Assembly (NCBI GenBank): GCA_018710845.1 | Contig: DVJB01000065.1 | Location: 7,310-71,309, forward strand | DNA from: Candidatus Onthomonas avicola | Lineage (GTDB): Bacteria > Bacillota > Clostridia > Oscillospirales > Oscillospiraceae | Length of the DNA: 64,000 bases | Direction: 5' to 3' | Shown here: positions 1-64,000 of the stretch, in pieces | How the letters are laid out: each line of letters begins with the position of its first letter | How positions within the stretch are numbered: position 1 is the first letter of the stretch | Made by a program: the position numbers and the translations under genes | The notes under the pieces: generated by a model | What the model saw: only the letters and a program-made list of their open reading frames with translations | The model's database searches: none | Told to the model about the DNA's origin: nothing

Positions 1-681
1 GTTCAGCTCGGGGATGACCAGGCCGATGGCCTTGGCGGCGCCGGTGCTGTTGGGCACGATGTTGACAGCGGCGGCACGGGAGCGGCGCAGGTCGCCCTTG
101 CGCTGCGGGCCGTCCAGGGTCATCTGATCGCCGGTGTAGGCGTGGATGGTGCACATAATGCCGGACTTGATGGCCCAGCCGTCATTCAGAGCCTTCGCCA
201 TCGGGGCCAGGCAGTTGGTGGTGCAGGAAGCGGCGGAGATGATCTTGTCGTCCTTGGTCAGAGTCTTGTGGTTGACGTTGTAGACGATGGTGGGCAGATC
301 GTTGCCGGCAGGAGCGGAGATGACAACCTTCTTCGCGCCAGCGTCGATGTGCGCCTGAGCCTTGGCCTTGGAGGTGTAGAAGCCGGTGCACTCCAGAACG
401 ACGTCGACGTCCAGCTCGCCCCAGGGCAGCTCGGCGGCGTTGGCCTTGGCATAGATGGTGATCTTCTTGCCGTCGACCATGATATAGTCCTCGCCAGCCT
501 CAACGGTGGAGGCCAGAGCATAGGTGCCCTGGGTGGAGTCATACTTGAGCAGGTGGGCCAGCATCTTGGGGGAGGTCAGGTCGTTGATCGCGACAACCTC
601 ATAGCCCTCAGCGCCAAACATCTGACGGAACGCCAGACGACCGATGCGGCCAAAACCATTGATTGCAACTTTTACTGCCAT
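1..681 (-). CDS. gap: Glyceraldehyde-3-phosphate dehydrogenase (N-terminal part; runs off the window)
   Basis: Manual translation [15 protein letters not shown]...; RBS AGGAGG; absent from the ORF track because no stop codon lies in the window. Confidence 0.97.
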
Positions 682-729
682 TTGTAATTACCTCCTGAGA
701 TAGGGTATTAAATGGATTTGCCGTATTTT

Positions 730-758
730 ATTGTAATCCATTGTTAAAGATTTTACAA
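730..758 (-). promoter_or_regulatory. sigma-A-type promoter of gap (TTGTAA-N17-TACAAT) overlapped by a Rex-like operator (TTGTTAA-AGAT-TTTACAA, 741-758)
   Basis: Read from sequence; 1 mismatch to the clostridial Rex palindrome TTGTTAA-N4-TTAACAA. Confidence 0.7.
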
Positions 759-833
759 GGCCCATTTGCCGATTTTTACAAAAAATTCTCAGAAGAAGTG
801 GAGGTTTCCGCAGCCTGGAGCAACGTTGAACCG

Positions 834-2615
834 TTATTCCTCCGCGTCTGCGCGCACCTGGATGTGTACCTCGCGCAGCTGCCGCTCCTCCACCGCGGCC
901 GGGGCGCCCATCATGACGTCCTGCGCGTTTTTGTTCATCGGGAAGGGGATGATCTCGCGGATGGACTCCTCGCCGGCCAGCAGCATCACCATCCGGTCCA
1001 CGCCCGGGGCGATGCCGGCATGGGGGGGCGCGCCGTAGCAGAAGGCGTTGTACATGGCGGGGAACTTCGCCTTCACGTCCTCCTCGCCCAGGCGGACGAG
1101 CTCAAAGGCCTTGACCATGATCTCGGGGTCGTGGTTCCGCACCGCGCCGGAGGAGAGCTCCACGCCGTTGCACACCAGGTCGTACTGATAGGCCATGATC
1201 TCCAGCGGGTCCACCTCGCCGCGCTCGGCCTTCAGGAGGATGTCCAGGCCGCCGTTGGGCATGGAGAAGGGGTTGTGGCAGAACTCCAGCTCGCCAGACT
1301 CCTCGCCGATCTCGTACATCGGGAAGTCCACAATCCAGCAAAACTCGTAGCGCTCCTTGTCCATGTGCTCGGGGCAGGCCGCGCCCAGCTTACTGCGCAG
1401 CACGCCGGCGGTCTTCTGCGCGGCGCCCAGCGGCCCGGCGGTAAAGCCGACGAAGTCGCCCGGCCGGAGCCCAAGGCGCTCGGTGAGCGCGGCGGTGTGC
1501 GCCTTGAGGAACTTGGCCACGCCGCCGGCCAGCTCGCCCTTCTCGTCCACCTTGCACCAGTAGGCCTTGTTGCCCGACTGGACCTCCACCTCGGCACAGA
1601 GCTTGTCAATCGCCTTGCGCGCGAGCTTGCAGCCGGAGACCACGACCGCCTTGACCGCCTCCGCCTGGAAGGGGGCGAACTCGGTCTTGGTACAGATGTC
1701 GGTCACATCGCGCACGATGAGGTCGATGCGCAGGTCCGGCTTGTCCGAGCCGTAGGTCTCCATCGCCTCGCGGAAGGGGATGCGGCGGAAGGGGGCCTCG
1801 GAGGCGACGTTGTAGATGCCGTATTTCGCGAAGATGGGGGGAAGGACACGCTCCAGCACGGCGAAGACGTCGTCCTGGCTGGCGAAGGCCATCTCCATAT
1901 CCAGCTGGTAGAACTCGCCGGGGGAGCGGTCGCCGCGGGCGTCCTCGTCGCGGAAACAGGGGGCGATCTGGAAATAGCGGTCAAACCCGGCGGTCATCAG
2001 CAGCTGCTTGAACTGCTGCGGGGCCTGGGGCAGGGCGTAGAACTTGCCCGGGTGCTTCCGGGCGGGCACCAGGTAGTCCCGCGCGCCCTCGGGGGAGGAG
2101 ACGGTGAGGATGGGGGTGGTGATCTCCAGAAAGCCCTCCTCGCCCATCGCCTGGCGCAGGGCGGAGACGACGTTGCAGCGCAGGATGATATTCCGCTTCA
2201 CCGCCGGGTTGCGCAGGTCGAGGTAGCGGTATTTCAGCCGGGCGGACTCATCCGCCTCGCGGCTGCGGTTGATCTCAAAGGGCAGCTCGTTATAACGGCA
2301 GCGGCCGAGCACCTCAATGTTGGTGGGTACCACCTCGATCTCGCCGGTGGCCTGCTTGGGGTTCTTGCTCTCGCGTTCGCGGACGACGCCGGTGACCGAG
2401 AGGGTGGACTCCTTGTTCAGCGGCTTGACGATGGACATCATCGCCTCGTTCTCAATCACCACCTGGGTGGTGCCGTAAAAGTCGCGCAGGACGAGAAAGG
2501 CGAAGTTGGAGCCCACCTCGCGGATATTCTCCATCCAGCCGCAGAGGGTGACGGTCTTGCCCGCGTCGGCCAGCCGCAGCGCGCCGCAGGTATGGGTTCT
2601 GGATTGAAACAGCAT
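834..2615 (-). CDS. aspS: Aspartate--tRNA ligase
   Basis: RTHTCGALR N-terminus, EGARDYLVP, FQIAPCFRDED, GIAPGVDR motifs; start chosen by GAGGTG RBS. Confidence 0.97.
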   Translation of the reverse strand: MLFQSRTHTCGALRLADAGKTVTLCGWMENIREVGSNFAFLVLRDFYGTTQVVIENEAMMSIVKPLNKESTLSVTGVVRERESKNPKQATGEIEVVPTNIEVLGRCRYNELPFEINRSREADESARLKYRYLDLRNPAVKRNIILRCNVVSALRQAMGEEGFLEITTPILTVSSPEGARDYLVPARKHPGKFYALPQAPQQFKQLLMTAGFDRYFQIAPCFRDEDARGDRSPGEFYQLDMEMAFASQDDVFAVLERVLPPIFAKYGIYNVASEAPFRRIPFREAMETYGSDKPDLRIDLIVRDVTDICTKTEFAPFQAEAVKAVVVSGCKLARKAIDKLCAEVEVQSGNKAYWCKVDEKGELAGGVAKFLKAHTAALTERLGLRPGDFVGFTAGPLGAAQKTAGVLRSKLGAACPEHMDKERYEFCWIVDFPMYEIGEESGELEFCHNPFSMPNGGLDILLKAERGEVDPLEIMAYQYDLVCNGVELSSGAVRNHDPEIMVKAFELVRLGEEDVKAKFPAMYNAFCYGAPPHAGIAPGVDRMVMLLAGEESIREIIPFPMNKNAQDVMMGAPAAVEERQLREVHIQVRADAEE

Positions 2616-2639
2616 GGTCTGACACCTCATTTAATTTGT

Positions 2640-3569
2640 TTACAGCTCATCTTCACTAAAGAAATCGGTATCCACGCGTTTGACATAATAAGTCTGCGTG
2701 ACCGAGACGCCGATATTGTACTCAATCATTAGCCTGGTCAACCGCTGCCCATCCACCAGGATAATGTGCTGGCGTTGCGCGGTGTCCTTTGCCCCCTGGG
2801 AAAATCGTGCTGTGGTGATAAATAGCCCGCACGCGGCGCCCTGATCGTGCAGTGCACCGGAAAAACGCTGAATGTCCGGCCGGCCGACGGTATGGGCGGG
2901 GTCCCAGCGCTTGGCCTGAATATAGATTTTCCGAAAACCGAGCTTGTCCTCTTTGATAATGCCGTCAATTCCGCCGTCTCCGGTGCGCTGGGTCACAATC
3001 CCGGCATCGTCAAACGGACCGCCGTAGCCCATGCCGAGCAGGAGCTGGACCACCAGCCGCTCAAAAAAGGCGGGGTCATAAGACATAATCTCCTCCATCA
3101 GCTCATCGGCCAAGGCGGACTCCATCTGCCGGAAGGCGGCGTCAATCACATCCTGAGGCGTATCTGATCTATCATCCGACAGAGAGGTAGATTGCCTGGC
3201 GGTATGCGGAGAATCTGCGGAGTTTTCGCTGCGGCGGAATGCAACGAAAGAGGGATAGGTCATCAAGTAATCGTTATTCAGCACAATGGAAGTATCTTTT
3301 TGAACACGCAATCCCTCGGGTGTGATAGCATATTTTCCCCTCGCTGGGCGCTCTACCAACCCTGCCTTCATCAGGTAAAATCCGCTCCAGCTCACGCGGT
3401 TGGCAAAGACAGTTTGCCGCCCGCTGGGAAGCAGCTCCGTTAGGTCATCTTCGCTCATTTGACGCTGGGAAGAGATGATAGAGCGGACTTCTCTGCTGGT
3501 AATTGTCCGCCCGTCTGACAATGCGTCCAAAAAGTCACGGTAAAATTCATCATATTTCGGAACCGCCAT
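2640..3569 (-). CDS. mrr: Mrr-family (type IV, modification-dependent) restriction endonuclease
   Basis: Mrr N-terminal wHTH (ELLPSGRQTVFANRVSW) plus catalytic GDGGIDG...IYIQAKRW; visibly lower GC than neighbours. Confidence 0.92.
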   Translation of the reverse strand: MAVPKYDEFYRDFLDALSDGRTITSREVRSIISSQRQMSEDDLTELLPSGRQTVFANRVSWSGFYLMKAGLVERPARGKYAITPEGLRVQKDTSIVLNNDYLMTYPSFVAFRRSENSADSPHTARQSTSLSDDRSDTPQDVIDAAFRQMESALADELMEEIMSYDPAFFERLVVQLLLGMGYGGPFDDAGIVTQRTGDGGIDGIIKEDKLGFRKIYIQAKRWDPAHTVGRPDIQRFSGALHDQGAACGLFITTARFSQGAKDTAQRQHIILVDGQRLTRLMIEYNIGVSVTQTYYVKRVDTDFFSEDEL

Positions 3570-3578
3570 AGGGAGCCC

Positions 3579-4940
3579 TCACCTCTCCACCACCGGCGCG
3601 ATCGCCGCGCTCTCGGCGAGATAGGCGCGCACGGCCGCCACCGTCTCGTCGGGGGAGAGGGTGGACTGCTCGCCGGTGCGCAGGTCCTTGAGGGAGAAGG
3701 TCCCCGCCTCGCGCTCCGAGCCGCCGAGGAAGAGGACGAAGGGGATGCCGAGCTTGGCGGCGTAGGAGATCTTCGCCTTAAACTTCTTCTGCTCGCAGTA
3801 GAGCTGGGTGCGGATGCCGGCCGCACGCAGGCGGGTGGCGGCGGAGATGGCGTAGTCCAGCTCCTCCGGCGACATCGGCAGGACGAGCACGTCCGCCGGG
3901 GCGGTGGGAAGGGCGGGATTGAGCATCTTCTGCTCGTTGAGGACGTAAAACAGCCGGGTCAGCCCGATGGAGATGCCCACGCCGGGGAGGGCCTTGTCGG
4001 TGTAGTACTCCGCCAGGTTGTCATAACGCCCGCCGGAGCAGATCGAACCCACCTCGGGGTGGTCAAGCATGGTAGTCTCATAGACGGTGCCGGTGTAGTA
4101 GTCCAGGCCGCGGGCGATGGTGAGATCGACCGCGAAGTGGCTCTGCGGCACGCCGAAGGCGGCGAGATACCGCGTCACCGTCCGCAGCTCCTCCAGGCCC
4201 TGGTCAAAGAGCACGTCCTTGCCCCGGTACTCCTCCAGGGCGGCGAGGACGGCGTCGTTGCTCCCCTGAATCTGGGTGAAGGCGAGGACGGCGTCCGCCT
4301 GGCCGGCGTCCAGTCCATCCTCCTCCGTCAGCACGGCGCGCACCTTGTCCGGGCCGATCTTCTCCAGCTTGTCCACCGTGCGCATGATCGCCCCCGCCCG
4401 GTCGGACAGGCCGAGCATAGCGTAAAAGCCGTTCAAGATCTTGCGGTTGTTCACCCGGATCTGGAAGCGGTGCAGGCCGAGGGAGGTGAAGGTCTGGTAG
4501 ATGATGGCGGGGATCTCCGCCTCGTTGACGATATCGAGCGTACCGTCCCCGATCACGTCGATGTCCGCCTGATAGAACTCGCGAAACCGGCCCCGCTGCG
4601 CCCGCTCCCCGCGGTAGACCTTGCCGATCTGATAGCGGCGGAAGGGGAAGGAGAGCTGTCCGTAGTTGAGCGCGACGTATTTCGCCAGCGGCACGGTGAG
4701 GTCAAAGCGCAGCGCCAGGTCGCTGTCTCCCTTCTGGAAGCGGTAGATCTGCTTCTCCGTCTCGCCGCCGCCCTTGGCCAGCAGGACCTCCGCCGCCTCG
4801 ACGGCGGGGGTGTCCAGAGGGGTGAAGCCGTAGAGGGCGTAGGTGCGGCGCAGGGTCTCCATCATCCGCTCCATCTGCTGCTGCGGGGCGGGGAGCAGTT
4901 CCATAAACCCGGAGAGGGTGCGCGGTTTCAGTTTTGCCAT
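3579..4940 (-). CDS. hisS: Histidine--tRNA ligase
   Basis: LRFDLTVP, YRGERAQRGRFREFYQADID, RGLDYYTG, GGRYDNL. Confidence 0.97.
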   Translation of the reverse strand: MAKLKPRTLSGFMELLPAPQQQMERMMETLRRTYALYGFTPLDTPAVEAAEVLLAKGGGETEKQIYRFQKGDSDLALRFDLTVPLAKYVALNYGQLSFPFRRYQIGKVYRGERAQRGRFREFYQADIDVIGDGTLDIVNEAEIPAIIYQTFTSLGLHRFQIRVNNRKILNGFYAMLGLSDRAGAIMRTVDKLEKIGPDKVRAVLTEEDGLDAGQADAVLAFTQIQGSNDAVLAALEEYRGKDVLFDQGLEELRTVTRYLAAFGVPQSHFAVDLTIARGLDYYTGTVYETTMLDHPEVGSICSGGRYDNLAEYYTDKALPGVGISIGLTRLFYVLNEQKMLNPALPTAPADVLVLPMSPEELDYAISAATRLRAAGIRTQLYCEQKKFKAKISYAAKLGIPFVLFLGGSEREAGTFSLKDLRTGEQSTLSPDETVAAVRAYLAESAAIAPVVER

Positions 4941-5046
4941 AGGGGCACATTCCTTTCCTCAATATCCGGACAGACAGACACGCCCAAGGACGGGCCGTTG
5001 GGCGTGACAGCAGGGCCGGGAAAACATCAATGCCAGAATTTGCATC

Positions 5047-5463
5047 TCAGAGTACGATTTTCGTCTTACGGGAGCGGACGACGTCGCGCCAATCGAGGTC
5101 GCCGCGGGCCAGGCCGTGGATCAGCATCTCGGCGGTGGCGATATTGGTCGCGCAGGGGATGTTATAGGTGTCACACAGGTGGCAGATATAGTGCAGGTCG
5201 TCCTCATACGCCACACTCTTCGGGCCGGTGAAGAAGAGGACCATGTCGATCTCGTCATAGGCGATGCGCGCGCCGATCTGCTGGCAGCCGCCGTGGTCAT
5301 GGGTGAACAGCAGCTCCACGTCCAGGCCGGTGGCCTCGGCGACCATGCGGCCGGTGGTGTGGGTGGCGCACAGGGTATGCTTGGCCAAAATGCCGCAGTA
5401 GGCGATGCAGAACTGGACCATCAGCTCCTGCCGGTTCTCATCGCTCATGAGTGCAATATTCAA
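5047..5463 (-). CDS. mgsA: Methylglyoxal-synthase-like protein with degenerate active site
   Basis: MGS-fold motifs (AT-TTG, GG-QQIG, NIPCATNIATAE); catalytic residues substituted; TTG start with AGGAGG RBS. Confidence 0.8.
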   Translation of the reverse strand: MNIALMSDENRQELMVQFCIAYCGILAKHTLCATHTTGRMVAEATGLDVELLFTHDHGGCQQIGARIAYDEIDMVLFFTGPKSVAYEDDLHYICHLCDTYNIPCATNIATAEMLIHGLARGDLDWRDVVRSRKTKIVL

Positions 5464-5501
5464 TGACAAGACCTCCTCTTTCCGTGTGATTCCGGCGCGT
5501 G

Positions 5502-6239
5502 TCAGATGCGCATGGGCGGCACGCGCTCGCCCAAAATCCGCCGGGAGATATTGTAATACGCCCGCGCGCCGCCCCGGCGGGAGGTCATGATGACCGGAAT
5601 GCCCCGGCTGGCGGCCAGAGGAATGCGCGCGTCCTCCGGAATAATGCCCAGCAGCGGCAGGCCGAGGGCGTCCATCGCGTCGTCGATATTGGTGTGTGTC
5701 TTGCGCAGGAAGGCGCGGGTGACCCGGTTGACCACCAGGTGAATCGGGATCTCCCGCCGCCGCAGGCGGCCCACCGCCGACTGTGCCGCGCGCAGAGAGG
5801 CCGGGTCGGTGGTGGAGACCACGACCGCGCGGTCCGCCGCGCAGATGGAGAGCTGGAAGCCGGAGCCGAGCCCAGCCGGGCTGTCAATCAGGCAGAAATC
5901 ATACCGCTCCTTCGCTTCGGCGACGAGAGCGGCCATCCCCTCCGGCCGCAGCGGCGTGCGCGGCGGGGTCACCGGCGCGGGCAGCAGGGACAGATGCTCC
6001 AGTTTCGGGTGGACCGCCGCCGCGTGGCTGAGCGGACAGCGCCCCTCCAGCACGTCAGATACGTCCATCAACGCCACATCCGACATGCCGAGCGTCAGGT
6101 CCAGATTGCGCAGGCCGATGTCCATGTCGATGCACAGCACCCGCTTGTCCATCGCGGCCAGGCAGGAACCCAGCCCCGCCGTGAGGGAGGATTTTCCCGT
6201 GCCGCCTTTTCCCGATGTGATGACAATGGCAGTCCCCAT
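5502..6239 (-). CDS. minD: MinD-like ATPase lacking the C-terminal membrane-targeting helix
   Basis: VITSGKGGTGKS, IDMDIGLRNLDL, IDSPAG motifs; RBS GGAGG. Confidence 0.85.
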   Translation of the reverse strand: MGTAIVITSGKGGTGKSSLTAGLGSCLAAMDKRVLCIDMDIGLRNLDLTLGMSDVALMDVSDVLEGRCPLSHAAAVHPKLEHLSLLPAPVTPPRTPLRPEGMAALVAEAKERYDFCLIDSPAGLGSGFQLSICAADRAVVVSTTDPASLRAAQSAVGRLRRREIPIHLVVNRVTRAFLRKTHTNIDDAMDALGLPLLGIIPEDARIPLAASRGIPVIMTSRRGGARAYYNISRRILGERVPPMRI

Positions 6240-6259
6240 AGCAACCTCCATATAGCAGC

Positions 6260-6289
6260 ATTATAGCACAGGGGAAAGAGGAGTTACAA
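6260..6289 (-). promoter_or_regulatory. sigma-A promoter of minD-mgsA (TTGTAA-N18-TATAAT)
   Basis: Read from sequence. Confidence 0.65.
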
Positions 6290-6343
6290 GATAATTTTGT
6301 GACATTTTTCCGCCATGGAGTATGCTTCAGGCAACGAAGCGGC

Positions 6344-7045
6344 TCATAGCGGATTTTTTCGGATGCGCGCGAAGCGGCGCGGGTACTGCGTCGGGGTGGG
6401 TGCGGTTTTTTCCATCACTACAATGCGCCGGGTGATCGCCGTACCCGGGATGGAATAGACCCTGTCCTCGCGCAGCGTGCCGCCGAGCGCCGCGATCGCG
6501 TGCGCCGCCTGCGCCTTTTCCGCCGCGCAGTCCCCGCTCTTCATCGCCAGGAACAGCCCGCCCACGGCGGCAAAGGGGAGGCAGAGCTCGGCCAGCATCC
6601 GCAGGTCCGCCACCGCGCGGGAGGTGACGATGTCAAACCGCTCCCGAAAGTCCGTCTCCCGTCCGTACTCCTCCGCGCGGCCGTGAATCACGGTCACCGG
6701 GCTGCCGCCCAGCAGGGGGGCGGTCTCACGCAGCCAGTCTGTCCGCTTGCCCAGGCTGTCCATCAGCGTCAGGCGGATGGACGGCTCCACCGCCCGCAGC
6801 ACCAGGCCGGGAAAGCCCGCCCCGGTGCCCACGTCGAGTACCCGCTTGCCGGCCAGCGGGACGCAGGCGGCCACCGCGGCGCAGTCGAGCATGTGCAGCC
6901 GGGCCACCTCGTCCGGGTCGGTGATGGCGGTCAGATTGGTCACCCGGTTCCCCTCCAGCAGGAGAGTTCCATATTTTTCCAGAATCGGGGCGCGGGACGG
7001 GTCCAGTCCGAGCGCGCGCAGCCCGTCGGTGAGTATGGCGTTCAT
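6344..7045 (-). CDS. rsmG: 16S rRNA m7G527 methyltransferase
   Basis: NLTAI, HMLDC, LDVGTGAGFPG, VTSRAVA; the longer ORF-track start is an artefact of the upstream REP region. Confidence 0.95.
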   Translation of the reverse strand: MNAILTDGLRALGLDPSRAPILEKYGTLLLEGNRVTNLTAITDPDEVARLHMLDCAAVAACVPLAGKRVLDVGTGAGFPGLVLRAVEPSIRLTLMDSLGKRTDWLRETAPLLGGSPVTVIHGRAEEYGRETDFRERFDIVTSRAVADLRMLAELCLPFAAVGGLFLAMKSGDCAAEKAQAAHAIAALGGTLREDRVYSIPGTAITRRIVVMEKTAPTPTQYPRRFARIRKNPL

Positions 7046-7088
7046 TCGGAAAGCCCTCCTTTCGGCGGCGAAGATAGGAAGGGGACCC

Positions 7089-7193
7089 GTAGGGGCGCAC
7101 CACGTGCGCCCGTAAAGGGGAACGGCGGTGTTTCGTGCAGGCCCCGTCGAAACATGCGTGGGCAGCACGCGGGCGCACAGGGTGCGCCCCTGC
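7089..7193. repeat. Inverted pair of GTAG-family REPs (REPIN-like doublet)
   Basis: GTAGGGGCGCACCACGTGCGCCC at 7089-7111 (+) and GCAGGGGCGCACCCTGTGCGCCC at 7171-7193 (-). Confidence 0.85.
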
Positions 7194-7290
7194 GGGGAGG
7201 CCATGGTTGAAAGCCACCTCTTCCCGCGACGGAAAAAGCCGGGCAAAGGCAGCGCCTCTGCCCGGCTTTTGCGGGAAGATTTGGTTTTGC

Positions 7291-7581
7291 TCAGAACTGG
7301 CCGATCAGCTGGACAGTGCCGATCACAAGCGTGAGCAGTGTGCCCGCGCCGCAGGCGATGGCCAGCAGGAGAAAGACGAGGGGATTTCCCGGACGCAGGC
7401 CGCGCGCGGCCTTCCAGCGCCAGTTCAGGCACTGGACGCACATCCCTCCGCACAGAGGGAAGAGCATCAGCCCGGTAATACCGGTGAGCAGGGAGGTGGT
7501 GGCAATCCAGTAGGTGGTCAGGCACAGTCCGAACACGACATATACCACGCCAACCATCGCCCAGATCCGTTTATCCTCCAC
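7291..7581 (-). CDS. Small hypothetical membrane protein (about 3 TM)
   Basis: 96-aa hydrophobic ORF with GGAGG RBS, 8 bp after the upstream gene. Confidence 0.7.
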   Translation of the reverse strand: MEDKRIWAMVGVVYVVFGLCLTTYWIATTSLLTGITGLMLFPLCGGMCVQCLNWRWKAARGLRPGNPLVFLLLAIACGAGTLLTLVIGTVQLIGQF

Positions 7582-7588
7582 CTGTCAG

Positions 7589-8002
7589 TCAGTTGGCGGC
7601 CTCAGGCGGCAGGTCGGGCGCGTCCTCTCCGTCCTCCGGCACCTCGACGGTGATCTCCACCGTCGGCTCCTCGGCAAAAGGTTCCTCCACCGGCTCGGCG
7701 TCCGTCTTGACCTCTTCGACAATCAGCTCGTCCTCAGCCTGCTCGGCAAAGGGCTCCTCCACCGGGGCGTCCTCCTGGCCGGCGAGCTCAGCCTCTTTCT
7801 CCTCGACCTCCTGATTCAGGAAGGGGAGCAGCTCCATGGTGTAGGTGTCCTCCTCCTCGCCGGGGGTCTTCTTCAGGTTCCATAGCAGCCCGCCCAGCTC
7901 AAACTCGCCGGACTCCTTGTCCGACTTGAAGCGGTAGGGGACCAGGGCGGCGGCGAGGGCGGCGGCACTGGCCGCGCCGATGATTTTGACGATCTTCTTC
8001 AT
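7589..8002 (-). CDS. Hypothetical protein with hydrophobic N-terminus and very acidic tail
   Basis: MKKIVKIIGAASAAALAAALVP; internal PVEEPFAE repeated twice; GAGGTG RBS. Confidence 0.8.
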   Translation of the reverse strand: MKKIVKIIGAASAAALAAALVPYRFKSDKESGEFELGGLLWNLKKTPGEEEDTYTMELLPFLNQEVEEKEAELAGQEDAPVEEPFAEQAEDELIVEEVKTDAEPVEEPFAEEPTVEITVEVPEDGEDAPDLPPEAAN

Positions 8003-8079
8003 TGTACAGCACCTCTTTTATTCTATTTGACAGGATATTCCTGTGAGGAACCGGTTGTCCGGACGGATGCCTGTCCAGA

Positions 8080-9432
8080 TTACTTCTTCGGCACGAGCAG
8101 CGCCTTGCCGCCCATGTAGGGACGCAGCACCTCCGGGATGCGGACGGAGCCGTCCGCCTGGAGGTTGTTCTCCAGCAGGGCGATCAGCATCCGCGGCGGG
8201 GCGACGACGGTGTTGTTGAGCGTGTGCACCAGGTTGTTGACGTTCTTGGTCGTCTTCTGGCCCTTGCGGTTGGTGACGGTGACCGCCTCGCTGTAGCGGA
8301 TGCCCAGCCGCCGGGCCTGCGCGTCGCCCAGGTTGGAGCAGGAGCAGACCTCGAAGTACTTCTGCTGGCGGGGGGACCACGCCTCAATATCGCAGCTCTT
8401 CACCTTCAGGTCAGCCAGGTCGCCGGAGCAGCACTCCAGCTGCCGCACGGGGATATCCATGCTGCGGAAGAGCTCGACGGAGTAGCGCCACATCTTCTCA
8501 TACCACGCCATGGAATCCTCCGGCTTGCAGACGACGATCATCTCCTGCTTTTCGAACTGATGGATGCGGTACAGTCCGCGCTCCTCAATGCCGTGCGCGC
8601 CCTTCTCCTTGCGGAAGCAGGGGGAATAAGAGGTCAGCGTGAGCGGCAGGCTGTCGCCGGGGAGGATCTGGTCGATAAAGCGGCCGATCATGGAGTGCTC
8701 GGAGGTGCCGATCAGATAGAGGTCCTCGCCCTCGATCTTGTACATCATCGCGTCCATCTCGGGGAAGGACATCACGCCCTCCACCACGCGTCCGTGAATC
8801 AGGAAGGGGGGGATGACGTAGGTAAAGCCCTTGTCGATCATGAAGTCGCGCGCGTAGGCGAGCACGGCCTCGTGCAGCCGGGCGATGTCGCCCAGCAGGT
8901 AGTAAAAGCCGTTGCCGGACACGCGGCGCGCCGCGTCCAGGTCCAGCCCGCCAAAGGACTCGATGATATCGGTGTGATAGGGGATCTCAAAGTCGGGCAC
9001 CACCGGCTCGCCAAAGCGGGCGACCTCCACGTTGCAGCTGTCGTCTGGGCCGATGGGGACGGAGGGGTCGATGATGTTCGGAATCTGCATCAGGATGGCG
9101 CGGACCTTGCCGTTGAGCTCGTCCGCCTCCACCTCCAGCTGGCGGCGCTGTTCCGCCTCGGCGTTGACCTGGGCGGTGATGGCGTCCACCTGGGCCTCCA
9201 GCTCGGCGGCGCGTTCCGGCTCGCGCTTGGCCTGGCCCTTGAGCATGCCGATCTGCTTGGACAGGCTGTTGCGGTTGGCCTGCAGGGCCTCGGCGGCCTT
9301 CTTTGCCTCCAGGCTGCGCTGATAGAGGTCGATCACCTCGTCCACCAGCGGGAGCTTTTCCTCCTGGAACTTGTTGCGCAGATTTTGCCGGACGACCTCC
9401 GGGTTGTCGCGGACAAATTTGATGTCTAACAT
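8080..9432 (-). CDS. serS: Serine--tRNA ligase
   Basis: MLDIKFVR, YLIGTSEH, CFRKEKG, HQFEKQE, HTLNNT. Confidence 0.97.
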   Translation of the reverse strand: MLDIKFVRDNPEVVRQNLRNKFQEEKLPLVDEVIDLYQRSLEAKKAAEALQANRNSLSKQIGMLKGQAKREPERAAELEAQVDAITAQVNAEAEQRRQLEVEADELNGKVRAILMQIPNIIDPSVPIGPDDSCNVEVARFGEPVVPDFEIPYHTDIIESFGGLDLDAARRVSGNGFYYLLGDIARLHEAVLAYARDFMIDKGFTYVIPPFLIHGRVVEGVMSFPEMDAMMYKIEGEDLYLIGTSEHSMIGRFIDQILPGDSLPLTLTSYSPCFRKEKGAHGIEERGLYRIHQFEKQEMIVVCKPEDSMAWYEKMWRYSVELFRSMDIPVRQLECCSGDLADLKVKSCDIEAWSPRQQKYFEVCSCSNLGDAQARRLGIRYSEAVTVTNRKGQKTTKNVNNLVHTLNNTVVAPPRMLIALLENNLQADGSVRIPEVLRPYMGGKALLVPKK

Positions 9433-9500
9433 ACCGTTTCTCTCTCCTTATGGCCAGCCGGCCGTTCTAAATTGGGCAAGATGCTCAAGACAGGCGCTCT

Positions 9501-10388
9501 CTAACCGCGCCGGGGAAGCCGGTGCAGCGCCTCGAGCAGGTCGTTCAGGTCCTCTGTCCCATAGTATTCCAGCTCCAGCCGTCCTTTTTTCCGGCCGGAG
9601 ACAATTTTCACCTTCCGACCCAGGCTGTCGGCCAGCTCGCGGGCGGCGATGGCGGCGTAGTCCACCTCGGGCGCGGCGTCCTGCGTCTGCTTTTTCTCCG
9701 ACTGTCCGGCGAGCTTCTGCATCTGGCGGACCAGCTCCTCCGTCTGCCGGACGGAGAGCTGGCGCTGGGCGACCTTGTCCGCCACCGCCTTCATCTCCTC
9801 CGGGTCGGTGAGGCCGAGCAGGGCGCGCGCGTGCCCGGCGGAGAGGATATCCGCCTCCACATATTGCGCCAGCTCCTGCGGCAGGGCGAGCAGGCGGACG
9901 GCGTTGGCCACCGCCGGGCGGCTCTTGCCCACCTGGCGGGCGACCTCCTCCTGCGTCATGCCGTACTCCTGCATCAGGGTCTGAAAGCCGCGCGCCTCCT
10001 CCATCGGGTTGAGGTCCTCGCGCTGGAGGTTCTCGATCAGACCGAGTTCCATCGCCCGGCGGTCGTCCGCCTCCAGCACGATGACGGGAATCTCTTCCAG
10101 CCCGGCCTCCCGCGCGGCGCGCCAGCGGCGCTCGCCTGAGATGATCTGATAGTACCCCGAGGCCATCAGCCGCACGTTGATCGGCTGGAGCACCCCGTGC
10201 AGGCGGACGGACTCGGTCAGGTCGGCCAGCGCTTGGCTGTCAAACTGCTTGCGCGGCTGGTCCTGATTGGGACGCACCTTTTCAATCGGCAGGGTGGAGA
10301 CGCCCTCAAACTCCGGTTGGTCGGCGGCATCGCCCAGCAGGGCCCCCAGGCCTCGTCCCAGGCCGGAACTGAAATTGCGTTTTGCCAT
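9501..10388 (-). CDS. parB: Chromosome-partitioning CTPase ParB/Spo0J
   Basis: GLGRGLGALL, PNQDQPRKQF, IISGERRWRAA, ENLQREDLNPMEEA, HTH GKSRPAVAN. Confidence 0.95.
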   Translation of the reverse strand: MAKRNFSSGLGRGLGALLGDAADQPEFEGVSTLPIEKVRPNQDQPRKQFDSQALADLTESVRLHGVLQPINVRLMASGYYQIISGERRWRAAREAGLEEIPVIVLEADDRRAMELGLIENLQREDLNPMEEARGFQTLMQEYGMTQEEVARQVGKSRPAVANAVRLLALPQELAQYVEADILSAGHARALLGLTDPEEMKAVADKVAQRQLSVRQTEELVRQMQKLAGQSEKKQTQDAAPEVDYAAIAARELADSLGRKVKIVSGRKKGRLELEYYGTEDLNDLLEALHRLPRRG

Positions 10389-10427
10389 GCGTGTTTCAAT
10401 CCCCCATTCCCGGCGGGACGCCCCGCC

Positions 10428-11186
10428 TCATGCGTTATGTTCCAGAAATTCCTCCGCCAGCCGCTGGTAAGCCGCCGCGCCGGTGGAGTAGCGGTCATAG
10501 TCAAGCACCGGTCTGCCATGGCTGGGCGCCTCGGACAGGCGGACGTTGCGCGGGATAACGGTGGCGTACACCTGGCCGGGGAAGTGCCGCTTGACCTCCT
10601 CCGCCACCTGAAGGGAGAGGTTTGTCCGCCCGTCAAACATGGTCAGCAGCACGCCCTCCAGTTCAATCTTTCGGTTCAGCCGGCGCTTGACGATGCGGAT
10701 GGTGGTCAGCAGGTCGCTCAGCCCCTCCAGCGCGTAGTACTCGCACTGCACCGGCACCAGCACGGTGTCCGCCGCGCATAGGCCGTTGAGGGTCAGCAGC
10801 TCGAGCGAGGGCGGACAGTCGATCAGGATGTAGTCGTAGCGCTCTGCCAGTTGGTCGAGCACATCGCGCAGCAGGAACTCCCGCCGGTCCATCCCGACCA
10901 TCTCCACGCCCGCCCCGGAGAGCGCCTTGTTGCTCGGCAGCACGTCCCCCCACTGAGTGGAGACCACCGCTTTTTCCGGGTCTGCCCCGTCGATGAGTAC
11001 GTCATAGATGCTGGGAGAGACGGCATTTTTGTCCACACCGAGGCCGGAGGTGGCGTTCGCCTGGGGGTCAAAGTCGCACAGCAGGACCTTTTTGCCCGCC
11101 TGCGTCAGCGCGGCGGAGAGGTTGACCGCTGTGGTCGTCTTTCCGACGCCCCCCTTTTGATTTGCAATGACAACGCGTTTTGCCAC
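10428..11186 (-). CDS. parA: ParA/Soj ATPase
   Basis: IANQKGGVGKTTT, DPQANATSGLG, DCPPSL, QCEYYALEGL, IPRNVRLSEAPS; GTG start with AGGTGG RBS. Confidence 0.95.
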   Translation of the reverse strand: MAKRVVIANQKGGVGKTTTAVNLSAALTQAGKKVLLCDFDPQANATSGLGVDKNAVSPSIYDVLIDGADPEKAVVSTQWGDVLPSNKALSGAGVEMVGMDRREFLLRDVLDQLAERYDYILIDCPPSLELLTLNGLCAADTVLVPVQCEYYALEGLSDLLTTIRIVKRRLNRKIELEGVLLTMFDGRTNLSLQVAEEVKRHFPGQVYATVIPRNVRLSEAPSHGRPVLDYDRYSTGAAAYQRLAEEFLEHNA

Positions 11187-11238
11187 AGAAACACCACCTG
11201 GTTCGAAAGCTTGACAATCCGGCAAAAGACAGAGCGCC

Positions 11239-11280
11239 GGTTCTGGTTTACTGGGTAACGGCTCTGGTTTGCTGGGTAAT
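11239..11280. repeat. Tandem 21-bp direct repeat in the predicted parA 5' UTR
   Basis: GGTTCTGGTTTACTGGGTAAC / GGCTCTGGTTTGCTGGGTAAT (18/21 identical). Confidence 0.8.
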
Positions 11281-11309
11281 ATTATAGTCCATCTTTCGAG
11301 GTATTGCAA
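11281..11309 (-). promoter_or_regulatory. sigma-A promoter of parAB (TTGCAA-N17-TATAAT)
   Basis: Read from sequence. Confidence 0.75.
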
Positions 11310-11378
11310 CTGTAGCGGCCGGAAATTCCGCTGTACAGGCGGGGAAGAGGGGGCGGGCAAAGCGGGGAGTGCGGGCTC

Positions 11379-11394
11379 TGTTTCACGTGAAACA
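11379..11394. promoter_or_regulatory. parS: parS centromere site 1
   Basis: Perfect TGTTTCACGTGAAACA palindrome. Confidence 0.95.
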
Positions 11395-11423
11395 CAGGTC
11401 GGGAGGTCCGGGACGGACTCCGT

Positions 11424-11439
11424 TGTTTCACGTGAAACA
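11424..11439. promoter_or_regulatory. parS: parS centromere site 2
   Basis: Perfect TGTTTCACGTGAAACA. Confidence 0.95.
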
Positions 11440-11501
11440 TCCGACTGTTCCGGCACGGCCGCCGGTCGGGGCGGCTGCGGCCGGGCAGCAGGGAAGGGGA
11501 C

Positions 11502-11517
11502 TGTTTCACGTGAAACA
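11502..11517. promoter_or_regulatory. parS: parS centromere site 3
   Basis: Perfect TGTTTCACGTGAAACA; palindrome extends to 22 bp (11499-11520). Confidence 0.95.
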
Positions 11518-11743
11518 GTCTCCGGAGAACGGGAGGACGCCGCCCCAGGCGAAGCAAGCGGCGCAGCGCATCGCACACAGGGAGAGGACCGCCGCGCTGT
11601 CCGCCTCGGCACCGAGAGAGAGACCACGCCCGTCCGGTGGGAGACTCGCAGTGTAAACCGTCCCGGCCGGAGCTGCCGCAGCCGGTGGCAAAACCGCTGC
11701 CACATGCGCGGGCGGCGGCGGGACGGGACGGCGGCGGGCAAGG

Positions 11744-12628
11744 CTAAGTACCTCTGCGGACGCTCTTCGGGATGACAATGGTGAGAGTAATGGACTCCTC
11801 ATCCTCCTCCCGCCCGCAGGAGGCGTCAATCCCCGCCTGGCGCATCACGTCCATGCTGTGGCGGATGGTGTTGAGAAAGAGACGCACGTCGCGCACCAGG
11901 AGGACCGGCTGTTTGCGCGCCGTCCGCCGCGGCTTGCGTGTGCTCTCCTCCGCCGCTTCCGGCTGCGGCTCGGGCAGGGCGGGTGGCTCCGGATTGAGCA
12001 GGCGGTCGATCAGCTCCTCCGTCCGCGCGACGGTGAGGTGCTCTGAGATGACCTGCTGCAAGACCGGCCCGCGCAGCTCGGGCGGCACGCGCAGGAGGGC
12101 ACGTCCGTGGCGCTCGGTCAGGCCGTTGCGCCGCAGCGCCTCGAGCACCGGCGCGGAGAGCTTGAGCAGGCGCAGCTTATTGGCCACGGCGGACTGGCTC
12201 TTGCCAATCCGCCGGGCCGCCTCCTCCTGGCTGAGGTGGTAGGTGGAGATGAGCTGGTCCAGGGCGAGGGCCTCGTCCACAAAGTCGAGGTCGCGCCGCT
12301 GCAAGTTCTCAATCAGCGCCAGCAGGGAGGACTCCAGGTCGTCCGCCCGCATCAGCAGGCAGGGGACCGTCTCCAGATGCGCCATCCTGGCCGCGCGCAG
12401 GCGGCGCTCCCCGGAGATCAGCTCATAGCTGCGGTCGTCCAGCCGGCGGACGGTGAGCGGCTGCAGAATGCCGTGTTCCTGGATGGAGGCGGCCAGCTCC
12501 TCCAGCCCCTTGACGGAGAAGACGGTGCGCGGCTGGTTGGGATTTGGATGGATTTGCCAGACCGGCAGCGAGAGCACCCGTGCGCTCTCAAAAGGTCCTC
12601 TTCTTCGTGTCAATGCCATATTTCCCAT
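11744..12628 (-). CDS. noc: ParB-like nucleoid occlusion protein (Noc/YyaA type)
   Basis: Second ParB paralogue (PNPNQPR, LISGERRLRAA, ENLQRRDL, GKSQSAVANKLRLL) directly upstream of parA. Confidence 0.8.
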   Translation of the reverse strand: MGNMALTRRRGPFESARVLSLPVWQIHPNPNQPRTVFSVKGLEELAASIQEHGILQPLTVRRLDDRSYELISGERRLRAARMAHLETVPCLLMRADDLESSLLALIENLQRRDLDFVDEALALDQLISTYHLSQEEAARRIGKSQSAVANKLRLLKLSAPVLEALRRNGLTERHGRALLRVPPELRGPVLQQVISEHLTVARTEELIDRLLNPEPPALPEPQPEAAEESTRKPRRTARKQPVLLVRDVRLFLNTIRHSMDVMRQAGIDASCGREEDEESITLTIVIPKSVRRGT

Positions 12629-12742
12629 CACAGTCCTTTCCGAATCAGTGGATAAATTTAGGATAGCAACTGTTCCGGGCGAAGGGGGTCGAGACAGGAG
12701 GGCGGGCAAAAAGAATTCAGCCCCCAAATTCGGGAGCTGAAG

Positions 12743-13747
12743 TCAGAGAGGGAGGGAATTCCCGTGTTTTTTCTGTTTCCGGATATCTTCTCCGTAAAAA
12801 TGCACCGCGTCGTAGTCCCCCTCCAGCCGGGAGGCGACCTGCGGCGTATAGCGCTTGGCCACATCGGAGAGGGAGAGGTTGGAGGAGATCACCGTCTGCC
12901 GCCCGGTGACCAGGCGGCTGTTGACGAGCTGGTAGAGGGAGGCGTGCACCAGCGGGGAGAGCATCTCACTGCCCAGGTCGTCCAAAATCATCAGGTCGCA
13001 GGTACAGTAGCGCTGCACGTCCGCCTCCGCGCGCTCGTCCCGGTTAAACCGCTGGGCCTCAAAGCGCTGAAAGACGTTGACCGCCGAGTCATAGACCACG
13101 CTGTAGCCCTTCTCGCTCACCACCCGCGCGATGGAGGCGGAGAGGAAGGTCTTGCCCAGGCCGGGTGCGCCGGTGAGGAAAAGATTCTGACGGCTCTTGC
13201 GCCCGAAGCGGTTGGCAAAGGTGAAGCAGATCTCGAGGGCAAACTCCATGCACTCGCGCGGGGAGCTGCCGATCGCCGGGTCGTAGACGGGGGAGTAGTA
13301 GTCCAGATTAAAGGTATCAAAGGACTGGTCGCCCAGCTCCAGCATGGAAGAGAGCTGGCGCACCTGCTCCTGGGCGCACAGCGCACGCAGGCAGCGGCAC
13401 ATCTCCGAGCCGCGCCAGCCCCGGTCGTCGCAGAGGGGACAGAGCGGCTGGTAGCGCAGTGCGTCCTCGGCATAGCCATTTTTCCGCAGCAGCTCGCGCC
13501 GCTCCTGCTGGAGGGAGAGGTTCTGTGCTCTGGCCCGCGCGAGGGCGGGGCCGGGGTCCACGCCCTGGTTGAGGGCGGCCTGTGCCGCCTGGCGGACGGT
13601 CTGGGAGAGCTGGCGGTCAATCACCTGAAGGCGGGGCACGCGGCGGTAGATCTCCTGCCGCCGCCGGTCAAACTCCGCGCGGTGGCGGCGGGCGTTCTCC
13701 TGGAGGGCCTGGGTGGCCGTGTGAATGACGTTGGCATCGTAGGGCAT
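12743..13747 (-). CDS. DnaC/DnaI-like helicase-loader ATPase
   Basis: Zn-site CPLCDDRGW...CRC, Walker A GAPGLGKT, LMILDDLGSE, ISSNL. Confidence 0.88.
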   Translation of the reverse strand: MPYDANVIHTATQALQENARRHRAEFDRRRQEIYRRVPRLQVIDRQLSQTVRQAAQAALNQGVDPGPALARARAQNLSLQQERRELLRKNGYAEDALRYQPLCPLCDDRGWRGSEMCRCLRALCAQEQVRQLSSMLELGDQSFDTFNLDYYSPVYDPAIGSSPRECMEFALEICFTFANRFGRKSRQNLFLTGAPGLGKTFLSASIARVVSEKGYSVVYDSAVNVFQRFEAQRFNRDERAEADVQRYCTCDLMILDDLGSEMLSPLVHASLYQLVNSRLVTGRQTVISSNLSLSDVAKRYTPQVASRLEGDYDAVHFYGEDIRKQKKHGNSLPL

Positions 13748-13763
13748 CGGTGCGCCTCCTCTC

Positions 13764-14762
13764 TCATTCCTCGCTCTGTCTCATCCGCTCGAGCACGCGC
13801 TTCATCTCAGCCAGTCCGCGCTGGTTCTCCCGGCGCTGGGAGGCGAGCTCCTCCTCCGAGGGCTGCCGCGCGGCGGCGGGCTGCCCGGCGGGCGCGGCGG
13901 CGCGTGGGGCGCTCTTGTGTTCGCTGCGCACCTCCTGCGGCGTGTGCAGTCCCTTCTCGTGCCAGCGGCGGAGAATCGCGTTGCAGTAGTTCCAGTTCAT
14001 CCGCCCCGTGTTGGTCAGCGTGATGTCGTAGGCGACGGTGACCGTCTCGGCCGGGAACCCCCACTCCATCCACTGCTGGAGGAAGCGCCGCTCCCCCGCC
14101 GCCGCCGGGCGGCCGTAAATACTGAGGGCCGCGAGCATCGCGCCCTCCCGCGACTCGCGTTGCTGGACGGAGGCGATGTACTCGTCTGCGGCCTCCAGCG
14201 TGTCGTATCCGTTCTCCTTCCACTGATAGCCCACCCGCTTGACGTAGGACATGGACAGGCGCTTGCCGGGGCCGTATTTCTTCCGGTTGCGCTCGTTCAG
14301 CCAGCTGATGAGGGTGAAGAGCACCTCGCCGGGCAGTCCGACATAGTCGTACAGCTCCAGCAGGATGGATACCTGCGCCGTGGTGAGCCGCCGGCCGAAG
14401 AGGTTCTCCACCTCGCGCAGCAGGGCGGCGAAGGTGCCGTTCTGGTCGCGCAGCTCGGCGGCGATCTCCTCGGCGGTGTACTCCGGCGCCTGGTCGGGCA
14501 CGGGGACCGGCTCGGCGGCGGAGGGAGCGGCGGCGCCCTTGGCCAGGCCGAGCTGCCCGAGCTGCGCGAGCGCGGCGTCCAGCTGCGCGCGCTTCCAACC
14601 CAGCGCGCGTCCGGCCTCCGCCGGGTCATAGGCGCCCTGTGCGCGCAGGAGATAGAGGTAGAGCAGGGCGGCATCGCCGCTGCCGAGCCGGATCAGGCGG
14701 TCGGCGGTGACGCCGTCCATCGAGACAGACTGGTCCTTCAAATCAATGCGCTGGACGGCCAT
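13764..14762 (-). CDS. DnaD-domain replication protein
   Basis: ALLYLYLL N-terminus, two DnaD-like repeats (MSYVKRVGYQW; WNYCNAILRRWHEKG). Confidence 0.85.
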   Translation of the reverse strand: MAVQRIDLKDQSVSMDGVTADRLIRLGSGDAALLYLYLLRAQGAYDPAEAGRALGWKRAQLDAALAQLGQLGLAKGAAAPSAAEPVPVPDQAPEYTAEEIAAELRDQNGTFAALLREVENLFGRRLTTAQVSILLELYDYVGLPGEVLFTLISWLNERNRKKYGPGKRLSMSYVKRVGYQWKENGYDTLEAADEYIASVQQRESREGAMLAALSIYGRPAAAGERRFLQQWMEWGFPAETVTVAYDITLTNTGRMNWNYCNAILRRWHEKGLHTPQEVRSEHKSAPRAAAPAGQPAAARQPSEEELASQRRENQRGLAEMKRVLERMRQSEE

Positions 14763-14936
14763 AGCGTTCCCCTCCCTCCGTCCGGACAGATACCCCCATT
14801 TTACAACAAAATGAGACGCACGTAAATACCGCTCCGGCGGGAAAGCGTCAAAAACGGGCCTGAGTTCTTTTGCGCGCGTATGCGGCGCGGATGGAGGGGG
14901 GCGGAGGCGAAAATCCGACAATTTCCTCCGGATTGA

Positions 14937-14965
14937 TTGACAAAGAGGGCAAATCTTCGTACAAT
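14937..14965 (+). promoter_or_regulatory. sigma-A promoter of the AGCS transporter (TTGACA-N17-TACAAT)
   Basis: Read from sequence. Confidence 0.75.
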
Positions 14966-15057
14966 AAGGACAACGAGCTGTCCTGGGTTGCTCCGATGGC
15001 GGGGCGGGTTGGGACGGCTCGCGCAATTTTGAGAACAGGGGAGAAAGGAAAAGCAAA

Positions 15058-16488
15058 ATGGAAGCATTTACCAACTGGGTCTCCAGTGTCAGCGATTTTG
15101 TCTGGGGGCCGCCGCTGATTGTGCTCATTCTGGCCTGCGGGATCTGGCTGACGATTCGAACCGGGTTGCTGCAGGTCTTTCATCTGGGAAAGGCGTTGCG
15201 CTACATGTTTCAGGATGAGGAGGACGGCGACGGCGAGGTGACCTCCTTCGGCGCGCTGTGCACCGCCCTCTCCGCCACCATCGGCACGGGCAACATTGTC
15301 GGCGTCGCCTCCGCTATCGCCGCGGGTGGTCCCGGCGCGCTGCTCTGGATGGAGGTCGCCGCATTCTTCGGCATGGCGACAAAATACGCCGAGGGATTGC
15401 TGGCCATCAAGTATCGCGAGGTGGACCAGGAGGGCCATGTGCTCGGCGGCCCGTTTTACTATATCGAGAAGGGGATGGGCAAGAACTGGAAGTGGCTGGG
15501 CAAGCTCTTTGCCCTCTTCGGCCTGCTCGCCGGCGCGCTCGGCATCGGCACCATCACCCAGATCAACGGCATCACCTCCGCGGCGGAGACCTTCTTTGAC
15601 CCGCAGCAGGCGCACGTCGCCTTTACGATTGGCTCGGGCGACGAGGCGGTGAACATCACCTGGACTACCATAATCATTGGTCTGGTCGTCACGGTGGGCG
15701 CCGCGCTGGTCATTATCGGCGGCCTGCAGCGGATTGCCAAGGTCTCGGAGATCATTGTCCCCTTTATGGCGGTGCTCTATGTCGCCTGCGGCATCATCAT
15801 TATGATCACCAACGTGACTGAGATCCCCAACGCCCTCTATCAGATCTTCTACGGCGCGTTCAACCCGCAGGCGGTGGCCGGCGGTATTGTCGGCGTAACC
15901 ATTCAGACGGCGATCCGGCAGGGCGTGGCCCGCGGCATCTTCTCCAACGAGGCCGGCCTCGGCTCCGCCCCCATCGCCGCCGCGGCCGCCCGGACGAAGG
16001 AGCCGGTGCGCCAGGGCCTGGTCACCATGACCGGCACCTTTATTGACACCATCGTCGTGTGTACGATGACCGGTCTGTCCATCGTGATCTCCGGCGCGTG
16101 GGACCCGGCGCTGGGGCTGGAGGGATCGCAGATCACCGTCTACGCCTTTCAGAATGCCCTGCCCTTCCCGGCGCAGGTGAGCTCCTTCCTGCTGATGATC
16201 TGCCTGGTGTTCTTCGCCTTCACCACAATTCTCGGCTGGGACTACTACGGCGAGCGCTGCCTGGAGTACCTCTCCAACCGCAACCGGCTGGCGGTGAGGT
16301 GCTATCGCTGGTTCTACATCCTGGCCGTCTTTGTCGGCCCCTACCTCACCGTCTCGGTGGTCTGGGGCATTGCGGACGTGTTCAACGCCCTGATGGCATT
16401 CCCGAATATCATCGCCCTGCTCGCCCTCTCCGGTGTGGTCGCCCGGGAGACAAAAGATTATTTCCGCCGATTCCCCAAAGGAGAATAA
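15058..16488 (+). CDS. Alanine/glycine:cation symporter (AGCS family)
   Basis: ATIGTGNIVGV, GGPGALLW, GGPFYYI, ARGIFSNEAGLGS. Confidence 0.95.
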   Translation: MEAFTNWVSSVSDFVWGPPLIVLILACGIWLTIRTGLLQVFHLGKALRYMFQDEEDGDGEVTSFGALCTALSATIGTGNIVGVASAIAAGGPGALLWMEVAAFFGMATKYAEGLLAIKYREVDQEGHVLGGPFYYIEKGMGKNWKWLGKLFALFGLLAGALGIGTITQINGITSAAETFFDPQQAHVAFTIGSGDEAVNITWTTIIIGLVVTVGAALVIIGGLQRIAKVSEIIVPFMAVLYVACGIIIMITNVTEIPNALYQIFYGAFNPQAVAGGIVGVTIQTAIRQGVARGIFSNEAGLGSAPIAAAAARTKEPVRQGLVTMTGTFIDTIVVCTMTGLSIVISGAWDPALGLEGSQITVYAFQNALPFPAQVSSFLLMICLVFFAFTTILGWDYYGERCLEYLSNRNRLAVRCYRWFYILAVFVGPYLTVSVVWGIADVFNALMAFPNIIALLALSGVVARETKDYFRRFPKGE

Positions 16489-16507
16489 AATCCGCAGTAT
16501 ACAAGGC

Positions 16508-16538
16508 AAGGCCCCGCCGGAACGTCCGGCGGGGCCTT
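16508..16538. terminator. Bidirectional intrinsic terminator
   Basis: AAGGCCCCGCCGG-AACGT-CCGGCGGGGCCTT between convergent genes. Confidence 0.8.
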
Positions 16539-16559
16539 TGGCATGATATGGCTCTAGCG

Positions 16560-17933
16560 TTATAGAAACTTATCCAGCACGCCGACCGCCAGAATCGCGA
16601 TCACGATCAGCGGCAGAATGAACGTGATGTAAAAGCGCAGCGCGGGGTGATCGGGGAACTTCAGTCCCTTGCCCTGGTTGGCCTCGTGGAGGAAATTCTT
16701 CCAGCCCCAGCCGTAGCGGGTGACGCAGAAGAGGACAAAGATGAGCGAGCCGATCGGCAGCAGCAGGTTGCTCACCACGAAGTCCTCCAGGTCCATGATG
16801 CTCGACCCCTCGCCGAACGGCTGGATACCAGAGAGCACGTTGAAGCCCAGCGTGCACGGCAGGGAGAGGACGATCATGATAAAGGTGTTGATCAGGCCGG
16901 ACTTCTTGCGCGACCAGCCGAAGAGGTCGGAGCAGCAGGCCATGATGTTCTCAAACACCGCCAGCACGGTGGAGAAGGAGGCGAAGAGCAGGAAAAGGAA
17001 GAACAGGCTGCCCCACAGCCGGCCGAGCGGCATATGGTTGAAGATGTTCGGCAGGGTGACAAAGATCAGGTTTGGGCCGCTGTCCGGCTCCACCCCGTAG
17101 GCAAAGCAGGCGGGGAAGATAATCAGACCAGAGGTGAAGGCCACAAAGGTGTCCAGCACGGTCACGTTTACCGACTCGCCCAGCAGCGCGCGGTCCTTGT
17201 TCAGATAGCTGCCGAAGATTGCCATCGCGCCGATGCCCAGGCTCAGGGTGAAGAAGGACTGGTTCATCGCGTTGACCAGCACGGTGAGGATGCCCACGTC
17301 CATCGCGCGCTCCAGGTCGGGCACCAGGTAGAACGCGAGGCCCTCACTGCCGCCCTCCATCGTGACGCTGTTGACCGCCAGAATCAGCATGATCGCCAGC
17401 AGCGCCAGCATCATCCACTTGGTCACCCGCTCCAGGCCATTTTGCAGGCCGATGGAGCAGATAGCAAAGCCGCCGATGACCGTCAGCAGCATGCAGCCCA
17501 CCATCGCCGGCGTATTGGCCAGCATCTCGCTGAAAATCGCGCCGACGCGCGCCGTGTCCGCGCCCACGAAGGCCCCGCCTGCCGTGGCGAAGAAGTAATA
17601 GATCATCCAGCCGCAGACGGTGGTGTAGAACATCATCAGGATGTAGTTGCCCGCCATGGCGACATAGCCGTGCAGGTGCCACTTCGACCCCTGCGGCTCA
17701 AGCTGCTGATAGAGCCGCACCGGACTCTTCTGCGCCGCCCGGCCCATGGAAAACTCCATCGTCAGCACCGGGAGTCCCAGAATGACCAGGAAGAACAGGT
17801 AGACCAGCACAAAAAGGCCGCCGCCGCTCTGTCCGGCCAGATAGGGAAATTTCCACACGTTTCCGACGCCAATCGCGCAGCCCGCGCTGAGCAGGATAAA
17901 GCCCAGCCGGCTGCCCAAATGCTCTCGTTCCAT
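16560..17933 (-). CDS. Sodium-dependent transporter (NSS/SNF family)
   Basis: GFILLSAGCAIGVGNVWKFPY, QSFFTLSLG, GPNLIFVTLP. Confidence 0.95.
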   Translation of the reverse strand: MEREHLGSRLGFILLSAGCAIGVGNVWKFPYLAGQSGGGLFVLVYLFFLVILGLPVLTMEFSMGRAAQKSPVRLYQQLEPQGSKWHLHGYVAMAGNYILMMFYTTVCGWMIYYFFATAGGAFVGADTARVGAIFSEMLANTPAMVGCMLLTVIGGFAICSIGLQNGLERVTKWMMLALLAIMLILAVNSVTMEGGSEGLAFYLVPDLERAMDVGILTVLVNAMNQSFFTLSLGIGAMAIFGSYLNKDRALLGESVNVTVLDTFVAFTSGLIIFPACFAYGVEPDSGPNLIFVTLPNIFNHMPLGRLWGSLFFLFLLFASFSTVLAVFENIMACCSDLFGWSRKKSGLINTFIMIVLSLPCTLGFNVLSGIQPFGEGSSIMDLEDFVVSNLLLPIGSLIFVLFCVTRYGWGWKNFLHEANQGKGLKFPDHPALRFYITFILPLIVIAILAVGVLDKFL

Positions 17934-18158
17934 CTCACAAATCCTCTCTGACAAAAATTTGCCGGACCTGCCGTGCGGCAGATACAGCACGTCCCATTAT
18001 AGCAGAAGCGGCGGCGAAAAACGAGTATCTGCAGGAAATCCTGCGAAATTTTTCTGTACAACCGGGGCCGGCTGCGGTAGAATGGGCTCGGAAGGATATG
18101 AGTCCGTTTTTTCGGACTGCGGCTGTGCTATCCTGTCGATCAAAGGGGGAACTCCGTC

Positions 18159-19139
18159 ATGGCAAAGGGGAGCAATCAGAAGGGCAAGCAACTCGCGCTG
18201 CTCAACCTGCTGTTTTACAACAGCGATGAGCGCCATTTTCTCTCCGGCACGCAGCTGGTGCAGATGCTGCGCGCGCGGGGGATCTCCGCCGAGCGCAAGA
18301 GCGTCTACGACGATATCGAGGTGCTGCGCGGCCGGGGCTATGACATCCAGCTCGAGCGCGGGCGCGGCTATTTCCTGGGCAATCGCCTGTTCCAGCTCCC
18401 TGAGCTCAAGCTGCTGGTGGACGCGGTGCAGTCCTCCAAGTTTATCACCGCCCGCAAGAGCGCGGAGCTGATCGGCAAGCTGGAGAAGCTCACCTCCCGT
18501 GCCCAGGCGAGCGGCCTGCAGCGCCAGGTCTTTGTCACCGGGCGGGTCAAGAGCATGAACGAGAGCGTCTACTACAGCATCGACGCCATTCACGAGGCGA
18601 TCAGCGAGAACCGGCAGATCACCTTCTGCTATTTCCGCTACAACGTCCGCCGGGAGAAGGAGCTGCGCCACAACGGCCGTCTCTACCGGGTGAGCCCCTA
18701 TGCCCTGCTGCGCAGCGACGAGAACTATTACCTGATCGCCTACGACAGCCGGAGCAAGGAGATTCGCCACTACCGGGTGGACAAGATGACCGGAATTGAC
18801 CTGGACGAGCGAGAGAGAGAGGGGATGGAGGCCTACCGGTCCTTCGACCTGGCGCGCTACGCCCAGCTCCAGTTCGGCATGTTCCGCGGCCCGGAGCAGA
18901 CCGTCACCCTGCGGTGCCGGGACGAGATGGCGGATGTCATCATCGACCGCTTTGGCAAGGAGGTCTCCCTCGTCCCGGAGGAGGAGGGCTGGTTCACCTG
19001 CAACGTCCCCGTGATGGTCAGCCCCCAGTTCTACGGCTGGCTCTTCGGCCTGGGATCGGGCGTGCAGGTCACCGCACCGCAGAGCGTGGTGGACGGCATG
19101 CGCCGCCAGTTGGCCGAGGTGGGCGCGGGGTACCGCTGA
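18159..19139 (+). CDS. WYL-domain transcriptional regulator (wHTH-WYL-WCX)
   Basis: ERKSVYDDIEVL HTH, VSPYAL...YYLIA...HYRVDKM WYL core, FYGWLFGLG WCX. Confidence 0.9.
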   Translation: MAKGSNQKGKQLALLNLLFYNSDERHFLSGTQLVQMLRARGISAERKSVYDDIEVLRGRGYDIQLERGRGYFLGNRLFQLPELKLLVDAVQSSKFITARKSAELIGKLEKLTSRAQASGLQRQVFVTGRVKSMNESVYYSIDAIHEAISENRQITFCYFRYNVRREKELRHNGRLYRVSPYALLRSDENYYLIAYDSRSKEIRHYRVDKMTGIDLDEREREGMEAYRSFDLARYAQLQFGMFRGPEQTVTLRCRDEMADVIIDRFGKEVSLVPEEEGWFTCNVPVMVSPQFYGWLFGLGSGVQVTAPQSVVDGMRRQLAEVGAGYR

Positions 19140-19188
19140 CAGCGTGCCCGCCACCCCTCGCGGCAGCAATAGCGAAAGACGCTAGGTG

Positions 19189-19234
19189 GCTTCCCCCTGG
19201 GGGGAAGCTGTCCGCGTAGCGGACTGATGAGGGG
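19189..19234. repeat. Solo B-family hairpin repeat
   Basis: GCTTCCCCCTGGGGGGAAGC-TGTCCGCGTAGCGGAC-TGATGAGGGG, related to the units at 32.9-33.4 kb and 58.0-58.2 kb. Confidence 0.75.
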
Positions 19235-19320
19235 CCAGGGATACACACATTTTTCGTATCCTAACGGAACAATAGTGAAAAAAACGGGCAGAATCCGGAC
19301 GGATTCTGCCTGTCTGTCTC

Positions 19321-20502
19321 TCAGCCCTCTTGCTTTCCACCCTCAGTGGGCCGTCTTGTACCGCCGTGCGGGCGATGCTTGCGGTAGTGCGGGCGGTGGC
19401 GCCGGGGCGCGGCGGAACCGGCGTCGTTGGCGCCCTCCCCAGCGGGGGATTCGGCCGCGCGCTCGGGCGCGCTCTGGGCGGCCTGGGCCTTCTGGCCCTG
19501 GGTCTGGCCCGCGGCGCGGGGCGGGCGCTTTTTCCCGCCGCGCCGGCTGCCGCCCTCGCCGGAGGGCGCGGCGGGCTCTGTCTCGGCCGGCTCCTGGGAG
19601 AGGATGACGTTTTCCAGATGCGGCGTCTCCCGGCGGCGCGCCGCAGGGGCGGGGGTCTCCGGCTTCTCATAGCCGGGGGGACGCTTGCCCTTGCCGTTGC
19701 GGACGACGCACAGGTCGCAGTTGCGGTAACACCGCGGGGTGTCCGGGTCGCTGTCCAGCGTGACGCGCGAGGTCTCGCGCAGCAGATTCACCTGGTTGAC
19801 CACGCCGACGCCGTCCGGCGTCTCCACCAGCGACTCCTGCTTGGGCGCGCGCTTGAGCAGGTCGGTATAGGCCTCCTGCTCATATTTCAGGCAGCACATC
19901 AGCCGGCCGCAGGCGCCCGAGATCTTGCCCGGGTTGAGCGAGAGGTTCTGCGTCTTGGCCATCTTGATGGACACCGGGTGAAAGTCGTTTAAGAAGGTGG
20001 AGCAGCAGAACGGCCGCCCGCAGATGCCGAGCCCGCCGAGCATCTTCGCCTCGTCGCGCACGCCGATCTGCCGCAGCTCAATCCGCGTGCGGAAGACGGA
20101 GGCGAGGTCCTTCACCAGCGCGCGGAAGTCCACCCGCCCGTCGGCGGTGAAGAAAAAGAGAATCTTGCTGCCGTCGAAGTTGTATTCCACGTCGATCAGC
20201 TTCATCTCCAGCCCGTGGGCGGCGATCTTCTCCTGGCAGACGCGGAAGGCGCGCTCCTCCCGCCTGCGGTTCTCCTCCATCTGGCGGTGGTCCTGCTCGG
20301 TGGCGATGCGCAGGACGGGGCGCAGGGGGCTGATGAGCTCCTCCTCGTCAATCATCCGGTTGCCCAGGACGCACTCGGCGAACTCCACGCCTTTGCTCGT
20401 CTCGATAATGACGGCCTGGCCCGCCTCGACGGTCAGGCCGTTCGGGTTAAAATAGTATTCTTTTCCGCCGTTTTTAAAGCGGACGCTGATAATTTCAGTC
20501 AC
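19321..20502 (-). CDS. ricT: PSP1/RicT (YaaT) family protein with low-complexity C-tail
   Basis: ADGRVDFRALVKDLA, IELRQIGVRDEAK, GICGRPFCC, KISGACGRLMCCLKYE; GTG start. Confidence 0.92.
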   Translation of the reverse strand: MTEIISVRFKNGGKEYYFNPNGLTVEAGQAVIIETSKGVEFAECVLGNRMIDEEELISPLRPVLRIATEQDHRQMEENRRREERAFRVCQEKIAAHGLEMKLIDVEYNFDGSKILFFFTADGRVDFRALVKDLASVFRTRIELRQIGVRDEAKMLGGLGICGRPFCCSTFLNDFHPVSIKMAKTQNLSLNPGKISGACGRLMCCLKYEQEAYTDLLKRAPKQESLVETPDGVGVVNQVNLLRETSRVTLDSDPDTPRCYRNCDLCVVRNGKGKRPPGYEKPETPAPAARRRETPHLENVILSQEPAETEPAAPSGEGGSRRGGKKRPPRAAGQTQGQKAQAAQSAPERAAESPAGEGANDAGSAAPRRHRPHYRKHRPHGGTRRPTEGGKQEG

Positions 20503-20546
20503 GATTTCCTCCTTCTGTCCCAAATGCCCCGCGGGGCGGGAGGGCG

Positions 20547-21527
20547 TTATGCCTTTTGGCCGGCCCGGCAGAGTCCGGCGAGCTGCGCGGCGAGCCAGCC
20601 GGCGTTGTGCGCAGGGGAGACGTTCCCCGCGATGGCGGCCGCCCCCTCGCGCGCGAGACGGGCGAGGTCCATCAGCCCGGCGGGGGAGAGGCTTGCGCCC
20701 CAGCGCGCGTCCCGCCCGGCCAGCGCGTCCCGGGCGCGCGCGGCGAGGGCGGGGTAGAGCCTGCCCATCTGCTCGCGCGTCCACTTCTCGTTCTGGACGC
20801 GGACGGACCACTCCATCAGCTCCAGCTCGGAGCGGTGCTCCAGCGCCGCGCACAGCTCCTCCAGGGCGCGCGCGAGCTTGGGGTCCTCCGGGGCCTCCTC
20901 CTCGAGCAGGGCGACGGCCCGGCCCAGCCAGCCGCCGCAGGCCGCGGCCGCGCGCGCGAGGTCGGACGGCGCCCGGTCGGGATAGCGGTCGCGCAGCCAG
21001 TCAAGCGCCTCCGCCTCATCCACGGGGGAGAGCTCGTAGTGCACGCAGCGCGAGCGGATGGTCTCCAGCAGCGCGAGCGGGTTTTCTGCCAGCAGGAGGA
21101 AGGCCGCGTAGTCCGGCCCGTCCTCCAGCACCTTGAGCAGGGCGTTCTGCGCGCTGGGATTCATCGTGTCCGCGCGCGCGATGAGATAGACCTTGCGCAA
21201 TGCCTGGTTGGGACGGATATAGGCATCCGCGCGCAGGGTACGCACCGCGTCCACCTTCAGCGGCTTCTCCCGCTCCTCGGGGGAGAGAAAGCGCTCGACC
21301 GGGACGACGTCGGGATGCGCCCCCTCGGCGGCCAGGCGGCAGTCGCGGCAGCGGCCGCAGGGCCGCTCTCCCTCGCCGGTGCAGACAAAGGCCTGTGCCA
21401 GCGCGCGGGCGAGCGTGTGCTTTCCGCTCCCGGCCGGGCCGGAGAGGATGAGCGCGTGCGGCAGACGGCGCGCCGCGCCCAGCTGCGCCTTGAGCGCCGC
21501 GTTGCCGGCCAGGTCAGACAGGTTCAT
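20547..21527 (-). CDS. holB: DNA polymerase III delta-prime subunit
   Basis: PHALILSGPAGSGK, CGRCRDC, HPDV, AQNALLKVLEDGP, LETIRSRC. Confidence 0.9.
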   Translation of the reverse strand: MNLSDLAGNAALKAQLGAARRLPHALILSGPAGSGKHTLARALAQAFVCTGEGERPCGRCRDCRLAAEGAHPDVVPVERFLSPEEREKPLKVDAVRTLRADAYIRPNQALRKVYLIARADTMNPSAQNALLKVLEDGPDYAAFLLLAENPLALLETIRSRCVHYELSPVDEAEALDWLRDRYPDRAPSDLARAAAACGGWLGRAVALLEEEAPEDPKLARALEELCAALEHRSELELMEWSVRVQNEKWTREQMGRLYPALAARARDALAGRDARWGASLSPAGLMDLARLAREGAAAIAGNVSPAHNAGWLAAQLAGLCRAGQKA

Positions 21528-21844
21528 AGCCGCAGAAACTGATCGACGTTGAGCACAAAGATGGTCGCGCCGGAGACGGTGACCGCCTGGCCCTCATCCA
21601 CCAGCATGGAGTTGCGCGGGGTCTTGCCCGCCGCGTCCACCTCCCGCCAGTGCACGGCGCTGCGCAGGAGGGAGATCACCTCCCGCACCTTGTCGTCCGA
21701 CACGCCGATGAGCAGCGTGCGGTTCTCCTGCTGCAAAAAGGTGCCCCAGGAGTTGATGCAGGTGGCGCCATATCCCTTTTCCACCAGATATTGGCTGGCA
21801 TGTGCGGCGTCGTCCTTCTGGACGATGGCGACGATCATTTTCAT
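21524..21844 (-). CDS. darA: PII-like cyclic-di-AMP receptor (DarA/PstA/YaaQ family), divergent
   Basis: MKMIVAIVQ...TLLIGV...GATIFVLNVDQF; position directly upstream of holB. Confidence 0.8.
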   Translation of the reverse strand: MKMIVAIVQKDDAAHASQYLVEKGYGATCINSWGTFLQQENRTLLIGVSDDKVREVISLLRSAVHWREVDAAGKTPRNSMLVDEGQAVTVSGATIFVLNVDQFLRL

Positions 21845-21888
21845 CCCAACACCTCATTTCTCCTCAAACCGCCCATAAAATAGCGGGC

Positions 21889-22150
21889 AAGAGCGTCAAA
21901 AAGGTCTCACCGAGTTTGGCTCGAAGAGCCAAATAGAATTGCATTCATTTTTGGCACGGGCGTGTACCCCCCAGGGGGCCTTCTCTCGCCCCTGCGGGGC
22001 GATTCACCTTGACCGGGCCAAAAATACTGATAGTCTCGCAAGTGTGCGGCTTTTTGGAACAAAAAGCCGTGCGCGCAGCGGGACTGCGAACTCCGAGCAA
22101 ATGCTTGCATTTGCTCGGAAGGCTGTCAAAAAATATTTTTTGACAGCCGC
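21889..22150 (+). mobile_element. Structured MITE-like element, copy 1
   Basis: Highly similar to 41700-41961 (inverted) and 63693-63897; ends in a 28-bp perfect palindrome GGCTGTCAAAAAATATTTTTTGACAGCC; no clean TSD. Confidence 0.8.
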
Positions 22151-22185
22151 ACCGCCCCGAAAGGGGCGGGAAGCCGGCGCATCTT

Positions 22186-23529
22186 TCAGGAAAGACACAC
22201 CGTTACAGGCTCATTATACCCCATCTGGGCCAAATAGGCCAGATGCTTTTTTTGGATTCTTTCTCCCGGGGCAACCACGGGCACGCCGGGCGGATAGGGC
22301 GCGACCGGCTGCGCGGCCACATGGCCCTCGGACTCCGCCAGCGGCAGCCGCACCTGCCGGCTCAGCATCGCCGCGCGCGGGGTGCACACCCCTTCCGCCT
22401 CGGGCGGCGGGTCAAGTGCCAGCTCCGGCGCGGGGGAAAAGGCCAGCCCCGCCGTGTCCAGCGTGGCGGCCAGGCGCTCGATCTGCTCCTTCCCGTCCGC
22501 GCCAGTCACGATGAGGACCACGTGATTCCGGTCCGCCATCTCGGGGTAGAGCCCCAGCTCCTCCAGGGTATCGGCCAGGGCAAAGCCGTCCTCCGTCAGC
22601 AGCGTCAGCCGCATCGGGTCGAGCGGCAGCGCGGGGGAGGACTGGAGACAGGGGTAGCGCTCGCGCAGCTCCAGCACCGCCTCCGCCGCCTGGAAACAGC
22701 GCTCCGCCCCGCCGCAGGCCAGCCAGGTGCGCAGCCGGTCCAGCGCGGCCATCATCGGGTAGGAGGGAGAGGTGGTGGCGAAGAGCTGGGAGGCCGCGCG
22801 CAACTCATCCATGGAGCAGCCGGTGGCAAACAGCAGCGCCGTCTGCCCCGGGGCGGGCAGGGTCTTGTGGGTGGAGACCACCGCGAGGTCCGCCGCGGCG
22901 TAGGGGTTCTCGTCCTCCCCGAAGAAGAGGGGGAGGTGCGCCCCGTGCGCCCCGTCCACCACCAGCCGCGCCCCGTGCGCATGGCAGACGGCGGCGATGG
23001 CCGCGAGGTCGGAGCACACCCCGTAATAGGTCGGGGAGGTGACCACGACGGCGCGGCAGTCCGGGTGCGCCTGCAGCGCGGCGTCCACCGCCTCCGGCGC
23101 GACCGGGCCGCAGACCCCCGCCGCCGCGTCCCACGACCGGCCCAGCCAGACCGGGCGCAGGTCGAGCAGAGCCATGCCGGTGTGCAGGCTGCGGTGGCTC
23201 ACCCGGTCCATCAGCACGGCCTCCCCCGGCCCGGCGGCGAGGGAGAGGGCCGCGTGCAGCCCCTGCGTCGCCCCGCCGGTGAGGAAGAGGCAGGCGCCGC
23301 TCCCCCAGAAGTCCGCCCACAGCCGCTCCGCCGCCTCAATCGGCCCGCCGGGGGCGTAGAGGTTGCCGGTGCGGCTCGTCTCGGTGAAGTCGATGGCGGC
23401 GTAGCCCTTCAGCTCGGGCAGCGGCAGGCCGATCCCCTTGTGGCCCGGCATGTGCATCCGCAGCGGCCGCTCGTCGGCAAAGGCGCGCAGCGCGTCGTAG
23501 AGAGGGGTCTCCAGCGGCGTCTGATGCAT
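22186..23529 (-). CDS. PLP-dependent Orn/Lys/Arg decarboxylase (YaaO-like)
   Basis: MHMPGHKG, TSPTYYG, VVDGAHGAH, STHKTLP, TTSPSYP, PYPPGVP. Confidence 0.92.
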   Translation of the reverse strand: MHQTPLETPLYDALRAFADERPLRMHMPGHKGIGLPLPELKGYAAIDFTETSRTGNLYAPGGPIEAAERLWADFWGSGACLFLTGGATQGLHAALSLAAGPGEAVLMDRVSHRSLHTGMALLDLRPVWLGRSWDAAAGVCGPVAPEAVDAALQAHPDCRAVVVTSPTYYGVCSDLAAIAAVCHAHGARLVVDGAHGAHLPLFFGEDENPYAAADLAVVSTHKTLPAPGQTALLFATGCSMDELRAASQLFATTSPSYPMMAALDRLRTWLACGGAERCFQAAEAVLELRERYPCLQSSPALPLDPMRLTLLTEDGFALADTLEELGLYPEMADRNHVVLIVTGADGKEQIERLAATLDTAGLAFSPAPELALDPPPEAEGVCTPRAAMLSRQVRLPLAESEGHVAAQPVAPYPPGVPVVAPGERIQKKHLAYLAQMGYNEPVTVCLS

Positions 23530-23542
23530 GGTGTTTTCCTCC

Positions 23543-25348
<1,806 letters not shown>

Positions 25349-25396
25349 AAAATACCTCAGCTTTTCTGTAAATATAGGTGGTACATGAGACGGAAA

Positions 25397-26092
25397 TCAC
25401 GCGTCGCGCCGGCGGCGGCCGCCCGGTTCCGCCGTTCGGTCGACGGTGCGACGCCCCGTCTCCTGCGTGAGTTCCAGCAGGTAGGGGGCCGTGGTGGGAT
25501 ACTCGCGCAGCAGCGACGCCTCCGACAGCTCCGGCAGCGGGCTGCGGCGGGAGGAACAGCGGTCCAGCTCGGTCAGATAGCGGCAGCGGCAGTGCTGCAG
25601 CTCCAGCTCGGCGGCGCCGGCGACGAACAGCGCCTCCGGCAGCTCGCCGGGGAGCGCCTCTCCCGGAGAGACCCGGCTCAGCGCGCCGATCAGCTGATAG
25701 ACCGACGCGGAGAGGTAGCTCACGGCCGCCTGCAGCAGCGCGGTGTTCTCCAGCCGGTCGAGCAGGTCGAGCAGGAGGGAGAGCGCGCCGATCAGGCGCT
25801 TTTTGCTCTCCGCAGCCAGTTTGCCCCGCCCGCGGCCGCCGCCGCGGCCCGACCGGCCGGGGGCGGCGAGCAGCGCGCCCTCCCGGTCCAGCGTCCGTCC
25901 AAGCAGATAGTCCGCCGACACCTGATAATAGTCGCAGGCGCGGACGACGAACTGCAGTCCCGGCTCGCGGATACCGTTTTCATAGTGCGACAGCAGCGCC
26001 TGGCTGATGCCCAATTCCTCCGAAGCCTGCCGCTGGCTGATGTGCCGTTCCTTGCGCAGCAGCGATAGGGTACGGCCGAAATCCTGTTGCAT
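25397..26092 (-). CDS. XRE-family HTH transcriptional regulator
   Basis: LRKERHISQRQASEELGISQALLSHYENGIREPG...SADYLLGRT. Confidence 0.85.
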   Translation of the reverse strand: MQQDFGRTLSLLRKERHISQRQASEELGISQALLSHYENGIREPGLQFVVRACDYYQVSADYLLGRTLDREGALLAAPGRSGRGGGRGRGKLAAESKKRLIGALSLLLDLLDRLENTALLQAAVSYLSASVYQLIGALSRVSPGEALPGELPEALFVAGAAELELQHCRCRYLTELDRCSSRRSPLPELSEASLLREYPTTAPYLLELTQETGRRTVDRTAEPGGRRRRDA

Positions 26093-26244
26093 GGATACCT
26101 CCTGAAAGCAAAAATAAGAAACGCCTTCCGGGGCGGAATGCGCACCGGCGGTGTGTCCGGCTCGTACGGATGGCGCGATGATCAACAGACAGTAATATAA
26201 TACCGAAAGCTATACGGAAAGTAAAGCGGAAAACGCTTAAAACT

Positions 26245-26262
26245 TTGTGAAAAAGTTAGCAA
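26245..26262. promoter_or_regulatory. Rex-like operator upstream of pta
   Basis: TTGTGAA-AAAG-TTAGCAA. Confidence 0.55.
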
Positions 26263-26382
26263 TGCACAATTCCCCAAAATCTTTTCGTAAAGCATTGCTT
26301 TTTTCAGCAGAAAGTGATAAATTTACTATAGAGTTTCATGCGCGGACGCGCAAATATGAAAGTGACGGAGGAAACCGAAATT

Positions 26383-27363
26383 ATGTTTGCCAAACTGATT
26401 GCCAAGCTGAAAAAGGACCCGAAGACCATTGTCTTTACCGAGGGCACCGACCCGCGTATTCTGGAGGCCGCGTCCCGCCTGCTGGCCAGTAACTTCCTCA
26501 AGCCCATTCTGGTGGGCAACCCGGAGAAGGTGGCCGAGGCCGCCGAGGAGGCCGGCTTTAATATCCGCGGCGCGGAGATTCTCGACCCGTATCACTATGA
26601 CCGGATGGAGGAGATGGTCGCCGCCCTGGTCGAGCTGCGCAAGAACAAGGGGATGACGGAGGAGAAGGCCCGCTCCACCCTCCGCCAGGGCAACTACTTC
26701 GGCACCATGCTGGTGCAGATGAAGGTGGCCGACGCCCTGCTCGGCGGCGCGACCTACTCCACGGCGGACACCGTGCGCCCGGCCCTGCAGATCATCCGGA
26801 CCAAGCCGGGACACAATATCGTCTCCTCCTGCTACATCCTGGTCCGTAACGCCGCGACCGGCGCCTCCGAAGTGCTGGCGATGGGCGACTGCGCGATCAA
26901 CATCCACCCGAGCGAGGACCAGCTCGTCGAGATCGGCGTCGAGGTGGTCAAGTGCGCCCAGAAGTTTGGCATCGACCCGAAGGTCGCCTTCCTGAGCTAC
27001 TCCACCCTCGGCTCCGGCAAGGGCGAGGACGTGGACCGGATGCGCAACGCCGCCAACCGCGTGCGCTCCAAGCTGCCCAACATTCCGGTGGACGGCGAAA
27101 TTCAGTTCGACGCCGCCGTCGCCCCGCGCGTGGCGCGCATCAAGTGCCCCAACAGCCCGGTCGGCGGCCAGGCCAACACGTTCATCTTCCCCGACATCAA
27201 TGCCGGCAACATCGGCTACAAGATCGCCCAGCGCATGGGCAACTTTGAGGCCTACGGTCCCATTCTGCTCGGCCTGAACGCCCCGATCAACGACCTGTCC
27301 CGCGGCTGCAACGCGATGGAGGTCTACTCCATGGCTATCGTCACCGCCGCCCTGGCGGAGTGA
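26383..27363 (+). CDS. pta: Phosphate acetyltransferase
   Basis: IVFTEGTDPRIL, GDCAIN, DGEIQFDAA, FPDINAGNIGYK, NDLSRGC. Confidence 0.95.
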   Translation: MFAKLIAKLKKDPKTIVFTEGTDPRILEAASRLLASNFLKPILVGNPEKVAEAAEEAGFNIRGAEILDPYHYDRMEEMVAALVELRKNKGMTEEKARSTLRQGNYFGTMLVQMKVADALLGGATYSTADTVRPALQIIRTKPGHNIVSSCYILVRNAATGASEVLAMGDCAINIHPSEDQLVEIGVEVVKCAQKFGIDPKVAFLSYSTLGSGKGEDVDRMRNAANRVRSKLPNIPVDGEIQFDAAVAPRVARIKCPNSPVGGQANTFIFPDINAGNIGYKIAQRMGNFEAYGPILLGLNAPINDLSRGCNAMEVYSMAIVTAALAE

Positions 27364-27448
27364 CCGTCACAGCTTCCGAAAGAACACAAGAGCCCCCGCA
27401 GCACGCGCCGCGGGGGCCTTTAACATCTGTCCGATTTACCGCTTTTCC

Positions 27449-27967
27449 TCAACGGGTGCGGACGTAGGAGTTGCCGTTGTCCGTCAGAACGCCGACTTTA
27501 TTTCCCGAGCTGTCATACACGTTCTGATCGAGGACGTAGACGGTCTTGCCATCCTCGTCGCGCATCTCCCGGGGGGTGATGAGTTTCCAGACAAAGCCCA
27601 GGAAAAACACGGCAATCTTGACCGTCACACCCATGCCGGAGATCACCATGCTGAGGATGCAGCGGGACTGGAGCATGGCCGGGCACTTGCGGTAGGTGGT
27701 CCAGTACAGCAGCACGCCGATAGCCAAACAGACCACGCCGACGAGCAGATAGACAAAGGCACTGACGCCTGTATTGCCCGTCGACGCGCTCAGCGCGGGG
27801 ATGAACGGGGTGAGGATGCCCACTACCCCGGCAATGGTGAGATCAATCGCGAGAAACGCCTTGATCCGGCCATAGACGCCGAAGGCCTTGTAGAGCCCGG
27901 TGACGGAGCTCTCGCGGAACGCGCAGATCACGCAGAGGACCACAAAGATGATCAGTAAAATTGACAT
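27449..27967 (-). CDS. Hypothetical multi-pass membrane protein with small soluble C-tail
   Basis: 172-aa ORF, several hydrophobic segments, GAGGAG RBS; no family recognised. Confidence 0.8.
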   Translation of the reverse strand: MSILLIIFVVLCVICAFRESSVTGLYKAFGVYGRIKAFLAIDLTIAGVVGILTPFIPALSASTGNTGVSAFVYLLVGVVCLAIGVLLYWTTYRKCPAMLQSRCILSMVISGMGVTVKIAVFFLGFVWKLITPREMRDEDGKTVYVLDQNVYDSSGNKVGVLTDNGNSYVRTR

Positions 27968-28090
27968 ATAATCTCCTCCTCTTCTCTCTTAAAGCGGACT
28001 CCAACCGCTTTGGTACATTATAGGCAAAAGAGGAGATTGTTGTCAAGGACGAATTATTTTAACAGGAAATAAATGGCCGCGGCGGACCGC

Positions 28091-29689
28091 TCACAGCCGT
28101 GCCCCGCCAAACTCGGACAGGGCGAGCCCCTTGTTCTTATCGAGCACCCACTGGATGGACCATGGCGCGGAGAAGAGCATCAGCCGCTCCCCACGGTAGT
28201 CCTCCACGACCTTCACGTCCTGCCCGTCGCCAAGGATCAGCTCGTCCATCGGCACGTCGCAGCGGTCGATCCAGCGCACATACTCGTAGGGGAGGTTCTC
28301 CATCACCAGATCCACCTTGTACTCGTTCTTCAGCCGGTACTCGAAGACGTCGAACTGCAGCGTGCCCACCACGCCGACGATGACCTCCTCCATGCCGGTG
28401 TAGGGGATTTTAAAGATCTGGATGGCGCCCTCCTGGGCGATCTGCTCGGTCCCCTTGATGAACTGCTTGCGCTTGAGGGTGTCCTTCGGGCGTACGCGGC
28501 GGAAGTGCTCCGGGGCGAAGGTGGGGATGGGGTCAAAGCAGAACTTCTGTCCCGGGGCGCAGACGGTGTCCCCGATGGAGAAGATGCCGGGGTCGAACAC
28601 GCCGATGATGTCCCCGGCGTAGGCCTCCTCGATGATCTCCCGCTCGGCGGCCATGAGCTGCTGCGGCCGCGACAGGCGCAGCTTGCGCCCGCCCTGGACG
28701 TGATAGACCTCGCGGTCGGCGTCAAACCGGCCGGAGACCACGCGCAGGAAGGCGATCCGGTCGCGGTGGGCCTTGTTCATGTTCGCCTGAATCTTGAAGA
28801 CAAAGGCGGAGAAGGCGTCGTCAAAGGAGTCCACCTTCACGTCCCCCGCCATGCGCGGCAGCGGCGGCGTGGTCATGTGGAGGAACTCCTCCAGGAAGGA
28901 CTCGATGCCGAAGCTGTTGAGGGCCGAGCCGAAGAACACCGGCGAGAGCTTGCCCGCGCGCACCGCCTCCAGGTCGAGCTCCTCGCCCGCCCCGTCGAGC
29001 AGCTCCAGCTCGTCGCGCAGCTGTGCGAGATGCCCCTCGCCGATCACGCCGGGGAGGGCGGGGTCGTCCACGGAAAAGGACTGCGCCACGGCGGCCTTCG
29101 CGCTGCCCTGGGCGATGAAATGGAGCACCTGGCGCCGCTGGCGGTCGTACACGCCCTGGAAGTCCCGGCCGCAGCCGATGGGCCAGTTGACCGGGCAGGT
29201 GTCAATCCCCAGCTCGTGCTCGATCTCCTCGCACAGGTCGAAGGGGTCGCGCGCCTCGCGGTCCATCTTGTTGATGAAGGTAAAGATCGGGATGCCGCGC
29301 ATCGCGCACACCCGGAAGAGCTTGCGCGTCTGCGCCTCGACGCCCTTGGCCGCGTCGATCACCATCACGGCGGAGTCGGCGGCCATCAGGGTGCGGTAGG
29401 TGTCCTCCGAGAAGTCCTGGTGGCCCGGCGTGTCCAGGATATTGATGCAAAAGCCCTGATATTGGAACTGCATCACCGAGCTGGTCACCGAGATGCCGCG
29501 CTGCTTCTCGATCTCCATCCAGTCAGAGGTGGCGGCCCGGGCGTTGCGCTTGCCCTTGACCACGCCCGCCTGGTTGATCGCCCCGCCGTAGAGCAGGAAC
29601 TTCTCCGTCAGCGTGGTCTTGCCGGCGTCGGGGTGCGAGATGATGGCAAAGGTGCGGCGGCGGCTGATTTCGGCCTGATAGTTGGACAT
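28091..29689 (-). CDS. prfC: Peptide chain release factor 3
   Basis: RRRTFAIISHPDAGKTTLTEK, DTPGHQDFSEDT, GVVGTLQFDV. Confidence 0.97.
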   Translation of the reverse strand: MSNYQAEISRRRTFAIISHPDAGKTTLTEKFLLYGGAINQAGVVKGKRNARAATSDWMEIEKQRGISVTSSVMQFQYQGFCINILDTPGHQDFSEDTYRTLMAADSAVMVIDAAKGVEAQTRKLFRVCAMRGIPIFTFINKMDREARDPFDLCEEIEHELGIDTCPVNWPIGCGRDFQGVYDRQRRQVLHFIAQGSAKAAVAQSFSVDDPALPGVIGEGHLAQLRDELELLDGAGEELDLEAVRAGKLSPVFFGSALNSFGIESFLEEFLHMTTPPLPRMAGDVKVDSFDDAFSAFVFKIQANMNKAHRDRIAFLRVVSGRFDADREVYHVQGGRKLRLSRPQQLMAAEREIIEEAYAGDIIGVFDPGIFSIGDTVCAPGQKFCFDPIPTFAPEHFRRVRPKDTLKRKQFIKGTEQIAQEGAIQIFKIPYTGMEEVIVGVVGTLQFDVFEYRLKNEYKVDLVMENLPYEYVRWIDRCDVPMDELILGDGQDVKVVEDYRGERLMLFSAPWSIQWVLDKNKGLALSEFGGARL

Positions 29690-29835
29690 CGCAGATATAC
29701 CTCCCCAAACGGGCCAGACGGCGTCGCGCGCCGCGGCGGTTCAATCATGTCCGGTAAAGTCACAGTTACTCATTATATCGGCCGGAGGGCGAAAAAGCAA
29801 GAGAGACTCCACCCACCGGCGCTGTCCCGGCAAAA

Positions 29836-29857
29836 TTTCGCCTTTCGAAAGGCGAAA
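29836..29857. repeat. Perfect 22-bp palindrome between divergent prfC and lysA
   Basis: TTTCGCCTTTCGAAAGGCGAAA. Confidence 0.85.
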
Positions 29858-29871
29858 AGCGAGAATCACTC

Positions 29872-29900
29872 TTGCATATAAAGTCGAAAAACGCTACTAT
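29872..29900 (+). promoter_or_regulatory. sigma-A promoter of lysA (TTGCAT-N17-TACTAT)
   Basis: Read from sequence. Confidence 0.65.
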
Positions 29901-29984
29901 GTAGAAGAGACAGTTCAAGCATGTTCCCGGCCGCCGTCCCGTGTCGCGGCCTGCCGGGAGAGCGATAGAAGGAGCGAACCACCG

Positions 29985-31244
29985 ATGCAGAAAGTACCGT
30001 TTGTCACCCTGCCCCAGCTCCGGGAGATTCGGGAGAGCTACCCGACACCCTTCCACATCTACGACGAGGCGGGCATCCGCCGCACCGCCCGCGACGTCAA
30101 CCGCGCCTTTGCCTGGAACCCCGGCTTCAAGGAGTATTTCGCCGTCAAGGCGACCCCGACGCCCGGCATCCTGAAGATCCTCCGCGAGGAGGGCTGCGGC
30201 GTGGACTGCTCCAGCCTGACCGAGCTGATGATGAGCGACCGCTGTGGCTTTGCCGGTCGGGAGATCATGTTCTCCTCCAACGAGACGCCGGCGGAGGAAT
30301 ATGTCCTGGCGGCCAAGTTGGGCGCGACCATCAACCTGGACGACATCACCCATGTGGACTTCCTGGAGCGCACCCTGGGCTATATCCCGGAGCGCATCTC
30401 CTGCCGGTATAACCCCGGCGGGGTCTTCCAGCTCGGCGAGAGCAAGGAGGGCTTCCAGGTGATGGACAACCCCGGCGAGGCGAAGTACGGCATGACCCGC
30501 TCCCAGCTCTTTGAGGCCTACCGGATGCTCAAGGCCAAGGGGGCCAAGGAGTTCGGCATTCACGCCTTCCTCGCCTCCAACACCCTCTCCAACGACTACT
30601 ATCCCGCCCTGGCCGGGCAGCTCTTCGAGCTGGCGGTGGACCTGCAGCGGGAGACCGGCTGCCACATCGCCTTTATCAACCTCTCCGGCGGCGTCGGCGT
30701 GGACTACCGCCCGGAGCAGCCGGCCAACGACATCTTTGCCATCGGTGAGGGGGTGCGCCGCGCCTATGAGCGGGTGCTCGTGCCCGCCGGGATGGGAGAC
30801 GTGGCGATCTACACCGAGATGGGCCGCTTTATGCTCGCCCCGCACGGCCACCTGGTCACCACCGTCCTGCACGAGAAGCACACCTACAAGGAGTATATCG
30901 GCGTGGACGCCTGCGCGGCCAACCTGATGCGCCCGGCGATGTACGGGGCCTATCACCATATCACCGTCATGGGCAAGGAGGACCGGCCCTGCGACCACAA
31001 GTATGACGTGGTCGGCTCCCTGTGTGAGAACAATGACAAGTTTGCCGTCGACCGGATGCTCCCGAAGATCGACATCGGGGACATTCTGGTGCTCCACGAT
31101 ACCGGCGCGCACGGCTTCTCCATGGGCTACAACTACAACGGCCGCCTGCGCTCGGCAGAGCTGCTGCTGCGCGAGGACGGCTCGGTGGAGCTGATGCGCC
31201 GCGCGGAGACCCCGGAGGACTACTTCGCCACCCTGGTCTGGTAA
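29985..31244 (+). CDS. lysA: Diaminopimelate decarboxylase
   Basis: YFAVKATP PLP lysine, INLSGGVG, EMGRFM, VVGSLCENND, TGAHGFSMGYNYNGR. Confidence 0.95.
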   Translation: MQKVPFVTLPQLREIRESYPTPFHIYDEAGIRRTARDVNRAFAWNPGFKEYFAVKATPTPGILKILREEGCGVDCSSLTELMMSDRCGFAGREIMFSSNETPAEEYVLAAKLGATINLDDITHVDFLERTLGYIPERISCRYNPGGVFQLGESKEGFQVMDNPGEAKYGMTRSQLFEAYRMLKAKGAKEFGIHAFLASNTLSNDYYPALAGQLFELAVDLQRETGCHIAFINLSGGVGVDYRPEQPANDIFAIGEGVRRAYERVLVPAGMGDVAIYTEMGRFMLAPHGHLVTTVLHEKHTYKEYIGVDACAANLMRPAMYGAYHHITVMGKEDRPCDHKYDVVGSLCENNDKFAVDRMLPKIDIGDILVLHDTGAHGFSMGYNYNGRLRSAELLLREDGSVELMRRAETPEDYFATLVW

Positions 31245-31274
31245 TGCCCACGCGATCAAAGATACGTCGATTTT

Positions 31275-31305
31275 CCCCGGAGACATCCGTCTCCGGGGAT
31301 TTTTT
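31275..31305 (+). terminator. Intrinsic terminator of lysA
   Basis: CCCCGGAGAC-ATCC-GTCTCCGGGG followed by ATTTTTT. Confidence 0.85.
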
Positions 31306-31314
31306 GTCCGGAGA

Positions 31315-31393
31315 TATCAAAAGCGGCGACCGGATGGCCGCCGCCTCTGATATGAAAGGAGGAAAAATGAAAAGAGAGAGTTTGCAATCCCTG
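31315..31393 (-). ncRNA. Candidate anti-SD small RNA 1 (csRNA-like)
   Basis: Predicted from promoter at 31400-31427; CU-rich seed CUCUCUCUUUUCAUUUUUCCUCCUUUC; 17-bp hairpin UAUCAGAGGCGGCGGCC-AUCC-GGUCGCCGCUUUUGAUA; ends approximate. Confidence 0.55.
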
Positions 31394-31399
31394 CTTGCA

Positions 31400-31450
31400 A
31401 GAATAGAATACCAGTCAGTTGTTACAAAAGTTTGTGAGAAAATGTTACCA
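31400..31450 (-). promoter_or_regulatory. Promoter of candidate sRNA1: TTGTAA-N16-TATTCT, plus an upstream box 23 bp away
   Basis: Ungapped 41/56 identity with 31578-31633. Confidence 0.6.
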
Positions 31451-31494
31451 AACTATAACGGCAAAACTTTTTTCTTTCTCCGCGAAAGGCGGGA

Positions 31495-31569
31495 AATGGG
31501 AAAACGGCAGCCGGGGTGGAGCTGCCGTTCCCAACATTGGAGGATAGAATGAAAAGAAGCTGCTGTCTC
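31495..31569 (-). ncRNA. Candidate anti-SD small RNA 2 (csRNA-like)
   Basis: Predicted from promoter at 31576-31603; seed CUUCUUUUCAUUCUAUCCUCC; hairpin AACGGCAGC-UCCACCCCG-GCUGCCGUU followed by UUCCCAUUU; ends approximate. Confidence 0.55.
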
Positions 31570-31575
31570 TTGCTG

Positions 31576-31626
31576 ATGATAGGATAGCAGGGAGATGTTA
31601 CAAAAGTTAGGGTGGAGATATTACAA
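31576..31626 (-). promoter_or_regulatory. Promoter of candidate sRNA2: TTGTAA-N16-TATCAT, plus an upstream TTTTGTAA box 23 bp away
   Basis: Paralogous to 31400-31450; TTGTAA is the -35 at gap and minD, and TATCAT is the -10 at uvrB, in this same window. Confidence 0.6.
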
Positions 31627-31698
31627 AAGTATGAAAGAGCCGCTGATCCAATCGGCACGATCCGCCGCTTGGCGGATGTCGATTCATTCCGCGGTCCC

Positions 31699-32160
31699 TC
31701 AAATTTCCCCCTCCCGGCGCAGCCCGGCAAAAAAGTTCCGCAGCAGCACCCGGCAATCCGCTGCCAGCACTCCGGAGGTGATCTCCGCGCCGGGGGAAAA
31801 GCCCTCCAGCTCCAGGTGCAGGCGCGAGCCGCAGCAGCCGGCCGCCGGGTCGTCCGCCCCGTAGACCACCCGGCCCAGCCGGGCGTTCCAGATGGCCCCG
31901 GCGCACATCGGACAGGGCTCCAGGGTGACGTAAAGCGTGCAGTCATGCAGCCGCCAGCGCCCCAGCGTCCGGCAGGCGTCGCGGATGGCCTCCACCTCCG
32001 CGTGGGCGGTGGCGTCCCGGTCCGCCTCGCGGCGGTTGCGGCCCCGTCCGACCACCACGCCGTCCCGCACGACGACGCAGCCCACCGGCACGTCGCCCGC
32101 CTCCCCCGCCTCGCGCGCGAGGGCGAGGGCGAGGGACATATATCGCTCGTCTGCCGTCAT
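31699..32160 (-). CDS. tadA: tRNA adenosine(34) deaminase
   Basis: DVPVGCVVV, AHAEVEA, YVTLEPCPMCAGA. Confidence 0.95.
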   Translation of the reverse strand: MTADERYMSLALALAREAGEAGDVPVGCVVVRDGVVVGRGRNRREADRDATAHAEVEAIRDACRTLGRWRLHDCTLYVTLEPCPMCAGAIWNARLGRVVYGADDPAAGCCGSRLHLELEGFSPGAEITSGVLAADCRVLLRNFFAGLRREGEI

Positions 32161-32224
32161 AGCGGTTCCTCCTGTCCTACCCGCGCCCCCGGCGGCATAG
32201 GATAGCGCCAAAGGGGGCGGGGAG

Positions 32225-32776
32225 ATGGGTTCTGTATTGCTGCTGGCGCTCAGCCTGGCGGTGGACGCCTTTGCCGCCGCAGTCTGCTGCGGGGTGCGCA
32301 GCAGCGGCCTCGGCCTGCGCGGTGCGGCGCGCATCGGGCTGTGGTTCGGCGGGTTTCAGGCGGGGATGACGCTGCTCGGCGGGCTCTTCGGCGCCCTGCT
32401 CAGCCGGAGCCTCTATCGGGCGGGCGCGGTGCTCTCCTTCGGGCTGCTGGCCTATCTGGGTGTCAAGATGCTGCTCGAGAGCTTCTTTCCCGGCCCGGAG
32501 GGGACGGACGGGGAGGGACCCCTCGTCCTCTCGGCGGCCGCGCTCGCCCCGCTGGCCCTCGCGACCAGTCTGGACGCGCTGGCGGCGGGGGTCTCCCTCG
32601 GCTATCTGGACGGCGGGCTGCTCCGCTCGGCGGCGGTGATCGGCCTGGTCGCCTTTGTCCTCTCCGCCCTCGGCGGCGCGCTCGGGCGGCGGGCAGGGCA
32701 GCGGCTGCACCGGTGGGCGGGCGCTGCCGGCGGCGGTGTGCTGCTCTGGCTGGGGCTGCGCGTGCTGGCGGGGTGA
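32225..32776 (+). CDS. mntP: MntP/YtaF-family membrane protein (putative Mn efflux)
   Basis: ALSLAVDAFA, FGGFQAGM, ATSLDALAAG. Confidence 0.85.
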   Translation: MGSVLLLALSLAVDAFAAAVCCGVRSSGLGLRGAARIGLWFGGFQAGMTLLGGLFGALLSRSLYRAGAVLSFGLLAYLGVKMLLESFFPGPEGTDGEGPLVLSAAALAPLALATSLDALAAGVSLGYLDGGLLRSAAVIGLVAFVLSALGGALGRRAGQRLHRWAGAAGGGVLLWLGLRVLAG

Positions 32777-32792
32777 TTGCCAGGAAATTGAC

Positions 32793-33433
32793 GTAGGGGC
32801 GCACCCTGTGCGCCCGTCCGGAAAAGCGCCCGTTGAGGGTATGGCGGTATTCAAAAGAGGTGCACGGTACGCCCCTCATCCGACGCGGCTGACGCCGCGC
32901 CACCTTCCCCCAGCGGGGGAAGGCTTTTTGTCCAGCGCGGCCCCATGCCTTCCCCCTGGGGGGGAAGGTGCCCCTGCAGGGGGCGGATGAGGGGGCGAAG
33001 GCCGCGCCCGCCTGGGAAACGCGCCTGTCAACGCGGGCGCACGATGTGCGCCCCTACGGGTGTCCATTTCATGGGAGATGCGGCGCAGATATGCCAAAGA
33101 TGGCAATTTTCCATCCAATCGTAGGGGCGCGCCCTGCGCGCCCGTTGAGGGTATGGCGGTGCACGGTACGCCCCTCATCCGACGCGGCTGACGCCGCGCC
33201 ACCTTCCCCCAGAGGGGGAAGGCTTTTTCTCCGGCACGGCCCCATGCCTTCCCCCTGGGGGGAAGGTGCCCCGCAGGGGCGGATGAGGGGCGAAGGCCGC
33301 GCCCGCCTGGAAAATGCATCCATCCCCGCGGGCGCACAAGGTGCGCCCCTACAAGGGCCCCCAAAACCTGCCTTCCCCCTGGGGGGGAAGGTGCCCTCGC
33401 AGGGGGCGGATGAGGGGGCGAAGGCCGCGCCTG
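32793..33433. repeat. Cluster of composite REP elements: two full REP-B-B-REP units (32793-33057, 33121-33352) plus a solo B half (about 33369-33433)
   Basis: GTAG REPs at 32793(+), 33035-33057(-), 33121(+), 33330-33352(-) enclosing inverted CCCCTCATCCG...CTTCCCC/GGGGAAG halves. Confidence 0.9.
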
Positions 33434-33472
33434 CCTAAAGCCGTGCCCACTCCCACAGACGAACAGACAAAT

Positions 33473-34456
33473 TTACCCGAGTTCCCCGGCCATGCCGGCC
33501 AGCAGGCTCACCCAGCCCTCCCGGCGCCGCTCCTCCAAAATGGTCCACCCTGCCGCGCGCAGGGCATCCGCCACGTCGCCAGCGCGGTGCTCGATGATAC
33601 CGGAACAGAGGAAGCGTCCGCCCGGGGCGAGAAACGCGGGCACTACCGGCGCCAGCGGGATGATGACATCCGCGATGATATTGGCCAGCACAATCTCATA
33701 CCGGCCGGCGAGCCGCTCTCGCAGTTCCGCGTCGTTGACAATATCGCCGGTGTAGACGCGAAACTCCTCCCCGATGCCGTTGTAGGCGGCGTTCTCCGCC
33801 GCGACGCGGGCGGCCTTGGGGTCGATGTCGCAGCCCACGGCCGTGGCCGCGCCCAGCCGCAGGGCGGCGATGGAGAGAATGCCGCTCCCGCAGCCGAGGT
33901 CGAGCACGCGGTCGCCCGGTCGGACGCAGGCCTCCAGCCCCTCCAGGCAGAGCTGGGTGGTGCTGTGCGACCCGGTACCGAAGATCAGCCCGGGATTGAG
34001 ATAGAGGGCGGTCCGTCCCTCCGGCACCGGCGCATCCCGCAGCCACTCGGGCACGACATAGAGCCGCTCGCCGACGGGGAAGGGCTGATAGTATTGCTGC
34101 CAGTTGTGCGCCCAGTCCTCCTCCTGGAGGGAGGCGACGTGGACGGCGAGGGTCCCGGCGTCCGCCTCGGTGCGCGCCCGAAAACCCTCCAGCCCGGCGG
34201 TGATCTCCGCCAGGCGCGCGCGGCCGTCCTCGCCGTCCGGGAGGTAGAATTTCACGCGGGAGACCCCGCGCAGGGCGTCGCGCACGCTCTCGTCCACCTC
34301 CGACCAGACGGAGCGGTTCTCGTCCTCAAACTGCGCCAGGTCGTTCTCGTCCTCGAGCACGAGCCCGACAATGCCGCAGGCGGTGAGATAGGCCGCCAGC
34401 GCCTCGAGCGCCGCGGAGCGGGTGTCGATACTCACTTCCAGCCAGATTTGATTCAT
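33473..34456 (-). CDS. prmA: Ribosomal protein L11 methyltransferase
   Basis: EEDWAHNWQQYYQP, LNPGLIFGTGSHSTT, VLDLGCGSGILS, ANIIADVI. Confidence 0.95.
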   Translation of the reverse strand: MNQIWLEVSIDTRSAALEALAAYLTACGIVGLVLEDENDLAQFEDENRSVWSEVDESVRDALRGVSRVKFYLPDGEDGRARLAEITAGLEGFRARTEADAGTLAVHVASLQEEDWAHNWQQYYQPFPVGERLYVVPEWLRDAPVPEGRTALYLNPGLIFGTGSHSTTQLCLEGLEACVRPGDRVLDLGCGSGILSIAALRLGAATAVGCDIDPKAARVAAENAAYNGIGEEFRVYTGDIVNDAELRERLAGRYEIVLANIIADVIIPLAPVVPAFLAPGGRFLCSGIIEHRAGDVADALRAAGWTILEERRREGWVSLLAGMAGELG

Positions 34457-34496
34457 TGGTAAAACCTTCCTTTCTCCCTCCGCCGGCCCGCGGGCG

Positions 34497-34525
34497 GAAT
34501 GATTCGCCCGGCCGGGCGCAAACTA
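34497..34525 (+). promoter_or_regulatory. Possible forespore sigma-G/F-type promoter (GAAT-N18-CAAACTA)
   Basis: Resembles sigma-G consensus; inference only. Confidence 0.35.
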
Positions 34526-34577
34526 ACCGCGGGGCGGTCCGGCGCCGTCCCAATGTGGGGACAGAAGGAGGAACCAT

Positions 34578-35066
34578 ATGGAATTTTCAAACGAATGCGC
34601 CCTCTTGCAGGAGATCTACCAGGGCGCGGCGATGGGCAGCGAGTCCATCCGCCTGCTGCTGCCGAAGGTAAAAAACGCGGGCTTCCGCTCCGATTTGCAG
34701 ACGCAGCACCAGCAGTATCTCGACACCGCCTCCCGCGCGGAGGAGGAGCTCAAGCAGCTCGGCCAGTGCCCGCGCGAGCTCACGCGGGACCGCCAAGCGA
34801 TGCTCTGGCTGGGGGTACAGGGCAAGACGCTGCTCAACCAGGAGACCTCGCACCTGGCGCGGATGATGATCGAGGGGAGCAATATGGGCATCGTCACCCT
34901 CACCGGCGTGCTCAACAGCTACGGCGACAGCCGCGACAACCCCGCCCAGAGTCAGACGGAAGCCCAGCTGGCCGATCAGGCGAAGAATCCCGCCGTCGCC
35001 CTGGCCCGGGAGACCATCCAGACCGAGCGGGACAACATCGACCGGCTGAAGGTCTATCTGCAATAA
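34578..35066 (+). CDS. Hypothetical helical (ferritin-like/spore-associated?) protein
   Basis: 162-aa ORF with AAGGAGG RBS; LQEIYQGAAMG...MMIEGSNMGI pattern. Confidence 0.8.
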   Translation: MEFSNECALLQEIYQGAAMGSESIRLLLPKVKNAGFRSDLQTQHQQYLDTASRAEEELKQLGQCPRELTRDRQAMLWLGVQGKTLLNQETSHLARMMIEGSNMGIVTLTGVLNSYGDSRDNPAQSQTEAQLADQAKNPAVALARETIQTERDNIDRLKVYLQ

Positions 35067-35078
35067 GGGCCGCGCCTC

Positions 35079-36203
35079 TCACACCTTTCCGAACTGGTAG
35101 AGGTCGCACTTGAGCATGCCGTTGTAGAGCTTGCGGCGGCGCCTGGCCTTTTGGCCGAAGGCGTGCTCCAGGTCCTCATAGGAGGAGAGGATGTTCACGC
35201 CCCACCCCTCCGGGAGCAGGCGGGCCGCCGCGCCGAAGTCGTGGTAGAGCCTGCCTGCCTCCTCTGGGGTGAGCAGGCGCTCGCCGTAGGGGGGATTGGT
35301 GACCACCCGTCCGTACGGCTCGTGCGCGTAAAACCGCCGGGCGTCCGCCACCTCAAAGCGGACGGTGTCCTCCACCTCCGCCTTGACGGCGTTCTCCTGG
35401 GCGATGCGCACCGCCCGCGGGTCGATGTCGCCGCCCCAGATGTCGTAGCTGCGATGGTACTCCCCATCGAGCGCCTCCTCCACCGCATCCATCCAGATGG
35501 AGCCGTCCAGTGCGCGCCAGCTCTGGGCGGCAAAGCGGCGGTTGAGGCCGGGCGCACGGTTTTTCGCGATCAGCGCCGCCTCGATGCAGATGGTGCCCGA
35601 GCCGCAGAACGGGTCGCAGAACGGGTCCAGCCCCCGGTAGTGCGCCAGCAGCACCAGCGCGGCGGCCAGCGTCTCGCGCAGGGGGGCCTCCACGCCGACG
35701 GCGCGGTAGCCGCGCTGATAGAGCCCCGCGCCCGAGGTATCCAGGCAGAGGAGCACCTCGTCCTTCATGACGGAGAACTGAATCTGATAGGTCTCGCCCG
35801 TCTCCGGCAGCCACTCCACGCCGTAGGCCTGTCCCAGCCGCTGGGAGACCGCCTTTTTCACAATGGACTGGCAGGCGGGCACCGAGTGCAGCTGGGAGGA
35901 GAGGGAGTAGCCCTTGACGGGGAAGGCCCCGTCGCGCGGGATCATCCCCTCCCAGCGCACCGCCCGCGTGCCCTGAAAGAGCTCCTCAAAGCTCTCGGCG
36001 TGAAACTCCGCCAGCACGAGCAGGACGCGCGCCCCGCAGCGCAGGCCGATGTTCATCCGCGCCAGGTCGCCGAGACTCCCCTGGCAGAAGACGCGCGCGT
36101 TCTCCGCGCGGACCTCTGACAGACCCAGCTTTTTCAGCTCATCGGCCACCAGCCGCTCCAGCCCCATCAGGCAGGGCACCATAAATTTCATCCGGTGCTG
36201 CAT
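35079..36203 (-). CDS. THUMP-domain rRNA methyltransferase (RlmL/YpsC-like)
   Basis: GLERLVADEL, DTSGAGLYQRGYR, APLRETLAA, DPFCGSGT, VTNPPYGER. Confidence 0.92.
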   Translation of the reverse strand: MQHRMKFMVPCLMGLERLVADELKKLGLSEVRAENARVFCQGSLGDLARMNIGLRCGARVLLVLAEFHAESFEELFQGTRAVRWEGMIPRDGAFPVKGYSLSSQLHSVPACQSIVKKAVSQRLGQAYGVEWLPETGETYQIQFSVMKDEVLLCLDTSGAGLYQRGYRAVGVEAPLRETLAAALVLLAHYRGLDPFCDPFCGSGTICIEAALIAKNRAPGLNRRFAAQSWRALDGSIWMDAVEEALDGEYHRSYDIWGGDIDPRAVRIAQENAVKAEVEDTVRFEVADARRFYAHEPYGRVVTNPPYGERLLTPEEAGRLYHDFGAAARLLPEGWGVNILSSYEDLEHAFGQKARRRRKLYNGMLKCDLYQFGKV

Positions 36204-36398
36204 ATGACCTCACATCCTTTGCCCCCAGTATAGCGGAAACGCCCTGAAATGTATAGACCTTGTCTGAAAACAGAAAAGGCGAACCGGGCGGCGGTCAGGT
36301 GGAAAGATTTAATCTTGTGAAATGCTGCCGCTTTCTATTGCCTTTTGCTTTGCGACATGATATGATGAAAACAACCTTCTGAAAGGGGGAATCTGCAC

Positions 36399-36833
36399 AT
36401 GTCGCCATCCCTGTTCTGGGTGATCGCCCTGTTTGTCTTCGCCGTGGCGGAGGCGGCCACCGTGGGGCTGGTCTCCATCTGGTTTGCCGTCGGCGCGCTG
36501 GCCGGGTTTGTGGTGAGCTTTTTCACCGGAAATCTGTGGATTCAGGCGGGCGTCTTTCTGCTGGTGTCTTTTTTGGCGCTGGTGGGGATCAAGCCGCTGG
36601 CCGACAAGTTTTTTACATCCCGCGGCCACCAGCCCACCAATGCCGACCGCGTGGTCGGCCAGGAGGCGGTGGTGATCGAGCCGATCTGCAACCTGGAAAA
36701 CCGCGGCCTGGTGCAGGTGATGGGCCAGGACTGGACCGCCCGTTCCCAGACCGGCGCGGACATCCCGGCGCATACCGTGGTCATCGTCGACCGCATTGAG
36801 GGCGTGAAACTGTTTGTCACGCCCAAAGACTGA
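36399..36833 (+). CDS. NfeD-like C-terminal domain protein
   Basis: N-terminal TM segments, TNADRVVG, GQDWTARS, EGVKLFV. Confidence 0.9.
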   Translation: MSPSLFWVIALFVFAVAEAATVGLVSIWFAVGALAGFVVSFFTGNLWIQAGVFLLVSFLALVGIKPLADKFFTSRGHQPTNADRVVGQEAVVIEPICNLENRGLVQVMGQDWTARSQTGADIPAHTVVIVDRIEGVKLFVTPKD

Positions 36834-36874
36834 CGGCGCACTGCCGCAGTGGAGAGGAAAGGAGCGAATTTCCC

Positions 36875-37804
36875 ATGCAATTCACCCCGGTCATTATTCT
36901 GGTCGTCATTGTCCTGCTCATTCTGGCGAAAAATGTCGTTGTCGTGCGCCAGTCGCGCGCGTACGTGATTGAGCGCCTCGGCGCGTTTCACAGCGTGTGG
37001 GGCGTGGGCATCCACTTTAAGATTCCGTTCATCGAGCGCGTGGCCAAGGCGGTCTCCCTCAAGGAGCAGATTGCCGACTTCCCGCCTCAGCCGGTGATCA
37101 CGAAGGACAACGTCACCATTCAGATCGACACGGTGCTCTACTTCCAGATCACCGACCCGAAGCTGTACACCTACGGCGTGGAGCACCCGATGCCCGCCAT
37201 TGAGAACCTGACCACCACCACGCTGCGCAATATCATCGGCGAGCTGGAGCTGGACCAGTCGCTCACCAGCCGCGACATCATCAACGCCAAGATGCGCTCC
37301 ATCCTCGACGAGGCGACTGACCCCTGGGGCATCAAGGTCAACCGCGTAGAGCTGAAGAATATCCTCCCGCCCAAGGAGATTCAGGACGCGATGGAGAAGC
37401 AGATGAAGGCCGAGCGCGAGCGCCGCGAGCAGATCCTGCAGGCCGAGGGCCAGAAGCAGAGCCAGATCCTCGTCGCCGAGGGCGAGCGGCAGTCGGTCAT
37501 CCTGCGCGCCGAGGCGGCCAAGGAGGCCAAGCTCCTCGAGGCGGAGGCGAACGCCCAGGCTGTGCTCAAGGTGCAGGAGGCCACCGCGCAGGCGATCCGG
37601 ATGCTCAACGAGGCGGCGCCGAGCGACGGCGTGATCAAGATCCGCGCCCTCGAGGCGTTTACCGCCGCCGCCAACGGCAAGGCGACCAAGATTATCATCC
37701 CCTCTGAGATTCAGTCCCTGGCCGGCCTGGCTGAGGGGCTGCGGACGGTGGTCGCCTCCGGCGAGCCGGAGGGCACGGCGGGACCCGTCAAGGGCGGCAA
37801 GTGA
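36875..37804 (+). CDS. SPFH/stomatin-like protein
   Basis: VIERLG, QPVITKDNV, TTLRNIIG, WGIKVNRVE, AMEKQMKAER. Confidence 0.95.
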   Translation: MQFTPVIILVVIVLLILAKNVVVVRQSRAYVIERLGAFHSVWGVGIHFKIPFIERVAKAVSLKEQIADFPPQPVITKDNVTIQIDTVLYFQITDPKLYTYGVEHPMPAIENLTTTTLRNIIGELELDQSLTSRDIINAKMRSILDEATDPWGIKVNRVELKNILPPKEIQDAMEKQMKAERERREQILQAEGQKQSQILVAEGERQSVILRAEAAKEAKLLEAEANAQAVLKVQEATAQAIRMLNEAAPSDGVIKIRALEAFTAAANGKATKIIIPSEIQSLAGLAEGLRTVVASGEPEGTAGPVKGGK

Positions 37805-38046
37805 ATTCCCATTCCGGACAGACAGGACAGCGGCTTCGGCGCGCGGGAGGCTTTCCCGCCTGCCGGGCCGCTGTCCGGCGCGTTGGGCCGTCGGTCCCGT
37901 CTTTTTAATGAAATTTTTAACCCTTTCAAAGACCTGTTTCAAGCCGGTCGGGTATACTGTCGGGGAAGAAACAGGGCGGCAGACCTGCCGCTGCGGGAAA
38001 TACCTGTATTTGCCCGGAAGAGCTGGGACCGGAAAGGAAGAAGAAT

Positions 38047-38646
38047 ATGGAACAGGAAAAGATCACCCTGGAACAGGTCGAGCGGCTGCGCTCGCTCGCC
38101 GATGTCTCCTATGCTGATGCCAAGGCGGCGCTGGAGGCCGCCGACGGCGAGCTGCTGGACGCGCTCATCTGGCTGGAGCAGGAGGGGAAGATTCCCGCGG
38201 CAGGCGTCTCCGGTTACTCCACCCGCACGCAGGAGGGGGCAGCCGGGCCTTCCGCCGCCTCCGGCCGGGTGGACGGCGCGTCGGCCGCCGCCCGCTCGGC
38301 GGAGCAAGAAGAGGCCCGCCGGCGGGAGTATGAGCAGCGCAAGGAGCAGGCCCGCACTGCCTGGCGCACAATCAGGCGCTGGCTGGTGGACAACCGCCTG
38401 GAGGCCTACCACCGCCCGAGCGGCCGGGAGCTGCAGATTCCGGTGTTGGTGGCGCTGGTGCTGCTCGTGCTGGCGTTCTGGCTGGTGCCTGTGCTGTTGA
38501 TCGCGGGCTATTTTCTCGGCTGGCGCTACCGCCTGGCCGGACCTGACCTCGGCCGGGAGGACGTCAACCAGGTGATGGACAACATCAACGACACCGCCGG
38601 CGACGTGGTCACCAGCGTGAAGAAGAATCTGTTTGAGAAGAAGTGA
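38047..38646 (+). CDS. Conserved hypothetical protein (UBA/EF-Ts-like N-domain, DUF4342-like TM C-domain)
   Basis: VERLRSLADVSYADAKAALE...LLDALIWLE; LQIPVLVALVLL. Confidence 0.75.
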   Translation: MEQEKITLEQVERLRSLADVSYADAKAALEAADGELLDALIWLEQEGKIPAAGVSGYSTRTQEGAAGPSAASGRVDGASAAARSAEQEEARRREYEQRKEQARTAWRTIRRWLVDNRLEAYHRPSGRELQIPVLVALVLLVLAFWLVPVLLIAGYFLGWRYRLAGPDLGREDVNQVMDNINDTAGDVVTSVKKNLFEKK

Positions 38647-38653
38647 GGACGTT

Positions 38654-39325
38654 ATGGCAAGGATTCTCATCGTCGAGGACGAGGAAAAGCTGGCCCGGAT
38701 GCTGGAGCTGGAGCTGACGTACGAGGGTTACGAGACGGAGAAGGCGCTCGACGGCCCGACCGGCCTGACGATGGCGCTCTCCGGGCGGTTTGACCTCGTG
38801 CTGCTGGATATCATGCTGCCGGGCCTCTCCGGGATGGAGGTGCTGCGCCGCCTGCGCCGGGAGGAGCAGAGCTATACCCCTGTCCTGCTGCTCACTGCGC
38901 GCGACGCAGTGACGGACAAGGTCTCCGGCCTGGACGCCGGGGCGGAGGACTATATCACCAAGCCCTTTGCGATTGAGGAGCTGCTCGCGCGCATCCGCGT
39001 GAGTCTGCGCAAGCGCTCCTCCGGAGGCCAGCCGCAGAGCACTCAGCTGACGGTGGGGGAGATCTGCCTGGACCCGGAGAGCCGCAGCGTCACCCTGCGC
39101 GGCGAGCCGGTCAGCCTGACCCGGCGGGAATTTGACCTGCTGCAGCACCTGATGGAGCACCCCAACCGCGTGCTCACCCGCGAACAGCTGCTCAGTCAGG
39201 TCTGGGGCTATGACTACGCCGGCGAGACCAACGCCGTGGACGTATATATCAGCTTTCTGCGCAACAAGCTCGGCGCCGGCGTGATTGACACCGTCCGGGG
39301 CGTGGGATACATCATGCGCCGCTGA
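38654..39325 (+). CDS. OmpR-family response regulator (ArlR/CiaR-like)
   Basis: ILIVEDE, LLDIMLPG, LLLTAR, DYITKPF, TVRGVGY. Confidence 0.95.
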   Translation: MARILIVEDEEKLARMLELELTYEGYETEKALDGPTGLTMALSGRFDLVLLDIMLPGLSGMEVLRRLRREEQSYTPVLLLTARDAVTDKVSGLDAGAEDYITKPFAIEELLARIRVSLRKRSSGGQPQSTQLTVGEICLDPESRSVTLRGEPVSLTRREFDLLQHLMEHPNRVLTREQLLSQVWGYDYAGETNAVDVYISFLRNKLGAGVIDTVRGVGYIMRR

Positions 39326-39341
39326 GACGGGAGGGCCGGGC

Positions 39342-40460
39342 ATGGCAAGTCGAAAAGCGATGCTGGACAGCATTGTCCGGCAGATCAGCACCAAGCTCTT
39401 TTTGCAGAATCTGGCCTGTTTTCTGCTGCTGGACATCGTCGTCTTTTTCCTCATGGGCTACAGCTCGTGGGCCTGGCGGGCGATGTGCACGGTGGAGTTT
39501 ATCATCCTGGCAATCTTTCTGAACCAGAACAGCAAGCTGATCCGCTCCATGCTCGCCCCGCTGGAGGCGATGGGGGAGACGGCGGACGTCCTGGGCCAGA
39601 GTGAGCTGCGCCCGGAGGACCTCGAGTGCCTGATCAGCCGTCTGGATAACATCAACGTCTCCCACCTCGGCAGCCGCGTCAACCTCCCGCAGAGCCGGGA
39701 GCTGGCGGGGCTGACGCGGGCGATCAACGCCATGCTCGAGCGCATCGACCAGGGCTATCAGGCGCAGGCGCGCTTTGTCTCCGACGCCTCGCACGAGCTG
39801 CGCACGCCCATCGCCGTCATTCAGGGCTACGCCAACCTTCTCAACCGCTGGGGCAAGGACAATCCCGCCGCCCGGCAGGAGGCGATCGACGCGATCGTGC
39901 AGGAGTCGGAATCCATGGCCCGGATGGTGGACCAGCTCCTCTTTCTCACCCGTGGGGATAACGACACCCAGACCGTACGGCTCGAGCAGGTGGACCTCAC
40001 TCTGCTGGCCGACGAGGTGGGACGGGAGACCGAGCTGCTCGGCACCGGTCGGACCGTCGTCACCCGGCTGGAACCGCTGGTGCTGGTCCAGGCGGACCCC
40101 GGCCTGGTGAAGCAGGCGCTGCGCGTGCTGGTGGACAACGCGGTGAAGTACACCGCCCCCGGCGACGAGATCCGCATCACCCTGCACGAGCGGGAGGGCT
40201 ATGCGCGCCTGGCTGTGAGCGACAGCGGCCAGGGCATTGCCCCGGCGGAGCTGGCGGCGGTCTTCCGCCGCTTCTACCGCACAGAGGAGTCGCGCAGCCG
40301 CCAAACCGGCGGCACCGGGCTGGGCCTCTCCATCGCCCAGTGGATCGCCCAGCGGCACCGCGGCTGGATCGAGGTGCTCAGCCGGCCGGGCGCGGGCAGC
40401 CGCTTTACGCTGGTGCTGCCGGTGGAGAAGAAACCGGAGCGGTCGCCGGAGGCGCCATAG
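39342..40460 (+). CDS. Sensor histidine kinase with very short extracellular loop
   Basis: FVSDASHELRTP H-box, LVDNAVKY, DSGQGI, GGTGLGLSIA; two closely spaced TM segments. Confidence 0.93.
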   Translation: MASRKAMLDSIVRQISTKLFLQNLACFLLLDIVVFFLMGYSSWAWRAMCTVEFIILAIFLNQNSKLIRSMLAPLEAMGETADVLGQSELRPEDLECLISRLDNINVSHLGSRVNLPQSRELAGLTRAINAMLERIDQGYQAQARFVSDASHELRTPIAVIQGYANLLNRWGKDNPAARQEAIDAIVQESESMARMVDQLLFLTRGDNDTQTVRLEQVDLTLLADEVGRETELLGTGRTVVTRLEPLVLVQADPGLVKQALRVLVDNAVKYTAPGDEIRITLHEREGYARLAVSDSGQGIAPAELAAVFRRFYRTEESRSRQTGGTGLGLSIAQWIAQRHRGWIEVLSRPGAGSRFTLVLPVEKKPERSPEAP

Positions 40461-40521
40461 CGGCTGTGCTCTAAACGAAATGGGAAAAGGGACGGCCGCG
40501 CCGTCCCGTCAGAAGGAAACG

Positions 40522-41148
40522 ATGACACACACAGACTGCCTGATCCGCCGGGAGACCCCGGCAGACTACCGCTGCGTGGAGGAACTGACCCGGGAGGCAT
40601 TTTGGAATGTCTACCGTCCGGGCTGCACGGAGCACTATATTCTGCATCAGTTCCGGACCCGACCGGAGTTTGTGCCTGAGCTGGATCTCGTGCTGGAGCG
40701 CCGCGGCCGGATTATCGGCCATATCATGTACACCCGGGCCCGAATTGACGCCGATGACGGCCGGGTCATTCCGGTCATGACCTTTGGGCCGGTCAGTATC
40801 GCACCGGACTGCCAGCGGCGCGGCTATGGAAAGTACCTGGTGGAGGAGTCCATGAGACGCGCCAGGGCACTGGGCGCCGGGGCGTTATGCATCGAGGGCA
40901 ATCCGGCCTTCTATGGCAGATCCGGCTTTGTGGCCGCTGGGACGCGGGGCATCGGCTGCCGCCAGCTCCCGCGGGGGGAGGAGGCGCCCTACTTCCTGCT
41001 CCGAGAGCTGGAGCCGGGCTTTTTGGACGGCGTGACCGGCCTGTATGACACGCCGGAGGGCTATGCCGTGGACGAGGCGGCGGCGGAGCGGTTTGACGCG
41101 CTCTTTCCGCCCAAGCGGAAGGAGCGCCGCCCCGGCCAGCTGGGATAG
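40522..41148 (+). CDS. GNAT-family acetyltransferase
   Basis: TREAFWNVYRPGCTEH, FGPVSIAPDCQRRGYG, EGNPAFYGRSGF. Confidence 0.9.
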   Translation: MTHTDCLIRRETPADYRCVEELTREAFWNVYRPGCTEHYILHQFRTRPEFVPELDLVLERRGRIIGHIMYTRARIDADDGRVIPVMTFGPVSIAPDCQRRGYGKYLVEESMRRARALGAGALCIEGNPAFYGRSGFVAAGTRGIGCRQLPRGEEAPYFLLRELEPGFLDGVTGLYDTPEGYAVDEAAAERFDALFPPKRKERRPGQLG

Positions 41149-41152
41149 TGCG

Positions 41153-41584
41153 CTATTTCCGCCGCACCACGTTGCCGGAGATGTCGCACAGCGTCCGCGC
41201 GGCCTCCGCCTCGTAGCGGTGGCTGCGGGCGAGGTCACCGAGGGAGAGCATCCCCACCACCTGGCCGTCCTCCACCACCGGGAGGCGGCGGACCTGGCAG
41301 CGGCTCATCCGCCGCAGCGCCTCCTCGCCGCGGTCGGCGGGGGAGAGGGTCTCCAGCTCCCGCGTCATAATATCCTGCACCGGCACGCGCGAGGCGTCCT
41401 CGCTCGCGGCGACGCAGCGGGTGATGATGTCCCGGTCGGTGACCACGCCGAGCAGCGTCCCGTCCTGCGCGCAGACGGGGAGCACGCCCAGGTTGTGCCG
41501 GGTGAGCAGCCGGGCCGCCAGCGCGGCGGACTCCTCCGGCGTGATGGAGACAACGTGCCGGCTCATCAGATCTTTCACTCTCAT
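41153..41584 (-). CDS. CBS-domain protein
   Basis: VKDLMS, GVLPV, GVVTDRDI, VRRLPV, GMLSLGDLA. Confidence 0.92.
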   Translation of the reverse strand: MRVKDLMSRHVVSITPEESAALAARLLTRHNLGVLPVCAQDGTLLGVVTDRDIITRCVAASEDASRVPVQDIMTRELETLSPADRGEEALRRMSRCQVRRLPVVEDGQVVGMLSLGDLARSHRYEAEAARTLCDISGNVVRRK

Positions 41585-41630
41585 TCCTATAACCTCCCGC
41601 ACTATGATTCCGCCCGGCGCACAGAGAGAG

Positions 41631-41690
41631 AACGCCGCCCGCGCATCCGGGAAATCCTGTCATCAGTATTCCCCGGGCGCGGGCGGCGTT
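41631..41690. terminator. Long hairpin adjacent to the MITE insertion site
   Basis: AACGCCGCCCGCGC...GCGCGGGCGGCGTT 14-bp perfect outer stem. Confidence 0.6.
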
Positions 41691-41699
41691 ATGCGTTTT

Positions 41700-41961
41700 G
41701 AGGCTGTCAAAAAATACTTTTTTGACAGCCTTTCGCGCAAATGCAAGCATTTGCGCGAGTTTGCAGTCCTCCCACGCGCACGGATTTTTGTTCCAAAAAT
41801 CCGTACACTCGTCGGACTATCAGTATTTTTGGCCCGGTCAAGGTGAATCGCCCCGCAGGGGCGAGAGAAGGCCCCCTGGGGGGTACATGCCCGTGCCAAA
41901 AATGAATTAAATTCCATTTGGCTCTTCGAGCCAAACTCGGTGAGACCTTTTCGACAGACTG
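41700..41961 (-). mobile_element. Structured MITE-like element, copy 2, with target-site duplication
   Basis: 8-bp direct repeat TGCGTTTT at 41692-41699 and 41962-41969; 14-bp imperfect TIRs GAGGCTGTCAAAAA / CAGTCTGTCGAAAA (11/14). Confidence 0.88.
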
Positions 41962-41974
41962 TGCGTTTTTCCGC

Positions 41975-43624
41975 TCAGCCGGCCAAATCGGCCTGATCCA
42001 TCAGCGTGATGGTGACGGTCAGCTCCTCCCACTGGCCGCTCTCCTCGTCCAGACGCTGGACGGTGAGGGTGATCTCATCGCCGATGGCGTGTGACTCCAG
42101 AATCGTGCGGACCTGAGAGACCTCGCTCACCGGCTCGCCGTCAACGTGGGTGATGCAGTCGTTCACGAGCAGGCCCCGCGCCCCGGCGTCAGACGCGCTG
42201 TCAATAGAGGCGACGATCAGGCCCGCCGGTCCCTCCGTACCGTCCGAGGTGATACAGGAGATGCCGAGCACCGGGCGGCTGACATAGCCGCGCTCGGCGA
42301 GGATGGGCAGAATCTCCTGCACAACCGAGGTGGGTACGGCAAAGCCCAATCCCTCCACCGTCACGTTGGTGGAGTTCATCTTCATATTCGTCACCCCCAC
42401 CACCTGGCCGTAGATGTTGATCAGCGGCCCGCCGGAGTTGCCCGAGTTGAGCGCGGCGGTAGTCTGAATCAGGGTCATCTGATAGCCGTTCACCGTCACA
42501 TCGCGGTTGATGGCGGAGATAATGCCGTTGGTGAGCGTTCCGCGCAGGGTGCTGCCGAGCGGGTCGCCGATGGCGAGGGCCTCGTCCCCCACCGTCAGCT
42601 CGTCCGACCGGCCAAACTCGGCGGGCGTCAAACCGGAAGCGTCAATTTTGAGCACGGCCAGGTCGGTCTGTGCGTCGCCGCCGACCAGCGTGGCCTCATA
42701 GACCTCGTCGTCCCAGGTGGTCACCTGGCAGGTATAGGTCTCCTCAATCACGTGGTTGCAGGTGAGGATGTACCCGTCCTCTGTGAGGACAATGCCGGTT
42801 CCGCTGCCCAGCCCCTCCGCGCCGTCGGTGCTGATGGACACGATAGAGGGCAGGCAGCGCTGGTAGATCTCCTGATAAGAGAGCGCCTCACGCCCGGCGG
42901 AGGACTGCAGCTCCAGCGAAAACGCGCCGGGCAGCTCCGCCTGGGGCAGGCTCTGCGTCTCGTCTGCCGCCTCCGCCTCAAAAATATCGTCTAAGGCGTT
43001 ATCCCAGCTCTCATCCGGCTCGGGCAGAACATCAATCCCCTCGTCCTCCTGGGCGGGGGCCTCTGCGATGGAGGCGGAGTCGCTCCCGGAGGCGAAGTTC
43101 ACCACGAGGACGGCGAGGACCACCAGACAGATCGCCAGCACGATGAAAAAGAGATTGCGGGACCGGTTGGACTGACGGTTGACGGCGCTGGCCGGCGCCG
43201 CGGCGGACGGGCGCTGATAGACATACCGCGCACCGCGCGGGTCCGCTCCCGCCCTAGGCTGTGTGGGGGCCTGAGCGCGGCTCGAGGATGTCCGGCCGCG
43301 TGCCTGCTGTGGTCCGGTCTGATCCCAGGCGGTGGGCCGACCTACCGTCTCCGGGTCGCCCCGCTCGCTGGTGGAGATGCGGCGCAGATTGGCCTGGTCC
43401 GCGGCGCGCTGTGCGCTGAGCTGGGCGCGCTGCGCCTTTTGGCGGCGGTGCCGCCGCTCTTGTACGGCGCGCGCCCGGCGCATCTCCTGACTGGAGAACT
43501 CGTATTGCTCTTCTGTGTCGGTGCTGTGGCGGGAAAACCACTCGCGCAGGTGACCGGTGGGGGAGAGCTCCCACGGCGGCCGCTCGGTGGGGGCCTGATA
43601 GCGGATGTCGTCGCTGTCGTACAT
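41975..43624 (-). CDS. htrA: HtrA-family serine protease with PDZ and long disordered N-terminus
   Basis: GSGTG, ILTCNHV, TDLAVLK, IQTTAALNSGNSGGPL, PDZ; single TM. Confidence 0.92.
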   Translation of the reverse strand: MYDSDDIRYQAPTERPPWELSPTGHLREWFSRHSTDTEEQYEFSSQEMRRARAVQERRHRRQKAQRAQLSAQRAADQANLRRISTSERGDPETVGRPTAWDQTGPQQARGRTSSSRAQAPTQPRAGADPRGARYVYQRPSAAAPASAVNRQSNRSRNLFFIVLAICLVVLAVLVVNFASGSDSASIAEAPAQEDEGIDVLPEPDESWDNALDDIFEAEAADETQSLPQAELPGAFSLELQSSAGREALSYQEIYQRCLPSIVSISTDGAEGLGSGTGIVLTEDGYILTCNHVIEETYTCQVTTWDDEVYEATLVGGDAQTDLAVLKIDASGLTPAEFGRSDELTVGDEALAIGDPLGSTLRGTLTNGIISAINRDVTVNGYQMTLIQTTAALNSGNSGGPLINIYGQVVGVTNMKMNSTNVTVEGLGFAVPTSVVQEILPILAERGYVSRPVLGISCITSDGTEGPAGLIVASIDSASDAGARGLLVNDCITHVDGEPVSEVSQVRTILESHAIGDEITLTVQRLDEESGQWEELTVTITLMDQADLAG

Positions 43625-43659
43625 ATGCCTTCCCTCGCTTCTCTCTCGTCTCGGGGTGC

Positions 43660-45090
43660 TCAGCAGGAGAGGGTCAGAGTAAAGACGAACTCGGTCACGC
43701 CGTCTTCGCTGTGCACGGTGATGGTCTCTTTCAGGTTGTTGAGGATGGTCTTGACCAGATACAGCCCGAGGCCCACCCCCTCCTTGTCCAGACTGCGCGA
43801 GCGGTCGGACTTGTGCAGGCGGTCAAAGATAAAGGGGAGCTCCTCGGCGGGGATGGTCTCGCCGGTGTCGCGCACGGAGACAAACGCCTTGCCCGCGCGC
43901 GGCGTGATGGCCACGCCAATCACCGTGCCGGGCGTGGAAAACTTGATGGCATTGTCCAGCAGGTTATAGCATACCTGCGTCACCGCGTCCGGGTCGCCCC
44001 AGACCATGGTGGCGCTGTCCGGGATGCGGGCGTCCACGTCCAGGCCGCGGCTGTTGATCTTGCCCTCCAGGCTGATGAGCACCTGGGCCATCACCTCATT
44101 GATGTCAAATTCCGTCTGGCTGAGCACCAGCTCACCGGACTGGAGCTTGGACATGTCCAGCATCCGGCGTACCAGACGGGCCAGCCGCCGCGTCTCGTCC
44201 GAGATGGTCTGCAAATACTCCCGCTCCCGCTCCGGGGGGATGGTGCCGTCCAGGATACCGTCGGCAAAGCCGGCGATGGTGGTCATCGGGGTCTTGAGCT
44301 CGTGAGAGATGTTGGCCACAAACTCGCTGCGCCGCTGTTCGGAGCTCGCGATGGACTCGGCCATGGCGTTAAAGGCCCGCGCCAGCTCACCCACCTCATC
44401 GTTTCGCTTGCAGTCGTTCACCCGCAGGTCATACTCGCCCATGCCGAAGCGCCGGACGATGTCCGTCATGTCCTTGAGCGGCTTGGTCTGCTGGAGGGAG
44501 AAGAGGGAGGAGGAGATAAACGCCACGCAGAGCACCACCACCGCGGTAAAGAAGAAGATGGTGGCAAACACCCGCCACATCTCCGTCAGATTCTCTGCCG
44601 AGGAGGAGACAAATGCGTAGCCATAGAGGTAGACCGTCCCGCCGATGGTGATCGAGATGGGCACACCGGAGACAAAGCGGCGGCCGGAGTAGATGTTCAG
44701 GTCGCTCATCCCGGTGTAAAAGCCGGAAGAAGACATCTGCTCCAGGACGGATGCGGGGATGGCCCGGCCCTTCCAGTCCCAGTTCACCTCGCCCTCGTCG
44801 CAGGCAAACAGGATGACTCCGTCCGCCTGGCAGAGCAGCACGTCTGAGTCAATCAGGCGGGCGGCTGCGGCGAGATAGTTCTCGAAGTTTTCATTTTCAA
44901 TCAACAGATTGCGGTACATCAGCTGCCCAGCCAGGGCACCGACGTAACTGGCCTTTTCATCCAGGTTTTCGCGCTGCTGGCGGACGGAGTACTGGTAGCT
45001 CAGCGAGACGAAGGCGACGGCGAGCAGGGCAAATGACAGGAGAATCATTCCGGCTGTGAGCATAAAGTGACGCTTAAAGAGAGTATTCAT
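43660..45090 (-). CDS. HAMP sensor histidine kinase
   Basis: DEVGELARAFN, ISHELKTPMT, NLLDNAIKF, GVGLGLY. Confidence 0.95.
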   Translation of the reverse strand: MNTLFKRHFMLTAGMILLSFALLAVAFVSLSYQYSVRQQRENLDEKASYVGALAGQLMYRNLLIENENFENYLAAAARLIDSDVLLCQADGVILFACDEGEVNWDWKGRAIPASVLEQMSSSGFYTGMSDLNIYSGRRFVSGVPISITIGGTVYLYGYAFVSSSAENLTEMWRVFATIFFFTAVVVLCVAFISSSLFSLQQTKPLKDMTDIVRRFGMGEYDLRVNDCKRNDEVGELARAFNAMAESIASSEQRRSEFVANISHELKTPMTTIAGFADGILDGTIPPEREREYLQTISDETRRLARLVRRMLDMSKLQSGELVLSQTEFDINEVMAQVLISLEGKINSRGLDVDARIPDSATMVWGDPDAVTQVCYNLLDNAIKFSTPGTVIGVAITPRAGKAFVSVRDTGETIPAEELPFIFDRLHKSDRSRSLDKEGVGLGLYLVKTILNNLKETITVHSEDGVTEFVFTLTLSC

Positions 45091-45125
45091 GCCAGGTCTC
45101 CTTTCCGCCGCCCGTCGAGCGGCCA

Positions 45126-45809
45126 TCAGGTGAGCAGCTCAAACTTATAGCCGACGCCCCACACCGTCTTGAGGCTCCACTGGTCGCTCACGCCCTCCAG
45201 CTTCTCGCGCAGGCGCTTGATATGCACGTCCACCGTCCGGCTGTCTCCGAAATAGTCAAAGCCCCACACCTCGTCGAGCAGCTGATTGCGCGTAAACACC
45301 CGGTTGGGCGAGGAGGCGAGGTGGAAGAGCAGCTCCATCTCCTTGGGCGGCGTGTCCACCCGCTTGCCGTCCACCAGCAGCTCATAGGACTCCATATTAA
45401 TCACCAGCTTGTCAAAGGTGAGCTTTTTCGGGTTCTCCTCCTCGCTGTGGCCGTAGCGGCGCAGCACCGCGTGGATGCGCGCCAGTACCTCCTTCATCTC
45501 AAAGGGCTTGACGATGTAGTCGTCCGCGCCCATCTCCAGGCCGGACACCTTGTCCGTCGTCTCGCCCTTGGCGGTGAGCATAATAATGGGCGTCTGATCG
45601 GTCTCGCGAATCTTCTTACACACGCCCCAGCCGTCAATGACCGGCAGCATGATGTCCAGCAGCACCAGGTCGGGATGATAGCTGCGGAAGAGCTCCACGC
45701 CCTTGCCGCCGTCCGGCGCCGTCTTGGTCTCAAATCCCTCTTTCTCCAGGTAGAGCTGGAGCAGCTGGGCGATATTGCTGTCGTCTTCTACAATCAGTAC
45801 CTTGGTCAT
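45126..45809 (-). CDS. OmpR-family response regulator
   Basis: VLIVEDD, LDIMLP, LTAK, DDYIVKPF, TVWGVGYKF. Confidence 0.96.
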   Translation of the reverse strand: MTKVLIVEDDSNIAQLLQLYLEKEGFETKTAPDGGKGVELFRSYHPDLVLLDIMLPVIDGWGVCKKIRETDQTPIIMLTAKGETTDKVSGLEMGADDYIVKPFEMKEVLARIHAVLRRYGHSEEENPKKLTFDKLVINMESYELLVDGKRVDTPPKEMELLFHLASSPNRVFTRNQLLDEVWGFDYFGDSRTVDVHIKRLREKLEGVSDQWSLKTVWGVGYKFELLT

Positions 45810-45951
45810 AGCGTTCTTCCCCCTTGCGGTGCGGTGGACGGATATTCAGATGTCCGCGGCTCATGCGACAGTACCATTATACCATAGCGGCGGACGCATT
45901 GCACCAAAAACCGCGCGTTCCGGTGCGGCCGAAACCACCCAGTTTACCCAT

Positions 45952-45993
45952 ATTATACCGCACAATGTCCCGTTTGGGTGAATATTTTGTGAA
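45952..45993 (-). promoter_or_regulatory. Promoter with OmpR-type direct repeat (TTCAC-N6-TTCAC) at about -35 and TATAAT -10
   Basis: GTGAA at 45978 and 45989 (11-bp period); ATTATA at 45952-45957. Confidence 0.55.
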
Positions 45994-45994
45994 G

Positions 45995-46624
45995 TCAGGG
46001 CAAAACGGCGCCCTCAAGGGCTTTGCCCACCGCCTCGGCGAGGGCGGTGTCCCGCCGCTGGGCGGGCGGCAGGGCGAGCCAGCGCCGCGCGGCCTCCTCC
46101 GCCCAGCGCGCGGTCCCGCCGCCGCGCGGCCCCTGTGCCAGGGTCCAGAGCAGCCCGGGCGGCAGGCTCTCCTGTCTGGCGGGGCCGTCCTGCCCGGCGA
46201 GCGCCCGGCAGCGGCGCAGCACATAGCTTGTCACAAAGGCGGGGTTGGACCTGTCCCGCCTGGCGCGCGCGCCGGGGGAGAGGGCGGGCCAGAGCGCGGA
46301 GAGGTCCTCCTCTCCCTCCGCCCAGGGCGCACCGCGCAGGGCGTCGCGCAGGGTGCGCCAGCCGCCGTCGTTCAGAGCGAACACCACCAGGGCGTCCCGC
46401 GCGGAGACGTCCGCCCAGTCCGCCGCCCAAGGGGCGATATGTGCGGCCCAGCGCGCGGCGAGGGCAGCGGCGGCGGCGCGGTTCTCCGGCGCGCATTGGT
46501 GCGCGAGCGCACAGAGGAGCGCGCCCCGGCTGCGCTTGAGGGGGACGGGGACGGACGCGTCCAACCCCGCCGCGGCGCGCAGCAGCCCCTCCGCCCGGTC
46601 ACAGTATGGGGCGATCAAATCCAC
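45995..46624 (-). CDS. Hypothetical Ala-rich protein
   Basis: 209-aa ORF with RBS, follows the DUF1934 gene. Confidence 0.6.
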   Translation of the reverse strand: MDLIAPYCDRAEGLLRAAAGLDASVPVPLKRSRGALLCALAHQCAPENRAAAAALAARWAAHIAPWAADWADVSARDALVVFALNDGGWRTLRDALRGAPWAEGEEDLSALWPALSPGARARRDRSNPAFVTSYVLRRCRALAGQDGPARQESLPPGLLWTLAQGPRGGGTARWAEEAARRWLALPPAQRRDTALAEAVGKALEGAVLP

Positions 46625-46683
46625 TGGGAAAACCCCCTCTCAAATGGCAAAAGCGGACCGGCCAGAGCCGGTCCGCAAAATCA

Positions 46684-47130
46684 TCACTGCTTCAGTTTTC
46701 CCTGGTCCGCCTCGCGCACCGAGATGCGAAAGGCGTTGCGCCCGGCCAGCGCGTGGTCAATCTCAATGGCGTAGTCGATCTCCAGCCGTCCGCCGCGCGC
46801 GTCGAGGTCGGAGCAAAGGCGGCTGGTGGACACGCCGATTTGAAGGTTGCCATACGGGGTGGAGTAGAGCGACAGGTGCCGCCGTCCCTGCTCAAAGACC
46901 ATCTGGGAGCAGACCTTGCCAGTGCGCATCAGAGTGACGCGGGGGCCCTGAATCTGAAAGACGGTGGTGGTGCCCTCCATGCCGGTCAGCTCGCTCTCCT
47001 GATAGCGCAGGTCGATCGTGCCCGCCTGCTCGGTCAGCGTGCCGGCGGTGACCAGGCGGACATCGTCGTTGTCCATGCCCTCGTAGCCCTGATGTCCCTC
47101 GATGGAGATGATTACCTCTTTTGTCGTCAT
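46684..47130 (-). CDS. DUF1934-family protein
   Basis: YQESELTGMEGTTT, LYSTPYGNL, EIDYAIEID. Confidence 0.88.
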   Translation of the reverse strand: MTTKEVIISIEGHQGYEGMDNDDVRLVTAGTLTEQAGTIDLRYQESELTGMEGTTTVFQIQGPRVTLMRTGKVCSQMVFEQGRRHLSLYSTPYGNLQIGVSTSRLCSDLDARGGRLEIDYAIEIDHALAGRNAFRISVREADQGKLKQ

Positions 47131-47147
47131 AGGAGCGCTCCTTTGTG

Positions 47148-47963
47148 TCAATACCGTTCAATGTCGATCTGTTCCACCGGCTCTGCCACCGGCCGGCCGA
47201 GGAACACGGCCGCGAGGTCGCGGAAACCTGCCGTCGAATCGCTCACATACCAGCGGCATCCGCCAACCTGGCCGGGAGCGGCGAGGGCGTCATGCTCGGA
47301 CAGCCAGCGGCCCACCTCGTGGGCGACCTCGGCGCCCGAGTCCACCAGCGCGACCTGGGGGCCCATAAACCGGCCGATCACCTCGCGCAGCAGCGGATAG
47401 TGGGTGCACCCGAGCACCAGCACGTCCACCCCGGCGTCCCGGATGGGGGTGAGATAATCCCGCACGACCGTCTCGATCACCACATCGCCCGGCCGGGTGC
47501 GGCCGTTTTCCACCAGCGGCACAAACAGCGGGCAGGCGGCCGCGAAGATCTGCGCCTCGGGGTCGCGCGCGCGGATCACCCGCTCGTAGGCGCCGGAGGC
47601 AATGGTCGCGTGGGTGGCGATCAGACCGATGCGGTTGTTGCGCGTGAGGGCGACGGCGCGGTGCGCGGTCGGCTCCACCACGCCGAAGATGGGCAGATCC
47701 TGTTCCCGCCGCAGCAGGCCGATGGCCGCTGAGCTCACCGTGCCGCAGGCGATCACGAGGCTCTTGAGATCAAACGAGCGGAGAAACGCCACGTCCTGCC
47801 GGGCGTATTTGATAATGGTCTCCCGGCTGCGGCTGCCATAGGGCACGCGGCCGGTGTCGCCAAAGTAGATGATCCTCTCCTCCGGCATCCGCGCGGCCAG
47901 CTCGCGCACGGCGGTCAGCCCGCCCAGGCCGGAGTCAAACACGCCGATGGGGCGCGGGTCCAT
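47148..47963 (-). CDS. murI: Glutamate racemase
   Basis: PIGVFDSGLGGL, YFGDT..VPYG, LVLGCTHYP. Confidence 0.95.
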   Translation of the reverse strand: MDPRPIGVFDSGLGGLTAVRELAARMPEERIIYFGDTGRVPYGSRSRETIIKYARQDVAFLRSFDLKSLVIACGTVSSAAIGLLRREQDLPIFGVVEPTAHRAVALTRNNRIGLIATHATIASGAYERVIRARDPEAQIFAAACPLFVPLVENGRTRPGDVVIETVVRDYLTPIRDAGVDVLVLGCTHYPLLREVIGRFMGPQVALVDSGAEVAHEVGRWLSEHDALAAPGQVGGCRWYVSDSTAGFRDLAAVFLGRPVAEPVEQIDIERY

Positions 47964-48184
47964 AGGGCCGCCTCCTCTCTGTCCGTTCACTTGGCTATGG
48001 CCGCGCCACAGCCGTATGTAATATAATACGTCATAACAGACCGGAAGACAAGGGAAATATTTCACAAGCGGTGCCGATTGACAAGCGGGAGAAATATACT
48101 ATACTATAATAGGGTAATTCAAAAGGGCCCCGTTCGCGGGGCGCTGGGACGGCTGGCCGCCGGCCCGGATAGGAGGTCGTGGGA

Positions 48185-48598
48185 ATGGAACTAAAACTCA
48201 CCGCAAAACAATTCCGCCGCCTGCTTGATATGGCCTACATCGGCAACTGGGTGCTCAACTCCGCCCGGGGAGAAGACCGTTTTACAGATTATGACCAGGT
48301 GCAGAACCTGCTCTTCGGCAAGGCGGAGGAGGAGGGGATGGGCGCGCTCACCATCAGCTATGGCGGCGTACATCTGCCCAGCCCCGCCTATGTCAACGGC
48401 GGCATTCACGAGGCGATTGCCGATTACGAGGACGCCATCTTTTTCCGCATTTTGGCTGAGGAGCTGGCCCGGCGGGACATGAACGACGTGCCTATCGACG
48501 AGCACAATATGGATGAGCTCAATGAGCGGATGGACGCCTATATGGAGGAGTTCGAGCTGCACGGCACGGACAACGTCATGGTGGAGACGGGCGAGTGA
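48185..48598 (+). CDS. Conserved hypothetical acidic protein
   Basis: AGGAGG RBS and upstream TTGACA/TATACT-TATAAT promoter; LLDMAYIGNWVLNS motif. Confidence 0.8.
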   Translation: MELKLTAKQFRRLLDMAYIGNWVLNSARGEDRFTDYDQVQNLLFGKAEEEGMGALTISYGGVHLPSPAYVNGGIHEAIADYEDAIFFRILAEELARRDMNDVPIDEHNMDELNERMDAYMEEFELHGTDNVMVETGE

Positions 48599-48616
48599 GT
48601 CCAGGCAAATGCAGAC

Positions 48617-48657
48617 AAAACGGCAGGAGATCGGGGGTTCCGGTCTCCTGCCGTTTT
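48617..48657. terminator. Bidirectional intrinsic terminator
   Basis: AAAACGGCAGGAGA...TCTCCTGCCGTTTT. Confidence 0.8.
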
Positions 48658-48664
48658 TATGGTT

Positions 48665-50929
48665 TTATGGATTTTCCTCCTCCAGCGGGCGCAACTCACC
48701 GGTGAGACGGACACGCAGACCGCTGTAACGGCGCGTCTGGCGGTCGTTGGCGACCATCCGCTCAAGCACCTGCCGGTCGCCGACGATGACGAGCAGGCTG
48801 CGCGCGCGGGTGATGGCGGTGTAGAGCACGCCGCGGGTGAGCAGCATGGGCGCGCCGCTCACGGCGGCGAGGATGACCGCCCGGTACTCGCTGCCCTGGC
48901 TCTTGTGCACCGTCATCGCGTAGGCCAGCTCCAGCTCGTTGAAGAGATCGGAGGTGTAGGTCACCACTCTGCCGTCAAAGTTCACCATCAGCGACCGCTC
49001 CCGCACATCGACGGCGGCGACGGTGCCGATGTCCCCGTTGAAGACGCCGAGGCCCCCGCGCACCCCATCCGCCTCGCGCCAGAGCAGGTCGTAATTGTTG
49101 CGCACCTGCATCACCCGGTCGCCCATGCGGAAGACAATCGAGCCGTATTTCAGCTCGGGCACGCCGTCGCGCGGGGGATTGAGGGCCTCCTGCAGGGCGC
49201 GGTTCAGATTGGCCGTGCCGGTGACATACCGCCGGGTGGGGGAGAGGACCTGAATCTGTCCGGGCGGGATGCCCATCGACTGGGGCAGACGGGTCTTGCA
49301 CAGCTCGACAATGGTCTCCACCGCCGCCTCCCCCTGCGCGCGGCGCAGGAAGAAGAGGTCGCCCGTCCCGTGGTTTTCCAGCGGCGGCAGGACGCCGTGG
49401 TTCACCAGATGCGCGCCCATCACGATGGCGGACTGCTGCGCCTGGCGGAAGATCTCGGTCAGGCGGACGGTGGGAATCACGCCGCTGCGGATCAGGTGGT
49501 CAAACAGCTGGCCCGGGCCGACGCTGGGGAGCTGGTCGGGATCGCCCACCAGCACCAGGCGGCAGTCGCCCGCCACCGCGCGCAGCAGCGCGTCCATCAG
49601 CGGGAGGTCTACCATCGACATCTCGTCCACAATCACCGCGCCGGCGCGCAGCGGGTCGTCCTCGTCGCGCGAGAAGACGAGCTGCCCGCTGGCGCGGTCA
49701 TAGCCCGCCTCGAGCAGGCGGTGGATGGTGTACGCCTCCGTGCCGCACAGCTCACCCAGGCGCTTGGCGGCCCGGCCGGTGGGGGCGGCGAGGGCGACCT
49801 CCAGTCCCATCGCCTCATAGCAGGCGAGGATGCCGCGCAGGGTGGTGGTCTTGCCGGTGCCCGGCCCGCCGGTGAGCAGCATCACCTGCGACCGGGCGGC
49901 GAGGGTGACCGCCTCGCGCTGCTGGGCGGCGTACGCGATGCCCTGGCCGCGCGCGGCGCGGTCGATCAGCTCGTCCAAGTCCTCCGGCGGCCGCAGCTCG
50001 CGTCCCGCCATCTCACGCAGCCGCTCCGCCACCGCCACCTCCGCCTCGTAGAGGTCGGCGCGGTAGACCGCCTCCAGCCCGAGCACTCGCTGGGAGACCA
50101 CCTGCGCGCGCAGCTCCAGGCGCTCGAGCGCCTCCTCCAAGTCCTCCGGGGAGATGCGCCGCTCCTCTGTACCGGGGCCGAGCAGCCGCCCGGCGGCGGC
50201 GAGCAGTTTGTCGCGCGGGAGAAAGACGTGTCCGTTGTCCAGATTGTGGCTCAGGGTGTAGAGCACGCCCGCCTCCAGGCGGAGGGGGTCGTCCGCGCGC
50301 AGGCCGGCGGCAGAGGCGACGCGGTCGGCGGTGGCAAAGTCCACCTCCAGCTCCCCGCCGAGGAGGACATAGGGATTGCTGCGCAGCACCCCCAGCGCGC
50401 CCTGGCCGTAGACCCGCCAGAGCCGCGGCCCCAGCTCCACCGGCAGGGCGTTGGAGGCCAGAAATTCCAGCAGGCTGCGCATCCCCGCCTTTTCCAAAAA
50501 GTCCGCCTGGATGGCCCGCGCCTTTTTCGGGGTGATCCCCTTCATCGTGGCCAGCCGGTCGGGGTCGGACTCGAGGACCTGAAAGGTCTCCTCTCCAAAG
50601 CGGTCCACCAGACGGCGGGCCATCTTCTCTCCGATGCCGCGAATCACTCCGGAGGCGAGGTAGCGGTAGACCGCCTGGGACCCGCTGGGCAGGCGCACCT
50701 GCACCGCGTCCGCCTTGAACTGTTCTCCGAAGGAGGGATGGGTCGTCCAGCGGCCGGTCAGGGTGACCAGCTCGCCCGGCCCGATCTCTGGCATGGTGCC
50801 GACGGCGGTGAAGTGGTCTCCGCCGCCGGAGACGCGCAGGACAGTATAGCCGTTGTCCCGGTTCTGAAAGACGACGGCCTCCACCGTCCCCTCCAGCACC
50901 TCGGGCGCTTGCGCCTGGCGCTCTGTCAT
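48665..50929 (-). CDS. recD2: ATP-dependent RecD2 helicase
   Basis: VFQNRDNGYTV, LTGGPGTGKTT, VDEMSMVD, LAYAMTVHKSQGSEY. Confidence 0.95.
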   Translation of the reverse strand: MTERQAQAPEVLEGTVEAVVFQNRDNGYTVLRVSGGGDHFTAVGTMPEIGPGELVTLTGRWTTHPSFGEQFKADAVQVRLPSGSQAVYRYLASGVIRGIGEKMARRLVDRFGEETFQVLESDPDRLATMKGITPKKARAIQADFLEKAGMRSLLEFLASNALPVELGPRLWRVYGQGALGVLRSNPYVLLGGELEVDFATADRVASAAGLRADDPLRLEAGVLYTLSHNLDNGHVFLPRDKLLAAAGRLLGPGTEERRISPEDLEEALERLELRAQVVSQRVLGLEAVYRADLYEAEVAVAERLREMAGRELRPPEDLDELIDRAARGQGIAYAAQQREAVTLAARSQVMLLTGGPGTGKTTTLRGILACYEAMGLEVALAAPTGRAAKRLGELCGTEAYTIHRLLEAGYDRASGQLVFSRDEDDPLRAGAVIVDEMSMVDLPLMDALLRAVAGDCRLVLVGDPDQLPSVGPGQLFDHLIRSGVIPTVRLTEIFRQAQQSAIVMGAHLVNHGVLPPLENHGTGDLFFLRRAQGEAAVETIVELCKTRLPQSMGIPPGQIQVLSPTRRYVTGTANLNRALQEALNPPRDGVPELKYGSIVFRMGDRVMQVRNNYDLLWREADGVRGGLGVFNGDIGTVAAVDVRERSLMVNFDGRVVTYTSDLFNELELAYAMTVHKSQGSEYRAVILAAVSGAPMLLTRGVLYTAITRARSLLVIVGDRQVLERMVANDRQTRRYSGLRVRLTGELRPLEEENP

Positions 50930-50953
50930 GCCGGACCCTCCTCTCGATGTGGA

Positions 50954-51370
50954 TTAAAACCAGCGCGCCGCCTCGTCCCGGAACTGCGGGACCGGCCCCG
51001 CTTCGTAGGGGTCATAGCGGTCGATATTGCAGCCAAACTCCTGCAGGCGCGCGATGCGCGCGCCGTCCCAGTCGATCAGGGAGACGCCCTCGAATGCCGT
51101 CCGGGTCCCGTCTGCCATCGCGGCGTCAAAAAACCACTCGACGGCGGTCCGGTCCCCCTGGTGCCAAAAACGGCGAATCTCCCAGCGCAGCACCCGGCCG
51201 CGCGTATTCCACTCGCAAAACCAGTGCCGGATGCGCGCCGCGCCGTGGTACTCCGGCCCCCAGCTCTCGATATAGACGGCATCCGGCGTAAACAGATCTA
51301 AAATGCCGTCCCCCTCGCCGGTCAGCCACATCTGAAACCACAGGCGGACGGCCGCCTCTCTCTCGCTCAT
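50954..51370 (-). CDS. NTF2/SnoaL-like protein
   Basis: LFTPDAVY, RTAVEWFF, FEGVSLIDW, IARLQEF. Confidence 0.85.
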   Translation of the reverse strand: MSEREAAVRLWFQMWLTGEGDGILDLFTPDAVYIESWGPEYHGAARIRHWFCEWNTRGRVLRWEIRRFWHQGDRTAVEWFFDAAMADGTRTAFEGVSLIDWDGARIARLQEFGCNIDRYDPYEAGPVPQFRDEAARWF

Positions 51371-51402
51371 CCGATCCCTCTTTCTCTCTCTGCCGGCCGG
51401 GA

Positions 51403-51717
51403 CTACTCCGCGCGCTCCTCAGGTGGTTCCTCCCGCAGCGACACCTCCGGCCACGCGGCCAGCAAGCGCAGCGTCTCTGCGCGCTCGGCGGGCAGCAGGC
51501 CGGCGCCGAGCACTGTGATCTCCGAGCAGAGCAGGCCGCTGGCGGCGAGCCACCGCAGACCGCGCAGGTCCTGCTCCAGCGACGGCCCGGCCTCCAGCTC
51601 CACGTGTACGCGGCGCCTGGCGCCCACCGGCAGCAGCAGCCAGCCGAGTGCGAGCCAGAGCAGTGCGCCCAGCCCCAAAGCGGCCAGAAAGGCCAGCGCA
51701 GCGGTCAACGGGTCCAT
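51403..51717 (-). CDS. Small hypothetical membrane-anchored protein
   Basis: N-terminal hydrophobic helix; GAGGTG RBS. Confidence 0.6.
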   Translation of the reverse strand: MDPLTAALAFLAALGLGALLWLALGWLLLPVGARRRVHVELEAGPSLEQDLRGLRWLAASGLLCSEITVLGAGLLPAERAETLRLLAAWPEVSLREEPPEERAE

Positions 51718-51772
51718 ATCCATCACCTCACTCCAGTCTATGGGGCGAGGACGGAAAATGTGTTCCTTTCTC

Positions 51773-54604
<2,832 letters not shown>

Positions 54605-54616
54605 CGGCAAAACTCC

Positions 54617-55159
54617 TTATCTTCCTGTTGTTTCCGTCCGTCCCGGCCCGAGCCGGGATAAGACCGCCTCTGCCCGCGCCTCGTCTGCCCGGCGGCAGAG
54701 GATCAGCTTCTCCGGCCAGCGCCGGAAGAGGGCCTCCCAGGCGCGGCGGCGACGGCGTCCGCGCCCGGCCCAGAGCAGCCACCAGGCGAATTCCAGATCA
54801 AATTTCTCCGGGCAGCCGGGGCCCATATCTGTGCGGGTCCTCCCGCGATAGCGCAGATACCGGCCAAAGGCGCGGCGAAAGCAGAGCCAGCGCGGCAGGT
54901 CGAGAAAGATGATCTTGTCCGCCTCCGCCATGCGCCGGTCAAAGCAGAGAGCGGAGTAGTTCCCCTCGATGACCCAGCTTCCGTTTCGATCGAGGAAGTT
55001 GTTCACCATCGCCCGTCCCTCCTCGTCCGGCCGTTCCTGCCAGCCGGGAAGCCAGTGCACCGCGTCCAGATGGAGGACGGGCACGTCCAGCACCTCGCCC
55101 AGCGCCCGGGCCAGGGTGGATTTCCCCGCCCCGCTGTAGCCGATAATGCAGAGCCTCAT
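54617..55159 (-). CDS. Adenylate-kinase-like P-loop protein (topology modulation/FlaR family)
   Basis: IIGYSGAGKST, LHLDAVHWLPGW, WVIEGNY, GCPEKFD; start overlaps the RAYT stop (ATGA). Confidence 0.88.
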   Translation of the reverse strand: MRLCIIGYSGAGKSTLARALGEVLDVPVLHLDAVHWLPGWQERPDEEGRAMVNNFLDRNGSWVIEGNYSALCFDRRMAEADKIIFLDLPRWLCFRRAFGRYLRYRGRTRTDMGPGCPEKFDLEFAWWLLWAGRGRRRRRAWEALFRRWPEKLILCRRADEARAEAVLSRLGPGRTETTGR

Positions 55160-55725
55160 AGATATTTCCCTTTCGCAAAAGTCGGGCCAGGCATCTGCGG
55201 CGCTGCCGCCGCACTGTCCGCCGGATAATAACGATCCTCTTTCCATCTCAGCGGATTGGTGTCAATATAGCGCCAAATCCGCTGAAAATCCGATTCATCT
55301 CGCACAATATGGTCGTAGTAAGACTTCTGCCAAACAGGATAACCGATATGCTTGGTCACAGCTCCCTTGGTCTGCTTGACAATACGGGAGACCGTAGGGG
55401 CGCACCTCGTGCGCCCGCCGTGCGCCTGAAGCGTTATCAGCATGTGGACGTGATTCGGCATAATGACATATCGCTCCAGGACGGTCGATGGATAACAGAC
55501 GGGAATGCGCTCCACCGCCGTTTTGACCGCTTCGCCGGCTGCGGTAAGGGAAAATGGGGCTGTGGGCGCGCAGGCTGCCTCCCCTGCGGGCGCACACGGT
55601 GCGCCCCTACAGGTATCCCAAAACAGACAGACTCTGTCCTTCGTACAAAAGGTAATGAAATAGCAGCCGTTTTGGCTATAATCCCACTCTTTGAGGCGGA
55701 TTCTCTTTCGCTTGGGCTGTTCCAT
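55156..55725 (-). CDS. REP-associated tyrosine transposase (RAYT/TnpA-REP, HUH Y1)
   Basis: RKRIRLKEWDYS, YFITFCT, MPNHVH (HUH), WQKSYYDHIVRD, YIDTNP. Confidence 0.92.
   Translation of the reverse strand: MEQPKRKRIRLKEWDYSQNGCYFITFCTKDRVCLFWDTCRGAPCAPAGEAACAPTAPFSLTAAGEAVKTAVERIPVCYPSTVLERYVIMPNHVHMLITLQAHGGRTRCAPTVSRIVKQTKGAVTKHIGYPVWQKSYYDHIVRDESDFQRIWRYIDTNPLRWKEDRYYPADSAAAAPQMPGPTFAKGKYL
55394..55416 (+). repeat. GTAG REP inside the RAYT coding sequence
   Basis: GTAGGGGCGCACCTCGTGCGCCC; translates as GRTRCAPT. Confidence 0.9.
55588..55610 (-). repeat. GTAG REP inside the RAYT coding sequence
   Basis: GTAGGGGCGCACCGTGTGCGCCC; translates as CRGAPCAP. Confidence 0.9.
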
Positions 55726-55772
55726 CTCTGCTCCTCGGTTTCACGGCAGGCGCTCAAAGCCGCATCGGCGTC

Positions 55773-57797
55773 TCATCGCCACGACCGCCGGCCGCGCCGG
55801 GGCGCCCTGGGCGCGGCCGGCTTGGGCGAGCCGCCGCCGCGCAGCTCGATGAGCTGGTCGCGCAGGGCGGCCGCCAGCTCGAACTCCAGCCGCCCGGCGG
55901 CCTCCTTCATCTTCTGCTCCAGCTCGGCGGCGCGCTGCTCGCGCTCGGCGGGGGTGAGGGCCTTGCCGCCGCGGCTGATCTCCTCGCCCTCCTCCACCGC
56001 GCGGGAGAGCTCCAGCAGCTCGCGCACCGACTTGACCACCGTCTTGGGCACGATGCCGTGGGCCTTGTTGTAGGCGTCCTGGATGTCGCGGCGGCGCTTG
56101 GTCTCGGTGATGGCGCGTTCCATGGAGGGGGTGATGCTGTCGGCGTAGAGGATGACGCGGCCGTGGGCGTTGCGCGCGGCCCGGCCGATGGTCTGCACGA
56201 GGGAGGTCTCGCTGCGCAGAAAGCCCTCCTTGTCCGCGTCCAAAATGGCCACGAGGGAGACCTCCGGCATGTCCAGACCCTCGCGCAGCAGGTTGATGCC
56301 CACCAGCACGTCGATCTCACCCAGGCGCAGGTCGCGGATGATCTCGGTGCGCTCGATGGTCTGTACGCTGTGGTGCATGTATTTCGTCTTGATGCCGGAT
56401 TTTTGCAGATAGGCGGTCAGGTCCTCCGCCATCTTGATGGTCAGCGTGGTCACCAGCACGCGCTCGCCGCGCTCGATGCGCAGGTGAATCTCGCCGGTGA
56501 GGTCGTCGATCTGCCCCTCCACCGGGCGGACCTCCACCTCGGGGTCGAGCAGGCCGGTGGGGCGGATGACCTGCTCCACGATCTGGCCGGAGCGGCTGCG
56601 CTCGTACTCTCCCGGGGTGGCGGAGACGTAGATCACCTGGTTCACCCGCTCCTCAAACTCGTCGAACTTGAGCGGCCGGTTGTCAAACGCGCAGGGCAGG
56701 CGGAAGCCGTAGTCCACCAGGCTGGTCTTGCGCGCCCGGTCGCCGTTGTACATCGCCCGCACCTGCGGCAGGGTGACGTGGCTCTCATCGATGAACATCA
56801 GAAAATCCTTCGGGAAGTAGTCCAGCAGCGTCATCGGCGGCGAGCCCACCGGCCGGCCGGAGATGACGCGGGAGTAGTTCTCCACGCCGGTGCAGTAGCC
56901 CAGCTCGCGCAGCATCTCCATGTCGTACTCCGTGCGCTGCTGGATGCGCTGGGCCTCCACCGCCTTCTCCTGGGACTTGAAGAAATCCACCCGCTCCCAC
57001 ATCTCGCGCTCGATCTCGGTCAGGGCGCGGTCCAGCTTCTCCTTGGTGGTGACATAGTGGCTGGCGGGGTAGATGGCCACGTGCTTCAAAATCCGCGTCG
57101 GGCTGCCGGTGACCACGTTGATCTCACAGATGCGCTCCACCTCGTCTCCCCAGAACTCCACGCGGATGGCGTGATCCTTGGCGTAGACGGGGTAGATATC
57201 CACCGTGTCGCCGCGCACGCGGAAGGTGTTGCGGTCAAAGGCGACGTCGTTGCGCTCATAGCGGATCTCCACCAGCTTGCGCAGCAGCTCCTCGCGCGGC
57301 TTCTCCATCCCGGTGCGCAGGGAGATCACCATGTTCTTGTAGTCAATCGGGTCGCCCAGGCCGTAGATGCAGGAGACAGAGGCCACCACAATCACGTCCC
57401 GCCGCTCAAAGAGGGCGGCGGTGGCGCTGTGGCGCAGCCGCTCGATCTCCTCGTTGATGGAGGCGTCCTTCTCGATAAAGGTGTCGGTGTGGGGGATATA
57501 GGCCTCCGGCTGGTAGTAGTCGTAATAGGAGACGAAATACTCCACCGCGTTGTCCGGGAAGAACTCCTTGAACTCGCTGCACAGCTGGGCGGCCAGGGTC
57601 TTGTTGTGCGCCAGCACCAGCGTCGGCCGCTGGACCGCCTCGATCACCTTGGCCATGGTGTACGTCTTGCCCGAGCCGGTCACGCCGAGCAGGGTCTGCT
57701 CGTCCAGGCCGAGCTGTACCCCGTGCGCGAGGGCCTCAATCGCCTGCGGCTGGTCGCCGCTGGGCTGATATTCGCTCACCACATGAAACTGTCTCAC
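55773..57797 (-). CDS. uvrB: Excinuclease ABC subunit B
   Basis: [45 protein letters not shown]. Confidence 0.98.
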
Positions 57798-57844
57798 GAC
57801 GGCCGGCCTCCTTCTAAACTGCGGCGGATACTCATACAGACTAC

Positions 57845-57873
57845 ATGATAACAGAACGTCTGTTCTATGTCAA
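57845..57873 (-). promoter_or_regulatory. sigma-A promoter of uvrB (TTGACA-N17-TATCAT) with a LexA box in the spacer
   Basis: AGAAC-GTCT-GTTCT at 57853-57866 matches the Firmicutes SOS box GAAC-N4-GTTC. Confidence 0.85.
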
Positions 57874-57911
57874 TTGGAAAAACTGCCCGCATCAGAGGAA
57901 TTACTTTCGAC

Positions 57912-57934
57912 GGGCGCACACGGTGCGCCCCTAC
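57912..57934 (-). repeat. Solo GTAG REP
   Basis: GTAGGGGCGCACCGTGTGCGCCC. Confidence 0.85.
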
Positions 57935-57984
57935 GGGGTGGCGGTTGCCAGGAAAATGCGGTACGGATTCTGTTCCAGGATGCC

Positions 57985-58213
57985 GTAGGGGCGCACCTCG
58001 TGCGCCCGCGTCAGAAGGCGCGGCCTTCGCCCCCTCATCCGCCCCCTCCGGGGGCACCTTCCCCCCAGGGGGAAGGCATGGGGCTGTGCTGGACCAAAAC
58101 GCCTTCCCCCCCCCCGGGGGGAAGGTGGCGCGGCGACAGCCGCGACGGATGAGGGGAACCCCGGCCATTTCAAAATCGTCCCATCATCGCGGGCGTACAC
58201 GGTGCGCCCCTAC
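57985..58213 (-). repeat. Composite REP-B-B-REP element (inverted copy of the 33-kb units)
   Basis: REPs at 57985-58007(+) and 58191-58213(-); internal halves and spacer match 32872-32995 in reverse complement. Confidence 0.88.
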
Positions 58214-58239
58214 GGATGCTGCGCCCCATAACAACAAAA

Positions 58240-58272
58240 CCCCGCCGCGGAACGGGCTGTTCCGCGGCGGGG
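58240..58272 (-). terminator. Terminator hairpin after gpmI
   Basis: CCCCGCCGCGGAAC-GGGCT-GTTCCGCGGCGGGG. Confidence 0.75.
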
Positions 58273-58300
58273 CTGTCTTTATAGGTTATGGCCTGCGCGC

Positions 58301-59821
58301 TCAGTCGTCGATCAGGCTGACGCCGTCCATCTCGGCGGGCTTTTCCAGGCCCATCAGGTCGAGCATGGTGGGGGCGATGTCGCACAGACGGCCGTCGTGC
58401 AGCTTGACGTCCGCGCCCACGATGCAGAAGGGCACCAGATTGGTGGTGTGCGCCGTCATCGGGCTCACGCCGTCCTCCTGGAGCATCTGCTCGCAGTTGC
58501 CGTGGTCGGCGGTAATCAGGCTGACGCCGCCCATCCGGGAGGTGGCCTCCACCACCTGGCCGACGCAGCGGTCTACCGTCTCCACGGCGAGGACGGCCGC
58601 GTCCATCACACCGGTGTGGCCCACCATGTCGCCGTTGGCGAAGTTGAGGATGATGACGTCATACTTGCCGCTCTCGATGCGCTCCACGCAGGCGGCGGCG
58701 ACCTCGTTGGCGGACATATCCGGCTTGAGGTCGTAGGTGGCCACCTTGGGGGAGGGGATGAGGCAGCGGTCCTCGCCGGGGAAGACCTTCTCCACGCCGC
58801 CGTTGAAGAAGAAGGTGACGTGGGCGTACTTCTCCGTCTCGGCGATGCGCAGCTGGGTCAGGCCAAGGTCGGAGATATACTCGCCGAAGATCTTGTGCAG
58901 GTGGCCCTTCGGGAAGGCGATCTCCACGTTGGGCATGGTCGCGTCGTACTCTGTCGTGCAGACATAGTTGACGTGGAAGAAGCCCTTCTTGCGCTCAAAG
59001 CCGGTGAAGTCGGGGTCGACAAAGCTGCGGGTGATCTCGCGCGCCCGGTCGGGGCGGAAGTTCATAAACAGGATGGAGTCGCCCTCGCCGATCTCGGCAT
59101 GCTCGGCGGTGATGACGGGCACGACGAACTCGTCCGTCACGCCGGCGTCATAGCTGGCCTGCATCGCGCCCACCGGGTCGTCGATAAAGCGCTGCTCGCT
59201 CTCGCCGTAGACCATCGCCTTGTAGGAGCGCTCCACGCGGTTCCAGTTGGTGTCGCGGTCCATCGCGTAGTAGCGGCCGGAGATGGTTGCGATCTTGGCG
59301 CCGTACTGGTCGCAGGTCTCCTTCATCTGGGCGACATAACCCTTGCCGGAGGTGGGGGGCACGTCGCGCCCGTCCATAAAGCAGTGGACGAAGATCTTCT
59401 CACAGCCCAGGTCGTGCGCCATCTTGACGGCGGCCTGGATGTGGGTGATGTGGGAGTGCACGCCGCCGTCGCTCATCAGGCCGTAGATGTGCACCGCCTT
59501 GCCGGCCTCCTTGGCGGCGAGAATCGCCTTCTTGTAGGCCGGGTTCTCGAAGAAGTCGCCGTCGGCGATCGCCTTGCTGATCTTGGGGAGATCCTGGAAC
59601 ACGACGCGGCCGGCGCCGATGTTGGTGTGGCCGACCTCGCTGTTGCCCATCTGCCCGTCGGGCAGGCCGACGTCCAGCCCGGAGGCGGACAGGCGGCTGA
59701 ACGGATTTTCCGCAAAGAGATGGTCGAGCACCGGGGTCTCGGCATGGGTGAAGGCGTTGCCCTTGCTGTCCGGGGCGATGCCGATGCCGTCCATGATAAT
59801 GAGAGTAGTCGGAGTTTTCAT
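58301..59821 (-). CDS. gpmI: 2,3-BPG-independent phosphoglycerate mutase
   Basis: LIIMDG, GQMGNSEVGH, GGVHSH, GRYYAMDRD, ETEKYAHVT, TADHGN. Confidence 0.97.
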   Translation of the reverse strand: MKTPTTLIIMDGIGIAPDSKGNAFTHAETPVLDHLFAENPFSRLSASGLDVGLPDGQMGNSEVGHTNIGAGRVVFQDLPKISKAIADGDFFENPAYKKAILAAKEAGKAVHIYGLMSDGGVHSHITHIQAAVKMAHDLGCEKIFVHCFMDGRDVPPTSGKGYVAQMKETCDQYGAKIATISGRYYAMDRDTNWNRVERSYKAMVYGESEQRFIDDPVGAMQASYDAGVTDEFVVPVITAEHAEIGEGDSILFMNFRPDRAREITRSFVDPDFTGFERKKGFFHVNYVCTTEYDATMPNVEIAFPKGHLHKIFGEYISDLGLTQLRIAETEKYAHVTFFFNGGVEKVFPGEDRCLIPSPKVATYDLKPDMSANEVAAACVERIESGKYDVIILNFANGDMVGHTGVMDAAVLAVETVDRCVGQVVEATSRMGGVSLITADHGNCEQMLQEDGVSPMTAHTTNLVPFCIVGADVKLHDGRLCDIAPTMLDLMGLEKPAEMDGVSLIDD

Positions 59822-59925
59822 ATGATTTTGTTCCCTCTTCACACAAAATGAAAGGATTTGCGTCTGCGCCGCCACACGCGGCTGCGGCGGCTGAAAGGAG
59901 CTTTCAACCGCCGGCAGTGACGCGA

Positions 59926-60699
59926 TTATTCCTGGTTGGCCGCGTTGATGATGGTGGTGAAGGCGGCGGGCTTCAGGGAGGCGCCGCCGATCAGGCCGCC
60001 GTCGATGTCGGGCTGGGCGAGCAGCTCATAGGCGTTCTTGTCGTTCATGGAGCCGCCGTAGAGGATGGTGACGCTGCGGGCCACACGCGCGCCGTAGAGC
60101 TTGCGGATGACGGTGCGGATCTCGCAGTTGACCTCGTTGGCCTGCTCGGGGGTGGCGGTGCGGCCGGTGCCGATGGCCCAGAGGGGCTCATAGGCGATGA
60201 CGACATGGCGCATCTTCTCAGCGGGGATGCCGGCCAGGGCGGTCTTCACCTGCAGGTCGATCAGCTCCTTGGTGATGCCCAGCTCGCGCTGCTCCAGGCT
60301 CTCGCCCACGCAAATGATGGGATACAGACCGGCCTCGATGGCGGCCTTGGCCTTCTTGTTGACGATGATGTCGTCGTCGTTCCAGTACTGGCGGCGCTCG
60401 GAGTGGCCGATGATGACGTACTTCACGCCCAGGTCCTTGAGCATGGCGGCGGAGACCTCGCCGGTGTAGGCGCCGGAGGCCTCAAAGTGCAGGTTCTCCG
60501 CGCCCACCTGCACGCGGCAGTCCTTAAACGCCTTCTGCGCGGCGGGGATGTTGACAAAGGGGGCACAGATCAGGATGTCGCACCACTTGGCCTTGGGCAG
60601 CATGGTCTTGAGCTCGTCGGCGAAGGCCTTGGTCTCAGACGCGGTCTTGTTCATCTTCCAGTTGCCGGCGATGAGAGTCTTGCGATATCTTCTGTTCAT
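59926..60699 (-). CDS. tpiA: Triosephosphate isomerase
   Basis: IAGNWKMN, GHSERR, AYEPLWAIGTG, YGGS, GGASL. Confidence 0.98.
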   Translation of the reverse strand: MNRRYRKTLIAGNWKMNKTASETKAFADELKTMLPKAKWCDILICAPFVNIPAAQKAFKDCRVQVGAENLHFEASGAYTGEVSAAMLKDLGVKYVIIGHSERRQYWNDDDIIVNKKAKAAIEAGLYPIICVGESLEQRELGITKELIDLQVKTALAGIPAEKMRHVVIAYEPLWAIGTGRTATPEQANEVNCEIRTVIRKLYGARVARSVTILYGGSMNDKNAYELLAQPDIDGGLIGGASLKPAAFTTIINAANQE

Positions 60700-60856
60700 A
60701 ATTAACAACCTCTTTTTTCTATTTTGAATGCCCGTACAGGAGCATCGAATGGACAAAGCAAGGCCGGGGTCCCGGGCGGCCGCGCCGCAGCACGCCCGGG
60801 ATCTCGGTCGGGACCGGCCGCGCCGGGCGACCGGAAAGGGTGCGCGGAGACCGGAA

Positions 60857-62062
60857 TTACTTATCCAGCAGGGCGGCCACGCCGGGCAGCTCCTTGCCCT
60901 CCATGAACTCGAGGGAGGCGCCGCCGCCGGTGGAGATGTGGGTCATCTTGTCGGCATAGCCCAGCTGCTGCACGGCGGCCGCGGAGTCGCCGCCGCCGAT
61001 GATGGTGATGGCGTCCGTCTTGCTCAGGGCCTCGGCGACCGCCTCGGTGCCCTTGGCAAAGCGCGGGAACTCAAACACGCCCATCGGGCCGTTCCAGATG
61101 ACGGTGCCGGCGTCGGCCACGGCGTCGCAGTAGAGCTTGACGGTCTCGGGGCCGATATCCAGGCCCATCATATCGTCCGGAATCTGGCCGGCGGGGACCA
61201 CCATGGACTCGGCGTCAGCGGCAAACTCCTTGGCGCAGACGGTGTCCACCGGCAGCAGGAGCTTGACGCCCTTGTCGGCGGCCTTCTTGACCATCTCGTT
61301 GGCGTACTCCTCCCAGTCGGCCTCGAGCAGGCTGGTACCCACCTTGCCGCCGGCCGCGGCGGAGAAGGTGTAGCTCATGCCGCCGCCGATGATGATGGTG
61401 TCGGCGATCTCGAGCAGGTTGTTGATCACGCCGATCTTGGAGGAGACCTTCGCGCCGCCCAGGATAGCGACGAGGGGACGCTTGGGGTTGGCGAGCGCGC
61501 CGCCGATGATCTCCAGCTCCTTCTGGATCAGGAAGCCGGACACGGCGGGCAGGTACGCGGCCACGCCGGCAGTGGAGGCGTGCGCGCGGTGAACGGTACC
61601 AAAGGCATCGGAGACATACACGCCGTCGGCGCCGGCCAGGTCGGCCAGGGCCTTGGCAAAGGCGGGGTCATTCTTGGTCTCGCCCTTGTCGTAACGGAGA
61701 TTCTCGAGCAGCATGATCTGGCCGGGCTGGAGGGCGGCGGCCTTGGCCTTGGCGTCCTCGCCAATGATGTCCTTGGCCATAATGACCTCCTGGCCGAGCA
61801 GCTCGCTCAGACGCTGGGCGACGGGGGCCAGGCTCAGCTCGGGCTTCCACTCGCCCTTGGGCTTGCCCATGTGGGAGCAGGCGATGACGGCGGCGCCCTG
61901 CTCGAGCAGATACTGAATGGTGGGCAGCGCGGCGCGGATACGCTTGTCGTCGGTGATCTTGCCGCTGCCGTCCTTGGCCATCGGGACGTTGAAGTCGCAG
62001 CGCAGAAGGACCTTCTTGCCCTTCACGTCAATGTCCGTCACGGTCTTCTTGTTGTAGTTCAT
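60857..62062 (-). CDS. pgk: Phosphoglycerate kinase
   Basis: [40 protein letters not shown]. Confidence 0.98.
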
Positions 62063-62111
62063 AGTGATGACTCCTTTCCTGTTTCCAATGCCTGTTTGTA
62101 CTGGGAAAATG

Positions 62112-62627
62112 TCACTGAGACGAGGAAATCTCCTCCAACGGCGCCTCCTCGTGCCCTCTGGAGGCCAAGCCCAGAAACCCCGCCTGCCGCAGTGCCTCAT
62201 AGGCGACGATGGCGACCGCGTTGGAGAGGTTGAGGCTGCGCGCCTCTGAGCGCATGGGGATACGGACACACCGATCGGCGTGCGCCTGACGAAACCACCG
62301 GGGCAGTCCGGCTGTCTCCTTACCGAAAAACAGCCAGCACTCGCCGCGATAGTCCGCCTCGGCATAGGACCGCTGCGCCTTTGTCGTGGTCAGCCAGAGG
62401 TTCTCCGCCGCCTCGGGATAGAGCCGGAACAGCTCGTCCAGGCTGTCATGAATCTCCAGCTCGAGCAGCGGCCAGTAGTCCAGACCAGCCCGCCGCACCC
62501 GGCGCTCGGTGATCTCAAAGCCCAGGGGGCGGATGAGATGGAGCTTGCTGCCGGTCGCGGCGCAGGTGCGCGAAATATTCCCCGTATTCTGGGGAATCTC
62601 CGGCTCCACCAGCACAATATGCAGCAT
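62112..62627 (-). CDS. trmL: tRNA (cytidine/uridine-2'-O)-methyltransferase
   Basis: [35 protein letters not shown]. Confidence 0.93.
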
Positions 62628-62866
62628 CAGCCGGACACCTCCTTCGATCATGGTACATTCTACCCTCTTTTCGTCGGAAAAGCAACAGTAAAACGGCGGA
62701 TTTTACCCCCTTTTTCCGAAAAAATTTTCCGCACGCGCTGTAAAGAGGGCGGAGAGGAACCGTATGCCGCCGCCGGGGAGAAAAACTGGCGGCAAACGCT
62801 TGCCACGCGGCCGGATGTGTGCTATTGTGTAAGCGTTCATACCATATTATAAAGGATGTAGCAGAT

Positions 62867-63676
62867 ATGAGTGAATTGACGCGCGCGCTGCGGATTGTCG
62901 TAAAGATAGGGACTTCCAGCCTGACCCGGCCGGACGGGAGCAGGAACCTGCGCAATATGGACCTGCTGGCCCGGACGATGTGCGATCTGCAGGGGATGGG
63001 ACACGAGATGATTCTCGTCTCCTCCGGGGCGATCGCGATCGGCTCAGGCAAGCTGGGCCTGGCCGCCCGGCCGGCGCAGCTGCGTATGAAACAGGCCGCC
63101 GCCGCCGTCGGCCAGTGCGAGATGATGCACATCTACGACAAGTTTTTTGGCGAATACGGGCAGACGGTGGCGCAGGTGCTGCTGACCGGAGAGGACGTGG
63201 CGGACCCCGCGCGCAAGGCGCACCTGTCCGGCACCTTCTCCGCCCTGCTCGGGCTGGGGGTGATCCCCGTGGTCAACGAGAACGACTCCGTCTCCGCCGC
63301 TGAGATCGAGACGGGGGAGCACAAGGTGCTCGGCGACAACGACACCCTCTCGGCCATTGTCGCCGGGCTGTGCCGGGCGGACCTGCTGATTCTGCTCAGC
63401 GACATTGACGGGCTCTACGACTCCGACCCGCACACGAATCCCGACGCGAAGCTGATCCCCGTGGTGGACGAGATCACGCCCGAGATCTGTGAGATGGCCG
63501 GCGGCGTGGGGAGCAAATGGGGCACCGGCGGCATGCGCACCAAGCTGGACGCGGCGCAGCTGGCGACCAGCCTCGGCATTGACATGGTGCTCGCCAACAG
63601 CGCCCGGATGGAGGCACTCTATGACATCGCAGCCGGCAAGAGCGTCGGCACGCGCTTTGTCGCCCACAGGCGGTGA
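62867..63676 (+). CDS. proB: Glutamate 5-kinase
   Basis: VVKIGTSSL, LVSSGAI, NENDSV, GDNDTLSA, GTGGMRTK. Confidence 0.96.
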   Translation: MSELTRALRIVVKIGTSSLTRPDGSRNLRNMDLLARTMCDLQGMGHEMILVSSGAIAIGSGKLGLAARPAQLRMKQAAAAVGQCEMMHIYDKFFGEYGQTVAQVLLTGEDVADPARKAHLSGTFSALLGLGVIPVVNENDSVSAAEIETGEHKVLGDNDTLSAIVAGLCRADLLILLSDIDGLYDSDPHTNPDAKLIPVVDEITPEICEMAGGVGSKWGTGGMRTKLDAAQLATSLGIDMVLANSARMEALYDIAAGKSVGTRFVAHRR

Positions 63677-63692
63677 CAGGTGGAGATAGAGC

Positions 63693-63897
63693 AGACGGGC
63701 CGAAAAGGTCTCACCGAGTTTGGCGCAAAGCGCCAAATAAAGTCCAATTTATTTTTGGCACGGGCATGTACCGGGCCAAAAATACTGATAGTCCCGCAAG
63801 TGTGCGACCGGAGGGAGTGCGCGCAGCGGGACTGCAAACTCGCGCAAATGCTTGCATTTGCGCGAAAGGCTGTCAAAAATACTTTTTTGACAGCCGC
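63693..63897 (+). mobile_element. Structured MITE-like element, copy 3 (internally deleted)
   Basis: Same motif order as copies 1 and 2, but the central ~50-bp hairpin block is missing and one hairpin is shortened. Confidence 0.8.
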
Positions 63898-63915
63898 ATA
63901 AAGGAGGTAGGAGAG

Positions 63916-64000
63916 ATGACACAACTGGAACTGCAGGGCCGGGCGGCCAAAAAGGCGTCCCGCCAGCTGGCTGTGGCGGGCACGGCGCTGAAGAACCGCG
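63916..64000 (+). CDS. proA: Glutamate-5-semialdehyde dehydrogenase (start only)
   Basis: MTQLELQGRAAKKASRQLA...KN after AAGGAGG, downstream of proB. Confidence 0.8.
   Translation, partial: MTQLELQGRAAKKASRQLAVAGTALKNR

Follow-up and report, generated by a model that had tools for sequence, protein, structure and literature searches.

The gap between lysA and tadA in this Candidatus Onthomonas avicola contig contains two diverged copies of one unit, at 31314-31459 and 31495-31635 on the minus strand, and these very probably represent two tandem genes for small RNAs (sRNAs). For the full proposal, namely that the products of these minus-strand genes repress translation by pairing to the initiation regions of mRNAs, we estimate a probability of about 0.7. 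The argument draws on a conserved promoter and seed, co-varying terminators, the strand orientation of these elements, the lack of a coding frame and a position behind tadA that is maintained across the family. From this sequence pattern we infer transcription, a regulator, targets and a repressive outcome. All positions are those of the window, i.e. the whole stretch of 64,000 nucleotides that was analysed.

Results

Two copies of one unit lie between lysA and tadA

The gap of 454 bp (31245-31698) separates two convergent genes, and their identities are those given in an earlier sequence-only reading: a TadA-type deaminase (tadA) on the minus strand, with its stop codon at 31699-31701, and, on the plus strand, a lysA-like Orn/DAP/Arg decarboxylase whose stop codon is at 31242-31244. 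That reading had called the gap AT-rich, which is true relative to the 2.39 Mb genome with its 63% GC but not in absolute terms. A terminator scan places the lysA terminator at 31274-31299 on the plus strand; it forms the left bound of the sRNA genes and is not part of them. A hairpin without a U run follows tadA at 31660-31677.

A repeat search found a direct repeat of 54 nt (31403-31456 versus 31579-31632) with 76% identity and a spacing of 176, in agreement with the earlier report of two diverged copies about 176 bp apart that align ungapped at 41 of 56 positions. The same search returned an exact 10-mer, AATGAAAAGA, at 31366-31375 and again at 31548-31557. Using a covariance model built on the whole unit (R1), the proximal unit c2 (31495-31635, minus strand) was detected with 124.2 bits (E 1e-25) and aligned with homologues, and the distal unit c1 (31314-31459, minus strand) with 112.8 bits (E 5e-23). 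Both copies show on the minus strand the order of parts that had been described for them, i.e. a box, a promoter-like block, a CU-rich core and a GC-rich hairpin of their own. This arrangement would correspond to two independent tandem non-coding RNA genes of around 75-80 nt transcribed on the tadA strand, each RNA being expected to consist of a short 5' part, a single-stranded CU-rich seed of 25-30 nt and an intrinsic terminator.

Each unit carries a conserved promoter-like block

For alignment and comparison of open reading frames we gathered 96 distinct homologous units from relatives. Their information profile peaks at the TAA cores of the boxes, at the TA...T of the -10 element and at UUUUCAU...CCUCC. 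The promoter layout of each unit comprises two TTTTGTAAC-like boxes (TKTAAC) 23 bp apart (N17), the proximal one ending 10 nt before TAnnnT. In c2 the distal box (box 1) is CTTTTGTAAT at 31620-31629, with a TAA core that is invariant in the 96 units, the proximal box (box 2) is CTTTTGTAAC at 31597-31606, 23 bp past the first and 10 nt before the -10, and the -10 hexamer is TATCCT at 31581-31586, where the family consensus is TAnnnT. The corresponding elements of c1, also on the minus strand, were assigned by reading the sequence for the two boxes, GTTTGGTAAC at 31444-31453 and CTTTTGTAAC at 31421-31430, and from the family alignment for the -10 hexamer TATTCT at 31405-31410. Within the -10 hexamer the first T, the A and the final T are near-invariant across the 96 units. 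A predicted promoter belonging to the unit itself is hence conserved among homologues from many genera, as judged from sequence comparison.

The first box and the TTGTAA 23 bp after it had been recognised before. The -10 assigned in the sequence-only reading (TATCAT or TATTCT, 16 nt after TTGTAA) has to be moved, however, as the conserved hexamers TATCCT and TATTCT are 5 nt upstream of it. Because the conserved TAnnnT sits five bases further upstream, the predicted transcription starts shift from near 31569 and 31393, as first proposed, to around 31574 and 31398. The predicted c2 RNA is thus about 75 nt in length (31500-31574, minus strand; start placed from the -10 to within ±3 nt, end from the U run), and folding gives a predicted c1 RNA of about 80 nt (31319-31398, minus strand).

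With TAnnnT as the -10 there is no proper -35 at either unit, and a scan for sigma-70-type promoters found a promoter-like site for c2 on the minus strand. By inspection, the motif fits none of the alternative-sigma consensus sequences considered (ECF, sigma-54, sporulation sigmas, SigH, SigD or TcdR type). CiaR-dependent csRNA promoters of Streptococcus are defined by TTTAAG-N5-TTTAAG-N10-TATAAT (PMC3091779). Since a -35 is lacking and the proximal TKTAAC ends 10 nt before the -10, as in the CiaR-dependent promoters, each sRNA gene appears to have its own activator-type promoter. The boxes are probably served by a DNA-binding regulator, the most likely candidate being a response regulator of the OmpR/PhoB type. 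The sequence TGTAAC fits the WalR/VicR half-site consensus TGTWAH (PMC4168254), but the repeat spacing here is N17 (two helical turns) and not N5 (one turn), so we regard this resemblance as a lead only. Weight-matrix scans of the genome with the boxes, or with the boxes plus the -10, returned no other good pair, c1 and c2 being the only sites that scored well, and therefore give no lead to the regulator; a weak third unit was seen on contig C10.

The seed is predicted to be single-stranded and the terminator stems co-vary

Both units in the window contain a core of UUUUCAU-N3/4-UCCUCC within a CU-rich stretch. The c2 seed, CUUCUUUUCAUUCUAUCCUCC at 31539-31559 on the minus strand, combines an anti-start codon with an anti-Shine-Dalgarno motif and is the block of highest information in the family; alignment with homologues places the c1 seed, CUUUUCAUUUUUCCUCCUUUC, at 31354-31374 on the same strand. 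Across the units the seed takes the form 5'-UUUUCAU-N3-7-CCUCC(UUUC)-3', and many copies extend it to CCUCCUUUC(U). In the 19 units that we checked, the minimum-free-energy fold leaves it unpaired. The predicted fold of the c2 RNA (z = -1.7, compared with -0.65 for the plus strand) likewise leaves the seed unpaired and forms the terminator hairpin, and that of the c1 RNA has z = -3.8 compared with -0.71 for the plus strand. Predicted folds and alignment together thus show the conserved single-stranded seed that is characteristic of trans-acting base-pairing sRNAs.

The seeds fall into two types. The proximal type, UUUUCAUUCUAUCCUCC, to which c2 belongs, is identical in the proximal copies of many genera, and its single strand is almost invariant over around 40 nt across genera, a UCUAU linker included. 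The distal type is exemplified by UCUUUUCAUUUCAUUGUAUCCUCUUUCC and reads UUUUCAUU(C/U)UUCCUCCUUUC in this genus, as in c1. Given that both types are conserved across genera, the pair appears to be old and its members are probably not simply redundant. The earlier suggestion of a redundant family is hence right in that there are sibling copies, but not as regards simple redundancy.

The c2 intrinsic terminator (31498-31532, minus strand; from the fold and pair covariation) is a hairpin of GGGAACGGCAGC...GCUGCCGUUUUCCC followed by UUUU. In c1, terminator analysis and the fold identify GGCGGCGGCC-AUCC-GGUCGCCGC and then UUUU at 31319-31345, again on the minus strand. A strong hairpin was found in 96 of 96 units, with a mean of -25 kcal/mol, 14 bp and a median start 19 nt after the CAU. 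Pairing holds for 97-99.6% of cells in the terminator helix, and 55-89 changes are double-sided; these values come from model-fitted alignments and so lean towards structure. This degree of pairing was reached by none of 500 shuffles and collapses when the partner columns are slid. U after the hairpin outweighs A before it in 80% of units and the reverse is seen in 15%; some terminators have an upstream A tract and could work in both directions. Collectively these are the features of a Rho-independent terminator with compensatory changes on the same strand as the sRNA.

At the level of genus, family and order alike, the boxes, the -10 and the seed stay conserved, whereas the terminator stems differ and co-vary. 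The contrast between a conserved promoter and seed and unrelated hairpins, which had been noted for the two copies in the window, thus extends to all three levels, with the addition that the hairpins change in a compensatory manner.

The units are widespread in the Oscillospiraceae and usually follow tadA

We used R1 to count homologues within the genus, family and order. In the genus 33 of 43 genomes gave a match, with 1-4 copies each. In the family Oscillospiraceae matches were found in 163/251 genomes and 93/134 genera (122/177 of the high-quality genomes), and at the order level in 41/301 genomes, several other families being included, with up to 7 copies in one genome; in these other families the unit is sparser. 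The survey of Oscillospiraceae with a covariance model had been suggested by the sequence-only reading, and its outcome, with seed and promoter both conserved in relatives, favours the family proposed there; the description as a family of a gut clostridium is correct for its presence here but too narrow, as the distribution is family-wide. In the rest of the class there were a few weak matches, and in some of them the seed and terminator are retained downstream of a standard promoter of the TTGACA/TATAAT type.

Beyond this genome, R1 detects homologues in hundreds of others. When public genomes were scanned with a pattern, many chance matches arose in AT-rich genomes, and we retained those confirmed by the model. 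Named carriers include Flintibacter faecis BX5, Flavonifractor sp. An82 and An92, several Intestinimonas, Pseudoflavonifractor sp. 60, Lawsonibacter and Oscillibacter, together with many uncultured Oscillospiraceae, and most of these have the tandem pair.

Of the 96 units, 64 lie on the tadA strand after tadA, 38 directly and 26 as the second unit of a pair. The remaining copies are elsewhere, and in several species of the genus one copy follows a gene for a sugar-binding lipoprotein.

The downstream genes differ among seven related loci, and a 5' leader, riboswitch or attenuator was rejected, as no downstream gene is conserved and every unit is closed by a full terminator. The variable downstream genes, which here amount to the tail of the convergent lysA, argue against the units being leaders.

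Candidate targets start with Met-Lys

The triplet CAU is the anticodon of the initiator tRNA. The CCUCC tract of the seed we take to be the anti-Shine-Dalgarno tail of Bacillota 16S rRNA; the 3' end of the 16S rRNA is absent from this assembly. A seed that copies CAU together with the anti-Shine-Dalgarno tail is complementary to an initiation region of the form GGAGG-spacer-AUGAAAA. The RNAs would accordingly be expected to base-pair in trans with selected mRNAs, covering their Shine-Dalgarno sequence and start codon; this would keep the 30S subunit from binding and reduce translation. The candidates for such regulation would begin with Met-Lys, many of them being lipoproteins or exported proteins.

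We scanned the initiation regions of about 2,270 crude gene starts, an earlier version of the scan having been dominated by GC-rich flanks. The top predicted targets, labelled by reading their sequences without a family search, include five lipoproteins (one of 509 aa, an amidase, a serpin and two ABC-binding proteins, one of these BMP-type) as well as PstA and a Wzz-like kinase. The start region of the 509-aa lipoprotein, GGAGGAUAGGAAUGAAGAG, is almost a mirror image of the c2 seed. Among the top 40 predicted targets, 17.5% and 25% have N-termini that resemble signal peptides, compared with 7.9% overall (p = 0.036 and 0.0009). This enrichment is to some extent inherent, since signal peptides themselves begin with MK(K/R). 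The idea that secreted proteins and lipoproteins are the targets is hence weakly favoured by the top-40 figures, with part of the effect expected from the MK(K/R) starts in any case.

A BLAST search of the seed complement against the own genome gave matches of 11-13 nt only. No target emerged that was individually strong or conserved, and the best sites in the own genome are imperfect. The serpin lipoprotein failed the conservation test, as its orthologues were found only in two very close relatives. The pattern GGAGG-N3-9-ATGAAAAG occurs at four sites in the whole genome (2.39 Mb), two of which are c1 and c2 read backwards.

Discussion

Alternative explanations

The function of the locus might instead reside on the plus strand, in two small ORFs that could encode type I toxins with the minus-strand RNAs as antisense antitoxins. 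Both ORFs have a perfect GGAGGA-N4/5-ATG site, one at 31367-31552 (61 aa), with a frame uninterrupted over 61 codons of AT-rich DNA, and the other, MKRSCCLLLMIG, from 31550. Across the 96 units, however, the opposite-strand ORF has 2, 3, 5, 7-28 or >30 codons with nothing kept beyond MK(R/K), and close relatives (L062 versus L063) are offset from each other by insertions or deletions of 1 nt in the stretch from the ATG to the promoter region. The encoded products lack hydrophobic character, the U runs of the hairpins are oriented for the minus strand, and there is no conserved plus-strand promoter, the single plus-strand match in the sigma-70-type scan lying in a non-conserved stretch. Because the ORFs range from 2 to >30 codons and are frame-broken in relatives, with no conserved hydrophobic ORF, we reject a peptide or type I toxin and read the plus-strand ribosome-binding site and ATG as the mirror image of the seed; a functional plus strand is very improbable. 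An element that acts as DNA, with no RNA made, is hardly credible either, be it a set of tandem protein-binding boxes with convergent terminators or the remnant of a mobile repeat. The presence of several copies in one genome (up to 7) would suit such an element, as would a site between convergent genes, where terminators are expected. It would, on the other hand, account poorly for a conserved seed between promoter and hairpin with co-varying stems and for a position behind tadA that is stable across 90+ genera; moreover, lysA has a separate terminator of its own, and neither terminal inverted repeats nor target duplications are seen.

The two remaining alternatives accept that RNAs are made, and we consider both unlikely. 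In one, the RNAs are cut from a long 3' UTR of tadA, and the TTTTGTAAC boxes and TAnnnT are RNA or processing signals. This would agree with units that share the strand of tadA and lie right behind its stop codon (64/96, second units of pairs included), with the hairpin without a U run at 31660-31677 and with the extra copies in relatives, which are also close behind a gene stop. The units behind unrelated genes nevertheless keep the same upstream block, and the strongly conserved TA...T at a fixed 10 nt from the proximal box has the geometry of a CiaR-activated csRNA promoter. In addition, the second unit needs a start of its own since it is preceded by a full terminator. In the other, the pyrimidine tract is a decoy or sponge that binds a protein or the ribosome, for instance by titrating a KH- or CsrA-like CU-binding regulator. 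The proximal type is almost invariant over around 40 nt, and its UCUAU linker lies beyond what generic pairing to Shine-Dalgarno and AUG constrains; this genome, furthermore, holds no long complementary target. Constraint from multiple targets can likewise freeze a seed, however, and the most conserved blocks are CAU with U4 and CCUCC at ribosome-like spacing, as antisense pairing predicts and as csRNAs show (PMC3091779).

Trans-acting antisense RNAs thus remain our preferred reading, and within it we can also envisage a more speculative version, in which the RNA imitates the 30S initiation complex in a regulated manner rather than acting as an ordinary mRNA-specific regulator. Its anti-Shine-Dalgarno tail CCUCCUUUC and CAU would stand at ribosome-like spacing, with the 5' U4 reading the Lys AAA second codon. 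Induced by a dedicated response regulator, such an RNA would compete for all strong GGAGG-N5-AUGAAA(A/G) starts, and the proximal and distal types may be tuned to different spacers between Shine-Dalgarno and AUG. As starts of this kind typify lipoproteins and exported proteins, the envelope and secretion load would, if this is true, be throttled across the Oscillospiraceae. In Bacillus the slot behind tadA is that of the SRP RNA gene, a match that could be more than coincidence. We hold this version to be rather doubtful.

Comparison with known systems

Rfam 15 gave nothing at the gathering threshold for the window, nor for 10 related loci, in line with the earlier impression that this is not a described family. 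At E <= 10 over 31200-31750 the matches were terminator-driven chance ones only (NsiR1, anti-hemB on the lysA terminator and similar), and csRNA (RF02379) was not among them. The literature searched contains no account of sRNAs from these genera, nor of post-transcriptional regulators in Oscillospiraceae.

The csRNA family of Streptococcus (RF02379, PMC3091779) is the closest system functionally and architecturally. Both families have sibling copies, some in tandem, that are short and end in an intrinsic terminator, and both have an unpaired region with an anti-Shine-Dalgarno motif and CAU (anti-AUG). The direct hexamer repeat with its proximal member 10 nt before the -10, and the lack of a -35, are also common to the two (PMC3091779). 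There are also differences. The boxes are TTTAAG-N5-TTTAAG in the csRNA promoters and TKTAAC-N17-TKTAAC here, which is not a CiaR box. The csRNA seed lies between two stem-loops; here the terminator stem is present and no clear 5' stem-loop is seen, the 5' stem being weak and without covariation. The present units come from the class Clostridia (Oscillospiraceae), have a conserved position behind tadA and show neither sequence nor covariance-model similarity to csRNAs. The term csRNA-like, as used in the sequence-only reading, is therefore apt for the function, by analogy, and for the promoter geometry (a repeat 10 nt before the -10), but covariance model, box and taxon all place these RNAs outside the family.

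A second analogue is LhrC1-5 of Listeria monocytogenes, reportedly a multicopy, partly tandem group under the two-component system LisRK, whose CU-rich motifs base-pair at the ribosome-binding sites of lipoprotein and surface-protein mRNAs. The likeness lies in the multicopy, partly tandem arrangement and the CU-rich sequence, and does not amount to shared membership: LhrC has repeated UCCC motifs in loops and single strands in place of the one CAU and CCUCC tract seen here. Promoter and taxon also differ, and the units here gave no Rfam match.

Oscillospiraceae are abundant gut anaerobes, and the sRNAs proposed here would be regulators of a common type in a group that has been little studied. 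The principle is already established, and what would be added is a new family for Rfam and the recurrence, outside Streptococcus and with unrelated sequence, of the csRNA design of repeat-box promoter, anti-Shine-Dalgarno plus anti-AUG strand and sibling copies. Practical handles are its presence in about two thirds of the genomes and genera of the family, its usual position behind tadA and a promoter motif from which the regulator may be sought, and the seed could be used to predict targets in cultured Flavonifractor, Intestinimonas and Flintibacter. On the comparisons made here the units are best read as a new trans-acting sRNA family with sibling copies, which would resemble csRNA and LhrC in action and belong to neither.

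Surroundings of the probable sRNA pair

On the tadA side of the pair, a minus-strand hairpin (ATCCGCC-AAGC-GGCGGAT, window 31660-31677) lies 22 nt past the tadA stop codon and lacks a U run. The tadA gene may have no intrinsic terminator of its own, and its transcription may continue into the first sRNA unit. Antisense through the distal unit, c1, runs a plus-strand open frame of 61 codons with a perfect RBS (31367-31552), which ends in an ATGA overlap with a second ATG. Despite its gene-like appearance, this frame is conserved in no relative, and we rejected it as a gene; it is a trap for gene callers. A search of Rfam at the gathering threshold gave no match across the whole 64-kb window. 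The 3′ end of the 16S rRNA is absent from the assembly (whole genome), as is common for MAGs.

Further units in the same genome and in the genus

Outside the window, the genome holds two more sRNA-like units, both on the minus strand. The third unit (contig C10, ~15750-15906; locus L002, 1468-1640) is diverged, scoring only 19.8 bits (E 0.009) with R1, the covariance model of the whole sRNA unit. Its -10 element is TATTCT, its tract (CUCUCUCUUUUCUCUUUUUCUCUCUC) is free of G and contains neither CAU nor CCUCC, and it carries a 17-bp GC hairpin; the boxes upstream deviate to CGTTCA. The fourth unit (contig C42, ~34470-34661) is CU-rich, with a -10 region of GGTATGATATC and a tract of AACCUCCCUCUCUUUUCUUCUUUCUUUUG. 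Its terminator reads CAGCGCAUCGG-GCGA-CCGAUGCGCUG, and a U-rich tail (UAUCUUUUU) comes after it. Because the CGTTCA-type repeats upstream of this unit resemble those of the C10 unit, the sequences suggest that the two form a second sRNA family.

Several species of the genus carry one extra copy of the sRNA unit (loci L015, L016, L019 and L025 in genomes G004, G007, G021 and G022, at about 1498-1656). This copy lies ~10-25 nt past the stop codon of a gene for a lipoprotein with an acidic C-terminal tail, labelled by reading its sequence as sugar-binding (LacI/periplasmic-binding-type).

Relatives and other orders of the class

In a Lawsonibacter MAG, a tandem glycine riboswitch with two aptamers (Rfam RF00504; L105, 3607-3771, minus strand) lies ~1.6 kb from the sRNA pair.

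In other orders of the class, loci L196, L198 and L199 contain RNA-like units that share the UUUUCAUUUU(C)CCUCCUUU seed and have a terminator. Their promoters are of the ordinary TTGACA/TATAAT type, without TKTAAC boxes. Either the box promoter is younger than the seed design, or this design has multiple origins.

Follow-up and report, generated by a model that had tools for sequence, protein, structure and literature searches.

The repeats in the window (the whole stretch of 64,000 nucleotides analysed here, C46:7310-71309) are three copies of a modular, multi-hairpin element of 200-300 bp. From sequence comparison it is very probable that this element (family A) and its sister family B derive from or parasitise IS1182-family ISs, and that both are non-autonomous, hairpin-targeting MITEs mobilised in trans. 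Target choice is defined by structure, and the duplication produced upon insertion ends at the feet of the target stem. The genome to which the window belongs (G000) is a draft of 2.39 Mb in 72 contigs with 63% G+C. The three copies and the features adjoining them are listed below in window coordinates.

21867-21887, no strand: target hairpin of copy 1, left duplicate, AACCGCCCATAAAATAGCGGG, loop diverged
21888-22150, plus strand: MITE copy 1, family A, 263 bp, with the 46-nt module M1
22151-22170, no strand: target hairpin of copy 1, right duplicate, ACCGCCCCGAAAGGGGCGGG, identical to the empty-site form
41633-41688, minus strand: terminator-like hairpin, 3 nt off copy 2, 12-bp arms CGCCGCCCGCGC / GCGCGGGCGGCG
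41692-41699, no strand: target-site duplication of copy 2, first 8 bp, TGCGTTTT
41700-41961, minus strand: MITE copy 2, family A, 262 bp, with module M1
41962-41969, no strand: target-site duplication of copy 2, second 8 bp, TGCGTTTT
63692-63897, plus strand: MITE copy 3, family A, 206 bp, short form without the GGATTTTTGGAACAAAAATCC hairpin

All three copies of the MITE family that had been predicted for these 64 kb are real, and the sequence claims made about them check out. Copy 2 carries the exact 8-bp target-site duplication and the imperfect TIRs ascribed to it (GAGGCTGTCAAAAAA versus CAGTCTGTCGAAAAG, 11/15 match), and the adjoining hairpin is present with arms of 12 bp. The three quoted pairs of stem variants that differ by paired substitutions were all found, and all copies have the ends GGCTGTCAAAAA..TTTTTTGACAGCC. 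Copy 1, whose termini read CAAGAGCGTCAAAAAGG ... TTTTTTGACAGCCGC, is located between the genes of an Orn/Lys/Arg decarboxylase and a c-di-AMP receptor (DarA-like) and is antisense to both. Copy 2 lies in sense orientation between the genes of an HtrA-like protease and a CBS protein; it was inserted at the foot of the hairpin at 41633-41688 without spanning it, and this hairpin is also kept in the sister genomes G034 and G032. Copy 3 occupies the space between the stop codon of proB (amino-acid kinase, ProB-like) and the ribosome-binding site of the gene that follows, and its duplication is only degenerate (approximately 7 bp; GATAGAG / CATAAAG). The neighbours named in the original prediction for copies 1 and 2, and ProB upstream of copy 3, match these assignments.

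A blastn search with the three copies returned about 74 loci of 150-300 bp in the 2.39 Mb of G000, i.e. approximately one per 32 kb, and the density in the window (three in 64 kb) is close to the genome average. Around 20 contigs of G000 stop inside a MITE copy (e.g. C18, C21, C22, C28, C36 and C4; further C41, C42, C5, C60, C63-C66, C70, C71 and C9). Because contigs end in this way, the copy counts are minimum values and probably fall short of the true number; the repeat is a main cause of the fragmentation of the G000 assembly.

The small, multi-copy MITEs contain no conserved ORF, and modules of 46 and 42 nt together with 10-nt alternatives break any frame. Individual copies are mosaics with three optional or alternative parts: module M1 (46 nt, CCCCCCAGGGGG..CCCCTGCGGGG), which resides inside the loop of hairpin H2; the hairpin GGATTTTTGGAACAAAAATCC, which alternates with two shorter segments; and the optional module M2 (42 nt, GCGCCCGAGCCGCCAACGGCGGCG..). 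M1 and M2 were also considered as free-standing repeats and rejected as such, with M1 occurring 21 times and M2 16 times inside MITEs and a single M2 copy outside. The position of M1 differs slightly between families A and B, and in G000 it is always inside MITEs. The TIRs (CAGACTGTCGAAAAAG versus the reverse complement of the right end, GAGGCTGTCAAAAAAG) are conserved across copies. Family B comprises approximately 15 copies of 240-330 bp with the left terminus and the architecture of family A. Its right end (GAGCGTGTCGAC..GTCGACACGC) and its body differ, and it likewise duplicates hairpins. Examples are the following.

C10:1004-1245, C29:78945-79185 and C36:1206-1444: family B elements on G000 contigs outside the window

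Other repeats in the window are found at 7082-7206, 32786-33436, 55387-55623 and 57978-58226. They consist of GTAG-type REPs (GGGCGCAC..GTGCGCCCCTAC) and of a hairpin family with CCCCCTGGGGGG/CCCCTGCAGGGG, and are unrelated to the MITE termini. In copy 2, M1 lies at 41830-41880, and its motif order resembles that of the 'B-half' hairpin family (e.g. 32946-33013).

All MITEs are intergenic and sit mainly at terminator hairpins. According to a crude GC3-based gene call, convergent neighbours are commonest (18/39), followed by co-oriented ones (14/39), and both orientations of the element occur. The expectation that the copies lie between co-oriented genes in both relative orientations thus applies to copies 1 (antisense) and 2 (sense) but only to this minority genome-wide; between co-oriented genes the MITE is antisense in ten cases versus four in sense. 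With respect to the T-tracts of the terminators there was no consistent bias in MITE orientation, many of the targets being bidirectional terminators. A search of Rfam 15 with copy 1 and its flanks gave chance-level scores only (15-18 bits versus gathering scores of 80-270).

Target-site duplications were tallied for 51 complete elements of families A and B with usable flanks, taken from G000 and from loci of G032 and G034. In 34 of them a whole, locus-specific, GC-rich hairpin of 21-45 bp is duplicated (copies aligned with 40-nt flanks). These hairpin repeats abut the element ends with gaps of 0-3 nt, and their predicted fold leaves 0-3 unpaired end bases. Several other elements are flanked by repeats of 7-10 bp (e.g. 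CTTCACA, AGTTTTC, CAACCAAGAG, CAATTCC and the TGCGTTTT of copy 2), some of which sit at the foot of a hairpin; about one quarter have no clear duplication. The 8-bp duplication noticed at copy 2 is therefore genuine yet represents a minority mode, and the signature of the family, insertion at a hairpin with duplication of the whole hairpin, had been missed. Where the hairpin pairs are gapless, both members are identical in 11 of 30 cases. Loci with a perfect duplication include G000 C10:31481-31684, C5:29087-29344 and C22:15552-15803. In one nested arrangement (G000 C55:10694-11197) a family A element has inserted into the hairpin at the end of a family B element, and this hairpin is duplicated.

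When the two members of a duplicated hairpin pair are compared, differences are four times as frequent in loops (13%) as in stems (3.1%; Fisher p 5e-6), which could be due to relaxed selection on loops or could be the footprint of gap repair over a folded template. An automated outgroup comparison covered four loci; in three outgroup cases (copy 1, C36 and C9) it is the hairpin copy adjoining the CAG.. left end that has changed. At C42:23464 both hairpin copies have a loop that is inverted relative to the sister species.

For 24 loci, the flanks were joined with one copy of the repeat retained, and these constructs were searched in ten genomes of the genus. At least 14 of them align without interruption to a single region of G034 or G032; identity is 90-96% for most and around 80% for a few. 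The site of copy 1 is empty in G034 (L083) and in G032. In G034 it reads TCCTCAAACCGCCCCGAAAGGGGCGGGAAGCC, with a single ACCGCCCCGAAAGGGGCGGG between the same flanks, and in G000 AACCGCCCATAAAATAGCGGG is followed by the element and then by ACCGCCCCGAAAGGGGCGGG. Base-level comparison likewise revealed one hairpin in the sister species versus two in G000 at C4:26460, C9, C10 and C36. The site of copy 3 is empty in G032 (L036) and G034 (L084). For copy 2 a clean empty site was not found in these two genomes: G032 differs beyond the hairpin, and G034 is occupied by an ortholog (L086/L087) with the same 8-bp duplication. As this ortholog is without M1, the module must have been gained or lost within copies that were already inserted. 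The proposed check of copy number and empty sites thus came out in favour of mobility, with about 74 loci and with empty sites in sister species; the insertions occurred after the split from the sister species and are polymorphic between species. When an exact family A 20-mer was searched in 185,579 representative genomes, two other species contained it (CASDSM01, 'uncultured Eubacteriales', and CAYWUA01, 'uncultured Oscillospiraceae'), and the only further matches were three single chance hits. Diverged relatives of family A are present in three more genomes of the genus.

The relationship to IS1182 is indicated by the termini. Those of the MITEs (CAGACTGTCGAAAAAG ... CTTTTTTGACAGCCTC) are of the IS1182-clade type CAGNCTGTC(G/A)AAAAA, and those of full-length IS1182-family elements in the same genus, family and order read CAGNCTGTCGAAAAA ... 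TTTTTCGACAGNCTG. A G000 transposase fragment and a full-length relative from G020 were used as queries, and elements were detected in 28 of 401 genomes of the order. Seventeen complete ISs of 1.44-1.60 kb have the ends CAGNCTGTC(G/A)AA(A/G)AA ... TT(C/T)TT(C/T)GACAGNCTG, and the left 20 nt of the MITE match one of them (in L105) at 19 of 20 positions. The family assignment by way of the TIRs that had been suggested therefore leads to IS1182 (NF033551). An origin of the MITE interior from IS1182 sequence was considered and rejected, there being no similarity beyond the terminal 15-20 nt.

Both flanks were available for 13 ISs. In nine of these a whole hairpin of 18-34 bp is duplicated perfectly and without a gap; three of the nine are copies of a single IS that occupies three sites in one closed genome, and each site has a hairpin of its own. 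The remaining four comprise one with a diverged hairpin pair and three full-length ISs with unlike hairpins at their two ends; the latter three speak against the explanation favoured here. As far as can be judged from the sequences, the MITEs behave upon insertion exactly like their presumed parent ISs. From these relatives we infer mobilisation in trans by an IS1182-type transposase, and the idea of a non-autonomous element with IS1182-type ends served by a DDE transposase in trans is supported by empty sites, termini and covariation alike.

In the ISs (L098-L127), CAGNCTGTCG is directly followed by a hairpin with arms AAAAAG..loop..CTTTTT, so that both element ends carry an inward-facing, terminator-like structure. 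This subterminal hairpin makes structured ends a trait of the family. At L009 (G020:C35), positions ~890-1100, a tRNA 3' end precedes a terminator hairpin, after which several short IS1182-type termini are clustered (CAGTTTGTCAAAAAAGG.., CAGGCTTTCAAAGAAC..); this hairpin is also found directly next to the full-length IS of L003. This suggests either repeated hits on one type of terminator or carry-over of a flanking hairpin.

G000 itself contains a remnant of an IS1182 transposase at C29:60714-61565 (NF033551 'IS1182 family transposase', E 1e-62; DUF772 and DDE_Tnp_1). The region C29:60700-61720, truncated at the 5' side and internally, is the sole trace of an IS1182-family transposase in this genome; its intact right end TTCTTTAACAGTCTG abuts a hairpin followed by a T-run. 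A search of G000 with PF13751 (DDE_Tnp_1_6) gave no match and one with PF05598 a single truncated remnant. No intact cognate transposase was found in G000, nor in G032 and G034 at E<=1e-20, and a search of G000 for additional TIR-core sites bracketing a full IS yielded only family B elements and two chance matches. Draft and MAG assemblies often drop IS copies. The MITE family may now be stranded in its three carrier genomes, or the IS may have dropped out of the draft assemblies.

Covariation of the stems was assessed in 23 distinct copies of the basic form, for which RNAalifold returned a structure with seven helices. In the alignment 99.7% of the cells are paired, and nine pairs have changed on both sides. 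Shuffled controls gave 4.1 +/- 1.1 double-changed pairs, none of 500 reaching nine, and slid controls at most one. The claimed compensatory changes are thus well beyond both types of control. The principal variants are as follows.

H1: GGCTC/GAGCC, GGCCC/GGGCC, GGCGC/GCGCC
H2: GGC..GCC, CGG..CCG; GGG..CCC in family B
H4: CGCGC/GCGCG, CGAGC/GCTCG, CCAAGC/GCTTGG, CGCAC/GTGCG
Long-range helix: AGTCTCGC..GCGAGACT, AGTCCCGC..GCGGGACT

All haplotypes shared by two or more copies (six of H4 and three of H1) are perfect Watson-Crick stems, and the single-copy haplotypes of H1 and H4 are mismatched or contain G-T, with one exception; this comparison is based on two stems and small numbers, and a single-copy variant may belong to an unsampled subfamily. 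The difference implies that intact stems matter for propagation and that decay sets in after insertion. It points to selection within the transposing lineage as what probably keeps the stems, and not to a function of host RNA.

Two other explanations of the stems have to be weighed against selection in the transposing lineage. One is that they are perfected by the mutation mechanism itself, quasi-palindrome template switching or gene conversion between copies turning one-sided changes into apparent compensatory pairs. Most stems are indeed near-perfect palindromes with short loops, the classic substrate of templated mutation. There is a double change in a single copy (TTTGACTC / AAGTCAAA, G000 C43:124696), one target hairpin underwent a loop inversion, and the presence of M1 in copy 2 and its absence from the G034 ortholog attest to exchange or indels after insertion. 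However, such a process should also repair single-copy mismatches, most of which remain in H1 and H4, so that the uncompensated variants argue against efficient correction in situ. Moreover, the long-range helix AGTCYCGC ... GCGRGACT covaries although its halves are approximately 45 nt apart, a distance less favourable for hairpin-templated repair. Upkeep by mutation is therefore considered unlikely, and stem maintenance by repeated conversion, one of the two options offered in the original prediction, does not agree with single-copy variants that stay mismatched while shared ones are all perfect.

The other is that the MITE is a structured RNA module which the host retains, for instance as a small RNA, as a stabiliser of 3' UTRs or as a site of RNase III cleavage or processing; the covariation would then reflect selection on RNA at each locus. 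The covariation is strong, and elements sited at terminators would be co-transcribed as 3' UTRs. In addition, the top strand folds better than the bottom strand in every one of the 23 copies (-97 kcal/mol as against -84 kcal/mol), and helix 5 needs three G-U pairs that are workable on one strand only, a bias that a purely double-strand, DNA-level explanation does not predict. We do not read this bias as evidence for a functional RNA because the elements are oriented both ways relative to the adjacent genes. A host function at the individual loci is further opposed by the uncompensated stem mutations of single copies, the lack of an Rfam match, the restriction of the exact 20-mer to two other species and the polymorphism of the insertions between sister species. 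We regard a host RNA as quite improbable, and the second option offered beforehand, an RNA module of operons, is not borne out by elements that occur in three species, in both orientations and mostly at convergent terminators.

Membership of the MITEs in a REP/RAYT system, with an HUH single-strand transposase instead of a DDE transposon, is highly improbable: the window does encode a RAYT together with the GTAG-type REP hairpins and the second hairpin family, whose motif order M1 resembles, and the MITEs are hairpin-rich, but REP/RAYT elements have neither target duplications nor TIRs, whereas the MITEs have IS1182-type TIRs, duplications at most copies, termini unrelated to the REP sequences, and full-length IS1182 elements that behave like them. 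It is just as improbable that the hairpins on either side belong to the element or arose by recombination between tandem terminators: the nearly identical hairpin abutting two IS ends in G020 (L003, L009) and the three ISs with unlike hairpins would agree with it, but the hairpin sequence differs at every locus, sister empty sites have exactly one hairpin between identical flanks, and identical gapless pairs occur.

In the preferred explanation, mobilisation by an IS1182 transposase, a DDE enzyme of this type acting in trans would recognise the shape of DNA (an extruded cruciform or a hairpin) and not its sequence. It would join the two 3' ends of the element to the two strands where the stem has its 5' feet, points that would lie near each other in an extruded cruciform, and gap repair would then copy the entire stem-loop. 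With ordinary duplex DNA as target, this enzyme would give a stagger of 7-10 bp. Both the state of the target (cruciform or single strand) and the polarity of strand transfer are proposals. Insertions would be nearly harmless because both flanks keep a terminator hairpin, which would explain the high copy number; near-neutral insertion would also fit the intergenic setting with its predominance of convergent neighbours. The internal hairpins would be kept since only copies with intact stems go on transposing, with neutral decay after insertion.

A tentative extension, which we consider possible but less probable than not, is that the transposase reads DNA geometry at both partners and that the structure of the target, not the enzyme, sets the length of the duplication. 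Folded hairpins would then be needed inside or next to the element ends, a need suggested by the hairpin that follows CAGNCTGTCG in the ISs and by the make-up of the MITE as a string of covarying hairpins, and an extruded stem-loop would be chosen as target and joined at its 5' feet. If this were true, duplications of 7-10 bp would be expected on plain duplex and of 18-45 bp on hairpins, and the loop differences between hairpin copies would in part be the footprint of gap repair across a folded template.

Direct repeats of IS1182-family elements range up to approximately 60 bp. In Clostridium botulinum, the insertion sites of ISCbo5 (IS1182 family) are terminator hairpins that surround the IS; how long the duplications are is not described at base level in the main text of that study (Skarin et al. 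2011, PMC3098183). The MITEs thus resemble ISCbo5 and the ISBma2-like elements of C. botulinum group III and C. novyi-NT, as far as these are described there, in their link to the DDE IS1182 family, in the use of terminator hairpins and in being intergenic, high-copy and polymorphic, between strains in that case and between species in the present one (PMC3098183). Unlike ISCbo5, which is described as autonomous and of approximately 1.5 kb, they are gene-less, modular, multi-hairpin elements of 200-300 bp for which no intact transposase was found. Hairpin or terminator targets chosen by structure, with no sequence consensus, are likewise known for IS1272 and TnSha1 of staphylococci, also of the IS1182 family, and here again the MITEs are similar (PMC5678879, PMC4923244). 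With IS1272 the target hairpin is lost or replaced, and no duplication remains; pathway b in the model of Wan et al., in which the 3' ends join at the 5' feet of the stem-loop, predicts that the entire stem-loop is duplicated (PMC5678879, PMC4923244). The polarity observed here is opposite to that of IS1272, the hairpin being duplicated in 34/51 MITEs and 9/13 related ISs.

Outside this family, IS1630 of Mycoplasma fermentans (IS30 family), described by Calcutt and co-workers in 1999, reportedly targets and duplicates inverted repeats of variable length and sequence; it differs from the MITEs in its transposase family and in being autonomous. Pneumococcal BOX and RUP, neisserial Correia and enterobacterial ERIC repeats are also small, abundant, intergenic, modular and folding, and are often co-transcribed; some repeats of this type are MITEs with TIRs and short, fixed duplications (e.g. 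TA for Correia). In contrast to the present families they are without hairpin-length duplications, and they have no sequence similarity to them and different or unknown transposases. The principle of hairpin duplication is already on record for the IS1182 family, and what is added here is a new, abundant example and not a new principle.

The MITEs and ISs together constitute a data set of more than 40 natural insertions in which duplication length equals hairpin length, with joined-flank matches at no fewer than 14 loci; five insertions were compared base by base with the empty site. It is suited to testing structure-directed targeting by IS1182 transposases, for which experiments have so far been confined to the hairpin-deleting IS1272. 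For the host, the repeat places 200-300 nt of structured sequence and a second terminator hairpin behind dozens of genes, and predictions of terminators and 3' UTRs in these gut Oscillospiraceae should take the MITE into account.
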